Shown: positions 1-64,000 of the stretch, piece by piece
Layout of the letters: each line of letters opens with the position of its first letter
Position numbering within the stretch: the first letter of the stretch is position 1
Source of the DNA: an uncultured bacterium
GTDB lineage: Bacteria > Chloroflexota > UBA5177 > JANWHV01
Direction: 5' to 3'
NCBI GenBank assembly: GCA_963827235.1
Contig: CAWHAE010000016.1
Location: forward strand, 960,001-1,024,000
DNA length: 64,000 bases
Translations under genes and position numbers: made by a program
Notes under the pieces: model-generated
The model's database searches: none
What the model was told of the DNA's origin: nothing
The model's input: only the letters and a program-made list of their open reading frames with translations

Positions 1-28
1 TCGGGACATGACCGTGTTCCTTTCTCTC

Positions 29-84
29 ATGATGTCAGCTACTGACATCATCACTGTACCACATGACGTCAGTCACTGCCATCA
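29..84. promoter_or_regulatory. Paired TetR-type operators in a divergent promoter
   Basis: Perfect inverted repeat ATGATGTCAG-cta-CTGACATCAT (29-51) and an imperfect copy ATGACGTCAG-tca-CTGCCATCA (63-84) upstream of the TetR gene. A minus-strand start (RBS GAAAGGAA, ATG at 9-7) runs off the window. Confidence 0.7.
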
Positions 85-102
85 GTTCGTGGGCATGACC
101 AC

Positions 103-669
103 ATGAGCCGCTGGGAGCCAGACGCGCGCGGCCGGCTGGAGCAGGCGTCCCTCGCCCTGTACGCCGAGCGCGGGTTCGAGAATACCACCGTTGCCGAAAT
201 CGCCGCGCGCGCAGGATTGACGGAGCGGACGTTCTTCCGCCACTTCGCCGACAAGCGCGAGGTGCTGTTCTGGGGCGCGGGCGCCCTGCAGGAGCTGCTC
301 GTGAGCACCGTGGCCGGCGCACCTGAATCCGCAGCGCCCATGAGCGCGGTTGCCGCGGCCCTGGAGGCCGCCGGCGCCATACTTCAAGAGCGCCGCGAAA
401 TCGTCCGGCAGCGTCAGGCCATCATTGCTGCGAACGCAGAGCTGCAAGAGCGCGAGCTGATCAAGCTCGCGGCACTTGCCTCGGCGCTGGCCGGGGCGTT
501 GCGCCGGCGCGGCGTCAGAGACCCAGCGGCGAGTCTGACTTCCGAGGCAGGGATCGCGGTCTTCAGAGTCGCGTTTGAACGCTGGATCGACGAGACCTGC
601 CAGCAAGACTTGCCGCACATCGTCCGAGAGACGCTCGATGAGCTGAAAGCCGTGACCGCGGACGCATGA
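103..669 (+). CDS. TetR family transcriptional regulator
   Basis: N-terminal HTH GFENTTVAEIAARAGLTERTFFRHFADKREVL. Confidence 0.93.
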   Translation: MSRWEPDARGRLEQASLALYAERGFENTTVAEIAARAGLTERTFFRHFADKREVLFWGAGALQELLVSTVAGAPESAAPMSAVAAALEAAGAILQERREIVRQRQAIIAANAELQERELIKLAALASALAGALRRRGVRDPAASLTSEAGIAVFRVAFERWIDETCQQDLPHIVRETLDELKAVTADA

Positions 670-976
670 CCACCGGCCGCAGGTCGTGCCGGTTGGCGGT
701 TCTCGGTTCAAGCCCTGAAGTAGCTCCCTTGCTCAAGGTCATCGAAGGGGGAGAGTTGCGCGGGAAACTGTCTCCGGTTGAGGTGGCATGCGCGGTTGCC
801 TGGTACCATATCGAACACACGAAGACGCGGGCGGCGTGGGCGGGAAGCGCGGGCTTCGACGCCGTGAACTGCCGCAGGTCAGGGCGCGCGGATAACCTGA
901 GGGCCGCAGCAGCGTGCGAGCAATGCGGTGGCAGCTCGCCAGCAGGCCTGTGCGCCCCACCGCCGGAGGAAAATCC

Positions 977-1915
977 ATGACGGTCGTCGACTGGCTGCTC
1001 GACGCGGACCCGTCGATCCGCTGGCAGGTGATGCGCGACCTGGCCGATGCGCCCGCGGACGAGGTCACGGCCGAGCGGTCAAGAATCGCCAAGGAGGGTG
1101 CGGGCGCGCAGCTGCTCGCCCTCCAGGCGGTCGACGGACGGTGGGGCGGCGCGGCGTGGAACCGCGGGTGGAACTCCACCATGCACGTCCTGTGGCTGCT
1201 GCGCCACCTGGGTCTCGATCCCGCGGGCCCGGAGGCACAGCGCGCGGTGGGCCTCGTCCGCGATCGCGTGACGTGGCAGGGTGGGGAGTGGGACGGCAAC
1301 CCCTTCTTCGCCGGCGAGGTGGAGCCCTGCATCAACGGGCAGGTGGCGACGGCCGGCGCGTATTTCGGCCAGGACGTACAGGGCATCATCGACCGCCTGC
1401 TCGGCGAGCAGCTGTCCGACCGCGGCTGGAACTGCGAGGCGTCGAACGGCTCGACACGGTCATCGTTCAACACCACGATCTGCGTGCTGGAGGCGATGCT
1501 CGAGCACGAACAGGCGGGCGGAGCGACCCCGGAGGTGATCCGGGCCCGTCTCCGCGGGCAGGAGTACCTCCTCGAGCGCCGCCTCTTCCACCGGCGGTCG
1601 ACCGGCGAGGTGATCGAGCGAGATCGCAAGGGCGACGCAGCATGGACCCGCTTCGCCTTTCCGACCTGGTGGCACTACGATGTGCTGCGAGGGCTCGAGT
1701 ACCTGCGCGGCGCCGGCGTCGCGCCCGACGAGCGGATGGGCGAGGCGATCGAGCTGGTCGCGTCGAAGCGTGACCGCCACGGGCGCTGGCCGCTCGAGAC
1801 CCGGTACCCCGGCGTGATGCCTGTCGTGATAGACGATGGCGAGGGCCGACCGAGCCGGTGGAACACCCTGCGCGCCCTGCGCGTGCTCCGCTGGTACGGG
1901 CTGGCTGATGCGTAG
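977..1915 (+). CDS. Prenyltransferase/squalene-cyclase-repeat (alpha-alpha toroid) hypothetical protein
   Basis: RBS GGAGG then MTVVDWLLDADPSIRWQV; QW-like repeats (QAVDGRWG, QLSDRGWNC, RDRHGRWP); FPTWWHYDVLRGL; PSRWNTLRAL. Confidence 0.75.
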   Translation: MTVVDWLLDADPSIRWQVMRDLADAPADEVTAERSRIAKEGAGAQLLALQAVDGRWGGAAWNRGWNSTMHVLWLLRHLGLDPAGPEAQRAVGLVRDRVTWQGGEWDGNPFFAGEVEPCINGQVATAGAYFGQDVQGIIDRLLGEQLSDRGWNCEASNGSTRSSFNTTICVLEAMLEHEQAGGATPEVIRARLRGQEYLLERRLFHRRSTGEVIERDRKGDAAWTRFAFPTWWHYDVLRGLEYLRGAGVAPDERMGEAIELVASKRDRHGRWPLETRYPGVMPVVIDDGEGRPSRWNTLRALRVLRWYGLADA

Positions 1916-2108
1916 CAAGGCTCGACTCCGTGGCCCCGGGGGCCTCCGTCGCTTTGAGTGATCTGCCCAGCAGACAGAACACTCCGGCTTGGCGCTCACG
2001 GATGGCCGACGAGTGTCACGTGCGCGGCCCGCAAACTGGAGATTGCGGCGCGGGAGCCACACGAGTGTCTTGCCACGCATCGCCTCTCACGGTCGCCGGC
2101 GCCACAGT

Positions 2109-2810
2109 TCACTCAGGCGTCGGCGACCATGACGGTAGGGGAATGTTCTCCACTATGCCGCGGATTCGCATGAATGCTCGGCCGAACTGGTCATGGTAGG
2201 TCATGAGTTCAGCCGAGTTATCTCGCAGGTACTCCATCATCGCTACGTGGGACTGCAGCGGAGCTCCGGGATGTTGCGCGCGAGGGTCATGTTTCAACCC
2301 CGCGCCGGCCGAGTTCGACGCCTGTTTGTCTCGCGTCGCCGTCCACGCCAGTGCCAACACCTGCCTCGCCTCATCTTGCGATGGTCCTTGCATGAGAAAC
2401 GCAGGGCTGGTTGTGTGCTCACAGTCGGGTCCTACGTTGAACCAATCCGTGCGGAAATACCGTGTTGACACCGTTCCATCAGTCTCGAAGCACGGACAGT
2501 AGCTATAGACGTAGCAGCCTATGGCGGGACCTTTGCCGACATTGCGGACGTGCACGTCGTAACTGTTGGCGCTGAGCGAGATGAATTCTGCTTGTCCATG
2601 TTGGGCCGCGGTCATCTGCTGCCACTCCTGAGAGACTCGCCGCCTGAACGAGTCGTGCACGAAGTCGAGATAGGGACGTACACTGAGGGCGCGGTCGGCC
2701 TGCATCTCCCGCAAGGTGCGAAGGCTCAGGACAACGGCCACGGTAGCAACGACCGCCGCGGACACCGTGCCGATTGCCGTGGCGGCCGTCCAGAAGTCAG
2801 TCCATTGCAT
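2109..2810 (-). CDS. Hypothetical protein with N-terminal membrane anchor
   Basis: Hydrophobic helix WTAATAIGTVSAAVVATVAVVLSL, then RPYL and VRNVGKGPA; start uncertain (up to 2894). Confidence 0.6.
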   Translation of the reverse strand: MQWTDFWTAATAIGTVSAAVVATVAVVLSLRTLREMQADRALSVRPYLDFVHDSFRRRVSQEWQQMTAAQHGQAEFISLSANSYDVHVRNVGKGPAIGCYVYSYCPCFETDGTVSTRYFRTDWFNVGPDCEHTTSPAFLMQGPSQDEARQVLALAWTATRDKQASNSAGAGLKHDPRAQHPGAPLQSHVAMMEYLRDNSAELMTYHDQFGRAFMRIRGIVENIPLPSWSPTPE

Positions 2811-2942
2811 GACGAGCATCAGCGACCATCCGATAAGCCTGTACTGCCAGACCTCTACCTCATGGGATGATCCCGCAATGCTCGACCGCAGCATTTCGTG
2901 CTTGCCGGGAGGAGAGGATCGTGATCAGGCCGTGTTTGACGA

Positions 2943-3815
2943 TTACCCCTTCACCGCGCCGGCGGTGAGGCCGGAGATCATGTAGCGCTGGATCAGGATG
3001 TAGAACACGACTGGCGGCAGTGAGAAGACCAATGCACCCGCGAGCAGCGTCTGGATTGGGGTACTGTACAGACCGATCAGCGTGGTGAGACCAACCGATC
3101 CGGGTAGCAGACCAGAATCGGTTGAAATGAGAGTCGAGGCAAACAGGAACTCGTTCCAGCTGAAGAAGAACGCGACCACGCACACAGCCACCAGGCCAGG
3201 CGTTGAGAGCGGCAGCATCACCCGCCAGAGCACGCCCATCTCGCCGCAGCCTTCCGTCAAGGCAGCCTCCATCACCTCACCGGGAACCGAGTCGAACACG
3301 TTTTTCAGGATCCAGACGCAGATCGGCAGGGCGAAGGCGGCCTGCACGAATGCCAGCGCCGGCAAGCTGTTGACCATGCCGAGATTCCGGTACAGCCTCA
3401 AGACCGGCACGATAATGATCGCACCGGGCATCATCTGGGTCAGCAGAATGAAAAAGCCGAAGGCTGGTTTCGCCTTCCACTTCAGCTTCGAGAGCGAGAA
3501 GGCGCCGAGCATACTCAGGCAGAGGCAAATGCCGGTGACCATCAGAGCCACCTGAGTGGAGTTCCACAACCACTGAGCCACCGGGTAGTCGGCGAAGATG
3601 TCGTGGAACGGCGTCAGGATGATGCCTCTGACGTACAGACTGGGCGAATAGACGAGTGAGTATTTGTATGGCTGTACGGCGCTCAGCACCATCCAGTACA
3701 TCGGGAAAACGATGATCGCGCAGACAATCACCAGAATCGCGACTTGTAGGATCTTGCCGACTTTGAAGCGCTGCAGCGGCCGAGCGGGCGCGAGGTGGCC
3801 TGGTTGGCGCGCCAT
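2943..3815 (-). CDS. Carbohydrate ABC transporter permease (MalG-like)
   Basis: TM segments, EAA loop EVMEAALTEGC, C-terminal QRYMISGLTAGAVKG. Confidence 0.95.
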   Translation of the reverse strand: MARQPGHLAPARPLQRFKVGKILQVAILVIVCAIIVFPMYWMVLSAVQPYKYSLVYSPSLYVRGIILTPFHDIFADYPVAQWLWNSTQVALMVTGICLCLSMLGAFSLSKLKWKAKPAFGFFILLTQMMPGAIIIVPVLRLYRNLGMVNSLPALAFVQAAFALPICVWILKNVFDSVPGEVMEAALTEGCGEMGVLWRVMLPLSTPGLVAVCVVAFFFSWNEFLFASTLISTDSGLLPGSVGLTTLIGLYSTPIQTLLAGALVFSLPPVVFYILIQRYMISGLTAGAVKG

Positions 3816-4780
3816 TACCGCTCCTCCGCCGCTCTGGCCTGGCGCTCCAGGAAAACAAACAGCAGGGCGGCCAGAATCGCCTGCACAAAGCCGGCTACGC
3901 CCACGGCGGCCGCATAAGAGTAGTCGAAGTACGCAAATGCCTCATTCCAAATCAGTATGGCCAGTGTTTGCGTAGCGAGTGCCGGCCCTCCGCCGGTCGT
4001 CTGCCAGATGAGCGTGTATTGTTGGTAGGAGAAGATGAAAGCCAAAAGCGCGAGTAGCATCAGGGTAGGCTTGATAGCGGGAAAAGTGACGTAGCGGAAG
4101 CGTGTCAACCCATTGGCGCCATCGACGATGGCCGCCTCATGCAACTCACGAGGCACACCCTGTAAGGCGGCCAGAATCACCAGCGAATAGAATGGGAATC
4201 CCTTCCACACGGAGATGAGCACAATGGTCGCCAGGGCGAGATGGGGATCGAGGGTCCAATTAGGACTGTTGTGAATCCATGGCAGCCAACGCGCCATCTC
4301 GCTGAGCACGCCGAAGAGCGGATTCATCATCCACAGGAAGATGATCGTGGTCGGAATATCGGGGAAGGCCCAGGGAGTGGTAAGCAGGGCGCGGAGGATG
4401 CTGCGGCCCCGAAAGGCTCGATTCATCAGGAGGGCCGTCCCCAGCGCGACCGAAAGCGCTACGACGATTACCGCCAGCGAGTATTCCAGCGTTATCCGCA
4501 CGGCCATCCAGAATGTATGGTCGGTGAGCATGCGGTGGTAGTTCGCAAAGCCTACCCAGGGTGCCGAACTCGATCCAAATTCAATATTGGTCAGGCTGTA
4601 CTTGACCCCGACCGCCATGGGATAAAGGATGAAGATGGCTTCGTAGATCAGGATTGGCAGGGCAAGGAGGTAGGGCAAACGCTTGCGATTCAGACGCGCC
4701 ATTGCGGACGCCCAACTCGAGGCGCCCCTGGATTGCGACCGGGGCTCAGACATCATTGCCACGTATCCCCGCATAGACAC
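3815..4780 (-). CDS. Carbohydrate ABC transporter permease (MalF-like)
   Basis: WVGFANY, WKGFPF, ELHEAAIVDGANGLTRFRYVTFP; stop overlaps the next start; start uncertain. Confidence 0.95.
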   Translation of the reverse strand: MSMRGYVAMMSEPRSQSRGASSWASAMARLNRKRLPYLLALPILIYEAIFILYPMAVGVKYSLTNIEFGSSSAPWVGFANYHRMLTDHTFWMAVRITLEYSLAVIVVALSVALGTALLMNRAFRGRSILRALLTTPWAFPDIPTTIIFLWMMNPLFGVLSEMARWLPWIHNSPNWTLDPHLALATIVLISVWKGFPFYSLVILAALQGVPRELHEAAIVDGANGLTRFRYVTFPAIKPTLMLLALLAFIFSYQQYTLIWQTTGGGPALATQTLAILIWNEAFAYFDYSYAAAVGVAGFVQAILAALLFVFLERQARAAEER

Positions 4781-4950
4781 TTGCAGGCACTAACAGCCAG
4801 GTGAATCATGGGCCGATCTGCCGCCTGCGCCTCGCCAGGTGCGCTCGACTGGAGCGGCAGTCATGGTGTGTTGTCGGCCGGCGCACGGTAGCAACCGGCA
4901 CTGTCCCTAAGAACCAACCGCCGACCGCCGACCGCGCCCAGGATGCCGGA

Positions 4951-4994
4951 GCGGTCGCCGGCCGGGCGGCAACAGCTGCCCGGCCGGTGACCGC
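4951..4994 (-). terminator. GC-rich hairpin between SBP and permease (stabiliser or partial terminator)
   Basis: GCGGTCGCCGGCCGGGCGGC-aaca-GCTGCCCGGCCGGTGACCGC, about 20 bp stem with 2 imperfect pairs. Confidence 0.55.
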
Positions 4995-5015
4995 CTGGGA
5001 TCGCGTCCGAGGGAC

Positions 5016-6371
5016 CTAGGACTTAAACCAGCGGCTGGAGGCATCCTCGATCTGCTGCTGCGCGTTGTCCATGGCCATCTTCACAGTCATGCTGCCGATC
5101 AGCGCCGACTGGAAGTTCTGCGTCACGATCTGGCCGAACTCCGAGTCGTGAGCGATGAAAGCTCCGTCCACGTCCGGGAACGGCACGTGCACGATGTCCT
5201 GGTAGCCCGTAGCCCAGGGCTGGTTGGCCAGCCACTGCTTGACACCGGGGACGTTGAGTATCTCCGGGTAGGCCGGTATCACATCCAGGCACAGCTCCAT
5301 CAACTTGGCGTTGTTCGCCGGTGCGTACATGAATTCGGCAAAGGCCACTGCGCCGTCCGTCTTCTTGGTGTCGGCCAGGATCGAGAGAGGGTGCAAGCGC
5401 GAGATCGATTTCCTGGTGGGCCAAGGAGGCGGCGCACTGCGCACATAGTTGTTGAAGTCGGAAGGCGTCATGACCGTCTTGAACTGGTTCACGGCTGCCG
5501 ACACGTTCAGCTCCTCGGCGATTACATTTCTGCCCCAGATGGGCAGCGCCTGGAGGCCGGTGACGTTTTGCAGCATGTAGTTCTTGTACTGGTCGGCCCA
5601 GACCTCGAGTGCGGCGACGATCTTGGGGCTGTTGACCAACGCCTTCTGGCCGACACCCCACACCGTGTCGTACATCAGGCAGTAATTCTGCAGCTGGAAC
5701 CACCAGTTGAAGAAGTCGGATGGCGCGTTTGGCTGCCAGATGCCGTACTGCGTGGGTTTGTGGGTCAACAGCGCGAGCTGATGATTCCAATCCGTGACAT
5801 TCGTGGCAAGCTTGGTGATGCCGGCCTTGTCGGTGAGCTTCTTGTTGTAGGTGATCGCGAACGGCACCTCGACGGTGCTGATGCCGTAGAGATGGCCGTT
5901 GAGGCGCAGGTAGTCGTGTGCCGGCGAAGGGTGAACGCCAAGCTTGGCGACGATGTCGTCGATCGGCCGAAGCACGCCGGCGTGTACCAGACGATAGGCG
6001 CCATCGGGGATCAGGGTGATGACGTCGGCGTTGAGGCCGCCGGACTGCAGCTGGACGAGCATCTGCTGGGTATAAGTGGCGCCGGGCCAGCCGGTCCACT
6101 TGATGACGTAGTCGCTTTGCGAGGCTTCGAAATCCTTGATCAGGGTGTTCCAGGCGGTGTTCCTACCGGGCTCGAACTGGAACCACGACATCAGGGTGAT
6201 AGTCTGCGGCGCGCGGGTCACGATAGCGGGGGCAGCCGCTTTAGCTGTGCTCACCTTGCCCAGCGTGGCAGCAGCGGCTAACCCAGCCGCACCGGCCGCG
6301 CCGGCTTTGAGCACATCCCGCCGCGAGATCTTGGAGGAACCGGCTTCGATACCTTTCGTCTCAGAGGCCAC
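5016..6371 (-). CDS. Sugar ABC transporter solute-binding protein, Tat-exported
   Basis: Twin-arginine signal SRRDVLK plus Ala-rich h-region; family 1 SBP features (LNGHLYGI, ITYNKKL); directly upstream of two permeases. Confidence 0.92.
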   Translation of the reverse strand: MASETKGIEAGSSKISRRDVLKAGAAGAAGLAAAATLGKVSTAKAAAPAIVTRAPQTITLMSWFQFEPGRNTAWNTLIKDFEASQSDYVIKWTGWPGATYTQQMLVQLQSGGLNADVITLIPDGAYRLVHAGVLRPIDDIVAKLGVHPSPAHDYLRLNGHLYGISTVEVPFAITYNKKLTDKAGITKLATNVTDWNHQLALLTHKPTQYGIWQPNAPSDFFNWWFQLQNYCLMYDTVWGVGQKALVNSPKIVAALEVWADQYKNYMLQNVTGLQALPIWGRNVIAEELNVSAAVNQFKTVMTPSDFNNYVRSAPPPWPTRKSISRLHPLSILADTKKTDGAVAFAEFMYAPANNAKLMELCLDVIPAYPEILNVPGVKQWLANQPWATGYQDIVHVPFPDVDGAFIAHDSEFGQIVTQNFQSALIGSMTVKMAMDNAQQQIEDASSRWFKS

Positions 6372-6758
6372 TAGCGTACTCCTTTGAACGAGGACCTGAA
6401 CGTCAATACCAGGGGCTCCGCCTCTACCGTCCTTCGCTGCCTGGGCGCACCACCTCCCATTGACGACTCCGCATGTTCTGGCCTGCTATTGGCCTATAGA
6501 GTGTATATACCAGGCTCTACGCTATTAGCTATTTCATCTGTTGAAACAGCGAGTATATTGTTAACAGTAACTGTAGGCTGCTTGACCAAGAACTGTCAAC
6601 AGTTCGCCGGTCGTTTGCATCGAGCAGATTTCGACCACGCCGGCGCACAGACTGCGCCGGTGCGCGGTCGCCCGCCAACGCTTGTGCAGAGGAGTTCGCA
6701 GGATAGCCGCGCTACGCTTGACGTTCGGCGGAGACTGATCACCAGGGAAGATAGGCGC

Positions 6759-8000
6759 ATGAGGACTATGGCCATCGAATTCCATGGAGAGCTTTCTGAT
6801 ATCTACGCGGCCTACTGCGAAGGGCGACTGGACGATCCGTATCCCCTGTTTACGTGGTTGCTGGAAAGGCACCCTGTCCACTGGAGCGAGCCACTTGAGA
6901 GCTGGTTCGTGGTCAGGCACAGCGATGTGCTCACTGCCCTGCAGGACCCCAGGCTTTCATCGGACCGAGCTGACGTGAATATGCGGAAACTGCCTCCAGA
7001 TATGCAGGTGAGATTGCACGCACTTGGAGAGCACGTCTCCAACTGGCTCGGTTTCATGGATCCGCCGCGCCATACTGAGATTCGCCGCCTGCTGGCTCGA
7101 GTCTTCACGCCAAGATTGGCGCAGAGCCTCGAAGGCCGGGTGATGCTGCTCGCCGAGCAGCTGGCCGGCAAGCTGGCGACCCCTCGGTCCGACCTGGTGG
7201 CAGAGCTGGCACACCCTCTGCCATTGGCAGTGATTTGCGACATCCTGGGTATCCCTCTGCAGGATCGGGCCCTCTTCAGGCAAGCCGTGATCAACATCTC
7301 CGACTACGTGGCCGAGGCCGGTCCCAGCGCCGTGGTAGCCGCGGAGCGAGCGCACGCCGGTGTCATGGAACTGACTGCATACTTCACGGCGCTCGTTGAG
7401 CTGCGCAGGCGCGAGCCAGAGGACGACGTGGTGAGCAAGCTCGCGACCAGCATGCGCGATGCCGTTGGCATGACGCTCGACGAGATCCTTGGAATCTGCG
7501 TCTTCCTCTTCTCTGCCGGCCACGATACCACGACAAGTCTCATCAGCTCCTCGGCACTGCTGCTGCTCCAACATCCGGAAGCACTTGCTCGGCTGCGAGC
7601 CGATCCGACGCTCTTGCCGGCCGCGGTGGAGGAGTTTCTTCGTTTCGAAGCGCCGATTCCCCTGATTTCACGCGTGGCGCACGAGCCCATGGATCTTGGT
7701 GGACAACGGATTCAGGCCGACGATACGGTGGTACTGTGCGTGGCAGCAGCAAACCGGGATCCTGCCGTCTTCCCTGACCCTAACGAGTTGCGCATTGACC
7801 GGACGCCAAACAAGCAGCTTGCATTCGGCTGGGGCGCTCACTTCTGCCTTGGAGCGCCGCTCGCTCGCTTGGAGGCACGCTATGCCCTTACGGCTCTGCT
7901 CGACAGGCTTTCGGCCAGCCGTCTGGAGCATCCCGTTCCGTCCTGGCATAACCGTAACGGCCTTCGAGCGCTCCGTGATCTGTGGACGCTTTGTGCCTGA
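6759..8000 (+). CDS. Cytochrome P450
   Basis: I-helix AGHDTT, EEFLR (ExxR), AANRDPAVF, heme motif FGWGAHFCLG; start placed at MRTMAIEF. Confidence 0.96.
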   Translation: MRTMAIEFHGELSDIYAAYCEGRLDDPYPLFTWLLERHPVHWSEPLESWFVVRHSDVLTALQDPRLSSDRADVNMRKLPPDMQVRLHALGEHVSNWLGFMDPPRHTEIRRLLARVFTPRLAQSLEGRVMLLAEQLAGKLATPRSDLVAELAHPLPLAVICDILGIPLQDRALFRQAVINISDYVAEAGPSAVVAAERAHAGVMELTAYFTALVELRRREPEDDVVSKLATSMRDAVGMTLDEILGICVFLFSAGHDTTTSLISSSALLLLQHPEALARLRADPTLLPAAVEEFLRFEAPIPLISRVAHEPMDLGGQRIQADDTVVLCVAAANRDPAVFPDPNELRIDRTPNKQLAFGWGAHFCLGAPLARLEARYALTALLDRLSASRLEHPVPSWHNRNGLRALRDLWTLCA

Positions 8001-8120
8001 GACAGGTCTCTGAGTGCTAACGCTCCCGCGCGCTATGCTAAGCGAGAAGCCGGCATCTCAAGCTCTGAGGCTGGCGCCGGCGGCAGACGGCACGACGCCG
8101 AGAAGCGCGGACGGTGGTAG

Positions 8121-9275
8121 GTGAGTCACGAGACGTACGGGCATACACCCCTCGATGCGATGTTTGACCGGCGGGATGTCTACGATATCGGCTACAATTC
8201 GTCGACTGCAGCGAGAGAGCCTGTCCGGCTGGGCATTATCGGAGCCGGCGGTATAGCCCAGGCGAAGTATCTGCCGGCGATACAACGCCTGCGCACGCTC
8301 TGGGAGCCCGCGCGTGTTGAGGCAGTTACCACTCTTGACCCGCAACAGGGCCGCAAGTTGGCCGACCTCTACGGCTGCGTGTGGTACGACGACCACAGAC
8401 GTATGCTCGCTGAACAGCACCTTGACGGCGTTCTGGTTACCTCACCGGATGCCTTCCATCACGAGCATACGATGGCTGCGCTTGAATGCGGATCCCACGT
8501 CCTGGTGGAGAAGCCGTTTGCCGACTCACTGTCACACGCGGAGGAGATGTGTCGCGCCGCCGAAGACGCTCATCGTGTGCTGATGACCGTGGCGAACAAG
8601 CGCTTCTCCCCACCGTATCTTCGGGCGAAGCGACTACTGAGCGAGGCCGCGCAGCCTCCCGTGCTATTCCAGGGCAAATTCAATCTCGGTTACCGGTACG
8701 TGGCGCTGCTTGAAGGAGGCACCGTTCATCTGTTCGATATAGCCCGCTACCTGATGGGCGACGTGACGGAGGTTCATGCTCTTGGCGTCAATCGGTACGG
8801 GCAGGATCGTGGACGCTACCCGCTCGACAATGCTGCGATCACTCTTGCATTTGCATCAGGAGCTGTGGGTAGCATCATCACGAGCGGCTCCGCCCTGAGC
8901 CTGGCCCCATGGGAGCGCGTAGAGGTGTATGCCGACGGCATGTGGCTCGCCATCGAGGACCAGCACCGCCTGATTGTCTATTCCGGCGAGGAATCCGGCG
9001 GCCAGGAGTGGGCACCGACAATACCGAATACTCTGCTTTTCGACGAAGAGTTTGGCGGCTACCAAGGCCTTGTGCAGAACTTCATTCAAGCCATTCGCGG
9101 AATCGAACGACCGCTTTGTACAGGCTGGGACGGCTATCGCGCGCTTGAGCTCGTGATTGCCGTGCATCTGGCGATAGCCCGACATGCTACCCTGAGCCTA
9201 CCGCTGGACGTAGCAGAAGCGGACGCCGCGTATCACGCCTGGCTGTTCCCGGCCCTGACCGGATTGGGGGGATAG
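8121..9275 (+). CDS. Gfo/Idh/MocA family oxidoreductase
   Basis: LGIIGAGGIA, SPDAFH, HVLVEKP, VHLFD. Confidence 0.93.
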   Translation: MSHETYGHTPLDAMFDRRDVYDIGYNSSTAAREPVRLGIIGAGGIAQAKYLPAIQRLRTLWEPARVEAVTTLDPQQGRKLADLYGCVWYDDHRRMLAEQHLDGVLVTSPDAFHHEHTMAALECGSHVLVEKPFADSLSHAEEMCRAAEDAHRVLMTVANKRFSPPYLRAKRLLSEAAQPPVLFQGKFNLGYRYVALLEGGTVHLFDIARYLMGDVTEVHALGVNRYGQDRGRYPLDNAAITLAFASGAVGSIITSGSALSLAPWERVEVYADGMWLAIEDQHRLIVYSGEESGGQEWAPTIPNTLLFDEEFGGYQGLVQNFIQAIRGIERPLCTGWDGYRALELVIAVHLAIARHATLSLPLDVAEADAAYHAWLFPALTGLGG

Positions 9276-9278
9276 AAT

Positions 9279-10436
9279 GTGAAGATCGCAGCTATCGATA
9301 CCCTCTGCGTCGACGGTTACTATCGGAACTTCGTCTTCGTCAAGCTGCTGACCGATGATGGCTTGGTCGGCTGGGGCGAGTGCAGCCTCGAAGGCAAAGA
9401 GGCCGCGGTGCGCGGAGCCGTCACGGACTTTGCCCGCGAGCTCCTCGGGAGAGATCCTCGCCGCATCGAAGCACATCTGCGCACGATGACTCGCGACTCC
9501 TTCTGGATGAACGGGCCGGTGCTGCGCAGTGCAATGGGCGGCCTCGACATGGCGATGTGGGACATTCTGGGCAAGTCTCTCGGCGTTCCCGTCCATGTGC
9601 TCCTTGGCGGCAGACTGGTGGACGATCTCGAGGCCTACTCCAATGCCTGGTACTTCGGCGCAAAAGAGCCGGCGGAGTTCGCGTCGGCAGCGCGCCAGGT
9701 CGTGAAAATGGGGTTCCGAGCCCTGAAGTTCGACCCCTTTGGCCAGGCCTCCTTCGCACCATCCGAGGACGAGATAGAGCGCAGCGTGATGATCGTTGCA
9801 GCGGTCCGCGAGGCGGTCGGACACGGTGTGCGCATCGCCCTCGACGCGCACGGCCGGTTCGGCCTCGTGGGCGCGCTACGCCTGGCAAAGGCTCTTGCTC
9901 TTTACGACCTGTATTTCCTTGAGGAGCCGCTACATCCCGACGATGCTCCCGCTCTGGGAGAGTTGGCGCGGCAGTGTGCCGTGCCGCTTGCTCTTGGCGA
10001 GCGTCTCTACTCGCGCTGGGACTATCGGCCCGTGTTGGAGGGTCGCTACGTGCCGCTGCTACAGCCGGACATCATCCACGTTGGCGGTATCGCAGAGCTG
10101 CACAAGATAGGCGCCATGGCGGACGCGTACTCGGTCGGTATCGCCGCCCACAACGCGGCCGGTCCCATTTCGACAGCCGCTACTCTGCAGGTAGTGGCGT
10201 GCATGCCGAACGTTCAGATCCAGGAGATGTTTGCGCCCGGCGACGCGCCATGGAAAGACGACCTGGCAACGCCGCCAATCCGTATCGTGCAGGGAAGAGT
10301 GCAGATTCCCAGTGGCCCAGGGCTGGGGGTTGAGCTCGATGAGACGGTTGCCGGCGCTCATCCCGCGCAGCCCCGCAGCCTGGGCTTCTACGGCGACGAC
10401 TCGATGCTGGCAATGCCGCGAAGCGAGAACATGTGA
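9279..10436 (+). CDS. Mandelate racemase/enolase-superfamily sugar-acid dehydratase (DgoD-like)
   Basis: GWGE, DMAMWDILGK, LKFDP, DAHGR, LEEP, GERL, QPDI, AHNAAGP. Confidence 0.92.
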   Translation: MKIAAIDTLCVDGYYRNFVFVKLLTDDGLVGWGECSLEGKEAAVRGAVTDFARELLGRDPRRIEAHLRTMTRDSFWMNGPVLRSAMGGLDMAMWDILGKSLGVPVHVLLGGRLVDDLEAYSNAWYFGAKEPAEFASAARQVVKMGFRALKFDPFGQASFAPSEDEIERSVMIVAAVREAVGHGVRIALDAHGRFGLVGALRLAKALALYDLYFLEEPLHPDDAPALGELARQCAVPLALGERLYSRWDYRPVLEGRYVPLLQPDIIHVGGIAELHKIGAMADAYSVGIAAHNAAGPISTAATLQVVACMPNVQIQEMFAPGDAPWKDDLATPPIRIVQGRVQIPSGPGLGVELDETVAGAHPAQPRSLGFYGDDSMLAMPRSENM

Positions 10437-11128
10437 TGAAGCAGATGCTCGACCAGGCCGCGCACATGGTCTTGTTGTCGTACCCGTACGATCCTGCTGA
10501 CCCAGTGCCGCCAACCATTCCAGTAGGAACGGTCGAGGCATTGATGACACTCGAACGCGATGGTGCGCGTACCTACCGTGTGCAATTCGTCAATCACTCG
10601 GGAACTCACGCGGATGCGCCGGCCCATGTGGTCGATGCGGGCCGCCGGATCGCCGACTTCGCGCCCGCCGACTTCATCTACCGCCATCCGGCCGTTGTCG
10701 ACCTCCGGGCGACAGACGAAGCCGTGATTGGCCCGGATAGCCTTGAGCCGCACGTGGATGCCATGCGCACTGCGGACCTGGTGATTCTGCGGTTCGGCTA
10801 CGGGGCCGTCCGTCGAAGCGATCCTCAGCGATATGCGACTCGAAGTCCAGGTCTCACCGTTGCGGGTGCGGCCTATCTGCGTGCCACGTGCCCCGGCATG
10901 CGAGCGCTCGGCATGGACGTGCCGTCGCTGGCTTGCATCGCCAAGCTCGAGGAGACGATGGCAGCCCATCACGAGCTGCTCGGCGGACGAGATCGGCGTT
11001 TCCTTGTACTAGAGGACATGTGCCTCGACGCAGAGCTGCACGATCTGCGGGCGGTGCTCGTGGCGCCATGGCTGATAGCAGGCGTGGACAGTGCCCCGTG
11101 CTCAGTCTATGGCTTCTGCTGGCACTGA
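10436..11128 (+). CDS. Cyclase/kynurenine formamidase-family metallohydrolase
   Basis: HSGTHADAPAH motif, GMDVPS, LEDM, DSAPC; TGATG coupling to the upstream gene. Confidence 0.9.
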   Translation: MKQMLDQAAHMVLLSYPYDPADPVPPTIPVGTVEALMTLERDGARTYRVQFVNHSGTHADAPAHVVDAGRRIADFAPADFIYRHPAVVDLRATDEAVIGPDSLEPHVDAMRTADLVILRFGYGAVRRSDPQRYATRSPGLTVAGAAYLRATCPGMRALGMDVPSLACIAKLEETMAAHHELLGGRDRRFLVLEDMCLDAELHDLRAVLVAPWLIAGVDSAPCSVYGFCWH

Positions 11129-11372
11129 TAGGTCACTGGTGCTCCGCTCAGAACGGTAGAGCTACGTCAAGGCCCTGGAGAGCTTCGAGCTCGGCAGACA
11201 GTCACTCATAGCGGACCATGGAAGGTAGCCGATCAAGTGATTCGAACGCATGCTCGGCGTGTCCCGTGGACGCGACACCGCGTGCTTGCACAGGCCGAGT
11301 CTTCGGCCTGCATTCGAATCAGGGGCAGGCGATCAGCGGCCATCGGTTAGCACAGGGGAGGTTGTAGGAAGG

Positions 11373-12560
11373 ATGCAGGACAAGCTTACCGGGCGTGAAC
11401 GGCTGCTTAGAACCTTTAGGCACGAAAAGGTTGATCGTGTCCCGATTGCGCCTTTCCTATATTTCAACACCACCTATGAGATGTTCCGGTACAAGCCCGC
11501 CATCGACACGTTCTTCAATCCTCCGGATTTTGACCCGATCACGCGGTTTATCGAGTATTGCAGCTACTTTGGATTCGACGTACTGCACTCTCTTGGAAGT
11601 GTGTGGGACTATCACACGGCATATAACTCTACCAACGATCGTAGCTTTGTCCGCAGTGCCGTGAACTGGGACGTCACGATTCAGGAGAATCGACGAGGAG
11701 ATGATGAAAAGCAACGGACGGTGACCATTCGCACACCGGAGGGGGATCTACACCTGGCGGAGGAATACAAGCGGAGCTCGCCGTATCTCGTCGTCTCGGC
11801 GCCGGTGGAGTACCCGATCAAGACGAAGCACGACTTCGAGATCATGCAGCGTTACGCGCCGCCGGCGGATGACATGGATTGCAGTCTGGTACGGCGCGCA
11901 AGCGAGGTGGTCGGCGACGACGGGCTGGTCTCCACGTGCATGCACGGTGTATTCAACCAGGCGGCGCAATTCCGCAAGCTCGAGGACCTGCTGGTCGATC
12001 CGCTGGATGACGAAGGCTTTTACCGGAACATGATGGAGGCCGCACTGGAACGGGTGGTCCTGCGCGCGAAGAAGGTCATGGCGAACGGCGGCGAAGTGAT
12101 CGAGTGTGCGGCGAATCTCGCGGGCAGCGGTGTAGGCCCGCGCTACTACCGCCAATACGTGATGGCGTACGAAAACCGGCTGATGCAGGCCCTGCATGGG
12201 CTGGGTGCCAAGGTTATCTTCCACAATTGCGGCGACGCGGCCAAGATCATGCACCTCTACAACGAAATGGACATGGACGTCTGGGGCTATCTCACCCCGC
12301 CTCCATTTGGCGACGTCGATCTGAACGAAGCGCTGCGCGTCATTCGGCCTGACATGGTCCTGCGAGGCAACATCGATCAGGTCGAGTTCATGATGAAAGC
12401 CACGCCGAGTGAAGTGAAAGAGCGCGTACGGCAGGTGCTGGAGACAGTGAAGCCGCGCGGCAACTTCATCCTGTCCACCACCGACTTCTTCTTCGATGCC
12501 ACGCCGTACCAGAACATCCAGGCATTTGCCGATGCGGGTCGGGAGTACGGCTGGTACTGA
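11373..12560 (+). CDS. URO-D/MtaA-CmuA (uroporphyrinogen decarboxylase-fold) protein 1
   Basis: TGRERLL..VDRVP start, TPEGDL, FHNCGD, LRGNID, GNFILST, NIQA. Confidence 0.88.
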   Translation: MQDKLTGRERLLRTFRHEKVDRVPIAPFLYFNTTYEMFRYKPAIDTFFNPPDFDPITRFIEYCSYFGFDVLHSLGSVWDYHTAYNSTNDRSFVRSAVNWDVTIQENRRGDDEKQRTVTIRTPEGDLHLAEEYKRSSPYLVVSAPVEYPIKTKHDFEIMQRYAPPADDMDCSLVRRASEVVGDDGLVSTCMHGVFNQAAQFRKLEDLLVDPLDDEGFYRNMMEAALERVVLRAKKVMANGGEVIECAANLAGSGVGPRYYRQYVMAYENRLMQALHGLGAKVIFHNCGDAAKIMHLYNEMDMDVWGYLTPPPFGDVDLNEALRVIRPDMVLRGNIDQVEFMMKATPSEVKERVRQVLETVKPRGNFILSTTDFFFDATPYQNIQAFADAGREYGWY

Positions 12561-12576
12561 GAACGACCGACCGTGC

Positions 12577-13575
12577 TCAGCGGGCTCCGGCTGCAACGTC
12601 AACGCCATTGGGTAGAGCTCGGGACTGCGCGTTCGCCGGATCGGCGGTGCGTTGTTGAATCGCACGCACGAATCCGGCGGCCTCGTCCGTTAGACTCGAC
12701 GGCAAAGCAGCCTGCACGCTATAGCACTGCGCCGATCGGCCCAGTCTGAAGACGATCGTCGATTCCGGCCGGCCTCGCTTCAGCTCCACGGTAGCCAGCG
12801 TGCACAGCGGCATCAGCCAGACATCACACCCGTACGAATCCCCTTTGCGGAGCGCATGGAGCGCGTTCTTCACCACGAACGCCTGCCGGTCGGTTCGGGC
12901 CAGCAGCATCGGCGGCTGCTCGTGAGCGAGCAAGCTCAGGCGTTTCCACCTCAGGTTTCGAGGAAGCGCCGGAATCGACAGGAAGTTGCACAGCTGTTCC
13001 TCAGGACACAGGTACTTGCGGAGGTAGTAGCGCTGCCGGTAGCTAAGCTCCGTGCCGGCACGACCCGCGACGTCAAGCCGATCGTCGGAGACGGTCGAGC
13101 CTGAATGCTCGACTGGTGATCGTCGTTGAGAATCCAGCTTCGACCGGATGAGGCCGACTACCACAAGAACGTCGGGCTCGTTTACGCCGTTGTAGCCGAT
13201 AGTCACACGCTCTGCAGCTCCCGTCGACGCCAGCACCAGCGTGAGCGCGCAGTCCAGCAGGTGGGATCGAAGCTCAATGGCGACGATCTCGCCGAGCGGA
13301 GAAGACGCGGCGACGTACTGCCGACCAGCACTTGTGGTGGCACTGTCTGTCGGGTCGTCAAGGACGAGCACGCGGCTCTCGGAGACGATCAACGCGCGGC
13401 CCGGCGCCGCCGGAAGCCTCCCTCGGGAGCGGATGTGGGACAGAACGTTTGGCGGGCCCCTGAAGCTCACCAGGTGTACGGCGCTCAGCACGGCTTCCGA
13501 CGAACCCAAGCTGCGGTCCGCCACGGTCCTGAGTGCAGGCGGTAGAGCGCGAAGGGCAGTGTCAGTCGACGTCAT
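12577..13575 (-). CDS. Hypothetical protein, possibly two PH-like domains
   Basis: 332-aa ORF at the end of a minus-strand operon with two similar beta-rich halves; no motif recognised. Confidence 0.6.
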   Translation of the reverse strand: MTSTDTALRALPPALRTVADRSLGSSEAVLSAVHLVSFRGPPNVLSHIRSRGRLPAAPGRALIVSESRVLVLDDPTDSATTSAGRQYVAASSPLGEIVAIELRSHLLDCALTLVLASTGAAERVTIGYNGVNEPDVLVVVGLIRSKLDSQRRSPVEHSGSTVSDDRLDVAGRAGTELSYRQRYYLRKYLCPEEQLCNFLSIPALPRNLRWKRLSLLAHEQPPMLLARTDRQAFVVKNALHALRKGDSYGCDVWLMPLCTLATVELKRGRPESTIVFRLGRSAQCYSVQAALPSSLTDEAAGFVRAIQQRTADPANAQSRALPNGVDVAAGAR

Positions 13576-13603
13576 TGTTCAAGGCGGCGGATGAATCCAC
13601 TGC

Positions 13604-14800
13604 TCACACCGACATGGTGGGCAAGCTACTTCGCTTTGTCTCGGCGCGAGCCAGCACCTCCGGCCGGAGAGCCACACCGAGGCCGGGAGCGGGATCGAAT
13701 TCTGCCACTCCATCATGGATAGGCACCGGCTTCGACACCAGGTCGCGGTAGAAGCCCTCGTGGAAGCCCCGCACGGTCTCCATGATCATCACGTTGGGGA
13801 CGGAGGCACAGATGTGCAGACAGGCGAAGACGTTCACCGGACCCGTGCAGTCGTGCGGAGCGATAGCGAGATGGTGGGCATCGGCGAGAGTGGCAATCTT
13901 GACGACCTCCGTGATGCCGCCTGTCCAGATCAGGTCCGGCATCACGATGTGTGCTGCCCGGCGGTCCAGCACTTCGCGGAATGCATATTTCGTAAACAGT
14001 CGCTCGCTGACGCACTGCGGCACGCGCGTCTCCCGCACGAGCCGTGCCAGATCGTCCACGCTGTCCGGCTGGATGATGTCCTCCATCCAGATCACGTCGT
14101 ATGGCTCCAGTGCACGTGCAATACGCAGAGCGGTGTTGAGGTCCCAGCGCGAATGGCCCTCGATAGCGATATCCATGCGGCTTCCGGCAGCCTTCCGTAT
14201 CTCCTGAACCGTCCAGAGACCCTGTTGCAGATCCTCCGGCGAGATGTGGTGGCCGCTCGGCCCCACCGCGGACCACCCTGCCGGTCCCGTGAACCCTTTG
14301 ACAGCGATTTGCGGAGCGAAACGGTCCCATGGCCAGACCTTCATCTGGGTGATGCCCTGCGCCAACAGGGACTCGGCCAATTCGCCGGGTCGTTGCAAGA
14401 AACCGTCCTGGTCCGCGTAGAGCGGCGTATCGACGCAGGTATTGTAGATCCGGATCGAATCGCGACATCTACCCCCGAGCAGATTGTAGAGCGGCTGGCC
14501 CAGATACTGCCCGACAACGTCCCAGATGGCGATGTCCAATGCCGAGATGGCCCGCATCTCAGCTCCGGCATAGCCAAAGAAGTTGGCATACGAGAACAGG
14601 GCTTGCCAAAGCCGCTCGCGGTCGAATGCCGGCTGGCCGAGCAGCAGCGGCGCAGCAAAGTCATGGATGACGGACTCCACGGCGCTTGGGATGTAGTAGG
14701 TTTCACCCAGGCCAATCAATCCTTCAGAGGTGTGAACTCGAACCCAGATCAGATTTGGATGCTCAGGCAGCCGCAAAGTCTCGAGCGCGGTGATGTTCAC
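13604..14800 (-). CDS. Mandelate racemase/muconate lactonizing enzyme family dehydratase
   Basis: GLGET, DIAIWD, YNTC, MKVWP, EGHSRW, MED, SERL, PHDCTGP. Confidence 0.92.
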   Translation of the reverse strand: MNITALETLRLPEHPNLIWVRVHTSEGLIGLGETYYIPSAVESVIHDFAAPLLLGQPAFDRERLWQALFSYANFFGYAGAEMRAISALDIAIWDVVGQYLGQPLYNLLGGRCRDSIRIYNTCVDTPLYADQDGFLQRPGELAESLLAQGITQMKVWPWDRFAPQIAVKGFTGPAGWSAVGPSGHHISPEDLQQGLWTVQEIRKAAGSRMDIAIEGHSRWDLNTALRIARALEPYDVIWMEDIIQPDSVDDLARLVRETRVPQCVSERLFTKYAFREVLDRRAAHIVMPDLIWTGGITEVVKIATLADAHHLAIAPHDCTGPVNVFACLHICASVPNVMIMETVRGFHEGFYRDLVSKPVPIHDGVAEFDPAPGLGVALRPEVLARAETKRSSLPTMSV

Positions 14801-14815
14801 GCTAGCTCCCTCCCG

Positions 14816-15856
14816 CTATGGCTCATCTGATGGATCGGTTGGGGAATCTCGCCATTCCGGCACTGGATGTTGTGGTGGCAAGCCTCGCGCCACGGCGAGC
14901 GTATCCTGGGCAGCTGTGAACAGCGACTCGCGGTATGCCTCCTCCGAGAACCCGGCCGAGTGCGACGTGATCAGCACATTCGGCATGTCCCAGAGCGGAT
15001 GTGTCGGCGGCAATGGCGCGGGATCCACCACGTCGAGCGCGGCGCCGGCAAGACTGCCCTCTCGCAGGGCGGCGACCAGCGCCCGAGTGTCGACGATCGC
15101 GCCCCGCGCCACATTGATCAGCACCGCCGTGGGCTTCATCAGCCGCAGCGCGTCACGATCGATCAGACCGCGCGTCGCCGCCGTCAACGGCAGCTGCAAG
15201 GCAACGTAGTCGCATCCCATGACCTCCGCGAACGAACCGGGACGGGCACCCGTGCTAGCGAAGGCGTCCGGCCGAGGGGTTCGAGTCAGTGCCAACACGT
15301 CGAGCCCCAAGGCCCGCGCCAGTGTAGCGGTGCGCTGGCCCGAACGGCCGAAACCGAGGATGCCCAGGGTCTGCCCGGCCGCGCGGCGCGGTACCGGAAG
15401 CTCATTCAACCCGAGCCAGCGATGATCGGCGGCGGCTCGAATCAAGGCGGGGAGCCGGCGAGCAAAGGCGAGAATGAAGAGGATCACGTGCTCGGACAGC
15501 TCCTCGGTGCAGAAATCGGGCACATATGTCACCATGACACCACGTCGCTTCGCGGCCGCGACGTCGATGAGGTCGTAGCCGGCGCCCACTCGCGCCAACA
15601 GCTTGCACCGCGGTAACGATGCGAGTACCGTGCCGTTGATACGAGCCCTGAAGAGGTAGAGTCCGTCGCAGTCGACGCCGCGCGCGATGATCTCTTCCTC
15701 ACGGTGCCCTGCCATGTGGACGATCTCGATGCCGGAATGTACCAGAGCGCGGAACGGCTCCGGCAGCACGGGGAACTCACCGGCATCCGTAAACAACATA
15801 CGCCACGGTGGCGCGATGGCATCTGCCGCGCCGCCCCGTTCGTCGCCTGTAATCAT
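14816..15856 (-). CDS. D-isomer-specific 2-hydroxyacid dehydrogenase
   Basis: GAGYDLID, LGILGFGRSG, LINVARGAIVD, AALDV, TSHSAG. Confidence 0.93.
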   Translation of the reverse strand: MITGDERGGAADAIAPPWRMLFTDAGEFPVLPEPFRALVHSGIEIVHMAGHREEEIIARGVDCDGLYLFRARINGTVLASLPRCKLLARVGAGYDLIDVAAAKRRGVMVTYVPDFCTEELSEHVILFILAFARRLPALIRAAADHRWLGLNELPVPRRAAGQTLGILGFGRSGQRTATLARALGLDVLALTRTPRPDAFASTGARPGSFAEVMGCDYVALQLPLTAATRGLIDRDALRLMKPTAVLINVARGAIVDTRALVAALREGSLAGAALDVVDPAPLPPTHPLWDMPNVLITSHSAGFSEEAYRESLFTAAQDTLAVARGLPPQHPVPEWRDSPTDPSDEP

Positions 15857-15923
15857 GCTGGCCTCGCTTGAAGCATCGTCGCAGCCCTGCCGGCCGGCTC
15901 CAGCCTCGGCAGGCCCATGTTTC

Positions 15924-16661
15924 TTACCAGGTCTTTCCGATTCGCTGCAGAGTGCTGGGCATCACGACCAGCTCGGGCACGAGCACGCGAGGTGGTAGGC
16001 TCGCCAGGAACACACAGATGCTCGCGAGGTCGTCGGGCCTGAGCGCCTTTGCCCGAATCTCGTCGGTGGGTGGCTCCGGGCGCGCATTGAGTAGAGGCGT
16101 GTCGATCAGGCCGGGCAAGAGGACGCTCACGCGCACCCGATGTTCCTGCTCTTCCAAGCCGATGGCGTGCGCCAAACCCAGCACAGCGCTCTTGCTGGCC
16201 TGGTAGGCGGGACCAGAGGCATCGGGCCAGCGGGCCGATACCGAGGCAATGACGATCATCAGCCCATCGCGAGCGCGCAGCAAGGGCAGGCACGCCTGCG
16301 CGACGTTGAATGCTCCGGTGACGTTTGTGGCCAGCACCCTGTCCCAGTCGTCGCCGGAAACGTGCTCGAAGCGCCGCCGCTTCACATTCATACCCGCGGC
16401 GCAAACGAGCAGGTCGAGGCCGTCGAACTCCTCGCCAAGACTTGCGACCAGCCGGTCTACGGCCGGGCGGTCCGTGACGTCGAGCGGCACGACCCGGATA
16501 TGGGGCGCTTCGGCGGCGAAGTCCCGCAGCGCCGGATCGTCGAGCGCCGCCCCTACTACCCGAAAGCCCGCTTCCGCAAGCTTGAGAGCAGTGGCTCGGC
16601 CGACCCCGCTGGACGCGCCGGTCAGCAGCGCCAGCCGCTCCTGTTTCTTCTGCTCGACCAT
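15924..16661 (-). CDS. SDR family oxidoreductase
   Basis: TGASSGVG, YQASK, PGLIDT; RBS AAGGAA upstream of ATG 16661. Confidence 0.93.
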   Translation of the reverse strand: MVEQKKQERLALLTGASSGVGRATALKLAEAGFRVVGAALDDPALRDFAAEAPHIRVVPLDVTDRPAVDRLVASLGEEFDGLDLLVCAAGMNVKRRRFEHVSGDDWDRVLATNVTGAFNVAQACLPLLRARDGLMIVIASVSARWPDASGPAYQASKSAVLGLAHAIGLEEQEHRVRVSVLLPGLIDTPLLNARPEPPTDEIRAKALRPDDLASICVFLASLPPRVLVPELVVMPSTLQRIGKTW

Positions 16662-16675
16662 CACCCGTTCCTTCC

Positions 16676-16704
16676 TTGACAGTACAGAGAATATCATATA
16701 TCAT
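16676..16704 (+). promoter_or_regulatory. Sigma70-like promoter of the GntR gene overlapped by ATATCAT heptad repeats
   Basis: TTGACA (16676) - 17 nt - TATCAT (16699); ATATCAT x2 at 16691-16704. Confidence 0.6.
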
Positions 16705-16887
16705 ACATCGAATTTGCTGCTCCAGCGTAGCGCAACACCGCCGGTACGTCAACCAAATCGTGAGGCCCCATGACAGTCGCGACCACCCGTCGAGCACGCT
16801 CGGCAACAGGTGGCCGGGGCTCCGGGCATGACGTGACGAGAGAGGACTGCGTGACGGCGACGGCCTGCCGCCGGCAGGGGAAGAAGA

Positions 16888-17664
16888 ATGGCTGAGGAAC
16901 GCGCTACAGTAAGTATCGAGCCGCTCGGCACCGCGATGCGGAGTACTTACAAGATGGCGATCTATGAAACACTCCACGAGCTTATCCAGAACCTGACGTT
17001 GCCACCAGGCGAGCGGCTCGTCGAAGCTGATCTCGCCGCCCGATTCTGCGTCTCCAAGACGCCGATCCGGGAAGCCCTGCTGATGCTCGAACAGGAGAAC
17101 CTCGTCACTATCGTGCCGCATGTCGGGGCCACCGTCACTACCGTCTCGATAGATGACTACGAGCAGCTTCTGTTCCTGCAAGATGCGCTGGAACAGCCGG
17201 CCCTGCCACTCATTGTTGAGCGCATTACGCCGCGGGAGTTGGCTAGCGTGGATGCGCTGATCGAGCAGATCGCGAGGTTCCACAAGTCGCGCGATCAGGC
17301 TGCGTACCATCAGTTGGTTAGGCGGATGCACACCGAGCTCTTTTCCGCGGTCCGCTATTCCCGCTTAGTGGACCACTTGGTCATGGTGATGGAGGCCCTC
17401 CGGCGCTACCATCCCATTTTCGTATGGCCGTTCGAGGAGTCATCGGCGCTCGAGCTGGAGATCATCGCTGGGCGGGTCGCGCACATTCACACCGGCGACC
17501 CGTCGGCAGCCGCCGCCGCCGTACGGCTGGGGCATACTCAGCTGCTGGAGAACGCTCAGCGTCGCGTCGCGTCGCGGGACCCTATCGTCTGGCGCTATCT
17601 GTCGGAAGGCCCCGAGGCGAAGAACGGCCAGGCAAACCTGCGCTTGGAGCGTACCCGCATCTAG
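16888..17664 (+). CDS. GntR family regulator (FCD domain)
   Basis: LPPGERLVEADLAARFCVSKTPIREALLMLEQENLV. Confidence 0.93.
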   Translation: MAEERATVSIEPLGTAMRSTYKMAIYETLHELIQNLTLPPGERLVEADLAARFCVSKTPIREALLMLEQENLVTIVPHVGATVTTVSIDDYEQLLFLQDALEQPALPLIVERITPRELASVDALIEQIARFHKSRDQAAYHQLVRRMHTELFSAVRYSRLVDHLVMVMEALRRYHPIFVWPFEESSALELEIIAGRVAHIHTGDPSAAAAAVRLGHTQLLENAQRRVASRDPIVWRYLSEGPEAKNGQANLRLERTRI

Positions 17665-17676
17665 AAAGGAACGAAA

Positions 17677-18510
17677 ATGCCTCGTGACTGGTTCGATCTC
17701 AGCGGACGAGTAGCCCTGGTCACAGGTGCCGGCGCCAATGGCGGAATTGGCCACGCCATCGCGTTGGGTCTGGCGGAAGCAGGCGCGGATGTCTTCGTGG
17801 GCGATATCGATCAGGCAGGCGCCGACCACACGAGTCGCGAGGTCGCCGCGCTGGGTCGATCGAGCAGCAACTTCCGATGCGACATCGCCGCCTCGGAACA
17901 GATAACCGCTATGTTCGAGGCGTTCGATCGGGCATTCGACCATATCGACATTCTCGTCAACAACGTGGGCATCGGCCATCGCTCGCGTCCGGAGGACCTG
18001 ACGCTCGACGACTGGCACAAAGTGATGTCGGTCAACCTGGACGGCACGTTCCTCTGCGCGCGAGAAGCGGGGCGACGCATGATCCGCCGGGGCCGCGGTG
18101 GAAGCATCATCAACATCAGCTCTATCGCCGGCATCTCCGCCCTTGGCCGCGGCAACTTTGTCTACAGTGTGACGAAGGGTGGCATCAACCAGCTCACGCG
18201 CGAGTTGGCCGTGGAATGGTCACCACATCAGATTCGAGTCAATGCGATCATGCCTGCTCAGATCGTCACGCCGTTGCTGCAGCAGATGTTTGACGACCCG
18301 CGGCTTGACACGGGCCGCCTGCGCGACCGACTTCTGGCGGGCATCCCGCTGGCGCGGCTGGGCGAGCCGGATGATATCGCGAAGGCTGCTGTGTTTCTGG
18401 CATCCGACGCTGCCTCGTTCATTACCGGTCACTTGTTGCCGGTAGACGGTGGAAACCTCGCGCTCAACGGCGGCGGCAGCCGCGTGTGGCCAAGCGAGAG
18501 TGAACAATAA
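17677..18510 (+). CDS. SDR oxidoreductase (gluconate 5-dehydrogenase/KduD-like)
   Basis: FDLSGRVALVTGAG, NNVG, YSVTK, ITGHLLPVDGG. Confidence 0.93.
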   Translation: MPRDWFDLSGRVALVTGAGANGGIGHAIALGLAEAGADVFVGDIDQAGADHTSREVAALGRSSSNFRCDIAASEQITAMFEAFDRAFDHIDILVNNVGIGHRSRPEDLTLDDWHKVMSVNLDGTFLCAREAGRRMIRRGRGGSIINISSIAGISALGRGNFVYSVTKGGINQLTRELAVEWSPHQIRVNAIMPAQIVTPLLQQMFDDPRLDTGRLRDRLLAGIPLARLGEPDDIAKAAVFLASDAASFITGHLLPVDGGNLALNGGGSRVWPSESEQ

Positions 18511-18718
18511 CCGAATTGCCCTGGTGAGAGGGTGCCGAGCTGCGTGAACGGTGAGACGGCCTGATTGGACCGGTTCTGCTGACCGTTACGCGTCCGGGCC
18601 GGCTGGCTGTGGATCGACCTGGGCCTTCTCGCTGGCGATGCGGCCGCGAGATGAGTCGCCTTCGACCACCGTTCAGCCGGTAGGTGGAGCGTGCGCTGAC
18701 CGAAGGAGTCGGAGATCG

Positions 18719-19690
18719 ATGTCCATCTGCGAAACAACCTACGAAGGTCAGCCAGCGATAGCGTATGAAACAGACCGACTAGCTCTTACCATTCTGCCGC
18801 ACATCGGCGGCAAGGTGATCTCGGTCCTCGACCGCGCGACAGGCCGTGAGCTGCTCTGGCGAGAGCCGGACCGGCCGCTGCGCAAGCCGCCGTACGGCGC
18901 CGCCTACGAGCAGTCCGATATCAGTGGCTGGGATGAATGCTTCCCGTCCATCGGCGCCTGCCCGTATCCCCTGGAGCCCTGGGCGGGTGTAGGGGTTCCC
19001 GACCACGGTGAGCTCTGGACGGCCGTGTGGTCCGTCGAACAGGATCGGCAGGATCTTGTGATGCGCGCCACCGGCGTGGCACTGCCGTATGTGTTCGAGC
19101 GGCGGTTTCGCCCGCTCCCTGCCGGATTACGCATCGAGTATGCGGCCACAAACAGAGGCCACGCGCCCCTAGCCGTTCTGTGGTCCATGCACCCGTTCTT
19201 CAGCGTTAATCCCACGACCCGGATCCTCCTACCGGACGGCGTACGCGTTCGCGTCGAGCTTTCCAAGAATGAGCGACTTGGCGCCAAGGGCAGCCTGCAC
19301 CCCTGGCCGGGCACGCATGACCGAACCGGGGCCTCAGTCGATCTCAGCATGATGGGCAAGGCGGATCAGAACACGCTCGAGAAGTTGTATACCGACCGGT
19401 TGCGCGCGGGGTGGGCGGCCGCCCAGGACGAAGCCACTGGCGACTACCTGGCGTTCACATTTGATTGCACCAGCGTGCCGTTCATCGGCATGGCCATCAA
19501 TAGAGGCGGCTGGCCGTTTGACGGGCCACGTTCGGACAACCTCATCCTCGAGCCCTGCACCGGCTGGCCGGACCGGCTGGATGAAGCCGTGGAAGAGGGA
19601 ACGTGCGTGACTATTCTGTCCGGAGATACCGCACGGTGGCAGATCGACCTTCACGTCGGCAGTGGTGGCTGGGCCAATCGCTCTGCGTAG
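18719..19690 (+). CDS. Galactose mutarotase/aldose 1-epimerase-like protein
   Basis: GGKVISV, SGWDECFP, PDHGELW, WSMHP, LILEPCTG. Confidence 0.82.
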   Translation: MSICETTYEGQPAIAYETDRLALTILPHIGGKVISVLDRATGRELLWREPDRPLRKPPYGAAYEQSDISGWDECFPSIGACPYPLEPWAGVGVPDHGELWTAVWSVEQDRQDLVMRATGVALPYVFERRFRPLPAGLRIEYAATNRGHAPLAVLWSMHPFFSVNPTTRILLPDGVRVRVELSKNERLGAKGSLHPWPGTHDRTGASVDLSMMGKADQNTLEKLYTDRLRAGWAAAQDEATGDYLAFTFDCTSVPFIGMAINRGGWPFDGPRSDNLILEPCTGWPDRLDEAVEEGTCVTILSGDTARWQIDLHVGSGGWANRSA

Positions 19691-19806
19691 GAGCCCGACC
19701 TCACACTTGCCGTCATCGGACCTCCGCGTGGTGCAGGTACCGAGTCATCGCCTGAGCTGACATACCATCGGTGGGCGCGCCATCACACGCTCAAGAGCTC
19801 GGCACT

Positions 19807-19933
19807 CTTCCTCGCAATGGAGAGAAATGGCAAACCTTTCCGCATTGGCAGGGCCGGCTCCACGCCTTAGCCTTAAGGCAGTCTGCAGTGAGCAGGTTAA
19901 CTGCTGCACCGCCGCCGCGCAGCAGCGTGCTCG
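19807..19933 (+). repeat. Duplicated 127-bp intergenic leader, copy 1
   Basis: Ungapped match to 24101-24227, 93/127 identical by hand count; core GGCAAACCTTTCCGCAT. Confidence 0.85.
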
Positions 19934-19986
19934 GAGCGCTAAAACGAAGGCTCTGGTCAGACGGGTATTTGAGGAGGGAGACTATC

Positions 19987-21219
19987 GTGGATTCGCGGAG
20001 CCGGGTGTTGGCGGCGATGAATCACCAGGAGCCCGATCGCGTTCCCGTCGATCTCGCTGGGCATCGTTCGTCCGGCATGACGGCAATCGCCTATGCTAGG
20101 CTGCGTGACTATCTGGGCTTGGAGAAGAAGCCCATTCGCATCTATCACATGCAACAGCAGCTGGCGATCGTCGACGAGGACGTGCTCGATCGTTTCGATG
20201 TGGATACCATCGAGCTGGGTCGGGGCTTTGCCCTGGAAGACGAGCATTGGGCAGATTGGACGCTGCCGGACGGCACGCCGTGCCAGCTCCCTGTGTGGAT
20301 CAAACCCGAGCGCGACCAGGATGGCTGGCTGCTGCGCTCGAAGTCCGGCAGGCCGTTCGGGAGGATGCCAAATGGCGGACTGTACTGTGACAGCACCTAC
20401 TTCCCATTCCGTGACGGGGTGGCCGATCACGACCGGCTCAAGGAAGCAATGTCGGAATGCATGTGGGGCGCCGTCGACAGCGTTCCGGGTCCGTTGGTCA
20501 GGGGCGCCGGTGGCGACGAGCGGTACGTCGCAGGTGCGCGCCGCCTGCGTGAGCGCACCGGCCGGGCCGTTTTGGGCATGTTCGGAAGCGTGCTCTTGGA
20601 CTGGGGACAATTCCTTTATGGGTACGACGGATTCCTTGTGATGCTGGCCGAGGATCCCAGTCGAGCGCACGATCTACTTGAACGACTGACCGAGCTGCAC
20701 CTGGGGAATCTGGAAAGCTACCTCGGTCTGGTAGGTCCATATATCGACGTGATCAATTTTGCCGACGAGCTAGGCATGCAGAACGGGCCGGTGATGTCGA
20801 AGCGCATGTATCGCGAGTTCTTCAAGCCGCGCCACGCCCGGCTTTGGAGGCGCGCCAAGGAACTCGCGGATGTCAAGGTCATGCTCCACACATGCGGAAG
20901 CGTGCGGCAGCTGCTGCCCGATCTGATAGATGCCGGATTGGATGCTATCCAACCTGTTCAGATCAGCGCTAGAGGTATGGATGCCGCGGAGCTGAAGCGA
21001 GAATTCGGCAAGGATATTACGTTCTGGGGCGGTGGTTGTGACACTCAGACGGTCCTGTGCGACGGCACACCGCAGGAGATTCGGGAGCATGTCAAGCGGC
21101 AGATAGAGATCATGCGGCCCGGAGGCGGGTTTGTATACCAACAAGTTCACAATGTTCAGCCCGACGTGTCACCGGAGAACGTCGTCGCTATGTTCGATGC
21201 CGTGAGCAGTTACCGGTAG
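19987..21219 (+). CDS. URO-D/MtaA-CmuA family protein 2
   Basis: RBS GAGGAGG then GTG; SRSRVLAAMNHQEPDRVP, ADELGMQ, LHTCGS, FWGGGCDTQ, GGFVYQQVHNVQ. Confidence 0.9.
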   Translation: MDSRSRVLAAMNHQEPDRVPVDLAGHRSSGMTAIAYARLRDYLGLEKKPIRIYHMQQQLAIVDEDVLDRFDVDTIELGRGFALEDEHWADWTLPDGTPCQLPVWIKPERDQDGWLLRSKSGRPFGRMPNGGLYCDSTYFPFRDGVADHDRLKEAMSECMWGAVDSVPGPLVRGAGGDERYVAGARRLRERTGRAVLGMFGSVLLDWGQFLYGYDGFLVMLAEDPSRAHDLLERLTELHLGNLESYLGLVGPYIDVINFADELGMQNGPVMSKRMYREFFKPRHARLWRRAKELADVKVMLHTCGSVRQLLPDLIDAGLDAIQPVQISARGMDAAELKREFGKDITFWGGGCDTQTVLCDGTPQEIREHVKRQIEIMRPGGGFVYQQVHNVQPDVSPENVVAMFDAVSSYR

Positions 21220-21355
21220 TGTGGGCAATCGCGGGGCTTCCCGACCTGCGCTCGAGCTTCAGCTGGTGATCGGCATAGAGTTCCCTCCGCGCAGCCCTGG
21301 CAGCTGACTGGCATTCTTCGAACGCAGTGCACGGGCATCGAGGGCCAGACCTCAG

Positions 21356-22594
21356 GTGAGCAAGGTTATGGATGTCACGAAACATGGGTGGCAGCCGCTC
21401 GCAATGAGGCTGGCGCGCGGGATCGCGCTGCTTGTTGCGCTCGTCGCCTTGGCACTGTTGGCCGCCTACTGGCCCTACCGTGGCAACCACAGCTCCGCAC
21501 CGGCGCCCGTGACTACCGTCGCCGGTCCCGCGGTTTCGCGCGTTTTGGCAGGCGGTGCTTTTGGGCCGGTGGTAGTAGACGGCGGCCGTATCTATGTTCT
21601 CAATGTGCAAGCGGATTACGAGCTGAGCGTGCTCGAGGGACAGCACGGAGCTCTGCTGCAGCAGTATGTCTCACGCGAGACTCCATACAGTCTTGGCGTG
21701 GATGGGACGCACGAACGGGTGTTTGTCGGTGACGCTGGAGGCATCCACGTCATCAGTCTGCCGGGCTGGAAGGTCCTCATGACGCTCGGCAGTCGACCCT
21801 GCTTCAACTCGCTGACAGTGTATGACCCGATACATCAGCGCCTGCTGGTCTGCACGTGGAGCGACCTCAAGAGAACGCATCTCGTCACAGCGACTATTGA
21901 TGTGCGAAGCGGCCGAACGGTGGCGACTATCCCCAACGCCTGGAACAGCAGTCCACATCAGGTGGAGGTCGCACCGCAGGCGAGCCGCTTCATCTACAGC
22001 ATCCTCGGCGACGATGTGACGGTCTTGATGCTGGTCGATACAGCCAGCGGCCGCGTGGTGAAGAAGCTCGAGCTTCCCGGCGCTAGCTTGAGCTTCGCCG
22101 TCGATCAGCAGGCGGGCATCCTCGCCGTGCCGGTGAGCGACGACAATACTCTGGACATCATCAGTCTCCGCGATGGCGCCGTCCTCAAGTCAGTGCCCGT
22201 GGGAACGGGCCCGCAGGCAGCCTCAATCGACGGCGCGCTGGGTCGCATCTACGTGGCAAATGCCGCCGACGGCACGCTGAGCATCCTAGATGAGCGGACC
22301 GGCGCCAGGCTTCGCACTGTTACCATTCCCGCGGGCGCCGACAACACCGCGGCCAGCTCGACCACCGGCCAGGTCTACGTGGCCGGCGGTGGCACGGACG
22401 ATTTTGGCAACCTTACACAGTACTCCACGATCACGGTAGTGAATGGCCGGACGGGCGCCATCGCGCGGGAATACACGGGAACCGAGGGCCAACCAACCCG
22501 GCTCCTCGTCGTGCCGCAGAGCGGCTCACTCGTGCTGGTCGACTCCTGGACGTACATCATTGGCCTGGTTGACACCAGCACGGCGGGTGGGTAG
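21356..22594 (+). CDS. Membrane-anchored/secreted YncE/YVTN-type beta-propeller protein
   Basis: Hydrophobic N-terminus; repeats such as VPVGTGPQAASID..RIYVANAADGTLSILD; start uncertain. Confidence 0.82.
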   Translation: MSKVMDVTKHGWQPLAMRLARGIALLVALVALALLAAYWPYRGNHSSAPAPVTTVAGPAVSRVLAGGAFGPVVVDGGRIYVLNVQADYELSVLEGQHGALLQQYVSRETPYSLGVDGTHERVFVGDAGGIHVISLPGWKVLMTLGSRPCFNSLTVYDPIHQRLLVCTWSDLKRTHLVTATIDVRSGRTVATIPNAWNSSPHQVEVAPQASRFIYSILGDDVTVLMLVDTASGRVVKKLELPGASLSFAVDQQAGILAVPVSDDNTLDIISLRDGAVLKSVPVGTGPQAASIDGALGRIYVANAADGTLSILDERTGARLRTVTIPAGADNTAASSTTGQVYVAGGGTDDFGNLTQYSTITVVNGRTGAIAREYTGTEGQPTRLLVVPQSGSLVLVDSWTYIIGLVDTSTAGG

Positions 22595-22875
22595 TCGCAT
22601 GGGCTGCAAGTCTACGTGCGTGTGCGAGCCGTTCATGGCCGTGACCGCCGATCGGGGAGCCTGCACCGGCAAACGGTCCTTCCGCCAGAGACAATGGCTC
22701 GGCTCCTGTGCTGGTGTGCTGCCAAGAGCGCCGGGTAAGTTGGTCTGGACATGCCTGCTGCGACGGTCCGCGGCGCGCGGTTGGAAGACACACGACCGCT
22801 TGGACGGCGTTTCCGCCGATGCACCTGCGCCAACCGTGGCGCGGGGATGATCTGGTTGCGAGGGAGGTAGATGAC

Positions 22876-24063
22876 ATGACGGTGCGGACCGAAGCCAGAG
22901 CACTATCCACCGTTGAGCGATCGCACTTTCAGCAGTTGTTTCAGGCAAGACTTCAATCGGTTAAGGCGAAGACCGCCGACGTGTTCGCCTTTAGGAAGAC
23001 AGACCATCCACCACTCATTGTGAACGGGGCATTCTATACTATTTTCGGAATGGATACAGACACCCTTCCTGATGACTATTTTGATGATCCTGGGCAAATG
23101 ACGGCCTTCCAAGAGCGCATGTACTACGACCAGGTGCGAGAAATCGCGGACGATTTCGTCCCGTACCTGATGCCGTGGTTTGGCACAGCCGTGGTGGCTT
23201 CGGCGTTCGGATGTCCTGTCAACTTCTATCCCAAACTGGATCCGGCGGCCGATCCGCATTTCTATCCAGTCGCGACACCACACGATGTCCGCAGCCTGCA
23301 GATTCCGGATCCCGAGAAGGACGGCCTGATGCCGCGAGTGCTGCGCTTCCAGCGCTATATGAAGGCGAACAGCTTCTTGCCGGTTGGGATCACCGATCTC
23401 CAGGGTCCTCTGACGACGGCCAACCAGCTCATGGGCTACGACAAGCTCATCTACCTGATGGCTGACTACCCGGCCGCGGCACATGAGCTGATGGAGAAGG
23501 TGACCGAGGCGCTCATCCGCTGGGTCAAGGCACAGAAGAACGTGATCGGCGAGTCCTTCACCGAGTGCATTGGCGAACAACAGTTCTTCACGGGACCACA
23601 CGCGGGCGTGTGGGCCGCCGACGATGATGCAGTGATCATGTCGCCTAAGTACTACCGCGAGTTCGTGGTGCCCTACAACGCCCGGTTCTTCCGCGAATTC
23701 GGTGGTGGTTGCCTGCACTTCTGCGGCGGCGCGACGCATCAGATTGAGAACATCCTCGCCACCGAGGGGGTGGTAGCAGTCAACAACTTCGCGCTCTACA
23801 ACAGCCGTGCCTCCCGGGAGCTTCAGGCGCGGCTACACGGACGCGTCGTGCTGTTCTCGTGTGACATGACTCCGCTGGACTACGAAGGCTACTTCTCCGA
23901 CCTGTGGGACGGAGTGGACCTCTCCGGAATCGTCATCAGCTCGTGGTACTCACCGGTGGTCGCACTTCTGCGGGGTGGGAAGTACGACGCGGTGCGTCGC
24001 GACCTCTCCTCGGGACGCCGCGCAGTGTTCGAGCACGTGAAGCGGCGATTCGGCAGAGCCTGA
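22876..24063 (+). CDS. URO-D-fold protein 3 (divergent)
   Basis: FGTAVVASAFGC, TDLQGPLTTA, ADDDAVIMSP..YREFVVPYN, LHFCG. Confidence 0.8.
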   Translation: MTVRTEARALSTVERSHFQQLFQARLQSVKAKTADVFAFRKTDHPPLIVNGAFYTIFGMDTDTLPDDYFDDPGQMTAFQERMYYDQVREIADDFVPYLMPWFGTAVVASAFGCPVNFYPKLDPAADPHFYPVATPHDVRSLQIPDPEKDGLMPRVLRFQRYMKANSFLPVGITDLQGPLTTANQLMGYDKLIYLMADYPAAAHELMEKVTEALIRWVKAQKNVIGESFTECIGEQQFFTGPHAGVWAADDDAVIMSPKYYREFVVPYNARFFREFGGGCLHFCGGATHQIENILATEGVVAVNNFALYNSRASRELQARLHGRVVLFSCDMTPLDYEGYFSDLWDGVDLSGIVISSWYSPVVALLRGGKYDAVRRDLSSGRRAVFEHVKRRFGRA

Positions 24064-24100
24064 GCGCCGCAAACCGCGGTGTTGGCCGTCGGGACGATCG

Positions 24101-24227
24101 CTTCCTCACTATCGGGAGAAACGGCAAACCTTTCCGCATAGGCAGGGGCGGTTCAACGCCGTAGTCTCAAGGTGTCCTGCTGCAATAAGGCTCGCGGCCG
24201 CAACACCGGCAGGCAAGGGCGTGCTCG
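24101..24227 (+). repeat. Duplicated 127-bp intergenic leader, copy 2
   Basis: Matches 19807-19933; followed by a -10-like TAGTAT at 24232. Confidence 0.85.
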
Positions 24228-24254
24228 AGTGTAGTATTGGGAGATTGTCCTGGG

Positions 24255-25130
24255 ATGCTTGTTCTGTCCTACTCTCGCACAAGCTCCGAAATGCTACACC
24301 TGGCAACCAGCGAAGATGGGTTTGTCTGGGTCGCACTCAACGGCAATAGACCGCTGCTTGCCGCCGGCATGGGCTCGACAACCCTGCGCGATCCCTGCAT
24401 CGTTCAAGTCGACGACGGCTCCTTCCATCTCTTTACGGCGGGGGGATGGCGTAGCAGCAGGCTCGTGCATAGCACATCTCCCGATCTGCTCCACTGGTCG
24501 AATCCTGAGTTGCTCGCCGTGATGGCCGACGTCCCGGGCGCCATGACCGCGTACGCGCCCGGCTGTTTCTTCGATCCAGTTGCCGATCTCTACCGCATCA
24601 CCTGGTCCTCGGCGGTGCAATCCGCGGATTCGGCCGGGGATTGGGAGTGGCGAATCTGGTCGACGACCACGCGCGATTTTCGGTATTACACGCCATCGAG
24701 GTTGTTCTTCGATCCCGGCTATGCCGTCGACGACGCCGCCGTGGGCAGTCATGACGGCGAATACCTCATGGTCTACAGGGACGAGCGTGGGCGCCATGAG
24801 CTGGGCGGCGAGCCGTCCAAGTCGGTTCACGTGTGCTCGCTCGAGCTCAACGGCCTGGGCGTTGCATTTGGTGCGCCACTGGATATTGTTATGACCTCGC
24901 TGGTTGCAAGTCCGTCGCTCTTCTGGCACGGCGGCCGCTGGATCTTGCTATTCGACCATGTAGTTCGTGGCCATGTCGGTGCGCTGGCCAGCGTGAACGG
25001 TGTCACGTGGGAGGTCATCACGGATGCATGCCGCTTTCCACCCGATCTGCGACACGGACGAGTGATAAGCGTCGACGGCCAGGTCGCCGAAGCGCTGCAT
25101 GACCTGGCCGGGAGCGGCGTGGAGAACTGA
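24255..25130 (+). CDS. GH43-like five-bladed beta-propeller glycoside hydrolase (degenerate)
   Basis: LHLATSEDG, LRDPCI, SPDLLHWS, TTRDF, FFDPG, RHG. Confidence 0.78.
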   Translation: MLVLSYSRTSSEMLHLATSEDGFVWVALNGNRPLLAAGMGSTTLRDPCIVQVDDGSFHLFTAGGWRSSRLVHSTSPDLLHWSNPELLAVMADVPGAMTAYAPGCFFDPVADLYRITWSSAVQSADSAGDWEWRIWSTTTRDFRYYTPSRLFFDPGYAVDDAAVGSHDGEYLMVYRDERGRHELGGEPSKSVHVCSLELNGLGVAFGAPLDIVMTSLVASPSLFWHGGRWILLFDHVVRGHVGALASVNGVTWEVITDACRFPPDLRHGRVISVDGQVAEALHDLAGSGVEN

Positions 25131-25158
25131 GCGAACTGGAAGAAAGGCAGGAACTACT

Positions 25159-25944
25159 ATGGCTGGGCGCACTCGGTCTGTGCTTGTCATGGGCGGCGGG
25201 ACCGGCATCGGAGCCGGGGTTGCGCGAGCGTTTCTTGCCGACGGTGCCGACGTGGCCCTGAGCTACCACAGCAGCGAGGCCGGTGCGCGCGCCATAGCAG
25301 AGAGCGCGAGCGCGGCCGGACGGCGCTGCATCTTCCGGCGGGTCGACAGCCGCAGCGTGCCGGCTATTGAGGCATTCGTCGATGAGTCGATTGAATCGCT
25401 CGGGCATGTCGACACCTTGGTCTACAACTCGGGCATCACCGATCCGCACCCGCTCTTCGCCATCACGGAGGAGCAATGGGATCAGACTCTCGACGTGAAT
25501 CTGAAGGGGATGTTCTTCTGTGCACGCCGTGTTGCCGCCTACCTAGCCAGGCAAGGCGAGGGCGGCAGCATCATCCTGATGAGCTCTGTCCACAGCAACC
25601 ACGCGTATCCCGGTCACATGCACTATTCCTCGAGCAAAGGAGCAATCAACAACCTCGCGCGATCGATGGCCCTTGAGCTCGGCCGTTATCGGGTTCGCGT
25701 GAATGCGATAGCGCCGGGAGCCACCTACGTCGAGCGACATAAGCTTGCAGGGCTCTACGAACCGGCAGAGCTTGGTAAGCAGATCCCGTTAGGCCGCGTC
25801 GGCACACCGGAGGACGTCGCCAATCTCGCGCTGTTCCTGGCATCTGACCGCGCTTCCTATATCACTGGGCAGGTGATCTTTGTTGATGGTGGGCTCACCT
25901 TGCCCCTCCAGTTGCGTGAGAACTCAACCGCCGGCATGGACTGA
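25159..25944 (+). CDS. SDR family oxidoreductase
   Basis: GGGTGIG, YSSSKG, RVNAIAPG, ITGQVIFVDGG. Confidence 0.93.
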   Translation: MAGRTRSVLVMGGGTGIGAGVARAFLADGADVALSYHSSEAGARAIAESASAAGRRCIFRRVDSRSVPAIEAFVDESIESLGHVDTLVYNSGITDPHPLFAITEEQWDQTLDVNLKGMFFCARRVAAYLARQGEGGSIILMSSVHSNHAYPGHMHYSSSKGAINNLARSMALELGRYRVRVNAIAPGATYVERHKLAGLYEPAELGKQIPLGRVGTPEDVANLALFLASDRASYITGQVIFVDGGLTLPLQLRENSTAGMD

Positions 25945-26187
25945 CTGTTGAGGGAAGACACTGTGTCCGTTCGAGTAGAACTCACAAACTTTTGTGCATT
26001 GTTCGGCCTTGAAGCGCATGCTAGTCTGCCCTTGAGTCAGCGGCATGAACGTGATCCGCACGCGAGAAACGGCATGGTCCACTGCAGAAATGACTTCGCA
26101 CGCAACCACAGACTTGCCGACCAAGGAGATACGCCTACAGGGCGGCGATCTTGGCGCTCAGTCATCTAGAGACAGCAGGAGTTGACC

Positions 26188-27339
26188 GTGATTTCAGGCA
26201 TATCTGGCAGACAGTCAAACCGCCGGCGACTTGGCCCTGCTCTCCTTGCGCTGCTCGCCGGCGGGGAAGCAGGCGTGATCATCGCGCTGGCGCTTCTGGT
26301 GATTGTCTTTTCGCTATTGAATGATGCCTTCGTTTCCTCGATGAACATCAGAGCGATGTTCATTGCCGTATCGTATATCGGCATCATCGGCGTGGGTCAG
26401 ACTATTCTCCTTGTCGATGGCGACTTCGATCTCTCTGTTGGGTCTGTCGCCGGTCTTTGCGCAGTCGTGTCGGCCTGGCTCATGACCAGCGGGCATTTGC
26501 CCGTGCCGCTCGGCCTGCTTGGCGGAATTGCCGTTGGAGCCGGTCTAGGATTTGTCAACGGCACGGTAGTCGTGCGGTTCGGCATTCCGGCATTTATCGC
26601 GACGCTGGGCATGCTCTTCGTGGCGGCCGGGTTGACACAGGTAGTCACGAACGGTTACCCGATTTACCCGATCCCTGATTCCGTTGGCAATTTCGGTGCC
26701 GCGCCGGCGCTGTTTGGGGTTGGCTGGTCCTTCATCATTCTGATTGTCCTGGTCATCGGCGGCGATCTACTGATGCGCAGGACAACCATCGGGCGCAACC
26801 TGTACGCAACAGGCGGCAACAAGGAAGTCGCCCAGCTGGTCGGCATCAACACGAACCGCTACAAGATGGTCTGTTTCATGCTGACCGGGTCGCTGTCCGC
26901 CGTGGCCGGCATGCTGGTCATGGCCAGCCTTGCCAGCGCCACTACCTCGATCGGCACAGGTTGGGAACTGAACTGTATTGCCGGCGTCGTCGTGGGTGGA
27001 GTCAGTCTGTTCGGCGGCGTGGGCACTGTGCTTGGCGGGATCCTGGGCATGCTGCTGCTGCAGGTCGTGCAGAGCGGGCTGGTCGTGGTAGGCGTCAGCG
27101 CGAACTGGCAGCAGGTCTCCGTCGGAGCCATCATGATCCTCGCCGTGGGCCTGGACGTCGGACGCCGCAAGCTGTCGGTCGGACAGGTTCATGGCGTGGA
27201 AGATACCGCGCTACTGCTCAGCGATGCGGAAGTTGCCGCGGAAAGGAGGACCATACACGGGCACGTGGGAGAGCTTGTTGCGGATATCCAGGTAGATAGC
27301 GGAGCCGATAGGACTGCAGTTACATCGCGAAAGGATTAG
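26188..27339 (+). CDS. Monosaccharide ABC permease (RbsC-like)
   Basis: FDLSVGS, IPAFIATLG, GRNLYATGGN..A, GWELNCIAGVVVGG. Confidence 0.94.
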   Translation: MISGISGRQSNRRRLGPALLALLAGGEAGVIIALALLVIVFSLLNDAFVSSMNIRAMFIAVSYIGIIGVGQTILLVDGDFDLSVGSVAGLCAVVSAWLMTSGHLPVPLGLLGGIAVGAGLGFVNGTVVVRFGIPAFIATLGMLFVAAGLTQVVTNGYPIYPIPDSVGNFGAAPALFGVGWSFIILIVLVIGGDLLMRRTTIGRNLYATGGNKEVAQLVGINTNRYKMVCFMLTGSLSAVAGMLVMASLASATTSIGTGWELNCIAGVVVGGVSLFGGVGTVLGGILGMLLLQVVQSGLVVVGVSANWQQVSVGAIMILAVGLDVGRRKLSVGQVHGVEDTALLLSDAEVAAERRTIHGHVGELVADIQVDSGADRTAVTSRKD

Positions 27340-27341
27340 TG

Positions 27342-28355
27342 ATGATTCATATCACGCTTCCTCGGTGGTCAGCGCGCGGCATTGGTGCCGCGATAATCTG
27401 CACCACGCTTATCGCGGCGGGCCAGGGCGGCCACGTAGCCGCGGCAACCCAAGGGCTTACGGTGGCACGGGCGGCGAGCTACAGTTTCCTCTGGTTCCAG
27501 CCGATGCGCAACCACCCTGTACACCGGCTCATGCAGGCTGGGTTCCTGAACGAGTGCAAGAAGCTGGGAGTGACTTGCGACATCGTCGGCAATCCGAGCG
27601 CTACCGTCTACGACGTGCCGGCCACCGTGGCTCTGGCCAACGCCGCGCTTGCGGGCAAGCACTATTCTTGCTTAGCCGTCTATGATGCAACGCCGGATAG
27701 CAATCCTTTCATCAAGAAGGAGGGCGCGGCTGGGATGCCGGTCGTGACCTGGCACGTGCTTCCCCCGCAGGGCTCGGTGCCGGGACTGATGGCCGCAGCA
27801 GGCGAGAACATTCCTCAGGTCGGTGTGGCCGCGGCCATGGCAATCGGCACGAAGCTCGGCGGCAAGGGGCTGGTCGCGATAACGCAGGGAAGCTTTAACA
27901 CGATCGAGAACGCGATGGCCGCGAGCTTCCGGGCCACGATGAAGTCAAAATTCCCCAATGTCAAAGTCCTGTCAACGCAGCTTGAGAACTTCGAGCCTTC
28001 CGCGGCCGTGGCCAAGGCCGTGAGCATCATCCAGGCGAACCCGGGATTGACCGCTGCCTTCTCCACGACCGGAAACGGGCCGCAGACGTGGTACGGCGCC
28101 GAGCGACAAACTGGCAAGCAGCTCGTCGTTATCGGCATGGACTACATTCGCCAGAACCTAGACCTGGTGAATAGCGGCAAGGTATTCGGCCTGGCTGCGC
28201 AGCCCCTCTATCCCGAAGGCGCGAAGGATGCAGACCTCTGCATGGCTTTGTCGCAGGGTAAGAAAGTACCGTACTACAACTATCTGCCGGCCTCGATCAT
28301 TTCCAAGGGTCAGCTCGCTCCTTACTATGAGTTCCTTAAGGAAGCCGGCGAATAG
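27342..28355 (+). CDS. Monosaccharide ABC substrate-binding protein
   Basis: Signal peptide; periplasmic-binding-protein type 1 features (IIQANPGL, VIGMD, AQPLYPEG); between permease and ATPase. Confidence 0.88.
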   Translation: MIHITLPRWSARGIGAAIICTTLIAAGQGGHVAAATQGLTVARAASYSFLWFQPMRNHPVHRLMQAGFLNECKKLGVTCDIVGNPSATVYDVPATVALANAALAGKHYSCLAVYDATPDSNPFIKKEGAAGMPVVTWHVLPPQGSVPGLMAAAGENIPQVGVAAAMAIGTKLGGKGLVAITQGSFNTIENAMAASFRATMKSKFPNVKVLSTQLENFEPSAAVAKAVSIIQANPGLTAAFSTTGNGPQTWYGAERQTGKQLVVIGMDYIRQNLDLVNSGKVFGLAAQPLYPEGAKDADLCMALSQGKKVPYYNYLPASIISKGQLAPYYEFLKEAGE

Positions 28356-28441
28356 TTTTCAACGGTTGACTTCGCAGCGGTGGGCCGGCGCCGGGTTCGC
28401 CGCTGCGAGGTCACGGCTGCTAGAGAATCGGGTGTACGCAA

Positions 28442-29977
28442 ATGCCCTATATCCTTGCCACGGAAGGGCTGAGCAAGAATTTCGCCGGGGTCCAGGCCTT
28501 GCGAAAGGTCGACTTCAACGTTCGGCCTGGGATGATCCATGCGCTCGTTGGGCAAAATGGCGCCGGCAAGTCGACGCTCGTGAAGGTGCTCAACGGCGTG
28601 CACCCGGCGGGTACGTATGACGGCGTCGTGCGCCTCAACGGTGAGGCAGTGCGCTTTTCGTCCCCAGCCGATGCCCGGGCTCTAGGCATCGCCTACGTGC
28701 CGCAGGAGCTTCAGGTACTGGATAATCTCAGCGTGGCCGAGAACATCTACGTGGGCCAGATGGGACTGGAACGCAAGCTTGCGGTGCATTACGGCGAGCT
28801 GCGCATGGGCGCGGGACGGGTCCTGAATCGACTGGGCGTGGCGCTCGACGTGCGCTTGCCCCTCTCCACCCTGAGCGCGGCCCAGAAGCAACTCGTCATG
28901 ATCGCCCGTGCATTGGCGACCGCACCCTCCGTGCTCATGCTTGACGAGCCAACCGCATCGCTATCGATCCACGAGACAGACCGTCTGTTTCTTATCCTGG
29001 AGCGCCTCCGGTCTGAAGGTGTAACGATGATATTGATCACGCATCGCATTCCGGAGGTCATGGCACTCAGCGATTGGGCCACCGTGCTCCGCGATGGTCA
29101 AGTGGTGGCAGATATCCCACGCGGTGAGTTTAGCGAGGACTCTATTGTCTCCGCCATGGTCGGGCGCCGCGTCAACGTGCTGTTCCCGGAGCACACGGCG
29201 GAAATCGGCACTGAGGAAGTACTTCGCGTCGAGCATCTGCGTGTGCCACGATCGGGCGGCCGAGCCGATATTATCTCAGACGCGAGCTTTACGGCCCGGC
29301 GTGGTGAGATCGTCGGCCTGGCGGGTCTTGTCGGCTCGGGCCGTACCGAGATACTGAGCGCCATCTACGGACGCATTCCGCATGAGGGCCGCATCGTCGT
29401 CGAAGGGCGGCCGGTCGCGATCCGGCGTCCAGCCGATGCCCTCCGCGCGGGCATCGCCATGTTGACGGAAGATCGCAAGAACTCAGGTCTTCTGTTCAAC
29501 CTTCCGCTTGGCCAGAACATCACCATGGCGAACCTGCGGCTGTTTGCGCACTTCGGCCTGATCGACAAAGGAGTGGAGAGCCGCGTTGCGCTGAAGAGCA
29601 TGACGGACCTGGACATAAAGGCACCATCGATCAGGTCTGACATCGCTCATCTCAGTGGCGGGAATCAGCAGAAGACCCTGCTGGCTCGCGTGCTGGTCAA
29701 GACGCCGACAGTCTTGCTACTGGACGAGCCTACCAAAGGCGTCGACGTCGGTACCAAGCGCGAGATCTATCGACTCGTAGTCGAGCTTGCCAACCAAGGC
29801 CTCACCCTTCTGGTCGTGTCATCGGAGCTTCAGGAGCTGGTCGGCATCTGCGACCGGTGCTTGGTGTTGAGCCACGGCATCATCGTCGACGAGTTCACGA
29901 AGGCTGAAGGCAGTGAGGAGCGGATTCTGCAGGCGACTGCGCGCACTCCGGCCAATGTGCCCGGCAGCGTCGCGTAG
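28442..29977 (+). CDS. Monosaccharide ABC ATP-binding protein (RbsA-like)
   Basis: GQNGAGKST, LDEPT, GLVGSGRTE, LSGGNQQK, LDEPTKGVDVG. Confidence 0.96.
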   Translation: MPYILATEGLSKNFAGVQALRKVDFNVRPGMIHALVGQNGAGKSTLVKVLNGVHPAGTYDGVVRLNGEAVRFSSPADARALGIAYVPQELQVLDNLSVAENIYVGQMGLERKLAVHYGELRMGAGRVLNRLGVALDVRLPLSTLSAAQKQLVMIARALATAPSVLMLDEPTASLSIHETDRLFLILERLRSEGVTMILITHRIPEVMALSDWATVLRDGQVVADIPRGEFSEDSIVSAMVGRRVNVLFPEHTAEIGTEEVLRVEHLRVPRSGGRADIISDASFTARRGEIVGLAGLVGSGRTEILSAIYGRIPHEGRIVVEGRPVAIRRPADALRAGIAMLTEDRKNSGLLFNLPLGQNITMANLRLFAHFGLIDKGVESRVALKSMTDLDIKAPSIRSDIAHLSGGNQQKTLLARVLVKTPTVLLLDEPTKGVDVGTKREIYRLVVELANQGLTLLVVSSELQELVGICDRCLVLSHGIIVDEFTKAEGSEERILQATARTPANVPGSVA

Positions 29978-30109
29978 CAGCTCTTCAGGGCTGGACTCAT
30001 GGGAAGCCATCTCTTCCGGCAAGCCGCCGCCGTCCCACGCGTCGCCCACACAGATGCTCTGGCATACGGTGAAGACGCAGAGCGCCGACGGCATCCCCCG
30101 GAGCCACGT

Positions 30110-31375
30110 TCACGCTACGGGTTGTATGGTGCGCTGCTTGCGATAGGCGTGGGGTGCGACGCCGTAGGCGCGTTTGAAGACCGAGTAGAAGTGGTTGACG
30201 CTGCCGAATCCGACATCATAAGCAATCCACTCTACCGTGCGATCGGTGGTGATCAGCAACTCCGTTGCCGCCTGCAGACGCATCTCACCGATGAACTCGG
30301 TGAACCGCCGGCCGAAGACCTGGGCGAACAGGTGTGAGAAGTAATGCGGGTCGAGTCCAATCATGCTCGCCACCTCATGGACCGGCAGCTCACGCCGGAA
30401 GTTGTCCTGAATGTACTGACCAACTGCCGCCCATCGCTGGGCGGTAACTGTGTGCCGCGACGATGACTCGCGGACGATCAATGTCGGTGTCACCAGTGTT
30501 CTGCGGGCTGGGGACGTATCGCGGCCCCGGATTCGAGCCACGAGCTGCTCAACCGCCAAGCGCCCAAGATCCCGGCGATCGGTGTGCACCGTCGTGAGCG
30601 GCACTCCAGTCAGGCTGTGGGCCGGAGCATCGTCATAGCCAACAATAGCGAGATCATCGGGAATGCTCAGTCCAAGCTCCTGGGCGCATTCGACGACTTC
30701 GCTGGCCAGCCAATCGGCACAGACGAACAGCGCTCTAGGCCTGTGCGGCTGGCTGAGAAACCGTAGGATCTCGGGAATCCTTTCAGATCTGTTGATCTCG
30801 GCGAGACCGTACGGAACTTCAAGCGTCCACTGCTCATGAGGTGAGAGGCCGGATTGTCCCAGGGCGTCCTCATAGCCGCGGCGGCGCTCTCCCACGCACT
30901 GCATGGTCGTACGCAAGGTGACATGGCCAATCTGGCGATGCCCCAAGCTTATGAGATGCTGAGTGGCGAGCTGCGCACCGGCAAAATCGTCCATCCCGAC
31001 GAAATCAAGACCTTCGATAGGCTTCGGATCGAGAATCTGAATACACGGCCGGGCGCGCACGATCTGGGCGTATAACTCGAGGTTCTCCGGTGAGTGGTCC
31101 CACAGGAACGCCACCCCAGCAACGTCCGCCTGCTGGATTGCCTGGAGCAGTGACGATTCCCTCTCTGGCAAGCGATGAAAGTCAAGGCTGACCAAGCGAA
31201 ACCCAAGAGCCGCCGCGGTGCCGTTGGCACTGACAGTGATCTCTCCGGCTTGCCAGTGGGCGAGATCTTGAGCAACCAGGACGATGGTGGTCTCACGCTT
31301 GCGTTGCAAGACAGTAATCAGCCCGGCCGAAACTCGGGCTGCATCGCGGAAGCCCGCATCGCTTGAGGTCATCAT
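30110..31375 (-). CDS. Regulator with LacI-type sensor domain and C-terminal AraC HTH (XylR-like architecture)
   Basis: ATQHLISLGHRQIG, IPDDLAIVGYDD, PLTTV; C-terminal IAYDVGFGSVNHFYSVFKRAYGVAPHAYR; RBS GGAGG. Confidence 0.9.
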   Translation of the reverse strand: MMTSSDAGFRDAARVSAGLITVLQRKRETTIVLVAQDLAHWQAGEITVSANGTAAALGFRLVSLDFHRLPERESSLLQAIQQADVAGVAFLWDHSPENLELYAQIVRARPCIQILDPKPIEGLDFVGMDDFAGAQLATQHLISLGHRQIGHVTLRTTMQCVGERRRGYEDALGQSGLSPHEQWTLEVPYGLAEINRSERIPEILRFLSQPHRPRALFVCADWLASEVVECAQELGLSIPDDLAIVGYDDAPAHSLTGVPLTTVHTDRRDLGRLAVEQLVARIRGRDTSPARRTLVTPTLIVRESSSRHTVTAQRWAAVGQYIQDNFRRELPVHEVASMIGLDPHYFSHLFAQVFGRRFTEFIGEMRLQAATELLITTDRTVEWIAYDVGFGSVNHFYSVFKRAYGVAPHAYRKQRTIQPVA

Positions 31376-31549
31376 CGTCCCAACCTCCGTCGACAGTTCC
31401 AGACCGCCTCATCGGCCTCGCCGAGTCCCTCTTCGGGCACGAATCAACTCGTCGACCTCCGTCGCCCATCAGGCTATCGGCAACCGGGAGCAAGTCACTC
31501 GTCATGGCCTTCGTGAATAGGCAAGATCCTCATGAAGATGTCAACAGAT

Positions 31550-31570
31550 ATGAAATATAGAATATGATAT
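31550..31570. promoter_or_regulatory. Triple heptad operator-like site
   Basis: ATGAAAT-ATAGAAT-ATGATAT next to a minus-strand TTGACA (31545-31540). Confidence 0.55.
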
Positions 31571-31724
31571 GCCCCGTAGGCTCCTATCGTAGAACACGTG
31601 GACTGGGATATCAAGCACTGCGATCATTTGGTGCTGGCGCCGGCGCGAGTTGGAGTCACCTGGTGTTCCGCGCGTCCGGCGACAGACGCGTGCAGCAGGC
31701 TTCCGGCAAACCCAGGCTTCGCGA

Positions 31725-32561
31725 CTAGATCGTGTGGGATCCACCAGCCCGCCCAGTCGCCGGTGGCACCGGCTCCAGCAAGCGATTCAGGCGCGCAACG
31801 GCTTCCAGCGCAAGAGCGGTCGGATCGCTCCAGGGCGTATCTGGGAACGTTTCGATCGAGACGCCGCCCACATACCCTGCCGCCGCGAGCGCATGAACGA
31901 AGGCAGAGATGTCGAGCACGCCGGTGCCCGGAAGGCACCGGCGGCCGGTCTCGGACGCCATATCGGCGACGTGGGCGATTCCCAGGCGCGACGACGGAAG
32001 GCGAGCCACATCCGAGAACGCCGTCGCTGCCGTGGCAAGATTGTAGCTATCGACGACAAGGCATGCGTCCTCGACCTGGGACACGATCGCCAAGGCATCA
32101 TCCAGACGACGGATGCCGCTGAGCACATCTGGTCGCGTCGAAGAGCGTCCGACCTGCTCGAGTGCCAATCGTACACCCGAGGGACGAGCAAGATCGGCCA
32201 GCTCCGCCAAGCGCTCAACCGCGTAGCGCGCGATTTCAGACGGCGGTGGAAGGTCTCGCGTCCGCAAGGGAGCGACACAAATAATCAGAGGGGCGGCGAC
32301 GGCCTCGGCGACCTCTAACAGCCTCGCCAGCATAGGAGCAGGGTCGGGATCGTCGGGTAATGCCCAATCCATGAGGGAATTGATGGCAAGCACGCGAACA
32401 CCGGTATCGCGGACGGCCGCAGCGATCTCTGCCACGGGCTCGGCGTGCCCCAGCGTGCGCAGCTCCACCAGATTCACGCCGGCCGACACCGCTGTGTACA
32501 GAAAGTCCGCGGTGGACACGCCGGGAAATGTGCCTTGATTCAGGGCAGCGGTCAATGCCAT
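31725..32561 (-). CDS. Sugar phosphate isomerase/epimerase (xylose isomerase-like TIM barrel)
   Basis: LALEQ, VDSYN, AHVAD, LPGTGVLD, GYVGGVSIE. Confidence 0.86.
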   Translation of the reverse strand: MALTAALNQGTFPGVSTADFLYTAVSAGVNLVELRTLGHAEPVAEIAAAVRDTGVRVLAINSLMDWALPDDPDPAPMLARLLEVAEAVAAPLIICVAPLRTRDLPPPSEIARYAVERLAELADLARPSGVRLALEQVGRSSTRPDVLSGIRRLDDALAIVSQVEDACLVVDSYNLATAATAFSDVARLPSSRLGIAHVADMASETGRRCLPGTGVLDISAFVHALAAAGYVGGVSIETFPDTPWSDPTALALEAVARLNRLLEPVPPATGRAGGSHTI

Positions 32562-32692
32562 GTGGCGAGCCCAGTCTCCGCAGTCGATTCAGATGGCGCT
32601 GCGCGCATCTTCAGGTCGAGCCGGCCGCGAGATACGCAATCCGGCCGCGCGCCGGCAGCCAACATCGGGCCAAAACGCGAACGAGAGAAACT

Positions 32693-32713
32693 ATAGAATA
32701 TGAAATATGATAT
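32693..32713. promoter_or_regulatory. Triple heptad operator-like site
   Basis: ATAGAAT-ATGAAAT-ATGATAT, the same heptads as 31550-31570 in a different order. Confidence 0.55.
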
Positions 32714-32851
32714 CCTACCCCCGCCAGACCACAATCGTAGTCTACAGCCGCCAGGATGTCAAGGACTTCGCCAAGGCAAGGCGGACGGAAGTACATGGGC
32801 GCGGAGAGGCAGCGTCTGGCGCAGGGACAGACGCGATGAGCCCCGCTGACT

Positions 32852-34096
32852 TCAGTTCGGTGCGCCTATCAGATCGACGTTGACAGCGTCGAGCATTGCT
32901 TCAATGTTCTGAGGCGGCACGTCGGCCAACACGTTATGCACCTGCTGGAAGACGAAGCCACCCCCAGGCCGCAAAATCTCGACTTGCTTTCGGACGTGCT
33001 CCCGGATCTGATCCGGCGTCCCGTGTGACAGCAGCCACTGGGTGTCGCAGCCGCCACCCCAGAAGGTGATGTCCTTGCCGAAGTCCCGCTTCAGCCCCGC
33101 CGAGTCCATGCCATTGCAGCTGATCTGCACGGGATTGACGGCATCGAGGCCGGCATCGATAAGATCCGGCAAGAGCGGGCGTATGCCGCCGCAACAATGC
33201 AACATCACCTTGACATCTGCAAGCTCCTTGGCGCGTTTCCACATGCGCGCATGGCGTGGCTTGAAGAACTCGCGGTACATCCGGGGCGATATCTGGGGGC
33301 CGCTTTGCATACCGAGGTCGTCGCCGAACAAGATGATGTCGATGTACGGTCCGACCAGCCCCAGGTATTTCTCCAGTCGTGTGAGATGCATGTTGGTCAA
33401 GCGCTCGAGCAAGTCGTGAGCGCGGTCCGGCTCCGCGGCCAGCAACGCCAGGAAGTTGTCGTTCCGGTACAGATACTGGCCCCACTCCATGAGATTGCCG
33501 CCGAACAGGCCCAGTATCGCCCTATCGCTGCCTTCGCGCAGCCGTCGTGCCCCCGCCACCAACAGCCGGTCGCCGTGCGGCCCGTCGACCAGTGGTCCCG
33601 GCGGCGAGGGCAACCCCCACATGCATTCCGCCATGGCTTCCTCGAGCGCATCGTGATTCGGCTCGCCCTCGGCGTATGGGAAATAGGCAGACTCAAAGTA
33701 CAATGCGCCGTCGGGCATCTGGGCGATGATCCGTCCCGTTCGAGAGCGCAGTACCCACCGATGTTCATCGCGCTCAGGCTTCAGCCATACCGGCACCTGG
33801 CATGGCGTACCGTCAGGGAGCGTCCAATCTGCCCAATCGGCATCGTCAAGCGCAAACGCGCGTCCCAGCTCGACAGTGTCGGCGCCGAAGCGATCGAGGA
33901 CGTCGTCGTGCACAACGGCGAGCTGCTGCTGCATGTCGTACACGCGCACCGGTCTTGGCTCAAGGCCCAGGCTCGCCCTGAGCCGCGGATAGGCGATGGC
34001 CGAGATGCCTGATGACCGGTGACCGCCAAAGTCAATCGGCACGCGATCGGTCTCAGTGTGATTGAGTGCTGCGAGGACGCGGTTTCGCGAGTTCAT
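32852..34096 (-). CDS. URO-D/MtaA-CmuA family protein 4 (paralog of 19987-21219)
   Basis: MNSRNRVLAALNHTETDRVP, GDDLGMQ, LHCCGG, FWGGGCDTQ, QQVHNV; RBS AGGAG. Confidence 0.92.
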   Translation of the reverse strand: MNSRNRVLAALNHTETDRVPIDFGGHRSSGISAIAYPRLRASLGLEPRPVRVYDMQQQLAVVHDDVLDRFGADTVELGRAFALDDADWADWTLPDGTPCQVPVWLKPERDEHRWVLRSRTGRIIAQMPDGALYFESAYFPYAEGEPNHDALEEAMAECMWGLPSPPGPLVDGPHGDRLLVAGARRLREGSDRAILGLFGGNLMEWGQYLYRNDNFLALLAAEPDRAHDLLERLTNMHLTRLEKYLGLVGPYIDIILFGDDLGMQSGPQISPRMYREFFKPRHARMWKRAKELADVKVMLHCCGGIRPLLPDLIDAGLDAVNPVQISCNGMDSAGLKRDFGKDITFWGGGCDTQWLLSHGTPDQIREHVRKQVEILRPGGGFVFQQVHNVLADVPPQNIEAMLDAVNVDLIGAPN

Positions 34097-34151
34097 GTTC
34101 TCTCCTTCATCGGCCGGCCTATCTTCTTCCCGGCACCAAAGTCGACCATAC

Positions 34152-35450
34152 CTAACTTTGGAAGCCCCGATACCTGAGGGCCTGGCCACCCGCAAAGGTC
34201 GACCGACCCCGCTCCTCCGCTTCGATGCGCAGCAGGCGATTCCACTTCGCGGTCCGCTCCGACCGCATGAGCGAGCCGACCTTGACCTGTCCGGCGCGCC
34301 ATCCGACTGCCAGGTCCGCGAGCCAGCAATCCTCCGTGTCGCCCGAGCGCGCCGAGACGACCACCGAGTAGCCGGCCTCTTGGGCACGACTGACGACGCT
34401 CCGTGCACGGGTGAGAGTTCCGGTCTGGTTTGGCTTGACCAGAACCGCATTGGCGATGCCCTCGCTCACTCCTCGGTTCAGCCGGCTCAGGTCAGTGACG
34501 AACAGGTCATCGCCCAGGAGCTGGAGGCGGCTGTTCCACCGGCGGCTGGCAGCGGCCCATCCCGTCCAGTCGTCTTCGCCGAGTGGGTCTTCCAGTGAGA
34601 CGACCGGATATCCATCGCACCATGCCGTCAGCTCATCGAGAAGCGCAGCCGTATCCACTGTCCGGCCCTCGGCCGTAAGCCGGTAGCAAGCGCCATCCAC
34701 CAGCTGCGTAGCTGCCACGTCGATGGCAATGGCGACCTCCGATCCAGGAATTAAGCCCGAGCGCTCTATGCCCGCCAGGACCAGATCGAGCGCGGCGCGA
34801 TTCGAAGGCAATACGGGGCCAAGGCCGCCCTCGTCGGCGACGAGCGCGGTGGTCAATCCCCGTCCAGCAGCCACTTCGGCGGTGGCCCGGCGCACTCGCC
34901 AGGCCCACTCGATGGCCTCGGCGAAGCTTGCCGCGCCGACGGGGATGACAAGGATGTCCTGCACGTCCACGGCGCCGCCCGCATGTGCACCCCCGGATAT
35001 GATGTTGATCATCGGCAAGGGCAGCAAAGGGCTTGCGCCACCGCCAAGCCAGCGGTAGAGCGGCGCGGCAACTGCCTGCGCTGACGCCAGCGCCGCCGTC
35101 ACCGATAACGCCAGTACGGCATTGGCTCCCAACCGCTCGAGATTCTGCGTCCCGTCCAGTCCACACAAGAGGGTGTCAAGTCCGGATTGGTCCGTCGCGT
35201 CGTAACCGACCACTGCCGGGCCCAGAACCTCGTTGATATTGCGGATGGCGTGCAGTACGCCGCGCCCTCCGTACCGCTCACTGCCGTCACGCAACTCATG
35301 CGCCTCATATGTCCCGGTAGAGGCTCCAGATGGGACTATTGCCACTCCATTTGCGCCGCCGGCCAGCGTGAGCGAGCAGCCCACGGTCGGCGTCCCGCGG
35401 GAGTCGAGTGCCTCCCAGGCGAACACACGCTCGATACCGGTTTTGGTCAT
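34152..35450 (-). CDS. eno: Enolase, divergent paralog
   Basis: LDSRGTPTV, VPSGASTG, DEGG, SLEDP, GDDL, VKPNQ, RSERTAKWNRLLRIE; has SARSGDTED in place of SHRSGETED. Confidence 0.88.
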   Translation of the reverse strand: MTKTGIERVFAWEALDSRGTPTVGCSLTLAGGANGVAIVPSGASTGTYEAHELRDGSERYGGRGVLHAIRNINEVLGPAVVGYDATDQSGLDTLLCGLDGTQNLERLGANAVLALSVTAALASAQAVAAPLYRWLGGGASPLLPLPMINIISGGAHAGGAVDVQDILVIPVGAASFAEAIEWAWRVRRATAEVAAGRGLTTALVADEGGLGPVLPSNRAALDLVLAGIERSGLIPGSEVAIAIDVAATQLVDGACYRLTAEGRTVDTAALLDELTAWCDGYPVVSLEDPLGEDDWTGWAAASRRWNSRLQLLGDDLFVTDLSRLNRGVSEGIANAVLVKPNQTGTLTRARSVVSRAQEAGYSVVVSARSGDTEDCWLADLAVGWRAGQVKVGSLMRSERTAKWNRLLRIEAEERGRSTFAGGQALRYRGFQS

Positions 35451-36490
35451 CGCACGACCTCCTCACCTAGCATGCGCCACGCTTCGGCCGGCGCCGAAGG
35501 AAGTGCGCTGAGCATTGATCGAGCCAGCGCGCGCGCATGGGCCTGCTCACCGGCCGTCAGATACTCAGCCGGAGACTTGCCGTCGACCCGTGCGAGCATT
35601 TGACAGGCAACGTGGCCGAACACGTAGGCAGCGCTGGGTGCAAGAGCAGTCGACACGGCCCTGCAATAGGCGCGCCAGAATGCCTCTGCGCAGAGCCGGT
35701 ACTCGCCGGCGCTATTGGGGCGATGGATGGCTTTCAGCATGAGGTGGTTGAGCATGAATGCCAGGTCGAAGGCCGGATCTCCCAGGTGCGCTACCTCGAA
35801 ATCCACAACCCACAGGCCCTCCTCGCCCAGGAGCACGTTCTTTGGCGAAAAGTCGCCGTGCACCAGGCAGCTCCGGGTCGACTGCAACCGCGCGACGTAG
35901 CTGTCAATCTCCGGCGCGAGATCCGGGTGGCGGATCATGACGGTCCGGTAATAGGGATCGACTCGCAGCTGGTCGAATACCTCACCATCATCGAACCTGT
36001 TCGCCCCCGAGGCACCTTCCCGCGAGGCCGAGTGCCAGGAAGCCAGTATAGTACCCAGGCGGGTTGCCACCTTCGGGTCGGCTGCACCGCTCAGCAGGCA
36101 TGTCTTCCAGTTCTGCCAGCTTGCCGGCGCGCACTCGATGGTGATGGTCCACATCGCCTCATCCACGTCGAGGACGGCTGGAACGGCAGACGGCGTCACG
36201 TCGTGCGCCCAAAGGAGGGCCGCGGCCTCCGTCAGCACTCGCTCGCGCTTAGCCAGCCATTCCTCTGCTACGCGGAGCCGCGGCAACGACTGCTTGACCA
36301 CACAAGCGCGATCGCCGGCTTGCACGGCAAGCACGACATTGGAGATACCCCCGCCCAGTGCTTCCACTTCTACTGGGCTGCCAGCCGTTACGAGACCACG
36401 CCGGCTGAGGTACGGACCGACAGTCTCGACGGTCAGGAGTGGCGTCACGGTCTCGGGTGCTTCCTTTGGCTCCTGATGCATACCCAACAT
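35447..36490 (-). CDS. APH/methylthioribose-kinase-like phosphotransferase
   Basis: GGGISN, VVKQ, HGDFSPKN, VDFE, GDPAFD; stop overlaps the enolase start; start uncertain (36448-36490). Confidence 0.87.
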   Translation of the reverse strand: MLGMHQEPKEAPETVTPLLTVETVGPYLSRRGLVTAGSPVEVEALGGGISNVVLAVQAGDRACVVKQSLPRLRVAEEWLAKRERVLTEAAALLWAHDVTPSAVPAVLDVDEAMWTITIECAPASWQNWKTCLLSGAADPKVATRLGTILASWHSASREGASGANRFDDGEVFDQLRVDPYYRTVMIRHPDLAPEIDSYVARLQSTRSCLVHGDFSPKNVLLGEEGLWVVDFEVAHLGDPAFDLAFMLNHLMLKAIHRPNSAGEYRLCAEAFWRAYCRAVSTALAPSAAYVFGHVACQMLARVDGKSPAEYLTAGEQAHARALARSMLSALPSAPAEAWRMLGEEVVR

Positions 36491-36575
36491 TGCTTTCTGA
36501 TAGACGCTGGTCGAGGGTGGGGGGGGGGGCAACGGCCATAGCAGGCCGGCGCAGCCGGAATACTTGTCGCTACGG

Positions 36576-37724
36576 TCACAGGGTAAGCGCATTGCGCGAA
36601 AGAATCTCGGCGCCGTCGGCGGTGATAAGAAGACTTACTTCTTGGCGCACACCACCGGCATCGGGAACATATGCGCCCGGCTCGAGTGCTATGACCATGC
36701 CCGCGCTGAGAACAGTCGGCGCATCCTTCCAGATATACGGCGCCTCATGCAAGCTCACGCCGAGGCCGTGCCCGGAATGATGCGGATACGCATAGCCATG
36801 GCGAGCCACAGCATCCCGTACGCGACGATCCAGGTCGCCCGCCACGATGCCAGGGCGCGCGGCCTCGATCCCCACGTCGAGCGCCTCGCGCGCGGCTCGA
36901 TGCATCTGTGACTGTTGGGGGCTAGGGTTACCGCCCACAACCGTCGTGCTACAGCTGTCCGACCAATAGCCTTGCCACTGCGGGAGCAAGTCGCTCAGGA
37001 CCAAATCTCCTTCGCGCAGCTCGTAGCCATGTGGATCTCCCTGCCATACCTCGGAGCTGCCACAGCCGGCACGCAATGCCACCCTTACCGGCACTCGCCG
37101 TGCCGCTACATGCTCCATACATGCTTTCGCCCCACTGAAGACCTCGATCTCTGTCCTACCCTCGACGGCGAGGTCTCGTACCGCCTGCTGCATCACGTCG
37201 CCCAGTCGCACCGCTTCCCGAATCAGGGCAACCTCTCGCGGGCTCTTGACCATTCGAACCCCGTCAAAGAGGCCATCGACGGACACCATGACCCAATTCG
37301 GGCTGCGATCGGCTACGACGTTCCGAATGGCCGCTGGCACCCAGTGCGCCTCCACGCCGATGCGCGCGTGTCGCGGGGCAATGGCGGTGACCACGGAGCT
37401 GATCGCACGGTGATAGGCAGCGGTGCTCTCGAGCGGATAGTGGTAGGTGTAGGCCTGATAACCTTCCACGATCACGCTCCAGCCCTCACGCTCCTGGTTT
37501 GTAGATGGGCAATCTGGCGCGATCAAGCACACGTGCTTCCGGGTCAGCAGGGCCAGTGCCGGGCCGGCGGCCCAGGGATTTGGGCCGCCTTCGAAGGCGG
37601 GAGCGTGTCCCGTCAGATACGCCACTGTACAAGGATCGGCGGCCAGGACGAGATCCAGCTTCTGCTGTTTGAGGACCTCGGCACAGCGCTCGAGGTTGAT
37701 GGTGTCGGGATCGATCATCAGCAT
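36576..37724 (-). CDS. M24 family (Xaa-Pro-type) metallopeptidase/amidohydrolase
   Basis: RMVKSPRE, SDL, WSD, HHSGHGLG, HEAP, LEPG, RQE. Confidence 0.92.
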   Translation of the reverse strand: MLMIDPDTINLERCAEVLKQQKLDLVLAADPCTVAYLTGHAPAFEGGPNPWAAGPALALLTRKHVCLIAPDCPSTNQEREGWSVIVEGYQAYTYHYPLESTAAYHRAISSVVTAIAPRHARIGVEAHWVPAAIRNVVADRSPNWVMVSVDGLFDGVRMVKSPREVALIREAVRLGDVMQQAVRDLAVEGRTEIEVFSGAKACMEHVAARRVPVRVALRAGCGSSEVWQGDPHGYELREGDLVLSDLLPQWQGYWSDSCSTTVVGGNPSPQQSQMHRAAREALDVGIEAARPGIVAGDLDRRVRDAVARHGYAYPHHSGHGLGVSLHEAPYIWKDAPTVLSAGMVIALEPGAYVPDAGGVRQEVSLLITADGAEILSRNALTL

Positions 37725-37820
37725 TTCTCCCCAGCGACGTCACTTCCGCTGAACTCTGGTCCCGTCAAATCCGCATCGACGTGACAGGACCAGATACCGC
37801 CCGCGCGAGCTCAGGTGCGT

Positions 37821-40463
37821 CTAGCGTTTCTCGGCGGCGTCGAAGCGCAGACGGACAGACTGGATTGCGCGCCCGCCCACCGCGACGCGAACTGCCGCGC
37901 CTTCAATGGGCAGCGATGCGCCGTTTTCTTCCAGCGGCGAAGTGAGTGTGGCGGAGGAGAGGCTCAACGCAAAGCGCACCGGAACCTCCGCAGCTTCGCG
38001 GCGTACATTCTGCAGACGCAGGATCATCCCGTCGCCATCCTCAGCCGGTTTCAAGGTCAGTTGGACGCCGGCATCCTCGGGAATAGTGAGCAGCGAGTCG
38101 GACTGCACGCCGGTGCGCAGATAGTCGCGCAGCACGAGCACCGGAGTTGCCTCTTCCGCACCAAATCGTGCCGCCGCCACCTCGTCACACGGACCGCCGT
38201 GCGTGGTAAGCCGGTAGCGCAGCGGGATCTCGCCACCCTGGCTGGCCTTGAAGTTCACCATCCAGTGGTTATTGAGCGCCCAGGACATCAGCGTTGGCCC
38301 TTCCGGATCGAACTGCGGGGTCCGGCGCGCCGTGGTGATGCCGCCAAGCTGCATCAACGGTGCATCCAGTGGGGCCACGGTCACGCCACGCGTGCCGTCG
38401 CTGACGTCGACCCAGCGCTGTATCGGGTACCAGGCTTGCACGGTACCCGGTAACTGATCCACGCCCGGCGAGCAAGCGATGCCGTTCAGGTCTGCCCGGA
38501 ACGACGGTCGCCCCAGATTGCAGGGGAAGGCGATATAGACGGCCTCCGGATCGGTGACGTGCTGCTTATCCAGCGTCCAGTCGATAGCCAGCGTCTTGGC
38601 ACCGCTCTCCAGACTGAAGCGGCAGCGGGCGCCGAAGATGCCAAGTGCCTGAATCTTCACGCTGATCGAGGCGCGCCCCTGCTCCAGCACCGGCTCCTCG
38701 ACATGGACTTCACTTGCCACGTTCTGCTGGAACGGAGGGTCGGCGGCCCAAATGCCAAACTCTTCGTGGGAGAAGTCGCCGACGTAGACTGCATTGCGCC
38801 CCTCCGGCGAATCCACCCACTCGTAGATATACTGGCCAAGGCCCCAGCCGCGATACGAGCCTGCGAAGTTGTGGCCGAGGCTCTTGTCGTACCACTCGAC
38901 CACGGCGCCCCTGGCAGGATCGATACGTACCCGATAGTGCGCGTTCTCGATCTGATATGGCGCCACGGACAGATCGGCAAACGGTGCTTCCGTCGCCAGC
39001 GGCAGGAAGGCGTAGCCCAGTCCCGGCACCTGCCCCCGCACCCGGCGGAGCGGGGTCGGCGGGCGATTGCCGCCCCAGGGGACATCGCGAGGGAAGAACA
39101 TCTCCAGGACGCCCGCCGGCGCCGTCCACCCGCGCTGTTCCGGCTCCTCCACCACTACGGTCCGGGTCCAGGGAAGGGTATTGATCGCCAGCAGTTCGGT
39201 CGCGCCCGACGGTGGATAGGCCTCGTCCGGGGCAAGCGCACCCAGGTTGAACAATCCCTCGCCCCCCAGCGTAGCCCGCTCGGCCGCGAAGGCACGCGTG
39301 GTGCGCGCCAGAACGTCCTGCGTCTCGGCAGCGGCGCTGTAAGCGAAGCCAGCCTTCCGATTCCACTGCGCCCGGGTAAAGACCGCACCGGGCGCGTCGA
39401 TGCTGGAGAAGGCTCCCCAGCTGTGCTCGTCGTAGAGTGTCGTGTTCTCGAAAATCGTGGCCAGCCGTGGCGCGTCCCAAGCGCCGCGCCCCTGAGCTCG
39501 CTGCCAGGCGCCTAGCGTCTCGGCGATATGCAGCAGTTCATGCGTGGAACGATTAAGACCCGTCTCGTAGGCACTGGAACCCACGCCATCCGACCACCAG
39601 TCGAGCCAATCGCCGCGCCAGGTCGGCAACGTCGCGCCATGCAGCTCTCGCAGCCGGCGTCCGAACGCGCTGACCGTGGTGATCTCGATGCGTGGGGTGC
39701 GCCCCGCGGCATTCCAGTCACGTACGAAGGCAGGCAGGCGCGGATCGGGCGGCCCGTTATCGACGCGCACCGGATGCGTCGACTGGCTGTACATGAAATC
39801 AAACGGATAGTGCGGATCGGCTTCCAGTTTCTTGACCAGCTCGGGCAGGAAGCGGTCCACGAAGCGCCAGTCTCCGAGCGCGGCCTGGCTGCGACCGAAC
39901 AGATAGTGGTAGCCGTGCCAGGCCAGGATCCTACCGCTACCGGGACCCTCCCACCAGAAGGCGGCAGGTCGGGGCTTGGGCGCGCCGCCGCGGGATGTGT
40001 TGATTGCCAGGGTCAGAAAATCGATTCCGATCTCGGGAAGGAGGTTGGCGAAGAGCCAGCTGACGCCGTTGACGTCGGACTGCATGGCGGTCGTGACGAC
40101 CAGCCCGTAGTCATCGCGCAGTCGTCTCACTGGATAGAGACTGCGATGCATTTGCTCGACGTCGAGCAGAGGCGTCAGATTGTATTGCATCCCGGCAAGA
40201 TCGACATAACCCAGCCGGTGCCAGTGGCGGAAGCGATCGAGCTGCGCCGACGATGCCGCCCGCAGGTAGCGCTCCAGGGTGCCGGTGACTTCGCACACCC
40301 AACGGTAGCGCGCTTCCTCAGGGTAGTGCGCGGTCGCCTCGATCAGGTCAAGCGCTTGGTCGATAAACTCCGCGTGCTGCCGGAAACAGACGTCCTGATA
40401 GTCGGTGAACCCGACGTCGGTATGGCTGTGATTGACGATATACAGAGTGCGGATCTGCGCCAT
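37821..40463 (-). CDS. GH38-like alpha-mannosidase
   Basis: HSHTDVGFT, SDVNG, FWWEGP, DNGPP, GDWLDWWSDG, YDEHSWG, NNHWMVNF. Confidence 0.87.
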   Translation of the reverse strand: MAQIRTLYIVNHSHTDVGFTDYQDVCFRQHAEFIDQALDLIEATAHYPEEARYRWVCEVTGTLERYLRAASSAQLDRFRHWHRLGYVDLAGMQYNLTPLLDVEQMHRSLYPVRRLRDDYGLVVTTAMQSDVNGVSWLFANLLPEIGIDFLTLAINTSRGGAPKPRPAAFWWEGPGSGRILAWHGYHYLFGRSQAALGDWRFVDRFLPELVKKLEADPHYPFDFMYSQSTHPVRVDNGPPDPRLPAFVRDWNAAGRTPRIEITTVSAFGRRLRELHGATLPTWRGDWLDWWSDGVGSSAYETGLNRSTHELLHIAETLGAWQRAQGRGAWDAPRLATIFENTTLYDEHSWGAFSSIDAPGAVFTRAQWNRKAGFAYSAAAETQDVLARTTRAFAAERATLGGEGLFNLGALAPDEAYPPSGATELLAINTLPWTRTVVVEEPEQRGWTAPAGVLEMFFPRDVPWGGNRPPTPLRRVRGQVPGLGYAFLPLATEAPFADLSVAPYQIENAHYRVRIDPARGAVVEWYDKSLGHNFAGSYRGWGLGQYIYEWVDSPEGRNAVYVGDFSHEEFGIWAADPPFQQNVASEVHVEEPVLEQGRASISVKIQALGIFGARCRFSLESGAKTLAIDWTLDKQHVTDPEAVYIAFPCNLGRPSFRADLNGIACSPGVDQLPGTVQAWYPIQRWVDVSDGTRGVTVAPLDAPLMQLGGITTARRTPQFDPEGPTLMSWALNNHWMVNFKASQGGEIPLRYRLTTHGGPCDEVAAARFGAEEATPVLVLRDYLRTGVQSDSLLTIPEDAGVQLTLKPAEDGDGMILRLQNVRREAAEVPVRFALSLSSATLTSPLEENGASLPIEGAAVRVAVGGRAIQSVRLRFDAAEKR

Positions 40464-40575
40464 TGCATCCTCCCCTGGCGTATTGCGCCATGCTGTCCTC
40501 GGCCCCGAGTGATAGCGTCAGAGTATTCCGAGAGAGCACGTCCTCCCCGTCGAGGCGGGGCTCTCACGTGGTCGC

Positions 40576-42309
40576 TCACTTGACGAACGCCTTGACCACT
40601 TTGCAGGGTGACGAGCCGCGGTTGCGGAGGGTGAACGAGCCGAGAGAGGACGGGAGAATCATGCTCTCGGCGAACCGCAGTTCCACCGGCTCGAGGCCCT
40701 CCGTTTCGACCGCACAGCACTCCCCTTCGACCAGATTGATAGCCACGAACCGGTCCCCTGTTGTGTCCGGGACGCCGTCCACAAAATCCAGCCGTGTGAT
40801 GGCGAAGAAGAGCCTGGGGTTGTCTGCCAGGCGATATTCAGCCCAGCCGGGCCCCTCGCGCAGTAGCTCCGGCACCGGAACCAGGTTGGAACGCACCCAG
40901 CCGGTGGTGCGGGTCGCGTCGATGTTGGCGAAAGCATGCTCCAGATGCACGGGTCGCAGATTGCCGCGCAGATCCGAGCGCAGGTAGTCGTAGATCTTGA
41001 AGGTAAAGATATACGGCGTGGCGCTGATCTCCAGTACCAAGTTGTTCGCTCCACTGCAGTGGACGGTACCGCTTGGAATCAGGAACAGTTCATGCGGCTT
41101 GCTGGAGAAGCTGTTCACGTAGTCGGTGATCTCCAGAGGCTCGGAGTGATCCCTGGCGGCGTAGGCCTTCTGTTTGAAGCGTGCAAGGTCGGCATCCTCG
41201 CGTAGTCCAAGGTAGACTCGGGCCTCGGGATCGCAGGTGACGACGTAATACGTCTCGTCCTGAGTGAACGGCTCTCCGAACTCATCCCGGATATAGTCGA
41301 GGCGCGGATGCACTTGGCAGGATAGGTTGGTGCCGCCCATGGTATCGAGATAATCGAGCCGGATCGGGAAGTAACTGCCGTAGCGGGCCGCCACAGGCAC
41401 CCCCAGCACGGCTTCGGTCTCCTGCCAGAGCAGGTAGTCAAACGAGCACTCCAGGGTATGCGCTCCGTCGCCGAGCAGTATCCCGTTCTCCGGGGCGATC
41501 AACTCGAAGGACCAGGCATAGTTCGGCTGATCGGGCGGCAGGCCAAACTGCTCTTTCATCCACTGTCCACCCCACGGGCCCGGCGCGAACCACGGCTTCA
41601 GCCGGAATGGACGGTGTGCGAGGGTGCGCAGGGCATGGCGCAGGGCCGGGCCACCGACGCTGAGCGGCGTCGAGAGATCTGTCAGATCTGCGAACAGATC
41701 CAGGCGCGGCAACAGTTCCCGCTTGATGCGCCCAAGCACCTGCCAGTCCACGAAATAGAGTCTCTTATAGAGCGCGCCATACGCCGGCACAGTATCCGAT
41801 CCGACGTTGGATACGAGGCCGCGGGCCGCGAGCTCCTGCCCGCGATCCTTGGGCACGTCGAGGTAGATAAGCAAATCACCGCCGGCGACCCTGGAGGCCC
41901 CGAAGCCTGTGAGCACGGTCAACTGGCGGCGCTCAGCCACCGACTGTCGCAGCGCATCCGCTCGCACTGCATCCCACAGCTCTTCGAGATGCCCGTGGAA
42001 GATTCGTCCGAAGACCGGATCGCTGGTGAGATTCGGTGCTAACAGCGCGTCGACCTGTGCTGGCGGCAGGAAACAGCTTGCCGTCGAGCACCACTGTGCG
42101 GCCAGGTGCGCCTCTTCCATTGCCTGTCGCAGCAAGGCGTCGAACTCGTCCCACTGCACGCCCGAGAAGCCGTCGATCACCACCAGGGCAGGGGAAGTCC
42201 GGCTGCCCGCGCAGCGCGCCACCTGTGCCGCGAGTGCTGCGTAGCCCGATTCCACGGCCAATCCAGGCAGCTCATGAACGGGGTGTGTACGGTACGCGGA
42301 CACGGCCAT
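40576..42309 (-). CDS. Class I mannose-6-phosphate isomerase with extended N-terminal domain
   Basis: PGPWGGQW, WSFELIAPEN, NLSCQVHP, QDETYY, IPSGTVH, VLEIS, YDYLR. Confidence 0.87.
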   Translation of the reverse strand: MAVSAYRTHPVHELPGLAVESGYAALAAQVARCAGSRTSPALVVIDGFSGVQWDEFDALLRQAMEEAHLAAQWCSTASCFLPPAQVDALLAPNLTSDPVFGRIFHGHLEELWDAVRADALRQSVAERRQLTVLTGFGASRVAGGDLLIYLDVPKDRGQELAARGLVSNVGSDTVPAYGALYKRLYFVDWQVLGRIKRELLPRLDLFADLTDLSTPLSVGGPALRHALRTLAHRPFRLKPWFAPGPWGGQWMKEQFGLPPDQPNYAWSFELIAPENGILLGDGAHTLECSFDYLLWQETEAVLGVPVAARYGSYFPIRLDYLDTMGGTNLSCQVHPRLDYIRDEFGEPFTQDETYYVVTCDPEARVYLGLREDADLARFKQKAYAARDHSEPLEITDYVNSFSSKPHELFLIPSGTVHCSGANNLVLEISATPYIFTFKIYDYLRSDLRGNLRPVHLEHAFANIDATRTTGWVRSNLVPVPELLREGPGWAEYRLADNPRLFFAITRLDFVDGVPDTTGDRFVAINLVEGECCAVETEGLEPVELRFAESMILPSSLGSFTLRNRGSSPCKVVKAFVK

Positions 42310-42349
42310 GGGGCCCAACTCCCTCACTCCGGCGACTCGATACCCACTA

Positions 42350-42379
42350 TTGACAAACCGGTATAGCAATACTCATAAT
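42350..42379 (+). promoter_or_regulatory. Sigma70-like promoter of the GntR/UTRA gene
   Basis: TTGACA - 18 nt - CATAAT in a short AT-rich divergent gap. Confidence 0.55.
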
Positions 42380-42455
42380 ACCTACGACCTCGATTCACTA
42401 TTACGACTTGATGATAGGTTCAGTGGAGCGGCCTGTAAAGTGGGGTGGGGGCGGC

Positions 42456-43214
42456 GTGAGGTACGCATCATCGCTCGTTTCCGACCAACCTGTGCCCAAG
42501 TACTACCGCGTGAAAGAAGCGGTACTGGGGCGCATTGCCGACGGCAGCTGGCCGCCCGGATCGCTATTGCCGGCGGAGCCCGAGCTCTGTCAGGAGTTTG
42601 GAGTCAGCCGCATCACGGTGCGCAAAGCCATTGGCGACCTGGTGCATGCGGGCAAGATCGTCACGGTGCAGGGCAAAGGAACGTTCGTCGCTACTCCAAA
42701 GGTGGGTGAGCGTTTCGTGCAGCGCGCCCACGGCTTCTACGAGGACATGGTACGCCGTGGTCTCCAACTGACCACGGAAATACTGCGGCAAGAGGTGATA
42801 CCGGCACCCCAGGACATAGCGGAGCGGCTCGGCCTGCGCAGGGGCGAATCCGTTCACGTGTTGGTGCGCAGGCGATCGGTCGAGGGTGAGAAGCTCCTGA
42901 TCTCCACGACCTACATACCGGAGGTGCTCTGCCCTGGCCTGGTGCATGACGACCTGTCGAATTGCTCGCTGTTCAGGACACTGCGCGAGAAGTACGGGCT
43001 CAGTATCCAGCGAGGGGAACGTTCGCTCGAGGCCGTGGCCGCCGATCAGTGGTATGCCCACGGACTGGACCTGGCGCTTGCCAGCCCGCTCCTCCTTCTG
43101 GAGAGCCGGGCCTTTCTTCCAGATGGAAGAGCATTTGAGTACTCGCAAACCTTGCAACGTGGCGACCGGGCGCGGGTCGACGTGGAGTTTGTACCGGTGC
43201 CCGATGAAGAGTAG
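42456..43214 (+). CDS. GntR family regulator, HutC/UTRA subfamily
   Basis: PKYYRVK, LPAEPELCQEFGVSRITVRKAI, QGKGTFV, SLFRTLREKYG. Confidence 0.94.
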   Translation: MRYASSLVSDQPVPKYYRVKEAVLGRIADGSWPPGSLLPAEPELCQEFGVSRITVRKAIGDLVHAGKIVTVQGKGTFVATPKVGERFVQRAHGFYEDMVRRGLQLTTEILRQEVIPAPQDIAERLGLRRGESVHVLVRRRSVEGEKLLISTTYIPEVLCPGLVHDDLSNCSLFRTLREKYGLSIQRGERSLEAVAADQWYAHGLDLALASPLLLLESRAFLPDGRAFEYSQTLQRGDRARVDVEFVPVPDEE

Positions 43215-43505
43215 ACCTGCCGGAATCGCCGGGGGTGGCGGGCAAACCACCATACACGTCCTCGTGATAGTGTCGAGACCAGTGTGTTAGCCAGGAAGGA
43301 GGTGTGTCCAAACGGGGGAGAGTTCCTCGTCTTCAGCACGTGACCAGGACTTATCTTTCAGTGGCCACGATGCAGCAGCGAGAAGATGGAGGCAGGGAGA
43401 ATACGCCAACCTGCAACCAGCACGTACCGAGGAGATCAGGTCGATTCCGCGCCGGCGCCGAGCTTAGGGGCCGGCCCTACAATGATGTGATAGGGAGATC
43501 GAAAC

Positions 43506-44795
43506 ATGCTCCATGGGTCTGGCTCGCTCTGGCGCCGTCTTGGCGCTGCCGCGATCATTGCAGCCGTCATGCTGCCTTCGGTCGGCGCGGTCAACGCCGC
43601 GCATTCGAAGGCAGGCACGACAGTCAATATTTGGAACGACAAGTCGACCTGGGCGCCGTTCTATAAGACCGAGGGCGCCGCTTCGCTCAAGGCCGTCGGC
43701 GTGGGGCTCAAGCCGGTGGAATATGCCGATACCACGACCTACCAGGCGGCAGTGCGCACGGCCGGCCGTACCTCCAAGGCACCCGACCTGTTCACCTGGT
43801 GGTCCGGCTATCAGATGGTGGACATCGTGAACGCCGGCGAGGCCGCGGATGTCAGCGCGCTGTGGGACAAGAACAAAGCCGCATATGCACCCGGGCTGCG
43901 CGCCGCCTTCACCTTCAACGGCAAGACGTACGGTATTCCTGAGAACCTGGCTTACTGGGAGGTCATTTACAACAAGCACGTCTTTGCCAAGTATCACCTC
44001 ACGGTGCCGACCACCTGGGCGCAGTTCCAGGCGATCGACAAGACGCTGCGCACGAACGGCGTCACGCCTCTTGCCGCCACCGTGGACGGCCAGTGGCCGG
44101 CCTTCATCTACTTCGAGGAGCTCCTGGTGCGGAGCAATCCCACGGCCTATATGAACCTGATGGCCGGCAAGATCAAGTACACCGATCCGGCTGTCGTCAA
44201 CGCGATGACCATCTGGGGCACGATGATCAAGGAAGGTGATTTCACCGATCCCGGCGCCGTGAAGTTCGGCACTTCGGGCAGCAACAACCTGCTCGGCCTC
44301 TTCACGCAGGGCAAGGTGGGAATGGTCGAGATGGGCAGCTGGTATGAGCCGACGCTCACCTCTGCCGGCCTCAAGCCTGGTGTGGATTACGGCGCGTTCA
44401 TAATGCCGAATATCACTCCCACGGCCGGGAAGAACGTGATCTTCGAGACGGGTCCGATCGTGGTCTCTGCTCACGGATCCAACCAAGCGGCGGCGATGAA
44501 GGCTGCGGACTACTTTATGTCGCAGGCCGGCCAGCAAGCCTGGATCAATGCAACGGGATTCATCCCGGCGCGCAGCGATGTGAAGGCCACCAATACGCTC
44601 GATCAGCAAATGGTGTCGACTGTCTCTGCCGGCTACAACCTGATCCCCCGCTACTGGGAAGCGACTCCCTTCGACATCGTGAACGTAGGCGTCAATGAGT
44701 TCGCCAAGTTCATGCTGCACCCCGGTACCGACCCGATGCCCATTCTGCAGGCCATCCAGACCCAGGCGGACCGCACCTGGGCGTCAATGCGCTAG
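43506..44795 (+). CDS. Sugar ABC transporter solute-binding protein
   Basis: Signal peptide, PDLFTWWSG, NGKTYGIP, YNKHVF, PTTWAQF, GSW. Confidence 0.93.
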   Translation: MLHGSGSLWRRLGAAAIIAAVMLPSVGAVNAAHSKAGTTVNIWNDKSTWAPFYKTEGAASLKAVGVGLKPVEYADTTTYQAAVRTAGRTSKAPDLFTWWSGYQMVDIVNAGEAADVSALWDKNKAAYAPGLRAAFTFNGKTYGIPENLAYWEVIYNKHVFAKYHLTVPTTWAQFQAIDKTLRTNGVTPLAATVDGQWPAFIYFEELLVRSNPTAYMNLMAGKIKYTDPAVVNAMTIWGTMIKEGDFTDPGAVKFGTSGSNNLLGLFTQGKVGMVEMGSWYEPTLTSAGLKPGVDYGAFIMPNITPTAGKNVIFETGPIVVSAHGSNQAAAMKAADYFMSQAGQQAWINATGFIPARSDVKATNTLDQQMVSTVSAGYNLIPRYWEATPFDIVNVGVNEFAKFMLHPGTDPMPILQAIQTQADRTWASMR

Positions 44796-44812
44796 ACTCG
44801 CACGGGCATAGT

Positions 44813-44852
44813 GTGCATGGTGGCGCGGCGATACCGCCGCGCCACCATGCAC
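44813..44852 (+). terminator. Perfect 18-bp hairpin after the SBP gene (mRNA stabiliser or partial terminator)
   Basis: GTGCATGGTGGCGCGGCG-atac-CGCCGCGCCACCATGCAC, no U-tract. Confidence 0.7.
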
Positions 44853-44896
44853 GAATAGGTAGTCTGCTGCCGCACACTGTCTGGAGCAGCAACAAC

Positions 44897-45847
44897 ATGA
44901 ACGTCGCTTCGCCGCGTGAATCAGCCGTCGATCCCGCACAGGGTGGACCGGGAATTGCGCTGGTCCGCCACAGACGGATCCCGGTAAGGCCGCTGCAGTA
45001 TCTCTACATGCTGCCGATGCTGCTGATGGTCGGTGCCTTCCTGCTCTATCCGGCAATCACTACATTTCGCCTCAGTTTCACCGACTCGAACGGCCTCAAC
45101 GACGCGAAATTCATCGGGCTGAAGAACTATACCGATCTGTTCACGGACCCGCAGTTCAGCACCTCGTTCACAAATACGCTGCTCTGGGTAGTCGGCGTGA
45201 TGTTGCTGCAGGTTGTGCTCGGACTGCTACTCGCGGTAGTCCTCAGCGAGGTGCGCGGCGGCGACCTGATGAAGATTCTTTTCTATCTCCCGGCCACAAT
45301 TTCCGGCGCCACGGTTGCCGTGGTCTGGTACTTCATGTTCGATCCCGGCCAGGGCATGGTCAACACGACGCTGCGCTTGGTGCACCTCAATATGCTGACC
45401 CACGACTGGCTGACCGATGTCCCGACCAACACCTGGGCCATGATCGTAGCAGCTACATGGCAAGGTCTGGGTCCAAACATGCTGCTCTTCCTGGTTGGCC
45501 TGCAGAACCTGCCGCGTGAGCCGCTGGAAGCCGCCATGCTGGATGGCGCGGGACCGATACGGCTCTTCTGGCACATCACCGTGCCGTTGCTGCGGCCGAT
45601 GCTCACGATTGTGGCAGGCATCGCGCTGATCAACAGTTTCAAGGTGTTCGACTTGATCTGGGTGATGACGCAGGGCGGTCCCTATCGATCCAGCGAGACG
45701 CTGGCGCTGACCATGTATCATGAGTCTTTTGTCAGCTTTCAGCTCGGCTACGGTGCATCGGTGGCCATCGTGTTGACCGCGATTGTGATGGTCTTGTCGA
45801 TCTTCTACCTGCGCACAATGTTCAGCCGGGACGCGGAGGTGTATTGA
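44897..45847 (+). CDS. Carbohydrate ABC permease
   Basis: FIGLKNY, EAAMLDGA, ITVPLLRP, MTQGGP. Confidence 0.95.
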   Translation: MNVASPRESAVDPAQGGPGIALVRHRRIPVRPLQYLYMLPMLLMVGAFLLYPAITTFRLSFTDSNGLNDAKFIGLKNYTDLFTDPQFSTSFTNTLLWVVGVMLLQVVLGLLLAVVLSEVRGGDLMKILFYLPATISGATVAVVWYFMFDPGQGMVNTTLRLVHLNMLTHDWLTDVPTNTWAMIVAATWQGLGPNMLLFLVGLQNLPREPLEAAMLDGAGPIRLFWHITVPLLRPMLTIVAGIALINSFKVFDLIWVMTQGGPYRSSETLALTMYHESFVSFQLGYGASVAIVLTAIVMVLSIFYLRTMFSRDAEVY

Positions 45848-46728
45848 TGTTTGTTGCACCTCCCACACAAACCGCACCCGCCAAGCAGAAGCAACCACCA
45901 CGCTATGGCCGCTGGATCGTCCAGACTGTGGTCGTCGTGCTGGTAGTGATCTGGCTGGTGCCCTTCTGGTCACCGCTCATCACGCCGATGAAGACAACCA
46001 CGGAATACTTCAACTCATCGGCCTGGGCGTTGCCCAAGAACGCGGCCAACATATTCAGCAATATGCAGACCGCCTGGGCGACCGCCGGCCTCGGACCTGG
46101 CTTTCTGGCCAGCCTCTCGTATGGCCTCGTCGGGGCGGCGCTGGCGATCATTTTCGCCTCGCTGGGAGCGTTCGCAATCACACGCCTGCAAATCTGGGCC
46201 CCGTTCTTCTGGTTTATGCTCGTGTTCACCGGCACGATCGTGCCGTTCCAGATGTATCTGATCCCCCTGTTTCAGACCTACAACAATGTCGGTCTCTATG
46301 ACACCTGGATCGGTATGGCGGCGTTCTACACCGCCATCGCCATACCGTTCTGCCTCTTCGTGCTGCGCGGAACCTTCTCCACGATCAGCCGGGAAATCAT
46401 GGAGGCAGCACGCCTGGACGGGTGCCGCGACTTTGCGGTCTATTGGCGAATCTGCATGCCGCTCTCGCGCGGCGCCATAGCCGCTCTGTTCCTGTTCCAG
46501 TTCACCTGGATCTGGAACGATCTGATCTTCGGCCTGGTGCTGTCGATCTCCGATGGCGTCCGTCCGGTGATGCCTACGCTGGCCGGCATGCAAGGGATCT
46601 ATGCCACAACGGGTCCGCCAATCGTGCTCTCCGCCGCGTTGATAGCATCCATGCCGACGCTTATCCTCTTCCTGTTGCTGCGCAACTATCTGATCAAGGG
46701 CCTGACGCTTACCGTCGGCAATCAGTGA
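45847..46728 (+). CDS. Carbohydrate ABC permease
   Basis: EIMEAARLDGC, WIWND; TGATG coupling. Confidence 0.95.
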   Translation: MFVAPPTQTAPAKQKQPPRYGRWIVQTVVVVLVVIWLVPFWSPLITPMKTTTEYFNSSAWALPKNAANIFSNMQTAWATAGLGPGFLASLSYGLVGAALAIIFASLGAFAITRLQIWAPFFWFMLVFTGTIVPFQMYLIPLFQTYNNVGLYDTWIGMAAFYTAIAIPFCLFVLRGTFSTISREIMEAARLDGCRDFAVYWRICMPLSRGAIAALFLFQFTWIWNDLIFGLVLSISDGVRPVMPTLAGMQGIYATTGPPIVLSAALIASMPTLILFLLLRNYLIKGLTLTVGNQ

Positions 46729-47063
46729 TCTGGGGGTTGGGCTGATGCCGGAGCGTAATTTGGCGCGTCTACTTCTATCACCACCATACGCACACCGTGA
46801 TTAGCTACACCCATCCCCAGGAGGAAGCCGCAGAACGGCGACGAACTCCTGATCCTGCCTTGAGCGCAACCCTGGCGCCGTTCGGTGCCGCTGCGTGGAA
46901 GCCGCGCGCGGTAAAGTAAGGGAGTGTGGCTCAGCCTGCGAGTCTCGATCCGCAGACTGAGTCACTACCGCGACCGTACCTGGACGTGGAGTCCGCGGGA
47001 ATCCGTGCTTCTGAAGAGCTCGCCTGGACATAGTCATTCTGTGGTCGGTGGACACGGGAGGAC

Positions 47064-47861
47064 ATGATGGAGGAGTCGCCCGGATTGCTGGTGGGGAAGA
47101 TAGCCGTGGTCACAGGAGCAGGGTCCGGTATTGGCCGCGCCTCGGCGCGGGCGCTGGGCTCCGCAGGCGCGGTAGTTGCAGTCGTGGACCGTGATCCGGC
47201 CGGTGCCGCGTCGGCAGTGGAAGAGATCCGCGCCGCCGGCGGTCAGGCCATCGCCATCGTCGCCGACGTGTCGTCGAGCGAGGGCGCCGCGCACGTAGCG
47301 GCAACCGCGCGCGAGGAATTAGGCGGCCTGGATATTCTGCACAATAACGCAGGCATCCAGCGCTACGGCACGGTGGTGAGTACTCCCGAATCCGAATGGG
47401 ACGACGTGATGCGGGTGAACGTCAAGAGCATGTATCTCGTGGCGCGAGCCTGCGTGCCGCTGATACAGGCGCGCGGCGGCGGCGCTATCGTCAATACTGC
47501 CTCAGTGCAGGCTTTCGCCAGCCAGTCGAGCGTGGCGGCGTATACGACCAGCAAGCATGCCGTCCTTGGCCTCACCCGATCCATGGCGGTGGATCTTGCG
47601 CCAGCGATTCGCGTCAATTGTGTCTGTCCCGGCGCGGTGGACACACCGATGCTTCGAAGCGTGGTCGCCGGCGCGCTCGACCCGCAGGGCGTCTGGCGAA
47701 CCCTGGAGCATATGCACCTGCTCGGGCGAGTGGCGCGGCCCGAGGAAGTCGCGGCCGTCGTGGTATTTCTGGCCGGACCCATGGCGTCGTTCGTCACGGG
47801 CGCCGCCATACCGGTGGATGGTGGGATGATGGTCGCGCTGGGTGGGTCACCTGCGCATTGA
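47064..47861 (+). CDS. SDR family oxidoreductase
   Basis: TGAGSGIG, NNAG, YTTSK, CPGAVDTPM, VDGG. Confidence 0.94.
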   Translation: MMEESPGLLVGKIAVVTGAGSGIGRASARALGSAGAVVAVVDRDPAGAASAVEEIRAAGGQAIAIVADVSSSEGAAHVAATAREELGGLDILHNNAGIQRYGTVVSTPESEWDDVMRVNVKSMYLVARACVPLIQARGGGAIVNTASVQAFASQSSVAAYTTSKHAVLGLTRSMAVDLAPAIRVNCVCPGAVDTPMLRSVVAGALDPQGVWRTLEHMHLLGRVARPEEVAAVVVFLAGPMASFVTGAAIPVDGGMMVALGGSPAH

Positions 47862-47912
47862 ACCAGTAGCGGCGGGGAGGGGAACCGCTGCGGTCGTGTG
47901 GAGGCTCTGCCA

Positions 47913-49025
47913 ATGAGCTGGATGGCGGATCGCAAGCACGGATGCCGGCTGCAGATGTACAGGCGGCTCGGCCTCCGACATCTGGTGCTGGAGAATCGCG
48001 CCGTGCGCGTCACGGTGCTGCCGGACAAGGGTTCGGACATCGTCGAGCTGCGTCTGAAGCAGCTCGATCTGGACGTACTCTGGACCTCGCCGAACGGCAT
48101 CCGGGATCCGCGCACCACGATTCCCTCATCCGATGCTGACGGTGCGATGCTGGATTTCTATGAGGGTGGTTGGCAGGAGCTCGTGCCCAGCGGCGGCCCT
48201 TCGTCCACCCACATGGGCGCGAGCTGGGGCCAGCACGGTGAAAGCAGCACACTTCCGTGGGACGTGCGCGTGGTGGCGGACACCTCAGATCACGTGGCCG
48301 TGGAGCTTCGGGTGCGCCTGCTTCGCTACCCGGTCAGCTTGCATAAGGTGCTGCATCTGCGCGGCGAGCGCGCGATCCTCGATATTGAGGAGACGCTCTG
48401 CAACGAGGCAGACGAGCCGGTCGACGTCATGTGGGGGCACCATCCCACTGTTGGCGCGCCATTCCTGTCGCCGGCTTGTCGCTTCTATCTCCCGGGCGGC
48501 GACGTGCGTGTGCCGGAGAAAATCAGCTTTGAGCGGCAACGCGCGGCGCCGGGGGCAATAGGGCGCTGGCCCACCGTCCAGTCCGTGGACGGCGCCATGC
48601 TCGACCTCTCGACCATGCCCTCGCCGGAAGCACAAACTGCCGAGATGCTTTATGTCACGGCAGTGTCCGATGGTTGGTACGCGATAGCCAACGACCAGCT
48701 TGGCGCCGGATTCGGCCTCTGCTGGGATGCCGCCGTCTTTCCGCACCTCTGGTACTGGCAGGTAGTCCGCGGCTCGTACGGCTATCCATGGTATGGGCGC
48801 ACCTACAGCATGGCACTCGAGCCCTGGACAAGCCGGCCCGGTGAAGGACTGGCGACGGCTGTGGCGCAGGGGACTGCCCTGCGACTGGCGGCAGGTGAGA
48901 ACCGCTCCACGGCACTGCACGCGGTGCTCTGGGAAGGGCGTGGCCCCGTCGTGCATGTGAACGCCGCGGGCGTCGAACATGCTGTCGCAGATCCAGGGAA
49001 CGCGGTCAAGGACCGTGTGTGGTAA
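47913..49025 (+). CDS. Aldose 1-epimerase/galactose mutarotase-like protein
   Basis: YEGGWQE, QHGE, WGHHP, LEPWTS. Confidence 0.82.
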   Translation: MSWMADRKHGCRLQMYRRLGLRHLVLENRAVRVTVLPDKGSDIVELRLKQLDLDVLWTSPNGIRDPRTTIPSSDADGAMLDFYEGGWQELVPSGGPSSTHMGASWGQHGESSTLPWDVRVVADTSDHVAVELRVRLLRYPVSLHKVLHLRGERAILDIEETLCNEADEPVDVMWGHHPTVGAPFLSPACRFYLPGGDVRVPEKISFERQRAAPGAIGRWPTVQSVDGAMLDLSTMPSPEAQTAEMLYVTAVSDGWYAIANDQLGAGFGLCWDAAVFPHLWYWQVVRGSYGYPWYGRTYSMALEPWTSRPGEGLATAVAQGTALRLAAGENRSTALHAVLWEGRGPVVHVNAAGVEHAVADPGNAVKDRVW

Positions 49026-49076
49026 CAGGATGATGGGTAAAAGACCCAGCCCCTCGTTGGAACGAAGAGGTGTGCA

Positions 49077-50027
49077 TTGAGTTTTGAGGGCGCGGCATTG
49101 GCGATCGACTTGGGAGGCACGCGTATCAAAGCCGGCGTGGTGGCGGGACACGAGGTCGTGGCCCAACGCATCGTGCCGACCGAAGATGAGCAGGGATTCG
49201 AGCACGTGCTTCAGCAGATTGTCCTGGTCGGCGAGCAACTGCTGAATGAGCATCCGGCCGTCGTGGTCGGGCTCAGTCTGCCAGCCGTGGTGGATGCCGA
49301 GCGGGGCATCGTGCTGGACGTGCGCAAGAACCTCTCTGGACTGATCGGCTTTCCGCTGGCGGACGTGTTGCGTGAACGCTTCCAGCTTCCTGTGGCGGTG
49401 GAAAACGACGCGCGCCTGTACGGTCTCGGCGAGATGGTTGCCGGGACCGGGCGCGGCATCGCCAACCTGGTCGCACTCACACTGGGCACCGGAGTAGGGT
49501 GCTGTGTCGCCCTGAACGGCCACATCCTGCGCGGCACTCACGGCACTGGCGGTATACTGGGTGGCCACATGACTATCGAGACCTACGGTCCACGCTGCAA
49601 CTGCGGTAACATCGGGTGCGTTGAGATGCTGTGCAGCGCACCGGCGCTGGTCGCGTCGATGACGGCGCGTTTGGCACGAGTACCCGAGCACCCGCTGCAC
49701 GCTGCGGGGGTGCCGACAGCGGAGGCAGTGATCGCCGCCGCCGCCCACGGAGATGATGCGGCTCGAGCGACCATGGAGGTCTTCGAGCGGCATCTTGCGA
49801 CGGCCATAGTGTCATACGTGCACGTGTATGATCCCGACGTCGTTATCCTCGGAGGCGGCCTGATGCATGCCGCGGACGCCATTCTGCCTCCGGTACAGCG
49901 CTATGTGCAGGAGCACACCTGGACCAGCCCGCCTCGGGCCGTCCCGGTGCTGGCAGCAACGCTTGGGGACAGCGCCGCGCTTGTAGGCGCGGCGGCGATG
50001 GCGCGCGGCCAAGCGCGATTCCTGTAG
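49077..50027 (+). CDS. ROK family sugar kinase
   Basis: IDLGGT, ENDA, LGTGVG, GH..CNCGNIGCVE. Confidence 0.93.
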   Translation: MSFEGAALAIDLGGTRIKAGVVAGHEVVAQRIVPTEDEQGFEHVLQQIVLVGEQLLNEHPAVVVGLSLPAVVDAERGIVLDVRKNLSGLIGFPLADVLRERFQLPVAVENDARLYGLGEMVAGTGRGIANLVALTLGTGVGCCVALNGHILRGTHGTGGILGGHMTIETYGPRCNCGNIGCVEMLCSAPALVASMTARLARVPEHPLHAAGVPTAEAVIAAAAHGDDAARATMEVFERHLATAIVSYVHVYDPDVVILGGGLMHAADAILPPVQRYVQEHTWTSPPRAVPVLAATLGDSAALVGAAAMARGQARFL

Positions 50028-50173
50028 GTTGCCTATCGTGCCGACCATTGTCCCGAAACTGAGCAGGAGCCGGCACCGCACGTGCAGCACCGTATCGATC
50101 ATGGGCAGGCGCCCACTTCCGCTGCGACATACAATTCGGGCGGAGTTCGATGAAGCAGGGAGGGAGCACTCAG

Positions 50174-51238
50174 GTGTCTACCGCGGTGAGGGAACATATG
50201 CGACTGGCTCTCGGGCAGATTGCCTCTCCCGACGCAGAGATGCTTGACTTCGCGCGCCAGCTTGGTCTTGAGGGAGTCCAGTTCAACACCCCTTCTCTTC
50301 CCGGCACCGAACGCTGGGAATACGAAGATCTGTTGGCGCTTCGCGAGCGGTGCAACTCATACGGCCTTCGACTGGAGGCGATCGAGAATCTGCCAAATGG
50401 TTTCTACGAGCGCTGCATGCTGGGGCAGCCAGGGTATGAGGATGAGCTGCGGCATGTCCAGGCAACGATCCGCAACATCGGACGGGCCGGCATCCCGGTC
50501 CTGGGCTTTCATTTCATGCCGGGGCTAGTATGGCGCACCTCGTTGACCGCGCCTGGGCGCGGCGGCGCGCATGTCACGGCATTCGATCTTGACAGGGCCC
50601 TGGATCCGACCAACGCCGAGGAGATCTTCGTCGCTCGTCGCGAGCAACGCTCGCTCAAGAACGAGTCATTTACGCAGGAAGCTCGATCCGCGGCGGGCCT
50701 GAGGATCACGGACGAAGCGCTTTGGCATAACTTTGAGATCTTCATGAAGAGCATCCTGCCAACCGCGGAAGAGGCCGGAGTGCGCCTGGCGCTGCATCCG
50801 GACGACCCCCCTGTGCCCAGCCTGGCAGGCATAGCCCGCATCTTCCGTTCGGTCGATGCGCTCAGGCGCGCACTAGAGGTGGCGGACAGCCCGGCCTTCG
50901 GCCTGGAGCTCTGCCTCGGCACTATCTCGGAAATGGGCGGTGAGCCGGCGGTGGTGGAGGCGATTGAGTCGTTCGGGCCCAGCGGAAAAATCGTGTACGT
51001 TCACTTCCGTGACGTACAGGGGTCAGTGCCACGCTTCCAGGAAGCGTTCCTAGGGGAAGGAAACTACAACCCTCTGAGCGTCATGCGTCTGCTGAAGCGC
51101 GTCGGCTTCAGCGGTTTCATTCTGGACGACCACGTGCCGCGCATGACCGGCGATTCGGAGTACGCCCATCGGGGACGGGCACATGCCGTGGGTTATCTCC
51201 AGGCACTGCTACTCGCCGTGGAGAGCGAAGCGAGCTAG
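50174..51238 (+). CDS. uxuA: Mannonate dehydratase (UxuA family)
   Basis: LEAIEN, FMP..WRT, LALHPDDPP, CLG, VHFRD, DHVP. Confidence 0.85.
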   Translation: MSTAVREHMRLALGQIASPDAEMLDFARQLGLEGVQFNTPSLPGTERWEYEDLLALRERCNSYGLRLEAIENLPNGFYERCMLGQPGYEDELRHVQATIRNIGRAGIPVLGFHFMPGLVWRTSLTAPGRGGAHVTAFDLDRALDPTNAEEIFVARREQRSLKNESFTQEARSAAGLRITDEALWHNFEIFMKSILPTAEEAGVRLALHPDDPPVPSLAGIARIFRSVDALRRALEVADSPAFGLELCLGTISEMGGEPAVVEAIESFGPSGKIVYVHFRDVQGSVPRFQEAFLGEGNYNPLSVMRLLKRVGFSGFILDDHVPRMTGDSEYAHRGRAHAVGYLQALLLAVESEAS

Positions 51239-51402
51239 GACTGCCCCTACGCGGGTTTAGCCTGACTAGGCCGGCGTACATGGGCACAGTCGCACCGCGC
51301 CTGTTTCTTTCTGTGTTTTGCCGCCGATGATCCGTGCAGATCAAGGTGATGTCCAGGATCCCGGGGCCCATGCGCGGGTTGCAGGCACGACGACCTTCAC
51401 AC

Positions 51403-52497
51403 TCAGGATCCGTACCTCGCACCTTCCTCTAGCATGGCCAGATAGTTCTGGATCGGCACGTAGTTGGCCACAGTGTTTCCCGTGCCCAGCGCGTAGCCCC
51501 CGCCGGGAGCGCAGGCTTCGATTACCCGCCGCGTGTAGGCGCGCACTTCCTCCACACTGTGCCGGCAGAGGTAGTCCATATCGATGCCGCCCAGGATGGC
51601 GATACGGTCACCCCAGAGCCGCTTGGCCTCTGTAACCGGCGTGATCACGTCCTCGAACGAGTGCTTGGCGTCGATGCCGACCACGTCGATCAGCTCGTCC
51701 ATGATGGCGGTCAGGTTCCCGCACGAGTGAAGCAGATATGGCAGATCGTGGGCGTGGGCAATCTCGCCAACGCGCTTCTGGTAGGGGAACACATACGTGC
51801 GGAGGTGCTTGGGCGAGATCATCGTCGATGTCTTGAATCCCAAGTCGTCGCTGAACCAGAGCGCGCCAACGTTGGGCATGTCCGCCACGGTGGCAAAAAG
51901 GCTCTCCAGCAAGCTGCCAATCCTTTCCGCGATAGCCCGGACGAGGTCCGGCGCATCGAAGAGTGCAATGGCTAGCGTACTCACGCCCATCAGCCAACTC
52001 AAGTTCTCGAACTGACCGCCCGGTCCCAGGACAATGAGTTTCATGCCCTCCGGCAGGTGCTTGCCTGCCCATTCGATGCCGAAGTAATCGACGTCCTCTG
52101 GCTTGGGCCACGGGTACCGCTCGAAGTCCTCCCAGGATGTGATGGGTCCGGCGTGCTCGTCCGCCCACTGGCGCCGGTCCCGCCTCAACGGTGCAGTGTC
52201 CTCGAGTGCAATACGGTGGAGCGGCAATGGGATGTCCGGCACGATGGTCAGGTAGTCGTAGCCGGCTTCGTACCAGAAGCGTGTCGCAAACTCGAGGTAG
52301 CGTGCCCGGATTTCGTGCGTGAACTCGCAACTGCCCATGGCCGGGTAGGGTGCCATCCTTTCCCCGAGAAAGGCTTCCTTGATCTCATGGTCACTCGAAT
52401 GCTCGATCAACGGCAGGCGATCCGGCTCACCCTGGCGGAAGAATACCTGGCGCAAACGGGTGAAGTCCGGCCGCGGCGCTGGTAGGCGGTCACGCAT
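51403..52497 (-). CDS. URO-D-fold protein 5
   Basis: GEPDRLP, WEDFERYPWP, SDDLGFK, LHSCGN, KHSFED, LGGID, GYALGTGN. Confidence 0.9.
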   Translation of the reverse strand: MRDRLPAPRPDFTRLRQVFFRQGEPDRLPLIEHSSDHEIKEAFLGERMAPYPAMGSCEFTHEIRARYLEFATRFWYEAGYDYLTIVPDIPLPLHRIALEDTAPLRRDRRQWADEHAGPITSWEDFERYPWPKPEDVDYFGIEWAGKHLPEGMKLIVLGPGGQFENLSWLMGVSTLAIALFDAPDLVRAIAERIGSLLESLFATVADMPNVGALWFSDDLGFKTSTMISPKHLRTYVFPYQKRVGEIAHAHDLPYLLHSCGNLTAIMDELIDVVGIDAKHSFEDVITPVTEAKRLWGDRIAILGGIDMDYLCRHSVEEVRAYTRRVIEACAPGGGYALGTGNTVANYVPIQNYLAMLEEGARYGS

Positions 52498-52696
52498 GCT
52501 TGTGCACTTTCTCTCGGATGCTCCGCGATGCTACTCAAACTTTCAGCGCAACGATGCGGTCAACTACGAACTGCCAGAACGTGGCCGATAGGCCGGCAAC
52601 GCACGCGCTGAAACCGGTGACGCGCACGATACGGACGGTACATGCAACCCTCCTCAGGACCTCGGTACGGTCGACAGATGCCAGATGCTATGACCA

Positions 52697-53597
52697 CTAA
52701 GGTAAGTGATTAGCGAGAAAAGCGACATGCTCCTGAAGTCGCTGCCTTGTCACGAATCGAAAGCCGAATGCGTGCTCGATATGGCTGACGTCGCACAAGC
52801 CCTTCGCCGGCTGTAGCCCCTGATCCTCGAGCACTACGCTGCTCTTCGAGCCGACGCAGTCGATGATCATGCGAGCAATCTCTTCCCACGCGACGAATTC
52901 GGTGCTCACCGCGGTGAATAGCTCTCGATCGTGGCTGGACGTGAGCATGGCACCATAGAGTCTTGCGAGATCGCCGGGCCCCTATGAATTGAGTTCCGTC
53001 ATCCTTGACTAATCGAATCGGCTCGTCGCGCTTGGCACTGCTGACAATGTTCGCGAATTTCATGTCGGAATAGATAGGAGCCCCGTCGACGACCGGATTG
53101 CCGAACGTCTAGGCTGGTCTGATCACGTTGCAACGGACGCCATAGACGTGAGACACGGCGAGCAGGTACGACTCAGCAGCCGCCTTCGTCGCACCATAGA
53201 AGTTGATGGGGCGCGGGCAGGTCGCCTCAGTAAACACGTCCCGGTGCTCGCCAAAAGCGGCAATCGAGGACGTATAGATCATGTGCTGGACGCCAAGTTG
53301 TGCCGCGGTTTCAAAAATGTACGCCGAGGGAAGCGTATCGGCATCGAGCATCTCCACGGCCGTGTCACCCCAGCCCGGCGCGATGTGAATACAGGCCTCG
53401 CAGCCCTCGAGCCCGCGCCTGATCGCTTGGCGATCCGTGAGCGTGCCTTGCACGAACGCAATGCCTGAGCGGCCGACGAAGCCCAGGATCTTCGCCGGGT
53501 TCCTGGCGAGAATAGTGACAGTGTGACCGTTCGTCACCAGATGATCAACCACGTACGAACCAATGAAGCCTGTTCCGCCTGTTACAAAGACTTTCAC
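52697..53597 (-). pseudogene. NAD-dependent epimerase/dehydratase pseudogene
   Basis: MKVFVTGGTGFIG and YGATK; in-frame TAG at 53111-53109 (RPA*TFGNP); frameshift near 52980 (GTQFI / DLARLY); C-terminus in a second frame. Confidence 0.8.
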
Positions 53598-53837
53598 TGT
53601 GAGCCTCCCTCAACGCAATGGCGCCGAAGATCCGCCGTCTCCCAACCACAATGGAGCGTGCCATGGCCGCCCACCGCCCGTTCAAACCATTTGCGGCAAT
53701 CCTTTTCCACAAGTTTAGCCCGTGGCGCCCGTCTGTCAAGCACTGTCCGCCAGTATATGGCGGGCGCTGCGCATCGGGGACAGAGGGATCTGCCGGAAGC
53801 ACCCGTGATGGGGCCAGACCAGGCCGTCCGCAATAAC

Positions 53838-53898
53838 TTGACTTGCACCGGCAAGCGTGGTATCTAGTTGAATCAATGGATTGACAGCAAACGATTTC
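53838..53898 (+). promoter_or_regulatory. LacI gene promoter and LacI-type operator
   Basis: TTGACT - 17 nt - TATCTA; GCAAACGATTTC (53887-53898) fits the AAnCGnTT LacI-box core. Confidence 0.45.
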
Positions 53899-53912
53899 TC
53901 AGGAGAACGTTG

Positions 53913-55001
53913 GTGCCGACCAGCGCGAAGAGGCTCGGTGCGAGCATCCATGACGTGGCACGTGCGGCGCGCGTGTCTGCTTCAACCGTGTCACTCGTTC
54001 TCAACAATCGCCGGGCCGGCGGCATCGCCTTCAGCTCGGCCACCGTAGAGCGCGTGAGGACGGCCGCAGCTGAGCTAAACTATCGGCCGAACGCCGCCGC
54101 CAGGAGCCTGCGGACGGCCAGAACCCAGACAGTCGGCGTGATCATGCGCGACCTTCTGCACCCATTCAGCGCCGAGTTTTCCCGTGCCGTCTACGCGGTT
54201 TGCCGCGCCCGCGGCTACCACGTGCTGGTGGGGAATGCCGAGCAGCGTGGTGACGAAGGCTCGGCACTGGGCGACATTCTGAGTCCGGATCGTGTCGACG
54301 GCATTCTTCTTCTGGGCGACGTCCTGCCACCGGCGATAGGCCATGACGAGATGGCGGCATTCGTGCAGGAGCATGGCCACGTCGTGACTGTCGGGTGCCG
54401 CCCGAGCGGTGCCGGCGAGATCAGCATCGGCGTCGACAACTTGATAGGCGTGGAACTAGCTCTCGACTACCTCTTCGCGCTCGGACATCGGTTTATCGCC
54501 TACGTCGGCCCAACTGATCCTCCACTGTCGTGGGAGGAAGAGCAGCGTTGGCAGGCATGTTGCCACGTCATGTACTCGCACGGCCTTCCTGTGTGCTCGT
54601 ACGATGGCGCTTTCTCAAGCGGCACCGATCTGGACGCCGCGCGCGAGACCCTGAAACGCATGCTGGATTCACCTGTGCGGCCGACGGCGGCCTTTGTCTT
54701 CAATGATCAGACCGCACTCGTGCTGCTGAAGGCTGCCCTGACGATGGGTCTGCGCCTGCCTGATGAGCTCTCCGTCGTCGGCTTCGATGGGCTTCCCAGC
54801 GGGGAGTTGAGCACGCCATCACTGGCGACCGTGTGCCAGCCAATCGAGGCCATGGGGCGCTACGCAGCGAACGTGCTCCTGGACAGCATTTCGGGCATCG
54901 AGCCGCGACGACCAGTTCCCGATGGGGCGTCGGGAACCAATCCGGTAGTATTTCTGCCCACGCTGGTGCGAAATGAATCGGCGTGCCCACGCGCAGTATA
55001 G
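53913..55001 (+). CDS. LacI family transcriptional regulator
   Basis: ASIHDVARAARVSASTVSLVLN, LNYRPNAAARSL, LSVVGFDG. Confidence 0.95.
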   Translation: MPTSAKRLGASIHDVARAARVSASTVSLVLNNRRAGGIAFSSATVERVRTAAAELNYRPNAAARSLRTARTQTVGVIMRDLLHPFSAEFSRAVYAVCRARGYHVLVGNAEQRGDEGSALGDILSPDRVDGILLLGDVLPPAIGHDEMAAFVQEHGHVVTVGCRPSGAGEISIGVDNLIGVELALDYLFALGHRFIAYVGPTDPPLSWEEEQRWQACCHVMYSHGLPVCSYDGAFSSGTDLDAARETLKRMLDSPVRPTAAFVFNDQTALVLLKAALTMGLRLPDELSVVGFDGLPSGELSTPSLATVCQPIEAMGRYAANVLLDSISGIEPRRPVPDGASGTNPVVFLPTLVRNESACPRAV

Positions 55002-55202
55002 GCGCGCAACAAAGGTGCGCTACGGAGCACGTGCTGCCGGTATACGCTGCGGCTGCCAAGTTCAAGCACAACGGCCGTGAGAAGGGCAGTGCAGACCCAT
55101 GAATGCAGATGAGCAGGGAGCCGGATTCGGCTTGCTGCCACGCACCACCGTTGCGGCGAGCGCTTCCCCAGCCGGGCTCCTCGCGGAAGTCGACCATGGA
55201 CG

Positions 55203-56197
55203 GTGAGCGTCACGGAACCGTCAACAACACGACAGCAGGCGCACCAGAATCCGGAGCGAAGCGGTGGCACGGCGGCTCCCGCAGCCACCATGCCGCCGGA
55301 GATCGCCCGCTCGCAGGTCTGCGCCAGAGTAGCCCTGTTCGGCGTGCTCGCGCTCGCCGCGGTGAAGCTCCTCGTTACGGTCGCGGTCAGTGGCCGATAC
55401 GGTTTCCACCGCGATGAGCTGTATTACCTGGCCTGCGGACGCCATCTGGCCCTCGGGTACCTCGATTTTCCCCCACTTACCCCGGTACTGGCCCACCTGG
55501 ACGGGCTGGTCTTTGGCACCTCGCTGGTGGGCTTGCGCCTGTAGCCGGCGCTCATCGGGAGCATAGCCGTCGTGCTCGCCGCACGGATTGCCCGCGCGCT
55601 CGGCGGGAGTGCGGGCGCCCAGGTCCTGGCTGCAGCAGCAGTGCTGCTCACCCCGCTGATCCTGGGGACCACATGGCTCTTCCAGACGTGTGCTTCGACC
55701 TGATCTGCTGGATCGTCTGGCTGTATCTGATCGTGCTGCTGCTGACGACGGGCAATCAGCGACTCTGGCTGGCGCTGGGCCTGGCATTCGGCATCGGCCT
55801 CGAGACGAAATGTGCGATCGCAGCCCTGGCTGCAGGGTTGATGTGCGGCCTCGTGCTCACCCTGGAACGCCGGCAGCTGCGCACGCCATGGCCATGGCTG
55901 GGCGCGGCGGTCGCCCTGGGGATTCTGGCGCCAAACCTGTTCTGGCAAGTGCAGCACGGCTGGGTCAGCTTGTCGTAATACTACTGGAAGCCGGCGCATG
56001 TCGACGACCAGACGGTCATCGCCGTCGGTGTGCCCGATCTCCTGCTGGTACGGCTGTTCGCGGATGTGCGACGCGTGGCGGTGATCGGCAATCGCTACGG
56101 TGTCCGTAACGAGGAAGCCGGTCGCCTCATCTGGGTGTGCCGCCACCCGTCGGTGAGCCTCGACAGTGCGTGGCTGTCGCTGCAGCGCTACGACTGA
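55203..56197 (+). pseudogene. GT39/GT83-like membrane glycosyltransferase pseudogene
   Basis: YGFHRDELYYLACGRHLALGYLDFPPLTP; TAG at 55542, frameshift near 55690, TAA at 55976; C-terminal NEE..IWVCR..W retained; central part apparently deleted. Confidence 0.8.
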
Positions 56198-56268
56198 AGT
56201 GGACCTTAAGCGGAACGGCGTGGTCACCAATGGTGGTGATCCTGGATCGCGCCGCACTCAGAGCGACC

Positions 56269-59070
56269 TTACTCCGTAGCGTCCGTGGCGGAAGCAGCGA
56301 AACTGCCACGGGCTGACAGGGCGAGGGCGACCACCCCCTCCCGCGACAATGCCTCTCCCTGCTGCCAGGCGGCGGAAAAACCGTCCTCGCCAAGCGCCGC
56401 GACGGTCGCGGCGAGCGTGCGATCGTGGTCATGTCGGTCCGCAGGCGGAAGTGGTGCTCCGACGGTCCGGCGCAGTAACGACGCAGCCGCTAACAGCTGC
56501 GTTGCCCCATTCGGCTGCCCATGCGCGCACAGCACCCCGGCTACACCTTCCAGGCACTCGGCCAAGCAGCGCAGATCGCCTATCGCCAGAGACGCACGCA
56601 GGCCATCCTGGTACAGGACCAGGGCGCGACCTGCCTCACCCAGGGTCCGTGCAAGGTGCGCCAGTCCGTGCTGCGCGACAGCGATGCCGCGTCGATCGCC
56701 CAGAGCGCGACGCAGCGCCAGACACTCCTGATAGTGGTCCTCGGCGCGCCCGTAGTCACCCTGCGCGTACGCGACGGCGCCAAGATTGCCAAGCGAGAAG
56801 GCCATGCTCCATCGGTCCTCCATGTCACGCCGCAGCGCCAGACTCTGCTCCGACAAAGCCGCCGCCCTTTGCAGGTCTCCCACGTCTCGGGCCACGCTGC
56901 CCAGGTTATTGAGGGAGAGGGCGATACCCCATTTGTCGCCGAGATCTCGGCGCAGTGCCAGGCTCTCCTCGTGCCTGGCAACTGCGTGCGCGTAGTTTCC
57001 CTGGTAACGGGCTACCTCGCCCAGATTGTTGAGCACAGAGGCAAGGCCGCGCTTGTCGCCCAACGCTCGCTTCTTCGCCAGGCTCTGCTCATATAGGCTC
57101 GCTGCACTGGAGTAGTCGCTTTGGTCCAGCGCGACGTTCCCCAAATTGGACAGGGCAACAGACTCGCCGGCCTCGTTGCCCAGGCTACGCTGCAGGCCGA
57201 GCGCTTCCTCGTAGAGCGCTCTGGATCGCGCGTAGTGACACTGGTATCTCGCCACGCTGGCCAGCACGTTGAGCGACGCGGCGATGCCGGCTGTGTCGCC
57301 CAGGGAGCGGCGCACGCGTAGACTCTCGTCGACCCTGAGCGCGGCGAGTGCATAGTTGCCCAGCTCGGTCGCCAACACGGCGGCGCCATGCAGCGCCGCG
57401 GCACGCACGGCGGGCAGCACGGCGCTGCCGTCCTGCTCAGCCTGTGCAAGCAGTTCCTCCAGCCAGCGCTGCCCTTCGCTCAGGTATCCGCGCACCTGCC
57501 AGAATCGCCATAATGCCCCCGCCAGCCGCAGGCCCAATTCCTCCCGGCGCTCTGCGGGATCCCCGCCGCTCTGGAGGGCCCACTGCAGTGCCGCGCGCAG
57601 GTTGCCGATCTCTGCCTCCAGCAGGTCCAGCCAGGTCACCTGTACGCTGCCGGTCAACTGTGCTGCTGCCGATTCCGCCAACGCCAGATAGTGCGCGGCG
57701 CGGCGCTGCTGCAGCACCGCTTGCTCGCCGGTCGTCGCCAGGCATTCCAGCCCGTACGCACGAATGGTCCCGATCATGGTGAAGCGTGCGGCGCCGCCGG
57801 AACCCTCTTCCGACTGCAGCAAGCTCTTGTCGACCAGCGAGGAGAGCGTCGCCAGCGCCGCAACAGCCTCGTCGCCGGACGGAGCACAGACGGCCATGAC
57901 AGCATCGAGCTCGCAGCCGGCGACGAACACGGCCAGACGCCGAAATAAGGCCTGCTCGCCACGGTCAAGGAGCCGATAGCTCCAGGCTACGGCATCGCGC
58001 ATCGTCTGCAGGCGCTGTGGGTGGTCGCGCGGCCCGTTTGCCAGCACGTGGAGCGTGGGGTTCTGCCAGGCTCCGGTGCGGCCGCGGGTGCCGGTCAGCT
58101 GTTCCAGTAATGCCTGTGGCGGCAGCAGTTTGATGCGCGCAGCTGCCAACTCGATGGCCAGAGGCAGGCCATCCAGGCACGTGCATATCTCGGCCAGGGC
58201 GCGCGCGTTGCCGGGAGTGATCTCGAAGTCGGCTCTGACGGCTCGTGCCCGATGGAGGAACAAGGCCACAGCTGCATAACGGCCTAACGCTTCGGCAGCA
58301 GGTAGGTGGCGGAGGTCCGGCAGGGCCAACGGTGGCACCGCATACTCCTGCTCCCCATGCAGGTGTAATGCCGCGCGGCTTGTCACGAGCAGGTTCAGTC
58401 GCGGGCACGTGGTCAGCAACTCGGCCAACAGCGGAGCGGCCGACAGCACGTGCTCGAAGTTGTCGAGCACAAGCAGCAGCTGCCTGTGCCGCAGATACTC
58501 CTGGACGGTGGCCAGCGGGGGTTGCTTATCGGTTTCACGCAGCTCGAGCGTCCTGGCGACCGTCGTGACCACCAGCCGAGCTTCGGTCACCGCGGCCAGC
58601 GAGACGAACGCCACCCCATCGCCATACAGCGCCCACGCAGTGGCCGCTGCCTGGAGCGCGAGACGCGTCTTGCCGACGCCACCGGGACCGGTCAGCGTGA
58701 GCAAGCGTACGTCGTCTCGCAGCAACAGTCGTGCCACCGCGGTTTCATCCTGCTCTCGCCCGATCAGCGGCGTCAGCGGTTGCGGTAGCGTGCCAGGAAA
58801 TGCGGCAATGCGAGTTGGAGTGAGTGCAGGCCCGTCGACCTGGCGTGCCGCGGCCTCAAACGCGGCACGAGCTTCGGCAGCTAAGTCCAGCGCCTGCGCG
58901 AGCAAGTGCACGGTGGTGGGTCGCGGCAGGTGCGGCAGTCCACGCTCCATGTCGCTGATCGCCCGTGCACTCAGGCGTGCTCGTTCAGCCAGCGCTTCCT
59001 GCGTGAGGCCGGCAGCGCTTCGGTATCGGCGCAGCAGGTGGCCGAAGCTCCAGGACTGCGGCGTGGCCAT
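56269..59070 (-). CDS. XRE-HTH + STAND (NB-ARC-like) NTPase + TPR regulator
   Basis: [24 protein letters not shown]; Walker A GPGGVGKT; LLVLDNFE; [13 protein letters not shown]; tandem ~40-aa TPRs (A.SLNNLG..A...GDY..A). Confidence 0.93.
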
Positions 59071-59301
59071 GGTGCGTCTCTCTCCGTCCCGGCATGCGCT
59101 GAGCGCGGCCGGCGGTGCGCTGGAACGCGGGAACCGTCGATCAGATCATAGCAAAGCCCGGCCGACGGTTATCGGAGCGGAGAAGGGCACGAGACGGATC
59201 AGAATGTGACCTATTATGTGGCAAATCTCGTGGTCACTGCCGGCTCCCCGACCCAAGAATCAAATGAGGTGTAGGTCGATCTGCGGAGAGGAGCGTGATC
59301 C

Positions 59302-59685
59302 TTGCAAAGCCAGGAACGCCGGGTGCTCATCGTCGACACAGTCCACAGCCTCGCTGCCAGCCCGTACGGGGATGGCGTTGCCGTCCTGACCGACGCAGAT
59401 TGCGAGGAGAATTATGTCCAGTTCCGGAGCCTGCCAAACGGGCGCGCCCTGTGTGAGGTGACCGCACGCCGGTGGGGTGGCCGGCTTGTCCCCCTTACGG
59501 AACAAGAGATCGCAGCGCTCATGAGCCTGGGATTTGGGCGCCCGGATCCCAATTTGGGGCAGGAGTTGAACCTGAGCCAAGCTGAGGCCATCGCCGACCT
59601 GTGCGAGCAGGCATTCGCGATCCTCGCGTCGCCAGCCACGTTCACGCTCGGGAGAGTGATTCGATTGCTGCCCTCAGCAGGATAA
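59302..59685 (+). CDS. Putative TY-Chap (T3SS/YbjN-like peptide-binding chaperone) domain protein
   Basis: RBS GAGGAG then TTG; NYVQF, LCEV, LTEQEIAALMSLGFGRP..N resembles TY-Chap domains as recalled. Confidence 0.55.
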   Translation: MQSQERRVLIVDTVHSLAASPYGDGVAVLTDADCEENYVQFRSLPNGRALCEVTARRWGGRLVPLTEQEIAALMSLGFGRPDPNLGQELNLSQAEAIADLCEQAFAILASPATFTLGRVIRLLPSAG

Positions 59686-59758
59686 TCGGCGTGCATCAGG
59701 CTCTGCGCGCAATCTTCTTCCACAGCATGGTGCTCGCAGTGCCAACCAATAGGGGGGA

Positions 59759-60895
59759 ATGATGGACCCAAACAGCCGACCACGAACAAAGGCGCGCATG
59801 CTGCCGGTGGCCCTCGTGCTTATTGCAGCCACCGTGCCGCTGCCCACCGTTCCCATGGCCGGAACGCACTCAGGCATGGTATGGGCAGCCGGAGCCTGCC
59901 CTGGCGACATCAGCAAGGTCAGTGCCAGCAGCCTGTCGGGTGAGAGCGTCCCGGTCGCGTACACCGGCGACTGGAACGTCTACTACGCGCTCGGCAACAT
60001 CGCGTTCAGCCAGCGAACCAAGGCCGGTGGCGGCATGGTCGACGAGTCAATCGGACACGAGGCCCTCAACTTCACGTTCAACGTGGACAAGCACGGCTAT
60101 GTGAGTGGCAAGGGTAAGGCCATCTACCACTTCGACGTCAAGGCCTATTCCATCGCCTTTCCCGACCAGGTCGGCGATCACGCTTACCTCGTGGGCGCCA
60201 GACAGAGCCGCGCTTTCGCGGTACAAGGGAGGGCGTGTCAGGACGGCAAGATCCAGGTCGAATCGACGAACACTGCCGATCTACTGCTTTACGACGGCGC
60301 CAAGCAGACAAGCATCGGCGCCTGGAACGTGTTTCCACCGGATGACGGGCAGATCACGGAATCAGACAAGCACCTCTCTATAGTCGCTAAGACGTATGTC
60401 AAGCAGATCAGGATGCAGATGAGCTGGAAAGCCAGCAAGTGCATCACCTTTGATCTCGGTGAGCACCGCGACGGCGGCGGGAGCACAGCGACGAGCGAGA
60501 CGCAGGCCAATGGTCCCACGGAAGAGATACCGATCACCAGCACGAGCATTATTACCTACACCAACCCCAACGTAGTATTCAAAACCACGCCAGACGATCC
60601 CTACACCCACCAGATGCAAGCGAGCGTGACCGGGCCGCTGTCCACGCTGGCTGCACTGGTGATGCAAGAGTGGCCCAACAAGCTGCACCCGGTCAAGCTG
60701 CGCGTCACCGCGGCCTGGGGACCACCGGGCTCGCACGGGGCACAGTCGTTCCACTACTCCGGGCGCGCGCTTGATCTGACAACCTCCGATCAGGATCAGC
60801 AGAAGTACGGTTGCCTGGCTGGCCTGGCCTACGAAGCAGGCTTCAACTGGGTGTTCTACGAGAACGCCCTGCATGTCCATACTTCCGTGCGCTGA
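59759..60895 (+). CDS. Secreted protein with C-terminal Hedgehog N-terminal-signalling-like (Hh/DD-peptidase, Zn) domain
   Basis: Signal-like N-terminus; C-terminal [67 protein letters not shown] aligns without gaps to SHH 120-186. Confidence 0.92.
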
Positions 60896-60942
60896 AAGGC
60901 GCCACACCTTCTTCGGGTGGACTATGAATTGTCAGGAAGGAC

Positions 60943-61488
60943 ATGGACATGCATCGCGCCATAACCCTGGCTCTAGTCTTGCTGTCTGTTCTCGGCTACA
61001 CCCTGCCAGCCGCGGCAGAACCATGGCGCCTCTACGACAACAGCACATTCGGCTACAGTCTCTCCTACCCAACCGACTGGCGGCAGATCAGTCAATCGAG
61101 CGTCGATCTCGAGCTGAAGAGCGCAGATTCCGGCGCGACCTTTATCGCCCACGCCGAAAGCACGACGAGCGTGCCAAAGCTTGCCGATTTACGAGGGGCA
61201 GTGAGCAGTATGCTGTACGCTGCCGGCGTGCCGAAAGCCGACGCCATCCACTACACGACCCAGGTGCTGCATCGCGTGACGTTTGCTGCAGGCAGCGTCG
61301 ACGTGCGGGGCAGCGGGAAAGCCGGCACCGTCGATGGGCTGGTGGCATACCGTGCTCACGCCATGTATTTCTTCGCCGCGTCATTGGTCAGATCGATCAA
61401 CGGCAAACCACTCCCGGCTGCCACTGCCCAGGCACGCGTGCTGCAGCGCATGGAGGCCAGCATCACCGTCGCGGGACCCAACAGGTGA
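60943..61488 (+). CDS. Secreted PsbP/Mog1-like protein
   Basis: RBS AGGAAGGA, signal peptide ending AAA-E, WRLYDNSTFGYSLSYPTDWR, terminal MEASIT helix-strand. Confidence 0.7.
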   Translation: MDMHRAITLALVLLSVLGYTLPAAAEPWRLYDNSTFGYSLSYPTDWRQISQSSVDLELKSADSGATFIAHAESTTSVPKLADLRGAVSSMLYAAGVPKADAIHYTTQVLHRVTFAAGSVDVRGSGKAGTVDGLVAYRAHAMYFFAASLVRSINGKPLPAATAQARVLQRMEASITVAGPNR

Positions 61489-61882
61489 GTTCAACCCTGT
61501 CCAGGGAGACGGAATCCAGGGGCGTATATTCGACGGACGCGTCCCTTGCTGGTCAGCTCTCAGCTCTTTGAGGTGCGCATGCGATTTGCACACTTCAACA
61601 ATCGGCCGAGGATTCCGTTCCTGGGGATCCCCTGGCATCCGCCAGGGTATACCATTCCCTGCCTCAGGCTTCAGTTTGACGTCGAGTAGCTAGAGCTCGC
61701 CCTCCGCAGGGCCCGAACCACTGCCTCGACGTACACGACACGTCTATCACTATTCAGAAGCGCAACCATTGGCACGGCGAGCGGTGGCACGGTCTGCGGT
61801 CGCGAGGGGCCGGGCCAGTGCACTGGGCAGCTGGCGGGCGGCGACGCCGTGGCGGCGGTGGCCAGTGCTTTGGGAGGTTGCT

Positions 61883-62920
61883 CTACCGGCGGCGGAACGC
61901 GGCATTCAGCGCGGTAGTGCCGAAGTTCCACATGTTGTCGGCCAAGTTGATCGTGACCCCTGGGGGAACGATCTGGTCGATGTGGTCGAGCACATCGCCT
62001 GACAGGTCGATCCCGTCGGCGGCGAGATAGCCGTCCAGGTGCTCCATGGTACGCGGGCCGATGATCGCGGAGGTGACCGCCGGGTGGCGGGTGACGAACG
62101 CGATCGCCATCTGGATGAGGGTCAGCCCGGCCTCGTCGGCAAGCGTGCCGAGCGCGTCGGCGGCGGCGAGCTTCGCGGCGTTCGACGGGTCGTTCGCGTC
62201 ATAGCGCCCTGGTGAGCGCGGCAACCGCGCGGCTGAGCCTGGCCCTCCGGCCTCCCGGCCCTTGCGGTAGTTGCCCGACAGCCAGCCCCCGGCCAGTGGG
62301 CTGTAGGTCATGACGCCCATCCCGTGGCGCAGGCAAGTCGGCAGCACGTCGTATTCAATCGCCCGGGTCAGCAGGGAGTAGGGAGGCTGCTCGGTACGAA
62401 ACCGTCCGTGCCCACGGCGCTCGGCGACCCACTGAGCCTCCACGATCTGGGAGGCGGGGACCTTCGAGGCGCCGAAGGAGCGGATCTTGCCGGCGCGCAC
62501 GAGGTCGGACAGGGCGCCGAGCGTCTCGTCGATATCGGTGTTCTGATCGGGAACGCCCACCTGGTAGAGGTCGATCCAGTCGGTCTGCAGCCGGCGCAGT
62601 GAGCCCTCGACCCCTTCGGTGATCCACCGACGCGACGCGCCGCGGTGGTTGGGATCCTCGTCGAAAGGAGGGCCGAACTTGACGGCGAGCACCACCTTCT
62701 CGCGCCGTCCGCCTGCCAGCGCTTTGCCCACGATCTGCTCCGACTCGCCGGCGGAGTAGCCATCGGCGGTGTCGATAAAGTTGATCCCGGCGTCCAGCGC
62801 CTTGTGGATGATCCGGACCGAGTCGTCGTGATCGGGGTTGCCGAGAGCGCCAAACATCATCGCGCCCAGGCACATCTGGCTGACGGAGACGCCGGTGCGT
62901 CCCAGGGGTCGGTAGTCCAT
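61883..62920 (-). CDS. Aldo/keto reductase
   Basis: LGRTGVSVS, GINFIDTADGYSAGESE, SLRRLQTDWIDLY, YSPLAGG, IIGPR. Confidence 0.95.
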   Translation of the reverse strand: MDYRPLGRTGVSVSQMCLGAMMFGALGNPDHDDSVRIIHKALDAGINFIDTADGYSAGESEQIVGKALAGGRREKVVLAVKFGPPFDEDPNHRGASRRWITEGVEGSLRRLQTDWIDLYQVGVPDQNTDIDETLGALSDLVRAGKIRSFGASKVPASQIVEAQWVAERRGHGRFRTEQPPYSLLTRAIEYDVLPTCLRHGMGVMTYSPLAGGWLSGNYRKGREAGGPGSAARLPRSPGRYDANDPSNAAKLAAADALGTLADEAGLTLIQMAIAFVTRHPAVTSAIIGPRTMEHLDGYLAADGIDLSGDVLDHIDQIVPPGVTINLADNMWNFGTTALNAAFRRR

Positions 62921-62984
62921 GGTGAGCCTCCTGGTGTGGCCGCGAGCGACTCGCGGCGGGTAGAATAGGAGTGGATGCGACAGG

Positions 62985-63032
62985 CGGATAACCTGTCCAT
63001 TTCACTGTAGCGGATAACGGATAGCCTGTCCA
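62985..63032. promoter_or_regulatory. Paired TetR-type operators
   Basis: CGGATAACCTGTCCA (62985) and CGGATAGCCTGTCCA (63018) between the divergent AKR and TetR genes. Confidence 0.65.
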
Positions 63033-63044
63033 CTTGGAGCGCAG

Positions 63045-63626
63045 ATGCCTCTGGACCAGGTGCCATCACCGATCAGACGTGCCGATGCCGCGCGCAACCG
63101 TGACAAGATCCTCGTTGCCGCCCGCTCCGCGTTCGCCGATCCCGAGGCTGAGGTGTCGATGGCCGAGGTCTCCCGTCGCGCGGGCGTCGGCATGGCGACG
63201 CTCTACCGCAACTTCCCCGGCCGCCAGGAGCTGCTCGAGGCCCTCTACGTCGACGAGGTCAACGCCGTGTGCGAGGCCGCCAAGACTGTCGAGGGCGAGA
63301 CGCCCGGAGCGGTGCTCATGACCTGGCTGCAGCGGTTCTTCGCCTTTGCCACCAGCAAGCGCCACGTCGCCTCCGAGCTGCTCAAAGACTCCGAAGACAG
63401 CAACCCCGTCTTTGGCCAAGGCCGCGCCCGCGTGCTCGCCGCCGGCCGACCGCTCCTCGTCGCCGCACAGCGCGCGCACGAAGTCCGCGACGACCTCACG
63501 CTCGAACAGGTCCTCGACATGATCGTCGCCCTCGCCTCGATCCACGGCGAGTCGGACTACCTCGAGCCAATCTTGCAGACCGCACTCGACGGCCTGCGGC
63601 CACCGGCCGATGTGAAGCCCGCGTAG
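63045..63626 (+). CDS. TetR family regulator
   Basis: RRADAARNRDKIL, SMAEVSRRAGVGMATLYRNFP. Confidence 0.93.
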   Translation: MPLDQVPSPIRRADAARNRDKILVAARSAFADPEAEVSMAEVSRRAGVGMATLYRNFPGRQELLEALYVDEVNAVCEAAKTVEGETPGAVLMTWLQRFFAFATSKRHVASELLKDSEDSNPVFGQGRARVLAAGRPLLVAAQRAHEVRDDLTLEQVLDMIVALASIHGESDYLEPILQTALDGLRPPADVKPA

Positions 63627-63775
63627 GACGAGCTGGCACTGGCACTCGCATGCCGGTCCGAATCAAGCGTGAACTGTGTCGTGACCGGACAGGCGCAGGT
63701 GCGAAGCCTACCCCGTAAGGACTTCCGGTGAAGACGGAAGCCACGGAAGAATGCCACTGACGCGCCGGAATCCTG

Positions 63776-63804
63776 TTGACTGACTAGCCACTCTCTTATA
63801 TACT
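63776..63804 (+). promoter_or_regulatory. Sigma70-like promoter
   Basis: TTGACT - 17 nt - TATACT upstream of ATG 63831. Confidence 0.6.
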
Positions 63805-63830
63805 GGCCTTGTAGCTGAGGAACAAGAAGC

Positions 63831-64000
63831 ATGGCCAGACCGAGAAGCGACGACAAACGGCGCGCGATCATGGCGGCGGCGATCCGCGTCATCGCCTGCC
63901 AGGGGCTGGGCGCGCCGACGGCAACGATCGCAAGGGAGGCAGGCGTGTCGAATGGGTCGCTCTTCACCTACTTCGACACGAAGGCCGACTTGTTGAACCA
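63831..64000 (+). CDS. TetR family regulator (partial, runs off the window)
   Basis: Hand translation MARPRSDDKRRAIMAAAIRVIACQGLGAPTATIAREAGVSNGSLFTYFDTKADLLN; not in the ORF track. Confidence 0.88.
   Translation, partial: MARPRSDDKRRAIMAAAIRVIACQGLGAPTATIAREAGVSNGSLFTYFDTKADLLN

Follow-up and report, generated by a model that had tools for sequence, protein, structure and literature searches.

In a soil-type bacterium, the open reading frame at positions 59759-60895 of the forward strand encodes a bacterial homologue of the hedgehog (Hh) N-domain, in which the complete set of zinc/catalytic residues is preserved while all six calcium ligands are replaced. The domain forms the C-terminal end of a protein of 378 residues, where it follows a signal-peptide-like N-terminus and a beta-barrel module that other proteins carry in front of unrelated C-terminal parts. 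We consider it probable that the protein acts as a secreted, calcium-independent zinc peptidase on peptidoglycan. The following features were located in the window, i.e. the whole stretch of 64,000 nucleotides that was analysed, with position 1 as its first letter:

59752..59757, + strand: Shine-Dalgarno-like GGGGGG run abutting the start codons, read from the sequence
59759..60895, + strand: whole open reading frame, 378 residues and a TGA stop, putatively secreted two-domain Hh-type peptidase
59759..59899, + strand: signal-peptide-like N-terminus, residues 1-47, from hydropathy, pLDDT and the layout of homologues
59879..60448, + strand: beta-barrel module, residues 41-230, matching no Pfam family, from a separate fold prediction
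60440..60892, + strand: Hh/BacHh-type LAS zinc-peptidase domain, residues 228-378, from HH_signal, PDB matches, pLDDT and Foldseek
60587..60727, + strand: the six Hh calcium-ligand positions, all replaced, from alignment column mapping
60734..60880, + strand: zinc/catalytic residues H326, H332, D339, E368, H372 and H374, from alignment column mapping

The hedgehog-type domain and its predicted metal-binding positions

Translation of the reading frame is uninterrupted and gives the 378 residues quoted in the original prediction, with residues 312-378 reading exactly as stated there. That prediction had recognised a genuine homologue of the hedgehog N-domain in the C-terminal region, and both sequence and fold matches bear this out. 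The Pfam family HH_signal (PF01085) matches residues 262-376 with 110.9 bits (E 6.7e-32, gathering cut-off 22.1 bits) over profile positions 51-161 of 161 and is the only significant family in the protein; a scan of the whole genome gave 112.6 bits for the same match. Profile positions 1-50 were left unaligned by HMMER. A phmmer search against the PDB sequences returned 25 matches, all of them to hedgehog N-domains (Ihh, Shh and Dhh), with Ihh 3n1f at the top (E 6.9e-28, residues 268-378). The identity of 40/67 claimed for residues 312-378 is reproduced as the median (59.7%) over 13 animal sequences that bear a Hint part (GCF motif), and the similarities reported further upstream, TNPNVVFK and a stretch of 13 residues, fall into the same alignment in the HMMER comparison with Ihh.

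In the AlphaFold model, residues 230-378 have a pLDDT of 87-97 and superpose on hedgehog N-domains over ~150 residues, with a target TM of 0.74-0.89 and an rmsd of 1.7-2.6. Foldseek found 38 matches at E<=0.001; among the matches listed, all are hedgehog N-domains, with 150-159 columns aligned to chains of 134-174 residues. The proposed extent of the domain, residues 228-378, agrees with Foldseek and with the bacterial relatives P0022, P0106 and P0107, whose alignments begin at residues 227-229. The domain reaches the final residue of the protein, which ends in ...HVHTSVR followed directly by TGA, and the anticipated architecture of a signal-peptide-like N-terminus, a beta-rich domain and a Hh domain with no Hint/Hog part is what we observe. 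HH_signal also outscores the Peptidase_M15 models, as none of PF08291, PF02557, PF13539, PF01427 and PF05951 was matched by the protein at E<=10. It matches no NCBIfam family and contains no peptidoglycan-binding domain recognised by Pfam, and in PHROGs no match of the protein or of its two neighbours was better than E 0.18, and no phage lysin family was hit.

By alignment, H326, H332, D339, E368, H372 and H374 correspond to H135, H141, D148, E177, H181 and H183 of mouse Shh (HHDEHH). They comprise the zinc motif, H332-x6-D339 and H372-V-H374, and the catalytic glutamate E368, with roles assigned according to passages of PMC6027127 and PMC8052667; the codons of E368, H372 and H374 were confirmed by reading the sequence. 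The same six residues are present in 67/73 domain instances. The calcium ligands, listed in a passage of PMC8052667, are E90, E91, D96, E127, D130 and D132 in mouse Shh. The window protein has T277, P278, T283, A318, G321 and P323 at these positions and hence 0/6 ligands. The first five of the positions read EEDED in 57 of the 73 instances and are mostly acidic in eight more.

The loss of the calcium ligands extends to four close metagenomic relatives, which together with the window protein are referred to as the window clade. These relatives keep 0-1 of the six calcium ligands and all six zinc/catalytic residues, and the calcium positions within the clade read TPTAGP, EATRGP or -PVAAV. In the four aligned members and P0005 the zinc/catalytic six are invariant at an overall identity of 53-81%, which argues for selection on catalysis. 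Judged from these alignments, a clade with the complete zinc/catalytic set that lacks the calcium ligands defining animal Hh and its known bacterial relatives (BacHh) appears to be new. The term 'signalling domain' used in the original prediction is a Pfam name only; what has been conserved is a set of zinc-peptidase features.

N-terminal module, predicted export signal and gene setting

An AGGGGGG run resembling a Shine-Dalgarno (SD) site lies directly 5' of the ATG pair at 59759/59762. A start at one of these two codons is therefore favoured over Met14, the first residue of P0002, a database cluster representative otherwise identical to the window protein. The basic residues R7, R9, K11 and R13 are followed by a hydrophobic core at residues ~13-30 and by A-A-G-A-C47. 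The Kyte-Doolittle mean over 11 residues is highest (2.15-2.53) at residues 13-29, and residues 1-46 have a pLDDT <50 in the AlphaFold model. This signal-peptide-like layout is common to the homologues P0003, P0004, P0006 and P0010. On the basis of hydropathy, Sec-type export of the protein seems likely, and the signal peptide may be cleaved, possibly with a lipid anchor on C47.

When folded alone, the subsequent module of ~190 residues is all beta (pLDDT 81.6, pTM 0.75), and the strands of the barrel span about residues 70-228. In Pfam, DUF7222 matches residues 100-130 below threshold (E 0.3). The ESM Atlas held no usable match for the module, and Foldseek returned nothing at E<=0.001, with VtrC/ToxS and lipocalins as the best matches at about 6e-3. 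The best Z score in a wide VIA search was 8.0 and equals the background level, at which the arabinanase C-terminal barrel, OmpA/OprF-type and designed barrels, avidins, TbpB/LbpB and YceI are found. With the null result of Foldseek, and because the VIA score is that of the background, the assignment of a specific fold or ligand was rejected.

The module occurs once in its own genome. In 11 other proteins, which contain one or two copies of it, it precedes C-terminal parts that are unrelated and of at least four kinds. As a protein family, this beta-barrel with its exchanged C-terminal parts has not been described before. An hhalign comparison of the alternative C-terminal parts with the BacHh alignment gave a probability of 1.4%. 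Searches of PDB sequences found nothing for P0160 and P0013 and only chance antibody matches for P0159, which has a weak match to Peptidase_M74 below the cut-off (E 0.005, Pfam). By eye only, an HExxH motif was seen in the C-terminal parts of P0013 and P0014, H-x6-D/H-x-H in P0157, P0159 and P0162, and Cys/His in those of P0160 and P0161.

The gene is located inside a contig of 1.22 Mb with typical bacterial genes on both sides, and its GC content of 0.61 (GC3 0.78) is close to the 0.62-0.69 of its neighbours; the setting is an ordinary stretch of bacterial chromosome, which speaks against a eukaryotic chimera. The neighbouring genes encode a TY-Chap3 protein, an HTH/NB-ARC/TPR regulator, a secreted 181-aa protein, an aldo-keto reductase and a TetR regulator, and none of the adjoining window genes is wall-related. 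The gene for the 181-aa protein lies 47 nt downstream and has its own SD-like site; no terminator-like site was found between the two genes. The 181-aa protein has three paralogues elsewhere in the genome and weak relatives in 4/4 genus mates. Since these genus mates are without the Hh gene, the protein is not tied to it. Paralogue matches to the NB-ARC/TPR regulator are found in all four genus mates and on eight or more further contigs of the genome.

HH_signal was found in 1/401 Chloroflexota genomes, which is the genome studied here (7.98 Mb, a single copy), and in 0/4 genus mates. With the latter there is no synteny, only paralogue matches. The gene is accessory and absent from the relatives searched. 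Single-protein scans of genome and metagenome contigs found no related locus, while an alignment-based scan of contigs found one metagenome locus, L002. There, the Hh gene is directly preceded, in the same orientation, by a gene matching the putative immunity family Imm5_like (E 1.8e-37). Between the window and L002 the Hh gene alone matches, with no neighbour in common.

Bacterial relatives and proposed function

Bacterial proteins of this type were reported earlier as BacHh or 'Hh/DD-peptidase' proteins by Roelink in 2018 (PMC6027127) and by Jägers & Roelink in 2021 (PMC8052667), and our literature search for them returned only these two papers and preprints. The passages of both that are drawn on here present BacHh as M15A-group peptidases predicted to act on peptidoglycan; those of PMC8052667 use the word 'predicted', report no activity, and place the BacHh genes of Mesorhizobium/Bradyrhizobium among lysozyme, amidase and M23 genes. 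The original prediction of a bacterial Hh homologue stands, but not the novelty of its kind, as C-terminal Hh domains in larger bacterial proteins were described in 2018/2021.

A scan of species genomes gave 106 Hh-type stretches, mostly from Myxococcota, from which 80 named loci were retained. Myxococcota account for 43 of the 80, including 33 from Polyangiaceae, and the rest span at least eight further phyla. The expectation that such proteins come mainly from rhizobia did not hold, and their spread over at least nine phyla among the 80 kept corrects the impression of rhizobial oddities. In 74/80 named open reading frames, no more than 13 residues separate the end of the match from the stop codon. 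The extra families in these 80 are Peptidase_M15_3 (41), VanY (4), Amidase_2 (2), and YkuD_2, Glucosaminidase, PG_binding_1, PG_binding_3, DUF2272 and CHAP (1 each), while one YLATT is the sole extra family without a cell-wall connection. Outside the window clade, the Hh-domain relative with the best score is P0008 (1127 aa, 47% identity); it combines two HH_signal domains with Amidase_2, Glucosaminidase, PG_binding_1 and DUF2272/CHAP, an architecture that recurs in a Polyangiaceae genome (L009).

The wall-tied fusions in P0008 and in the named reading frames count for a role in peptidoglycan cleavage, and so does the large share of loci from the Myxococcota/Polyangiaceae, a predatory group. 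In the proposed mechanism, a Sec-type signal peptide would export the two-domain protein, and the beta-barrel module might target it to the substrate or the cell surface or serve as a pro-domain, all of which are guesses. The C-terminal 150 residues would form a LAS (M15A-like) zinc metallopeptidase of the hedgehog/BacHh type, with the zinc ion held by H332, D339 and H374, a water molecule activated by E368, and the transition state stabilised by the stacked H326 and H372. Its likeliest substrate would be the peptide moiety of peptidoglycan, namely D-Ala-D-Ala or a cross-link. With the two-calcium site of Hh and BacHh lost, calcium control of the enzyme would not be expected. For an accessory gene, a specialised task, e.g. 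the lysis or scavenging of walls from other cells, fits better than a part in core wall growth. The lack of an M15 model match, of a wall-binding domain and of a wall-related neighbour counts against peptidoglycan as the substrate.

The same features would suit a zinc peptidase with a different target, e.g. a secreted protein or peptide, a glycoprotein or a free dipeptide of the D-Ala-D-Ala type: the catalytic set is intact, yet neither M15 models nor wall-binding domains are matched, and the long branch and odd residue make-up of the window clade would fit a change of specificity. Roelink has argued that animal Shh, too, may cleave a target other than peptidoglycan (PMC6027127). Such a substrate is nevertheless quite unlikely, given that the recognisable domains fused to bacterial Hh are all wall-related, save the one YLATT, and that the LAS group acts on peptidoglycan peptides according to passages of PMC6027127 and PMC8052667. 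A catalytically dead binding module, or a cell-cell signal resembling hedgehog, is very improbable, although animal Hh N-domains are ligands whose peptidase activity is disputed (PMC6027127) and the Pfam family is named after signalling. The invariance of the six zinc/catalytic residues at 53-81% identity speaks against it, as do the stop codon in place of a Hint/Hog part and the unmatched HH_signal positions 1-50; BacHh lack conservation of the N-terminal part that binds Ptch1, as stated in a passage of PMC8052667, and bacteria that bear BacHh have no clear Patched/Smoothened homologues, according to Roelink (PMC6027127).

Two further explanations depend on the modular N-terminus and the gene setting. 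In an interbacterial weapon of the polymorphic-toxin type, delivery or targeting would fall to the barrel and immunity to a nearby gene. The at least four unrelated kinds of C-terminal parts behind the barrel, among them an HExxH type and the weak M74 match, point in this direction, and so do the Imm5_like gene upstream of the Hh gene of L002 and the closely spaced gene for the secreted 181-aa protein. We consider a weapon unlikely, however, because the window and L002 share no neighbour, the 181-aa protein with its paralogues and genus-mate relatives is not specific to the Hh gene, Pfam finds neither a secretion-system nor a toxin-marker domain in the window protein, and the other C-terminal parts have neither a meaningful PDB match nor a BacHh profile probability above 1.4%. 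That the gene is foreign to the bacterium, through an error in binning or assembly or through eukaryotic contamination, is hardly credible. The estimated contamination of the genome (9.06%), its size compared with the 4.4-5.4 Mb of genus mates, the uniqueness of the gene in the phylum sample and the shallow representation of the stretch in public runs, of which two DNA runs contain only 0.08 and 0.05 of its words and no RNA run is listed, could be read in this way, but the long contig with its bacterial flanks, the near-neighbour base composition, the bacterial SD site, the absence of an intron and the widespread paralogues of the adjoining regulator contradict it. In addition, four close homologues come from other assemblies, and a contig of 151 nt from another run spans 59688-59838, where the upstream spacer meets the start of the gene, with no difference. 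A secreted peptidase acting on peptidoglycan is the reading we prefer.

Relationship to BacHh and animal Hedgehog

The window protein and BacHh are alike in having the HH_signal domain at the C-terminal end of a secreted (in the window protein, predicted to be secreted) bacterial protein, which stops at the residue aligning with the exon end of animal HhN (SVR, stop). Their zinc/catalytic residues are identical, both have N-terminal parts in common with other peptidase-like proteins, and both show a patchy, accessory distribution. BacHh were defined, in a passage of PMC8052667, as an M15A subgroup that binds two calcium ions with ligands all as in Shh, whereas the window protein keeps none of them. 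Peptidase_M15_3 is matched by 41/80 named BacHh reading frames but not by the window protein, and many canonical BacHh domains match PF08291 or PF02557 directly, of which it matches neither. The N-terminal module is a beta-barrel in contrast to the three transmembrane helices of rhizobial BacHh, and by the main-text descriptions of the two papers the host phylum, Chloroflexota, also sets the protein apart.

With animal HhN (1vhh, 3n1f, 2wfx), the fold is common over about 150 residues, the identity is 43-50% for residues 262-378 and about 60% for the last 67, and the zinc-site residues are the same. The Hint/Hog part, the lipidated N-terminal Ptch1-binding peptide and the calcium site of the animal proteins are missing from the window protein, and its Hh domain is C-terminal instead of N-terminal. 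The H-x6-D and H-x-H zinc motif and the catalytic glutamate are common to it and LAS/MEROPS M15 peptidases, and HhN was placed in the LAS arrangement by PMC6027127.

Bacterial Hh-type domains have been used to argue that animal Hedgehog originated as a zinc peptidase and may have remained one, and also that gene transfer brought it into animals. This basic picture, already in print, stays unchanged. The original prediction saw a bearing on the origin of hedgehog, which turns out to be weak: the median identity of the window protein is 46.0% to animal Hh and 45.5% to 79 named BacHh domains, with 56.6% between the latter two groups, and being equidistant (~46%) from both it says little about this origin. 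A PF08291 (M15_3) outgroup was found neither in the genome nor in the 40 relatives searched, and the trees are unrooted. In free quick trees, the window clade joined P0033 (starred support values of 95 and 98), a protein with LDLa repeats whose calcium ligands are likewise lost. This grouping was rejected as unreliable. When the window clade was kept together with the 79 named bacterial rows, the log-likelihood of the tree rose by 18.97 (p-AU 0.744). A long branch leads to the clade, at stem lengths of 1.17 and 0.83 changes per column, and the residue composition of its members is unusual. P0002, a degenerate second copy of P0009 and fragments covering less than query positions 48-147 were left out of the trees, and the second tree was also made without P0005 and the non-GCF representatives, save the window clade and three LDLa proteins.

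It is conceivable, though doubtful, that the window clade is a calcium-free Hh-type lineage that split off before BacHh and animal Hh and that, independently, the barrel marks a new modular family of secreted enzymes. If so, the two-calcium site would be a later addition common to BacHh and animal Hh only, the window clade would show what the ancestral Hh-type enzyme looked like, and a single barrel module would carry interchangeable peptidase parts. The clade is a new data point for rooting the hedgehog family. The idea of calcium regulation was tested with engineered Shh mutants by Jägers & Roelink, as described in a passage of PMC8052667, and a lineage with the whole catalytic centre and no calcium site provides a natural 'Ca-free' control for it. 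A further difference from BacHh is a four-residue insert (PNKLHP) in the window protein, located before VKLRV.

The hedgehog-type domain and its N-terminal module

The original prediction placed a hedgehog-like domain in the following reading frame:

59759-60895, + strand: hedgehog-type ORF (P0001), 378 open codons with TGA at the end
upstream side of the ATG pair at 59759/59762, + strand: abutting AGGGGGG run, seen in the sequence
59891-59899: Cys47, after A-A-G-[AST], kept in P0001, P0003, P0004, P0007 and P0010

In agreement with this, HH_signal (PF01085) is the sole significant Pfam-A family of P0001 (110.9 bits, E 6.7e-32), with residues 262-376 aligned to profile positions 51-161 of 161. 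In the proposed comparison with Peptidase_M15, no family of that kind appears in Pfam-A even at E<=10; NCBIfam gave no family. Searching all PDB chain sequences with phmmer returned 25 distinct sequences, every one a hedgehog N-domain (Ihh, Shh, Dhh, fly Hh), the best at E 6.9e-28 over residues 268-378, and the alignment to a PDB hedgehog sequence reproduces the three similar stretches named beforehand. An AlphaFold2 model, resting on a 35-row alignment, reaches a pLDDT of 87-97 for residues 230-378. With this model, Foldseek found 38 PDB chains at E<=0.001; each one listed is a hedgehog N-domain, aligned over 150-159 columns with a target-normalised TM of 0.74-0.89 and an rmsd of 1.7-2.6 Å. 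Model and alignments confirm the predicted domain range of 228-378.

By eye, residues 1-47 look like a signal peptide, with a hydrophobic core after a basic stretch. Cys47 may belong to a loose lipobox or form a disulfide; an alignment of four members shows no variation at C160 and C228. Modelled alone, residues ~65-228 form a closed all-beta barrel (pLDDT 81.6, pTM 0.75), for which structure searches gave no specific relative, Pfam no significant family (only sub-threshold DUF7222, E 0.3) and the Atlas no match. This module occurs a single time in the Chloroflexota genome of the window, G000. Once or twice in tandem, it opens 11 other metagenome proteins of 370-975 aa (P0012, P0013, P0014, P0147 and P0156-P0162), which are covered by no Pfam family and whose varied C-terminal parts, unrelated to the Hh domain, gained no secure identity from Pfam, PDB sequence or profile comparison. 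P0013 and P0014, of a ~930-975 aa type, carry an HExxH motif in the C-terminal part, one type ends in ...THFHFRISD, and P0159 has a sub-threshold M74 match. A barrel carrying interchangeable parts echoes the remark of Roelink 2018 (PMC6027127) that N-terminal parts of bacHh proteins recur with other zinc peptidases.

Calcium positions and sequence distance

Bacterial Hh domains of this kind are already in print, as two papers describe them; our literature search on such domains found nothing further. Roelink 2018 describes 'bacHh' as a ~145-residue domain that forms the C-terminus of larger bacterial proteins and has >50% identity to ShhN; E177 and every zinc and calcium ligand are the same as in ShhN, and the domain was known from about a dozen bacteria, Rhizobium and Bradyrhizobium among them. 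Jägers & Roelink 2021 (PMC8052667) define BacHh as the M15A subgroup additionally binding two calcium ions, give the calcium ligands (E90, E91, D96, E127, D130, D132) and stacking histidines (H135/H181), and report that many BacHhs stop exactly at the animal exon-2 boundary and that, in Mesorhizobium and Bradyrhizobium, BacHh lies among lysozyme, amidase and M23 genes.

The 150 best representatives yielded 73 full-length copies of the domain, which were compared at six zinc/catalytic and six calcium positions. The zinc/catalytic set HHDEHH is found in 67 of the 73. At calcium positions 1-5, 57 copies have EEDED and another 8 carry mostly acidic residues. In P0001 and its close metagenomic relatives P0003-P0006 (overall identity to P0001 53-81%; together the window clade), the calcium positions read TPTAGP, EATRGP or -PVAAV, with HHDEHH kept. 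Compared with BacHh as defined in print, P0001 retains the zinc set, whereas the two-calcium ligands are replaced. The other three calcium-site exceptions are both P0009 copies and P0033. The latter has also lost the catalytic Glu (HHDTHH); like P0027 and P0091, it continues after the Hh-type domain with cysteine-rich LDL-receptor-class-A-like repeats, and all three are probably eukaryotic 'Hedglet'-like proteins. Residues 1-~97 of P0005, its N-terminal third, do not align with the family, while the remainder does, which suggests that the metagenome record contains a frameshift or was misassembled.

Over residues 262-378, the median identity of P0001 is 46.0% to 13 animal sequences and 45.5% to 79 named BacHh domains, while these two groups share 56.6% in the same columns; by this measure P0001 is an outlier in sequence. 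The window clade has a long stem and support of 99* and 98*. Its placement varied with the search: in trees without an outgroup, free quick searches joined it to P0033, and a search constrained to group it with the 79 bacterial rows gave a better tree (log-likelihood +18.97, p-AU 0.744). Within the phylum, HH_signal was found in one of 401 genomes, G000 itself, and is absent from all 322 good-quality genomes and from all four genus mates. Two single-contig members of this phylum, 1.4-1.5 Mb in size, carry 27-28 reductive-dehalogenase matches, a trait of Dehalococcoides-like organisms that points to Chloroflexota.

Distribution of canonical BacHh

One genome per prokaryotic species was scanned with two motifs derived from aligned bacterial Hh domains. 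Of 112 stretches found, 106 were confirmed and 80 kept; the scan is blind to calcium-free forms because its motifs include calcium-site residues.

Phyla of the 80 BacHh loci, by record title
Myxococcota: 43 (33 Polyangiaceae)
Pseudomonadota: 14
Phylum not assigned: 7 (5 labelled Deltaproteobacteria)
Bacteroidota: 5
Acidobacteriota: 3
Bacillota (Paenibacillaceae): 3
Planctomycetota: 2
Gemmatimonadota, Sumerlaeota, Actinomycetota: 1 each

The ORF is shorter than 300 aa in 58 cases, and in 74 the match ends <=13 residues from the stop. HH_signal is present in all 80, Peptidase_M15_3 in 41 and VanY in 4. Extra domains are wall-related (Amidase_2 in two ORFs; YkuD_2, Glucosaminidase, PG_binding_1, PG_binding_3, DUF2272 and CHAP in one each) except for one YLATT match. 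P0008 (1127 aa), the best Hh-domain relative of P0001 outside the window clade (47% identity), has two tandem HH_signal domains, then Amidase_2, Glucosaminidase, PG_binding_1 and DUF2272/CHAP. The same architecture is encoded at 4860-8240 of a Polyangiaceae MAG locus (L009); this protein is a wall hydrolase that combines several enzymatic domains with hedgehog-type ones at its core. Many library 'proteins' of 105-250 aa (e.g. P0039-P0155) match P0001 only at ~293-378, with 55-60% identity and unrelated sequence after S/AG, and seem to be individual exons of animal hedgehog genes that were called as genes.

Genomic setting and proposed function

C16, the contig that contains the window, is 1.22 Mb long and belongs to an assembly of 21 contigs and 7.98 Mb with an estimated completeness of 95.9% and contamination of 9.06%. 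The GC of the Hh gene (0.61; GC3 0.78) is close to its neighbours' values, and contamination is an unlikely source. On the 5' side lie a sugar ABC transporter, SDR, ROK, UxuA, LacI, a regulator and a TY-Chap3 protein, on the 3' side a secreted 181-aa protein, an aldo-keto reductase and a TetR regulator. The nearest features are:

56269-59070, - strand: HTH_31/NB-ARC (STAND ATPase)/TPR regulator, 933 aa, by domain matches
59302-59685, + strand: TY-Chap3 protein (T3SS/YbjN chaperone-like family), 127 aa, E 1.5e-6, directly 5' of the Hh gene
59689-59710: terminator-like hairpin between the TY-Chap3 gene and the Hh gene
60943-61488, + strand: secreted-looking 181-aa protein, 47 nt 3' of the Hh gene, with its own SD-like GGAAGG

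The 933-aa regulator belongs to a strongly expanded family, since DNA-level paralogue matches occur on many G000 contigs and in all four genus mates. The 181-aa protein, whose gene may be co-transcribed with the Hh gene, has no Pfam or PHROG family and three paralogues in G000 (identity 46%, 36% and 26%). Weak relatives occur in each of the four genus mates, genomes without the Hh gene.

The best-supported reading, which we consider probable, is that P0001 would be exported as a secreted enzyme and act, independently of calcium, as a LAS-type zinc peptidase on peptidoglycan peptides, its gene being kept as an accessory gene. A role in signalling is unlikely; a dead enzyme is likewise unlikely, HHDEHH being intact. 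P0001 is relevant to work on the origin of hedgehog as well as to the study of LAS peptidases.

An interbacterial weapon, as a special form of the peptidoglycan-peptidase reading, appears rather doubtful. The sole related locus, L002 from a metagenome, shares no neighbours with the window, where nothing resembles Imm5_like:

L002 5526-6479, + strand: Imm5_like gene, putative immunity protein, E 1.8e-37, directly 5' of the Hh homologue
L002 6835-7947: Hh homologue, 65% identity to the window protein

The Imm5_like neighbour is a lead towards an effector/immunity role, not more.
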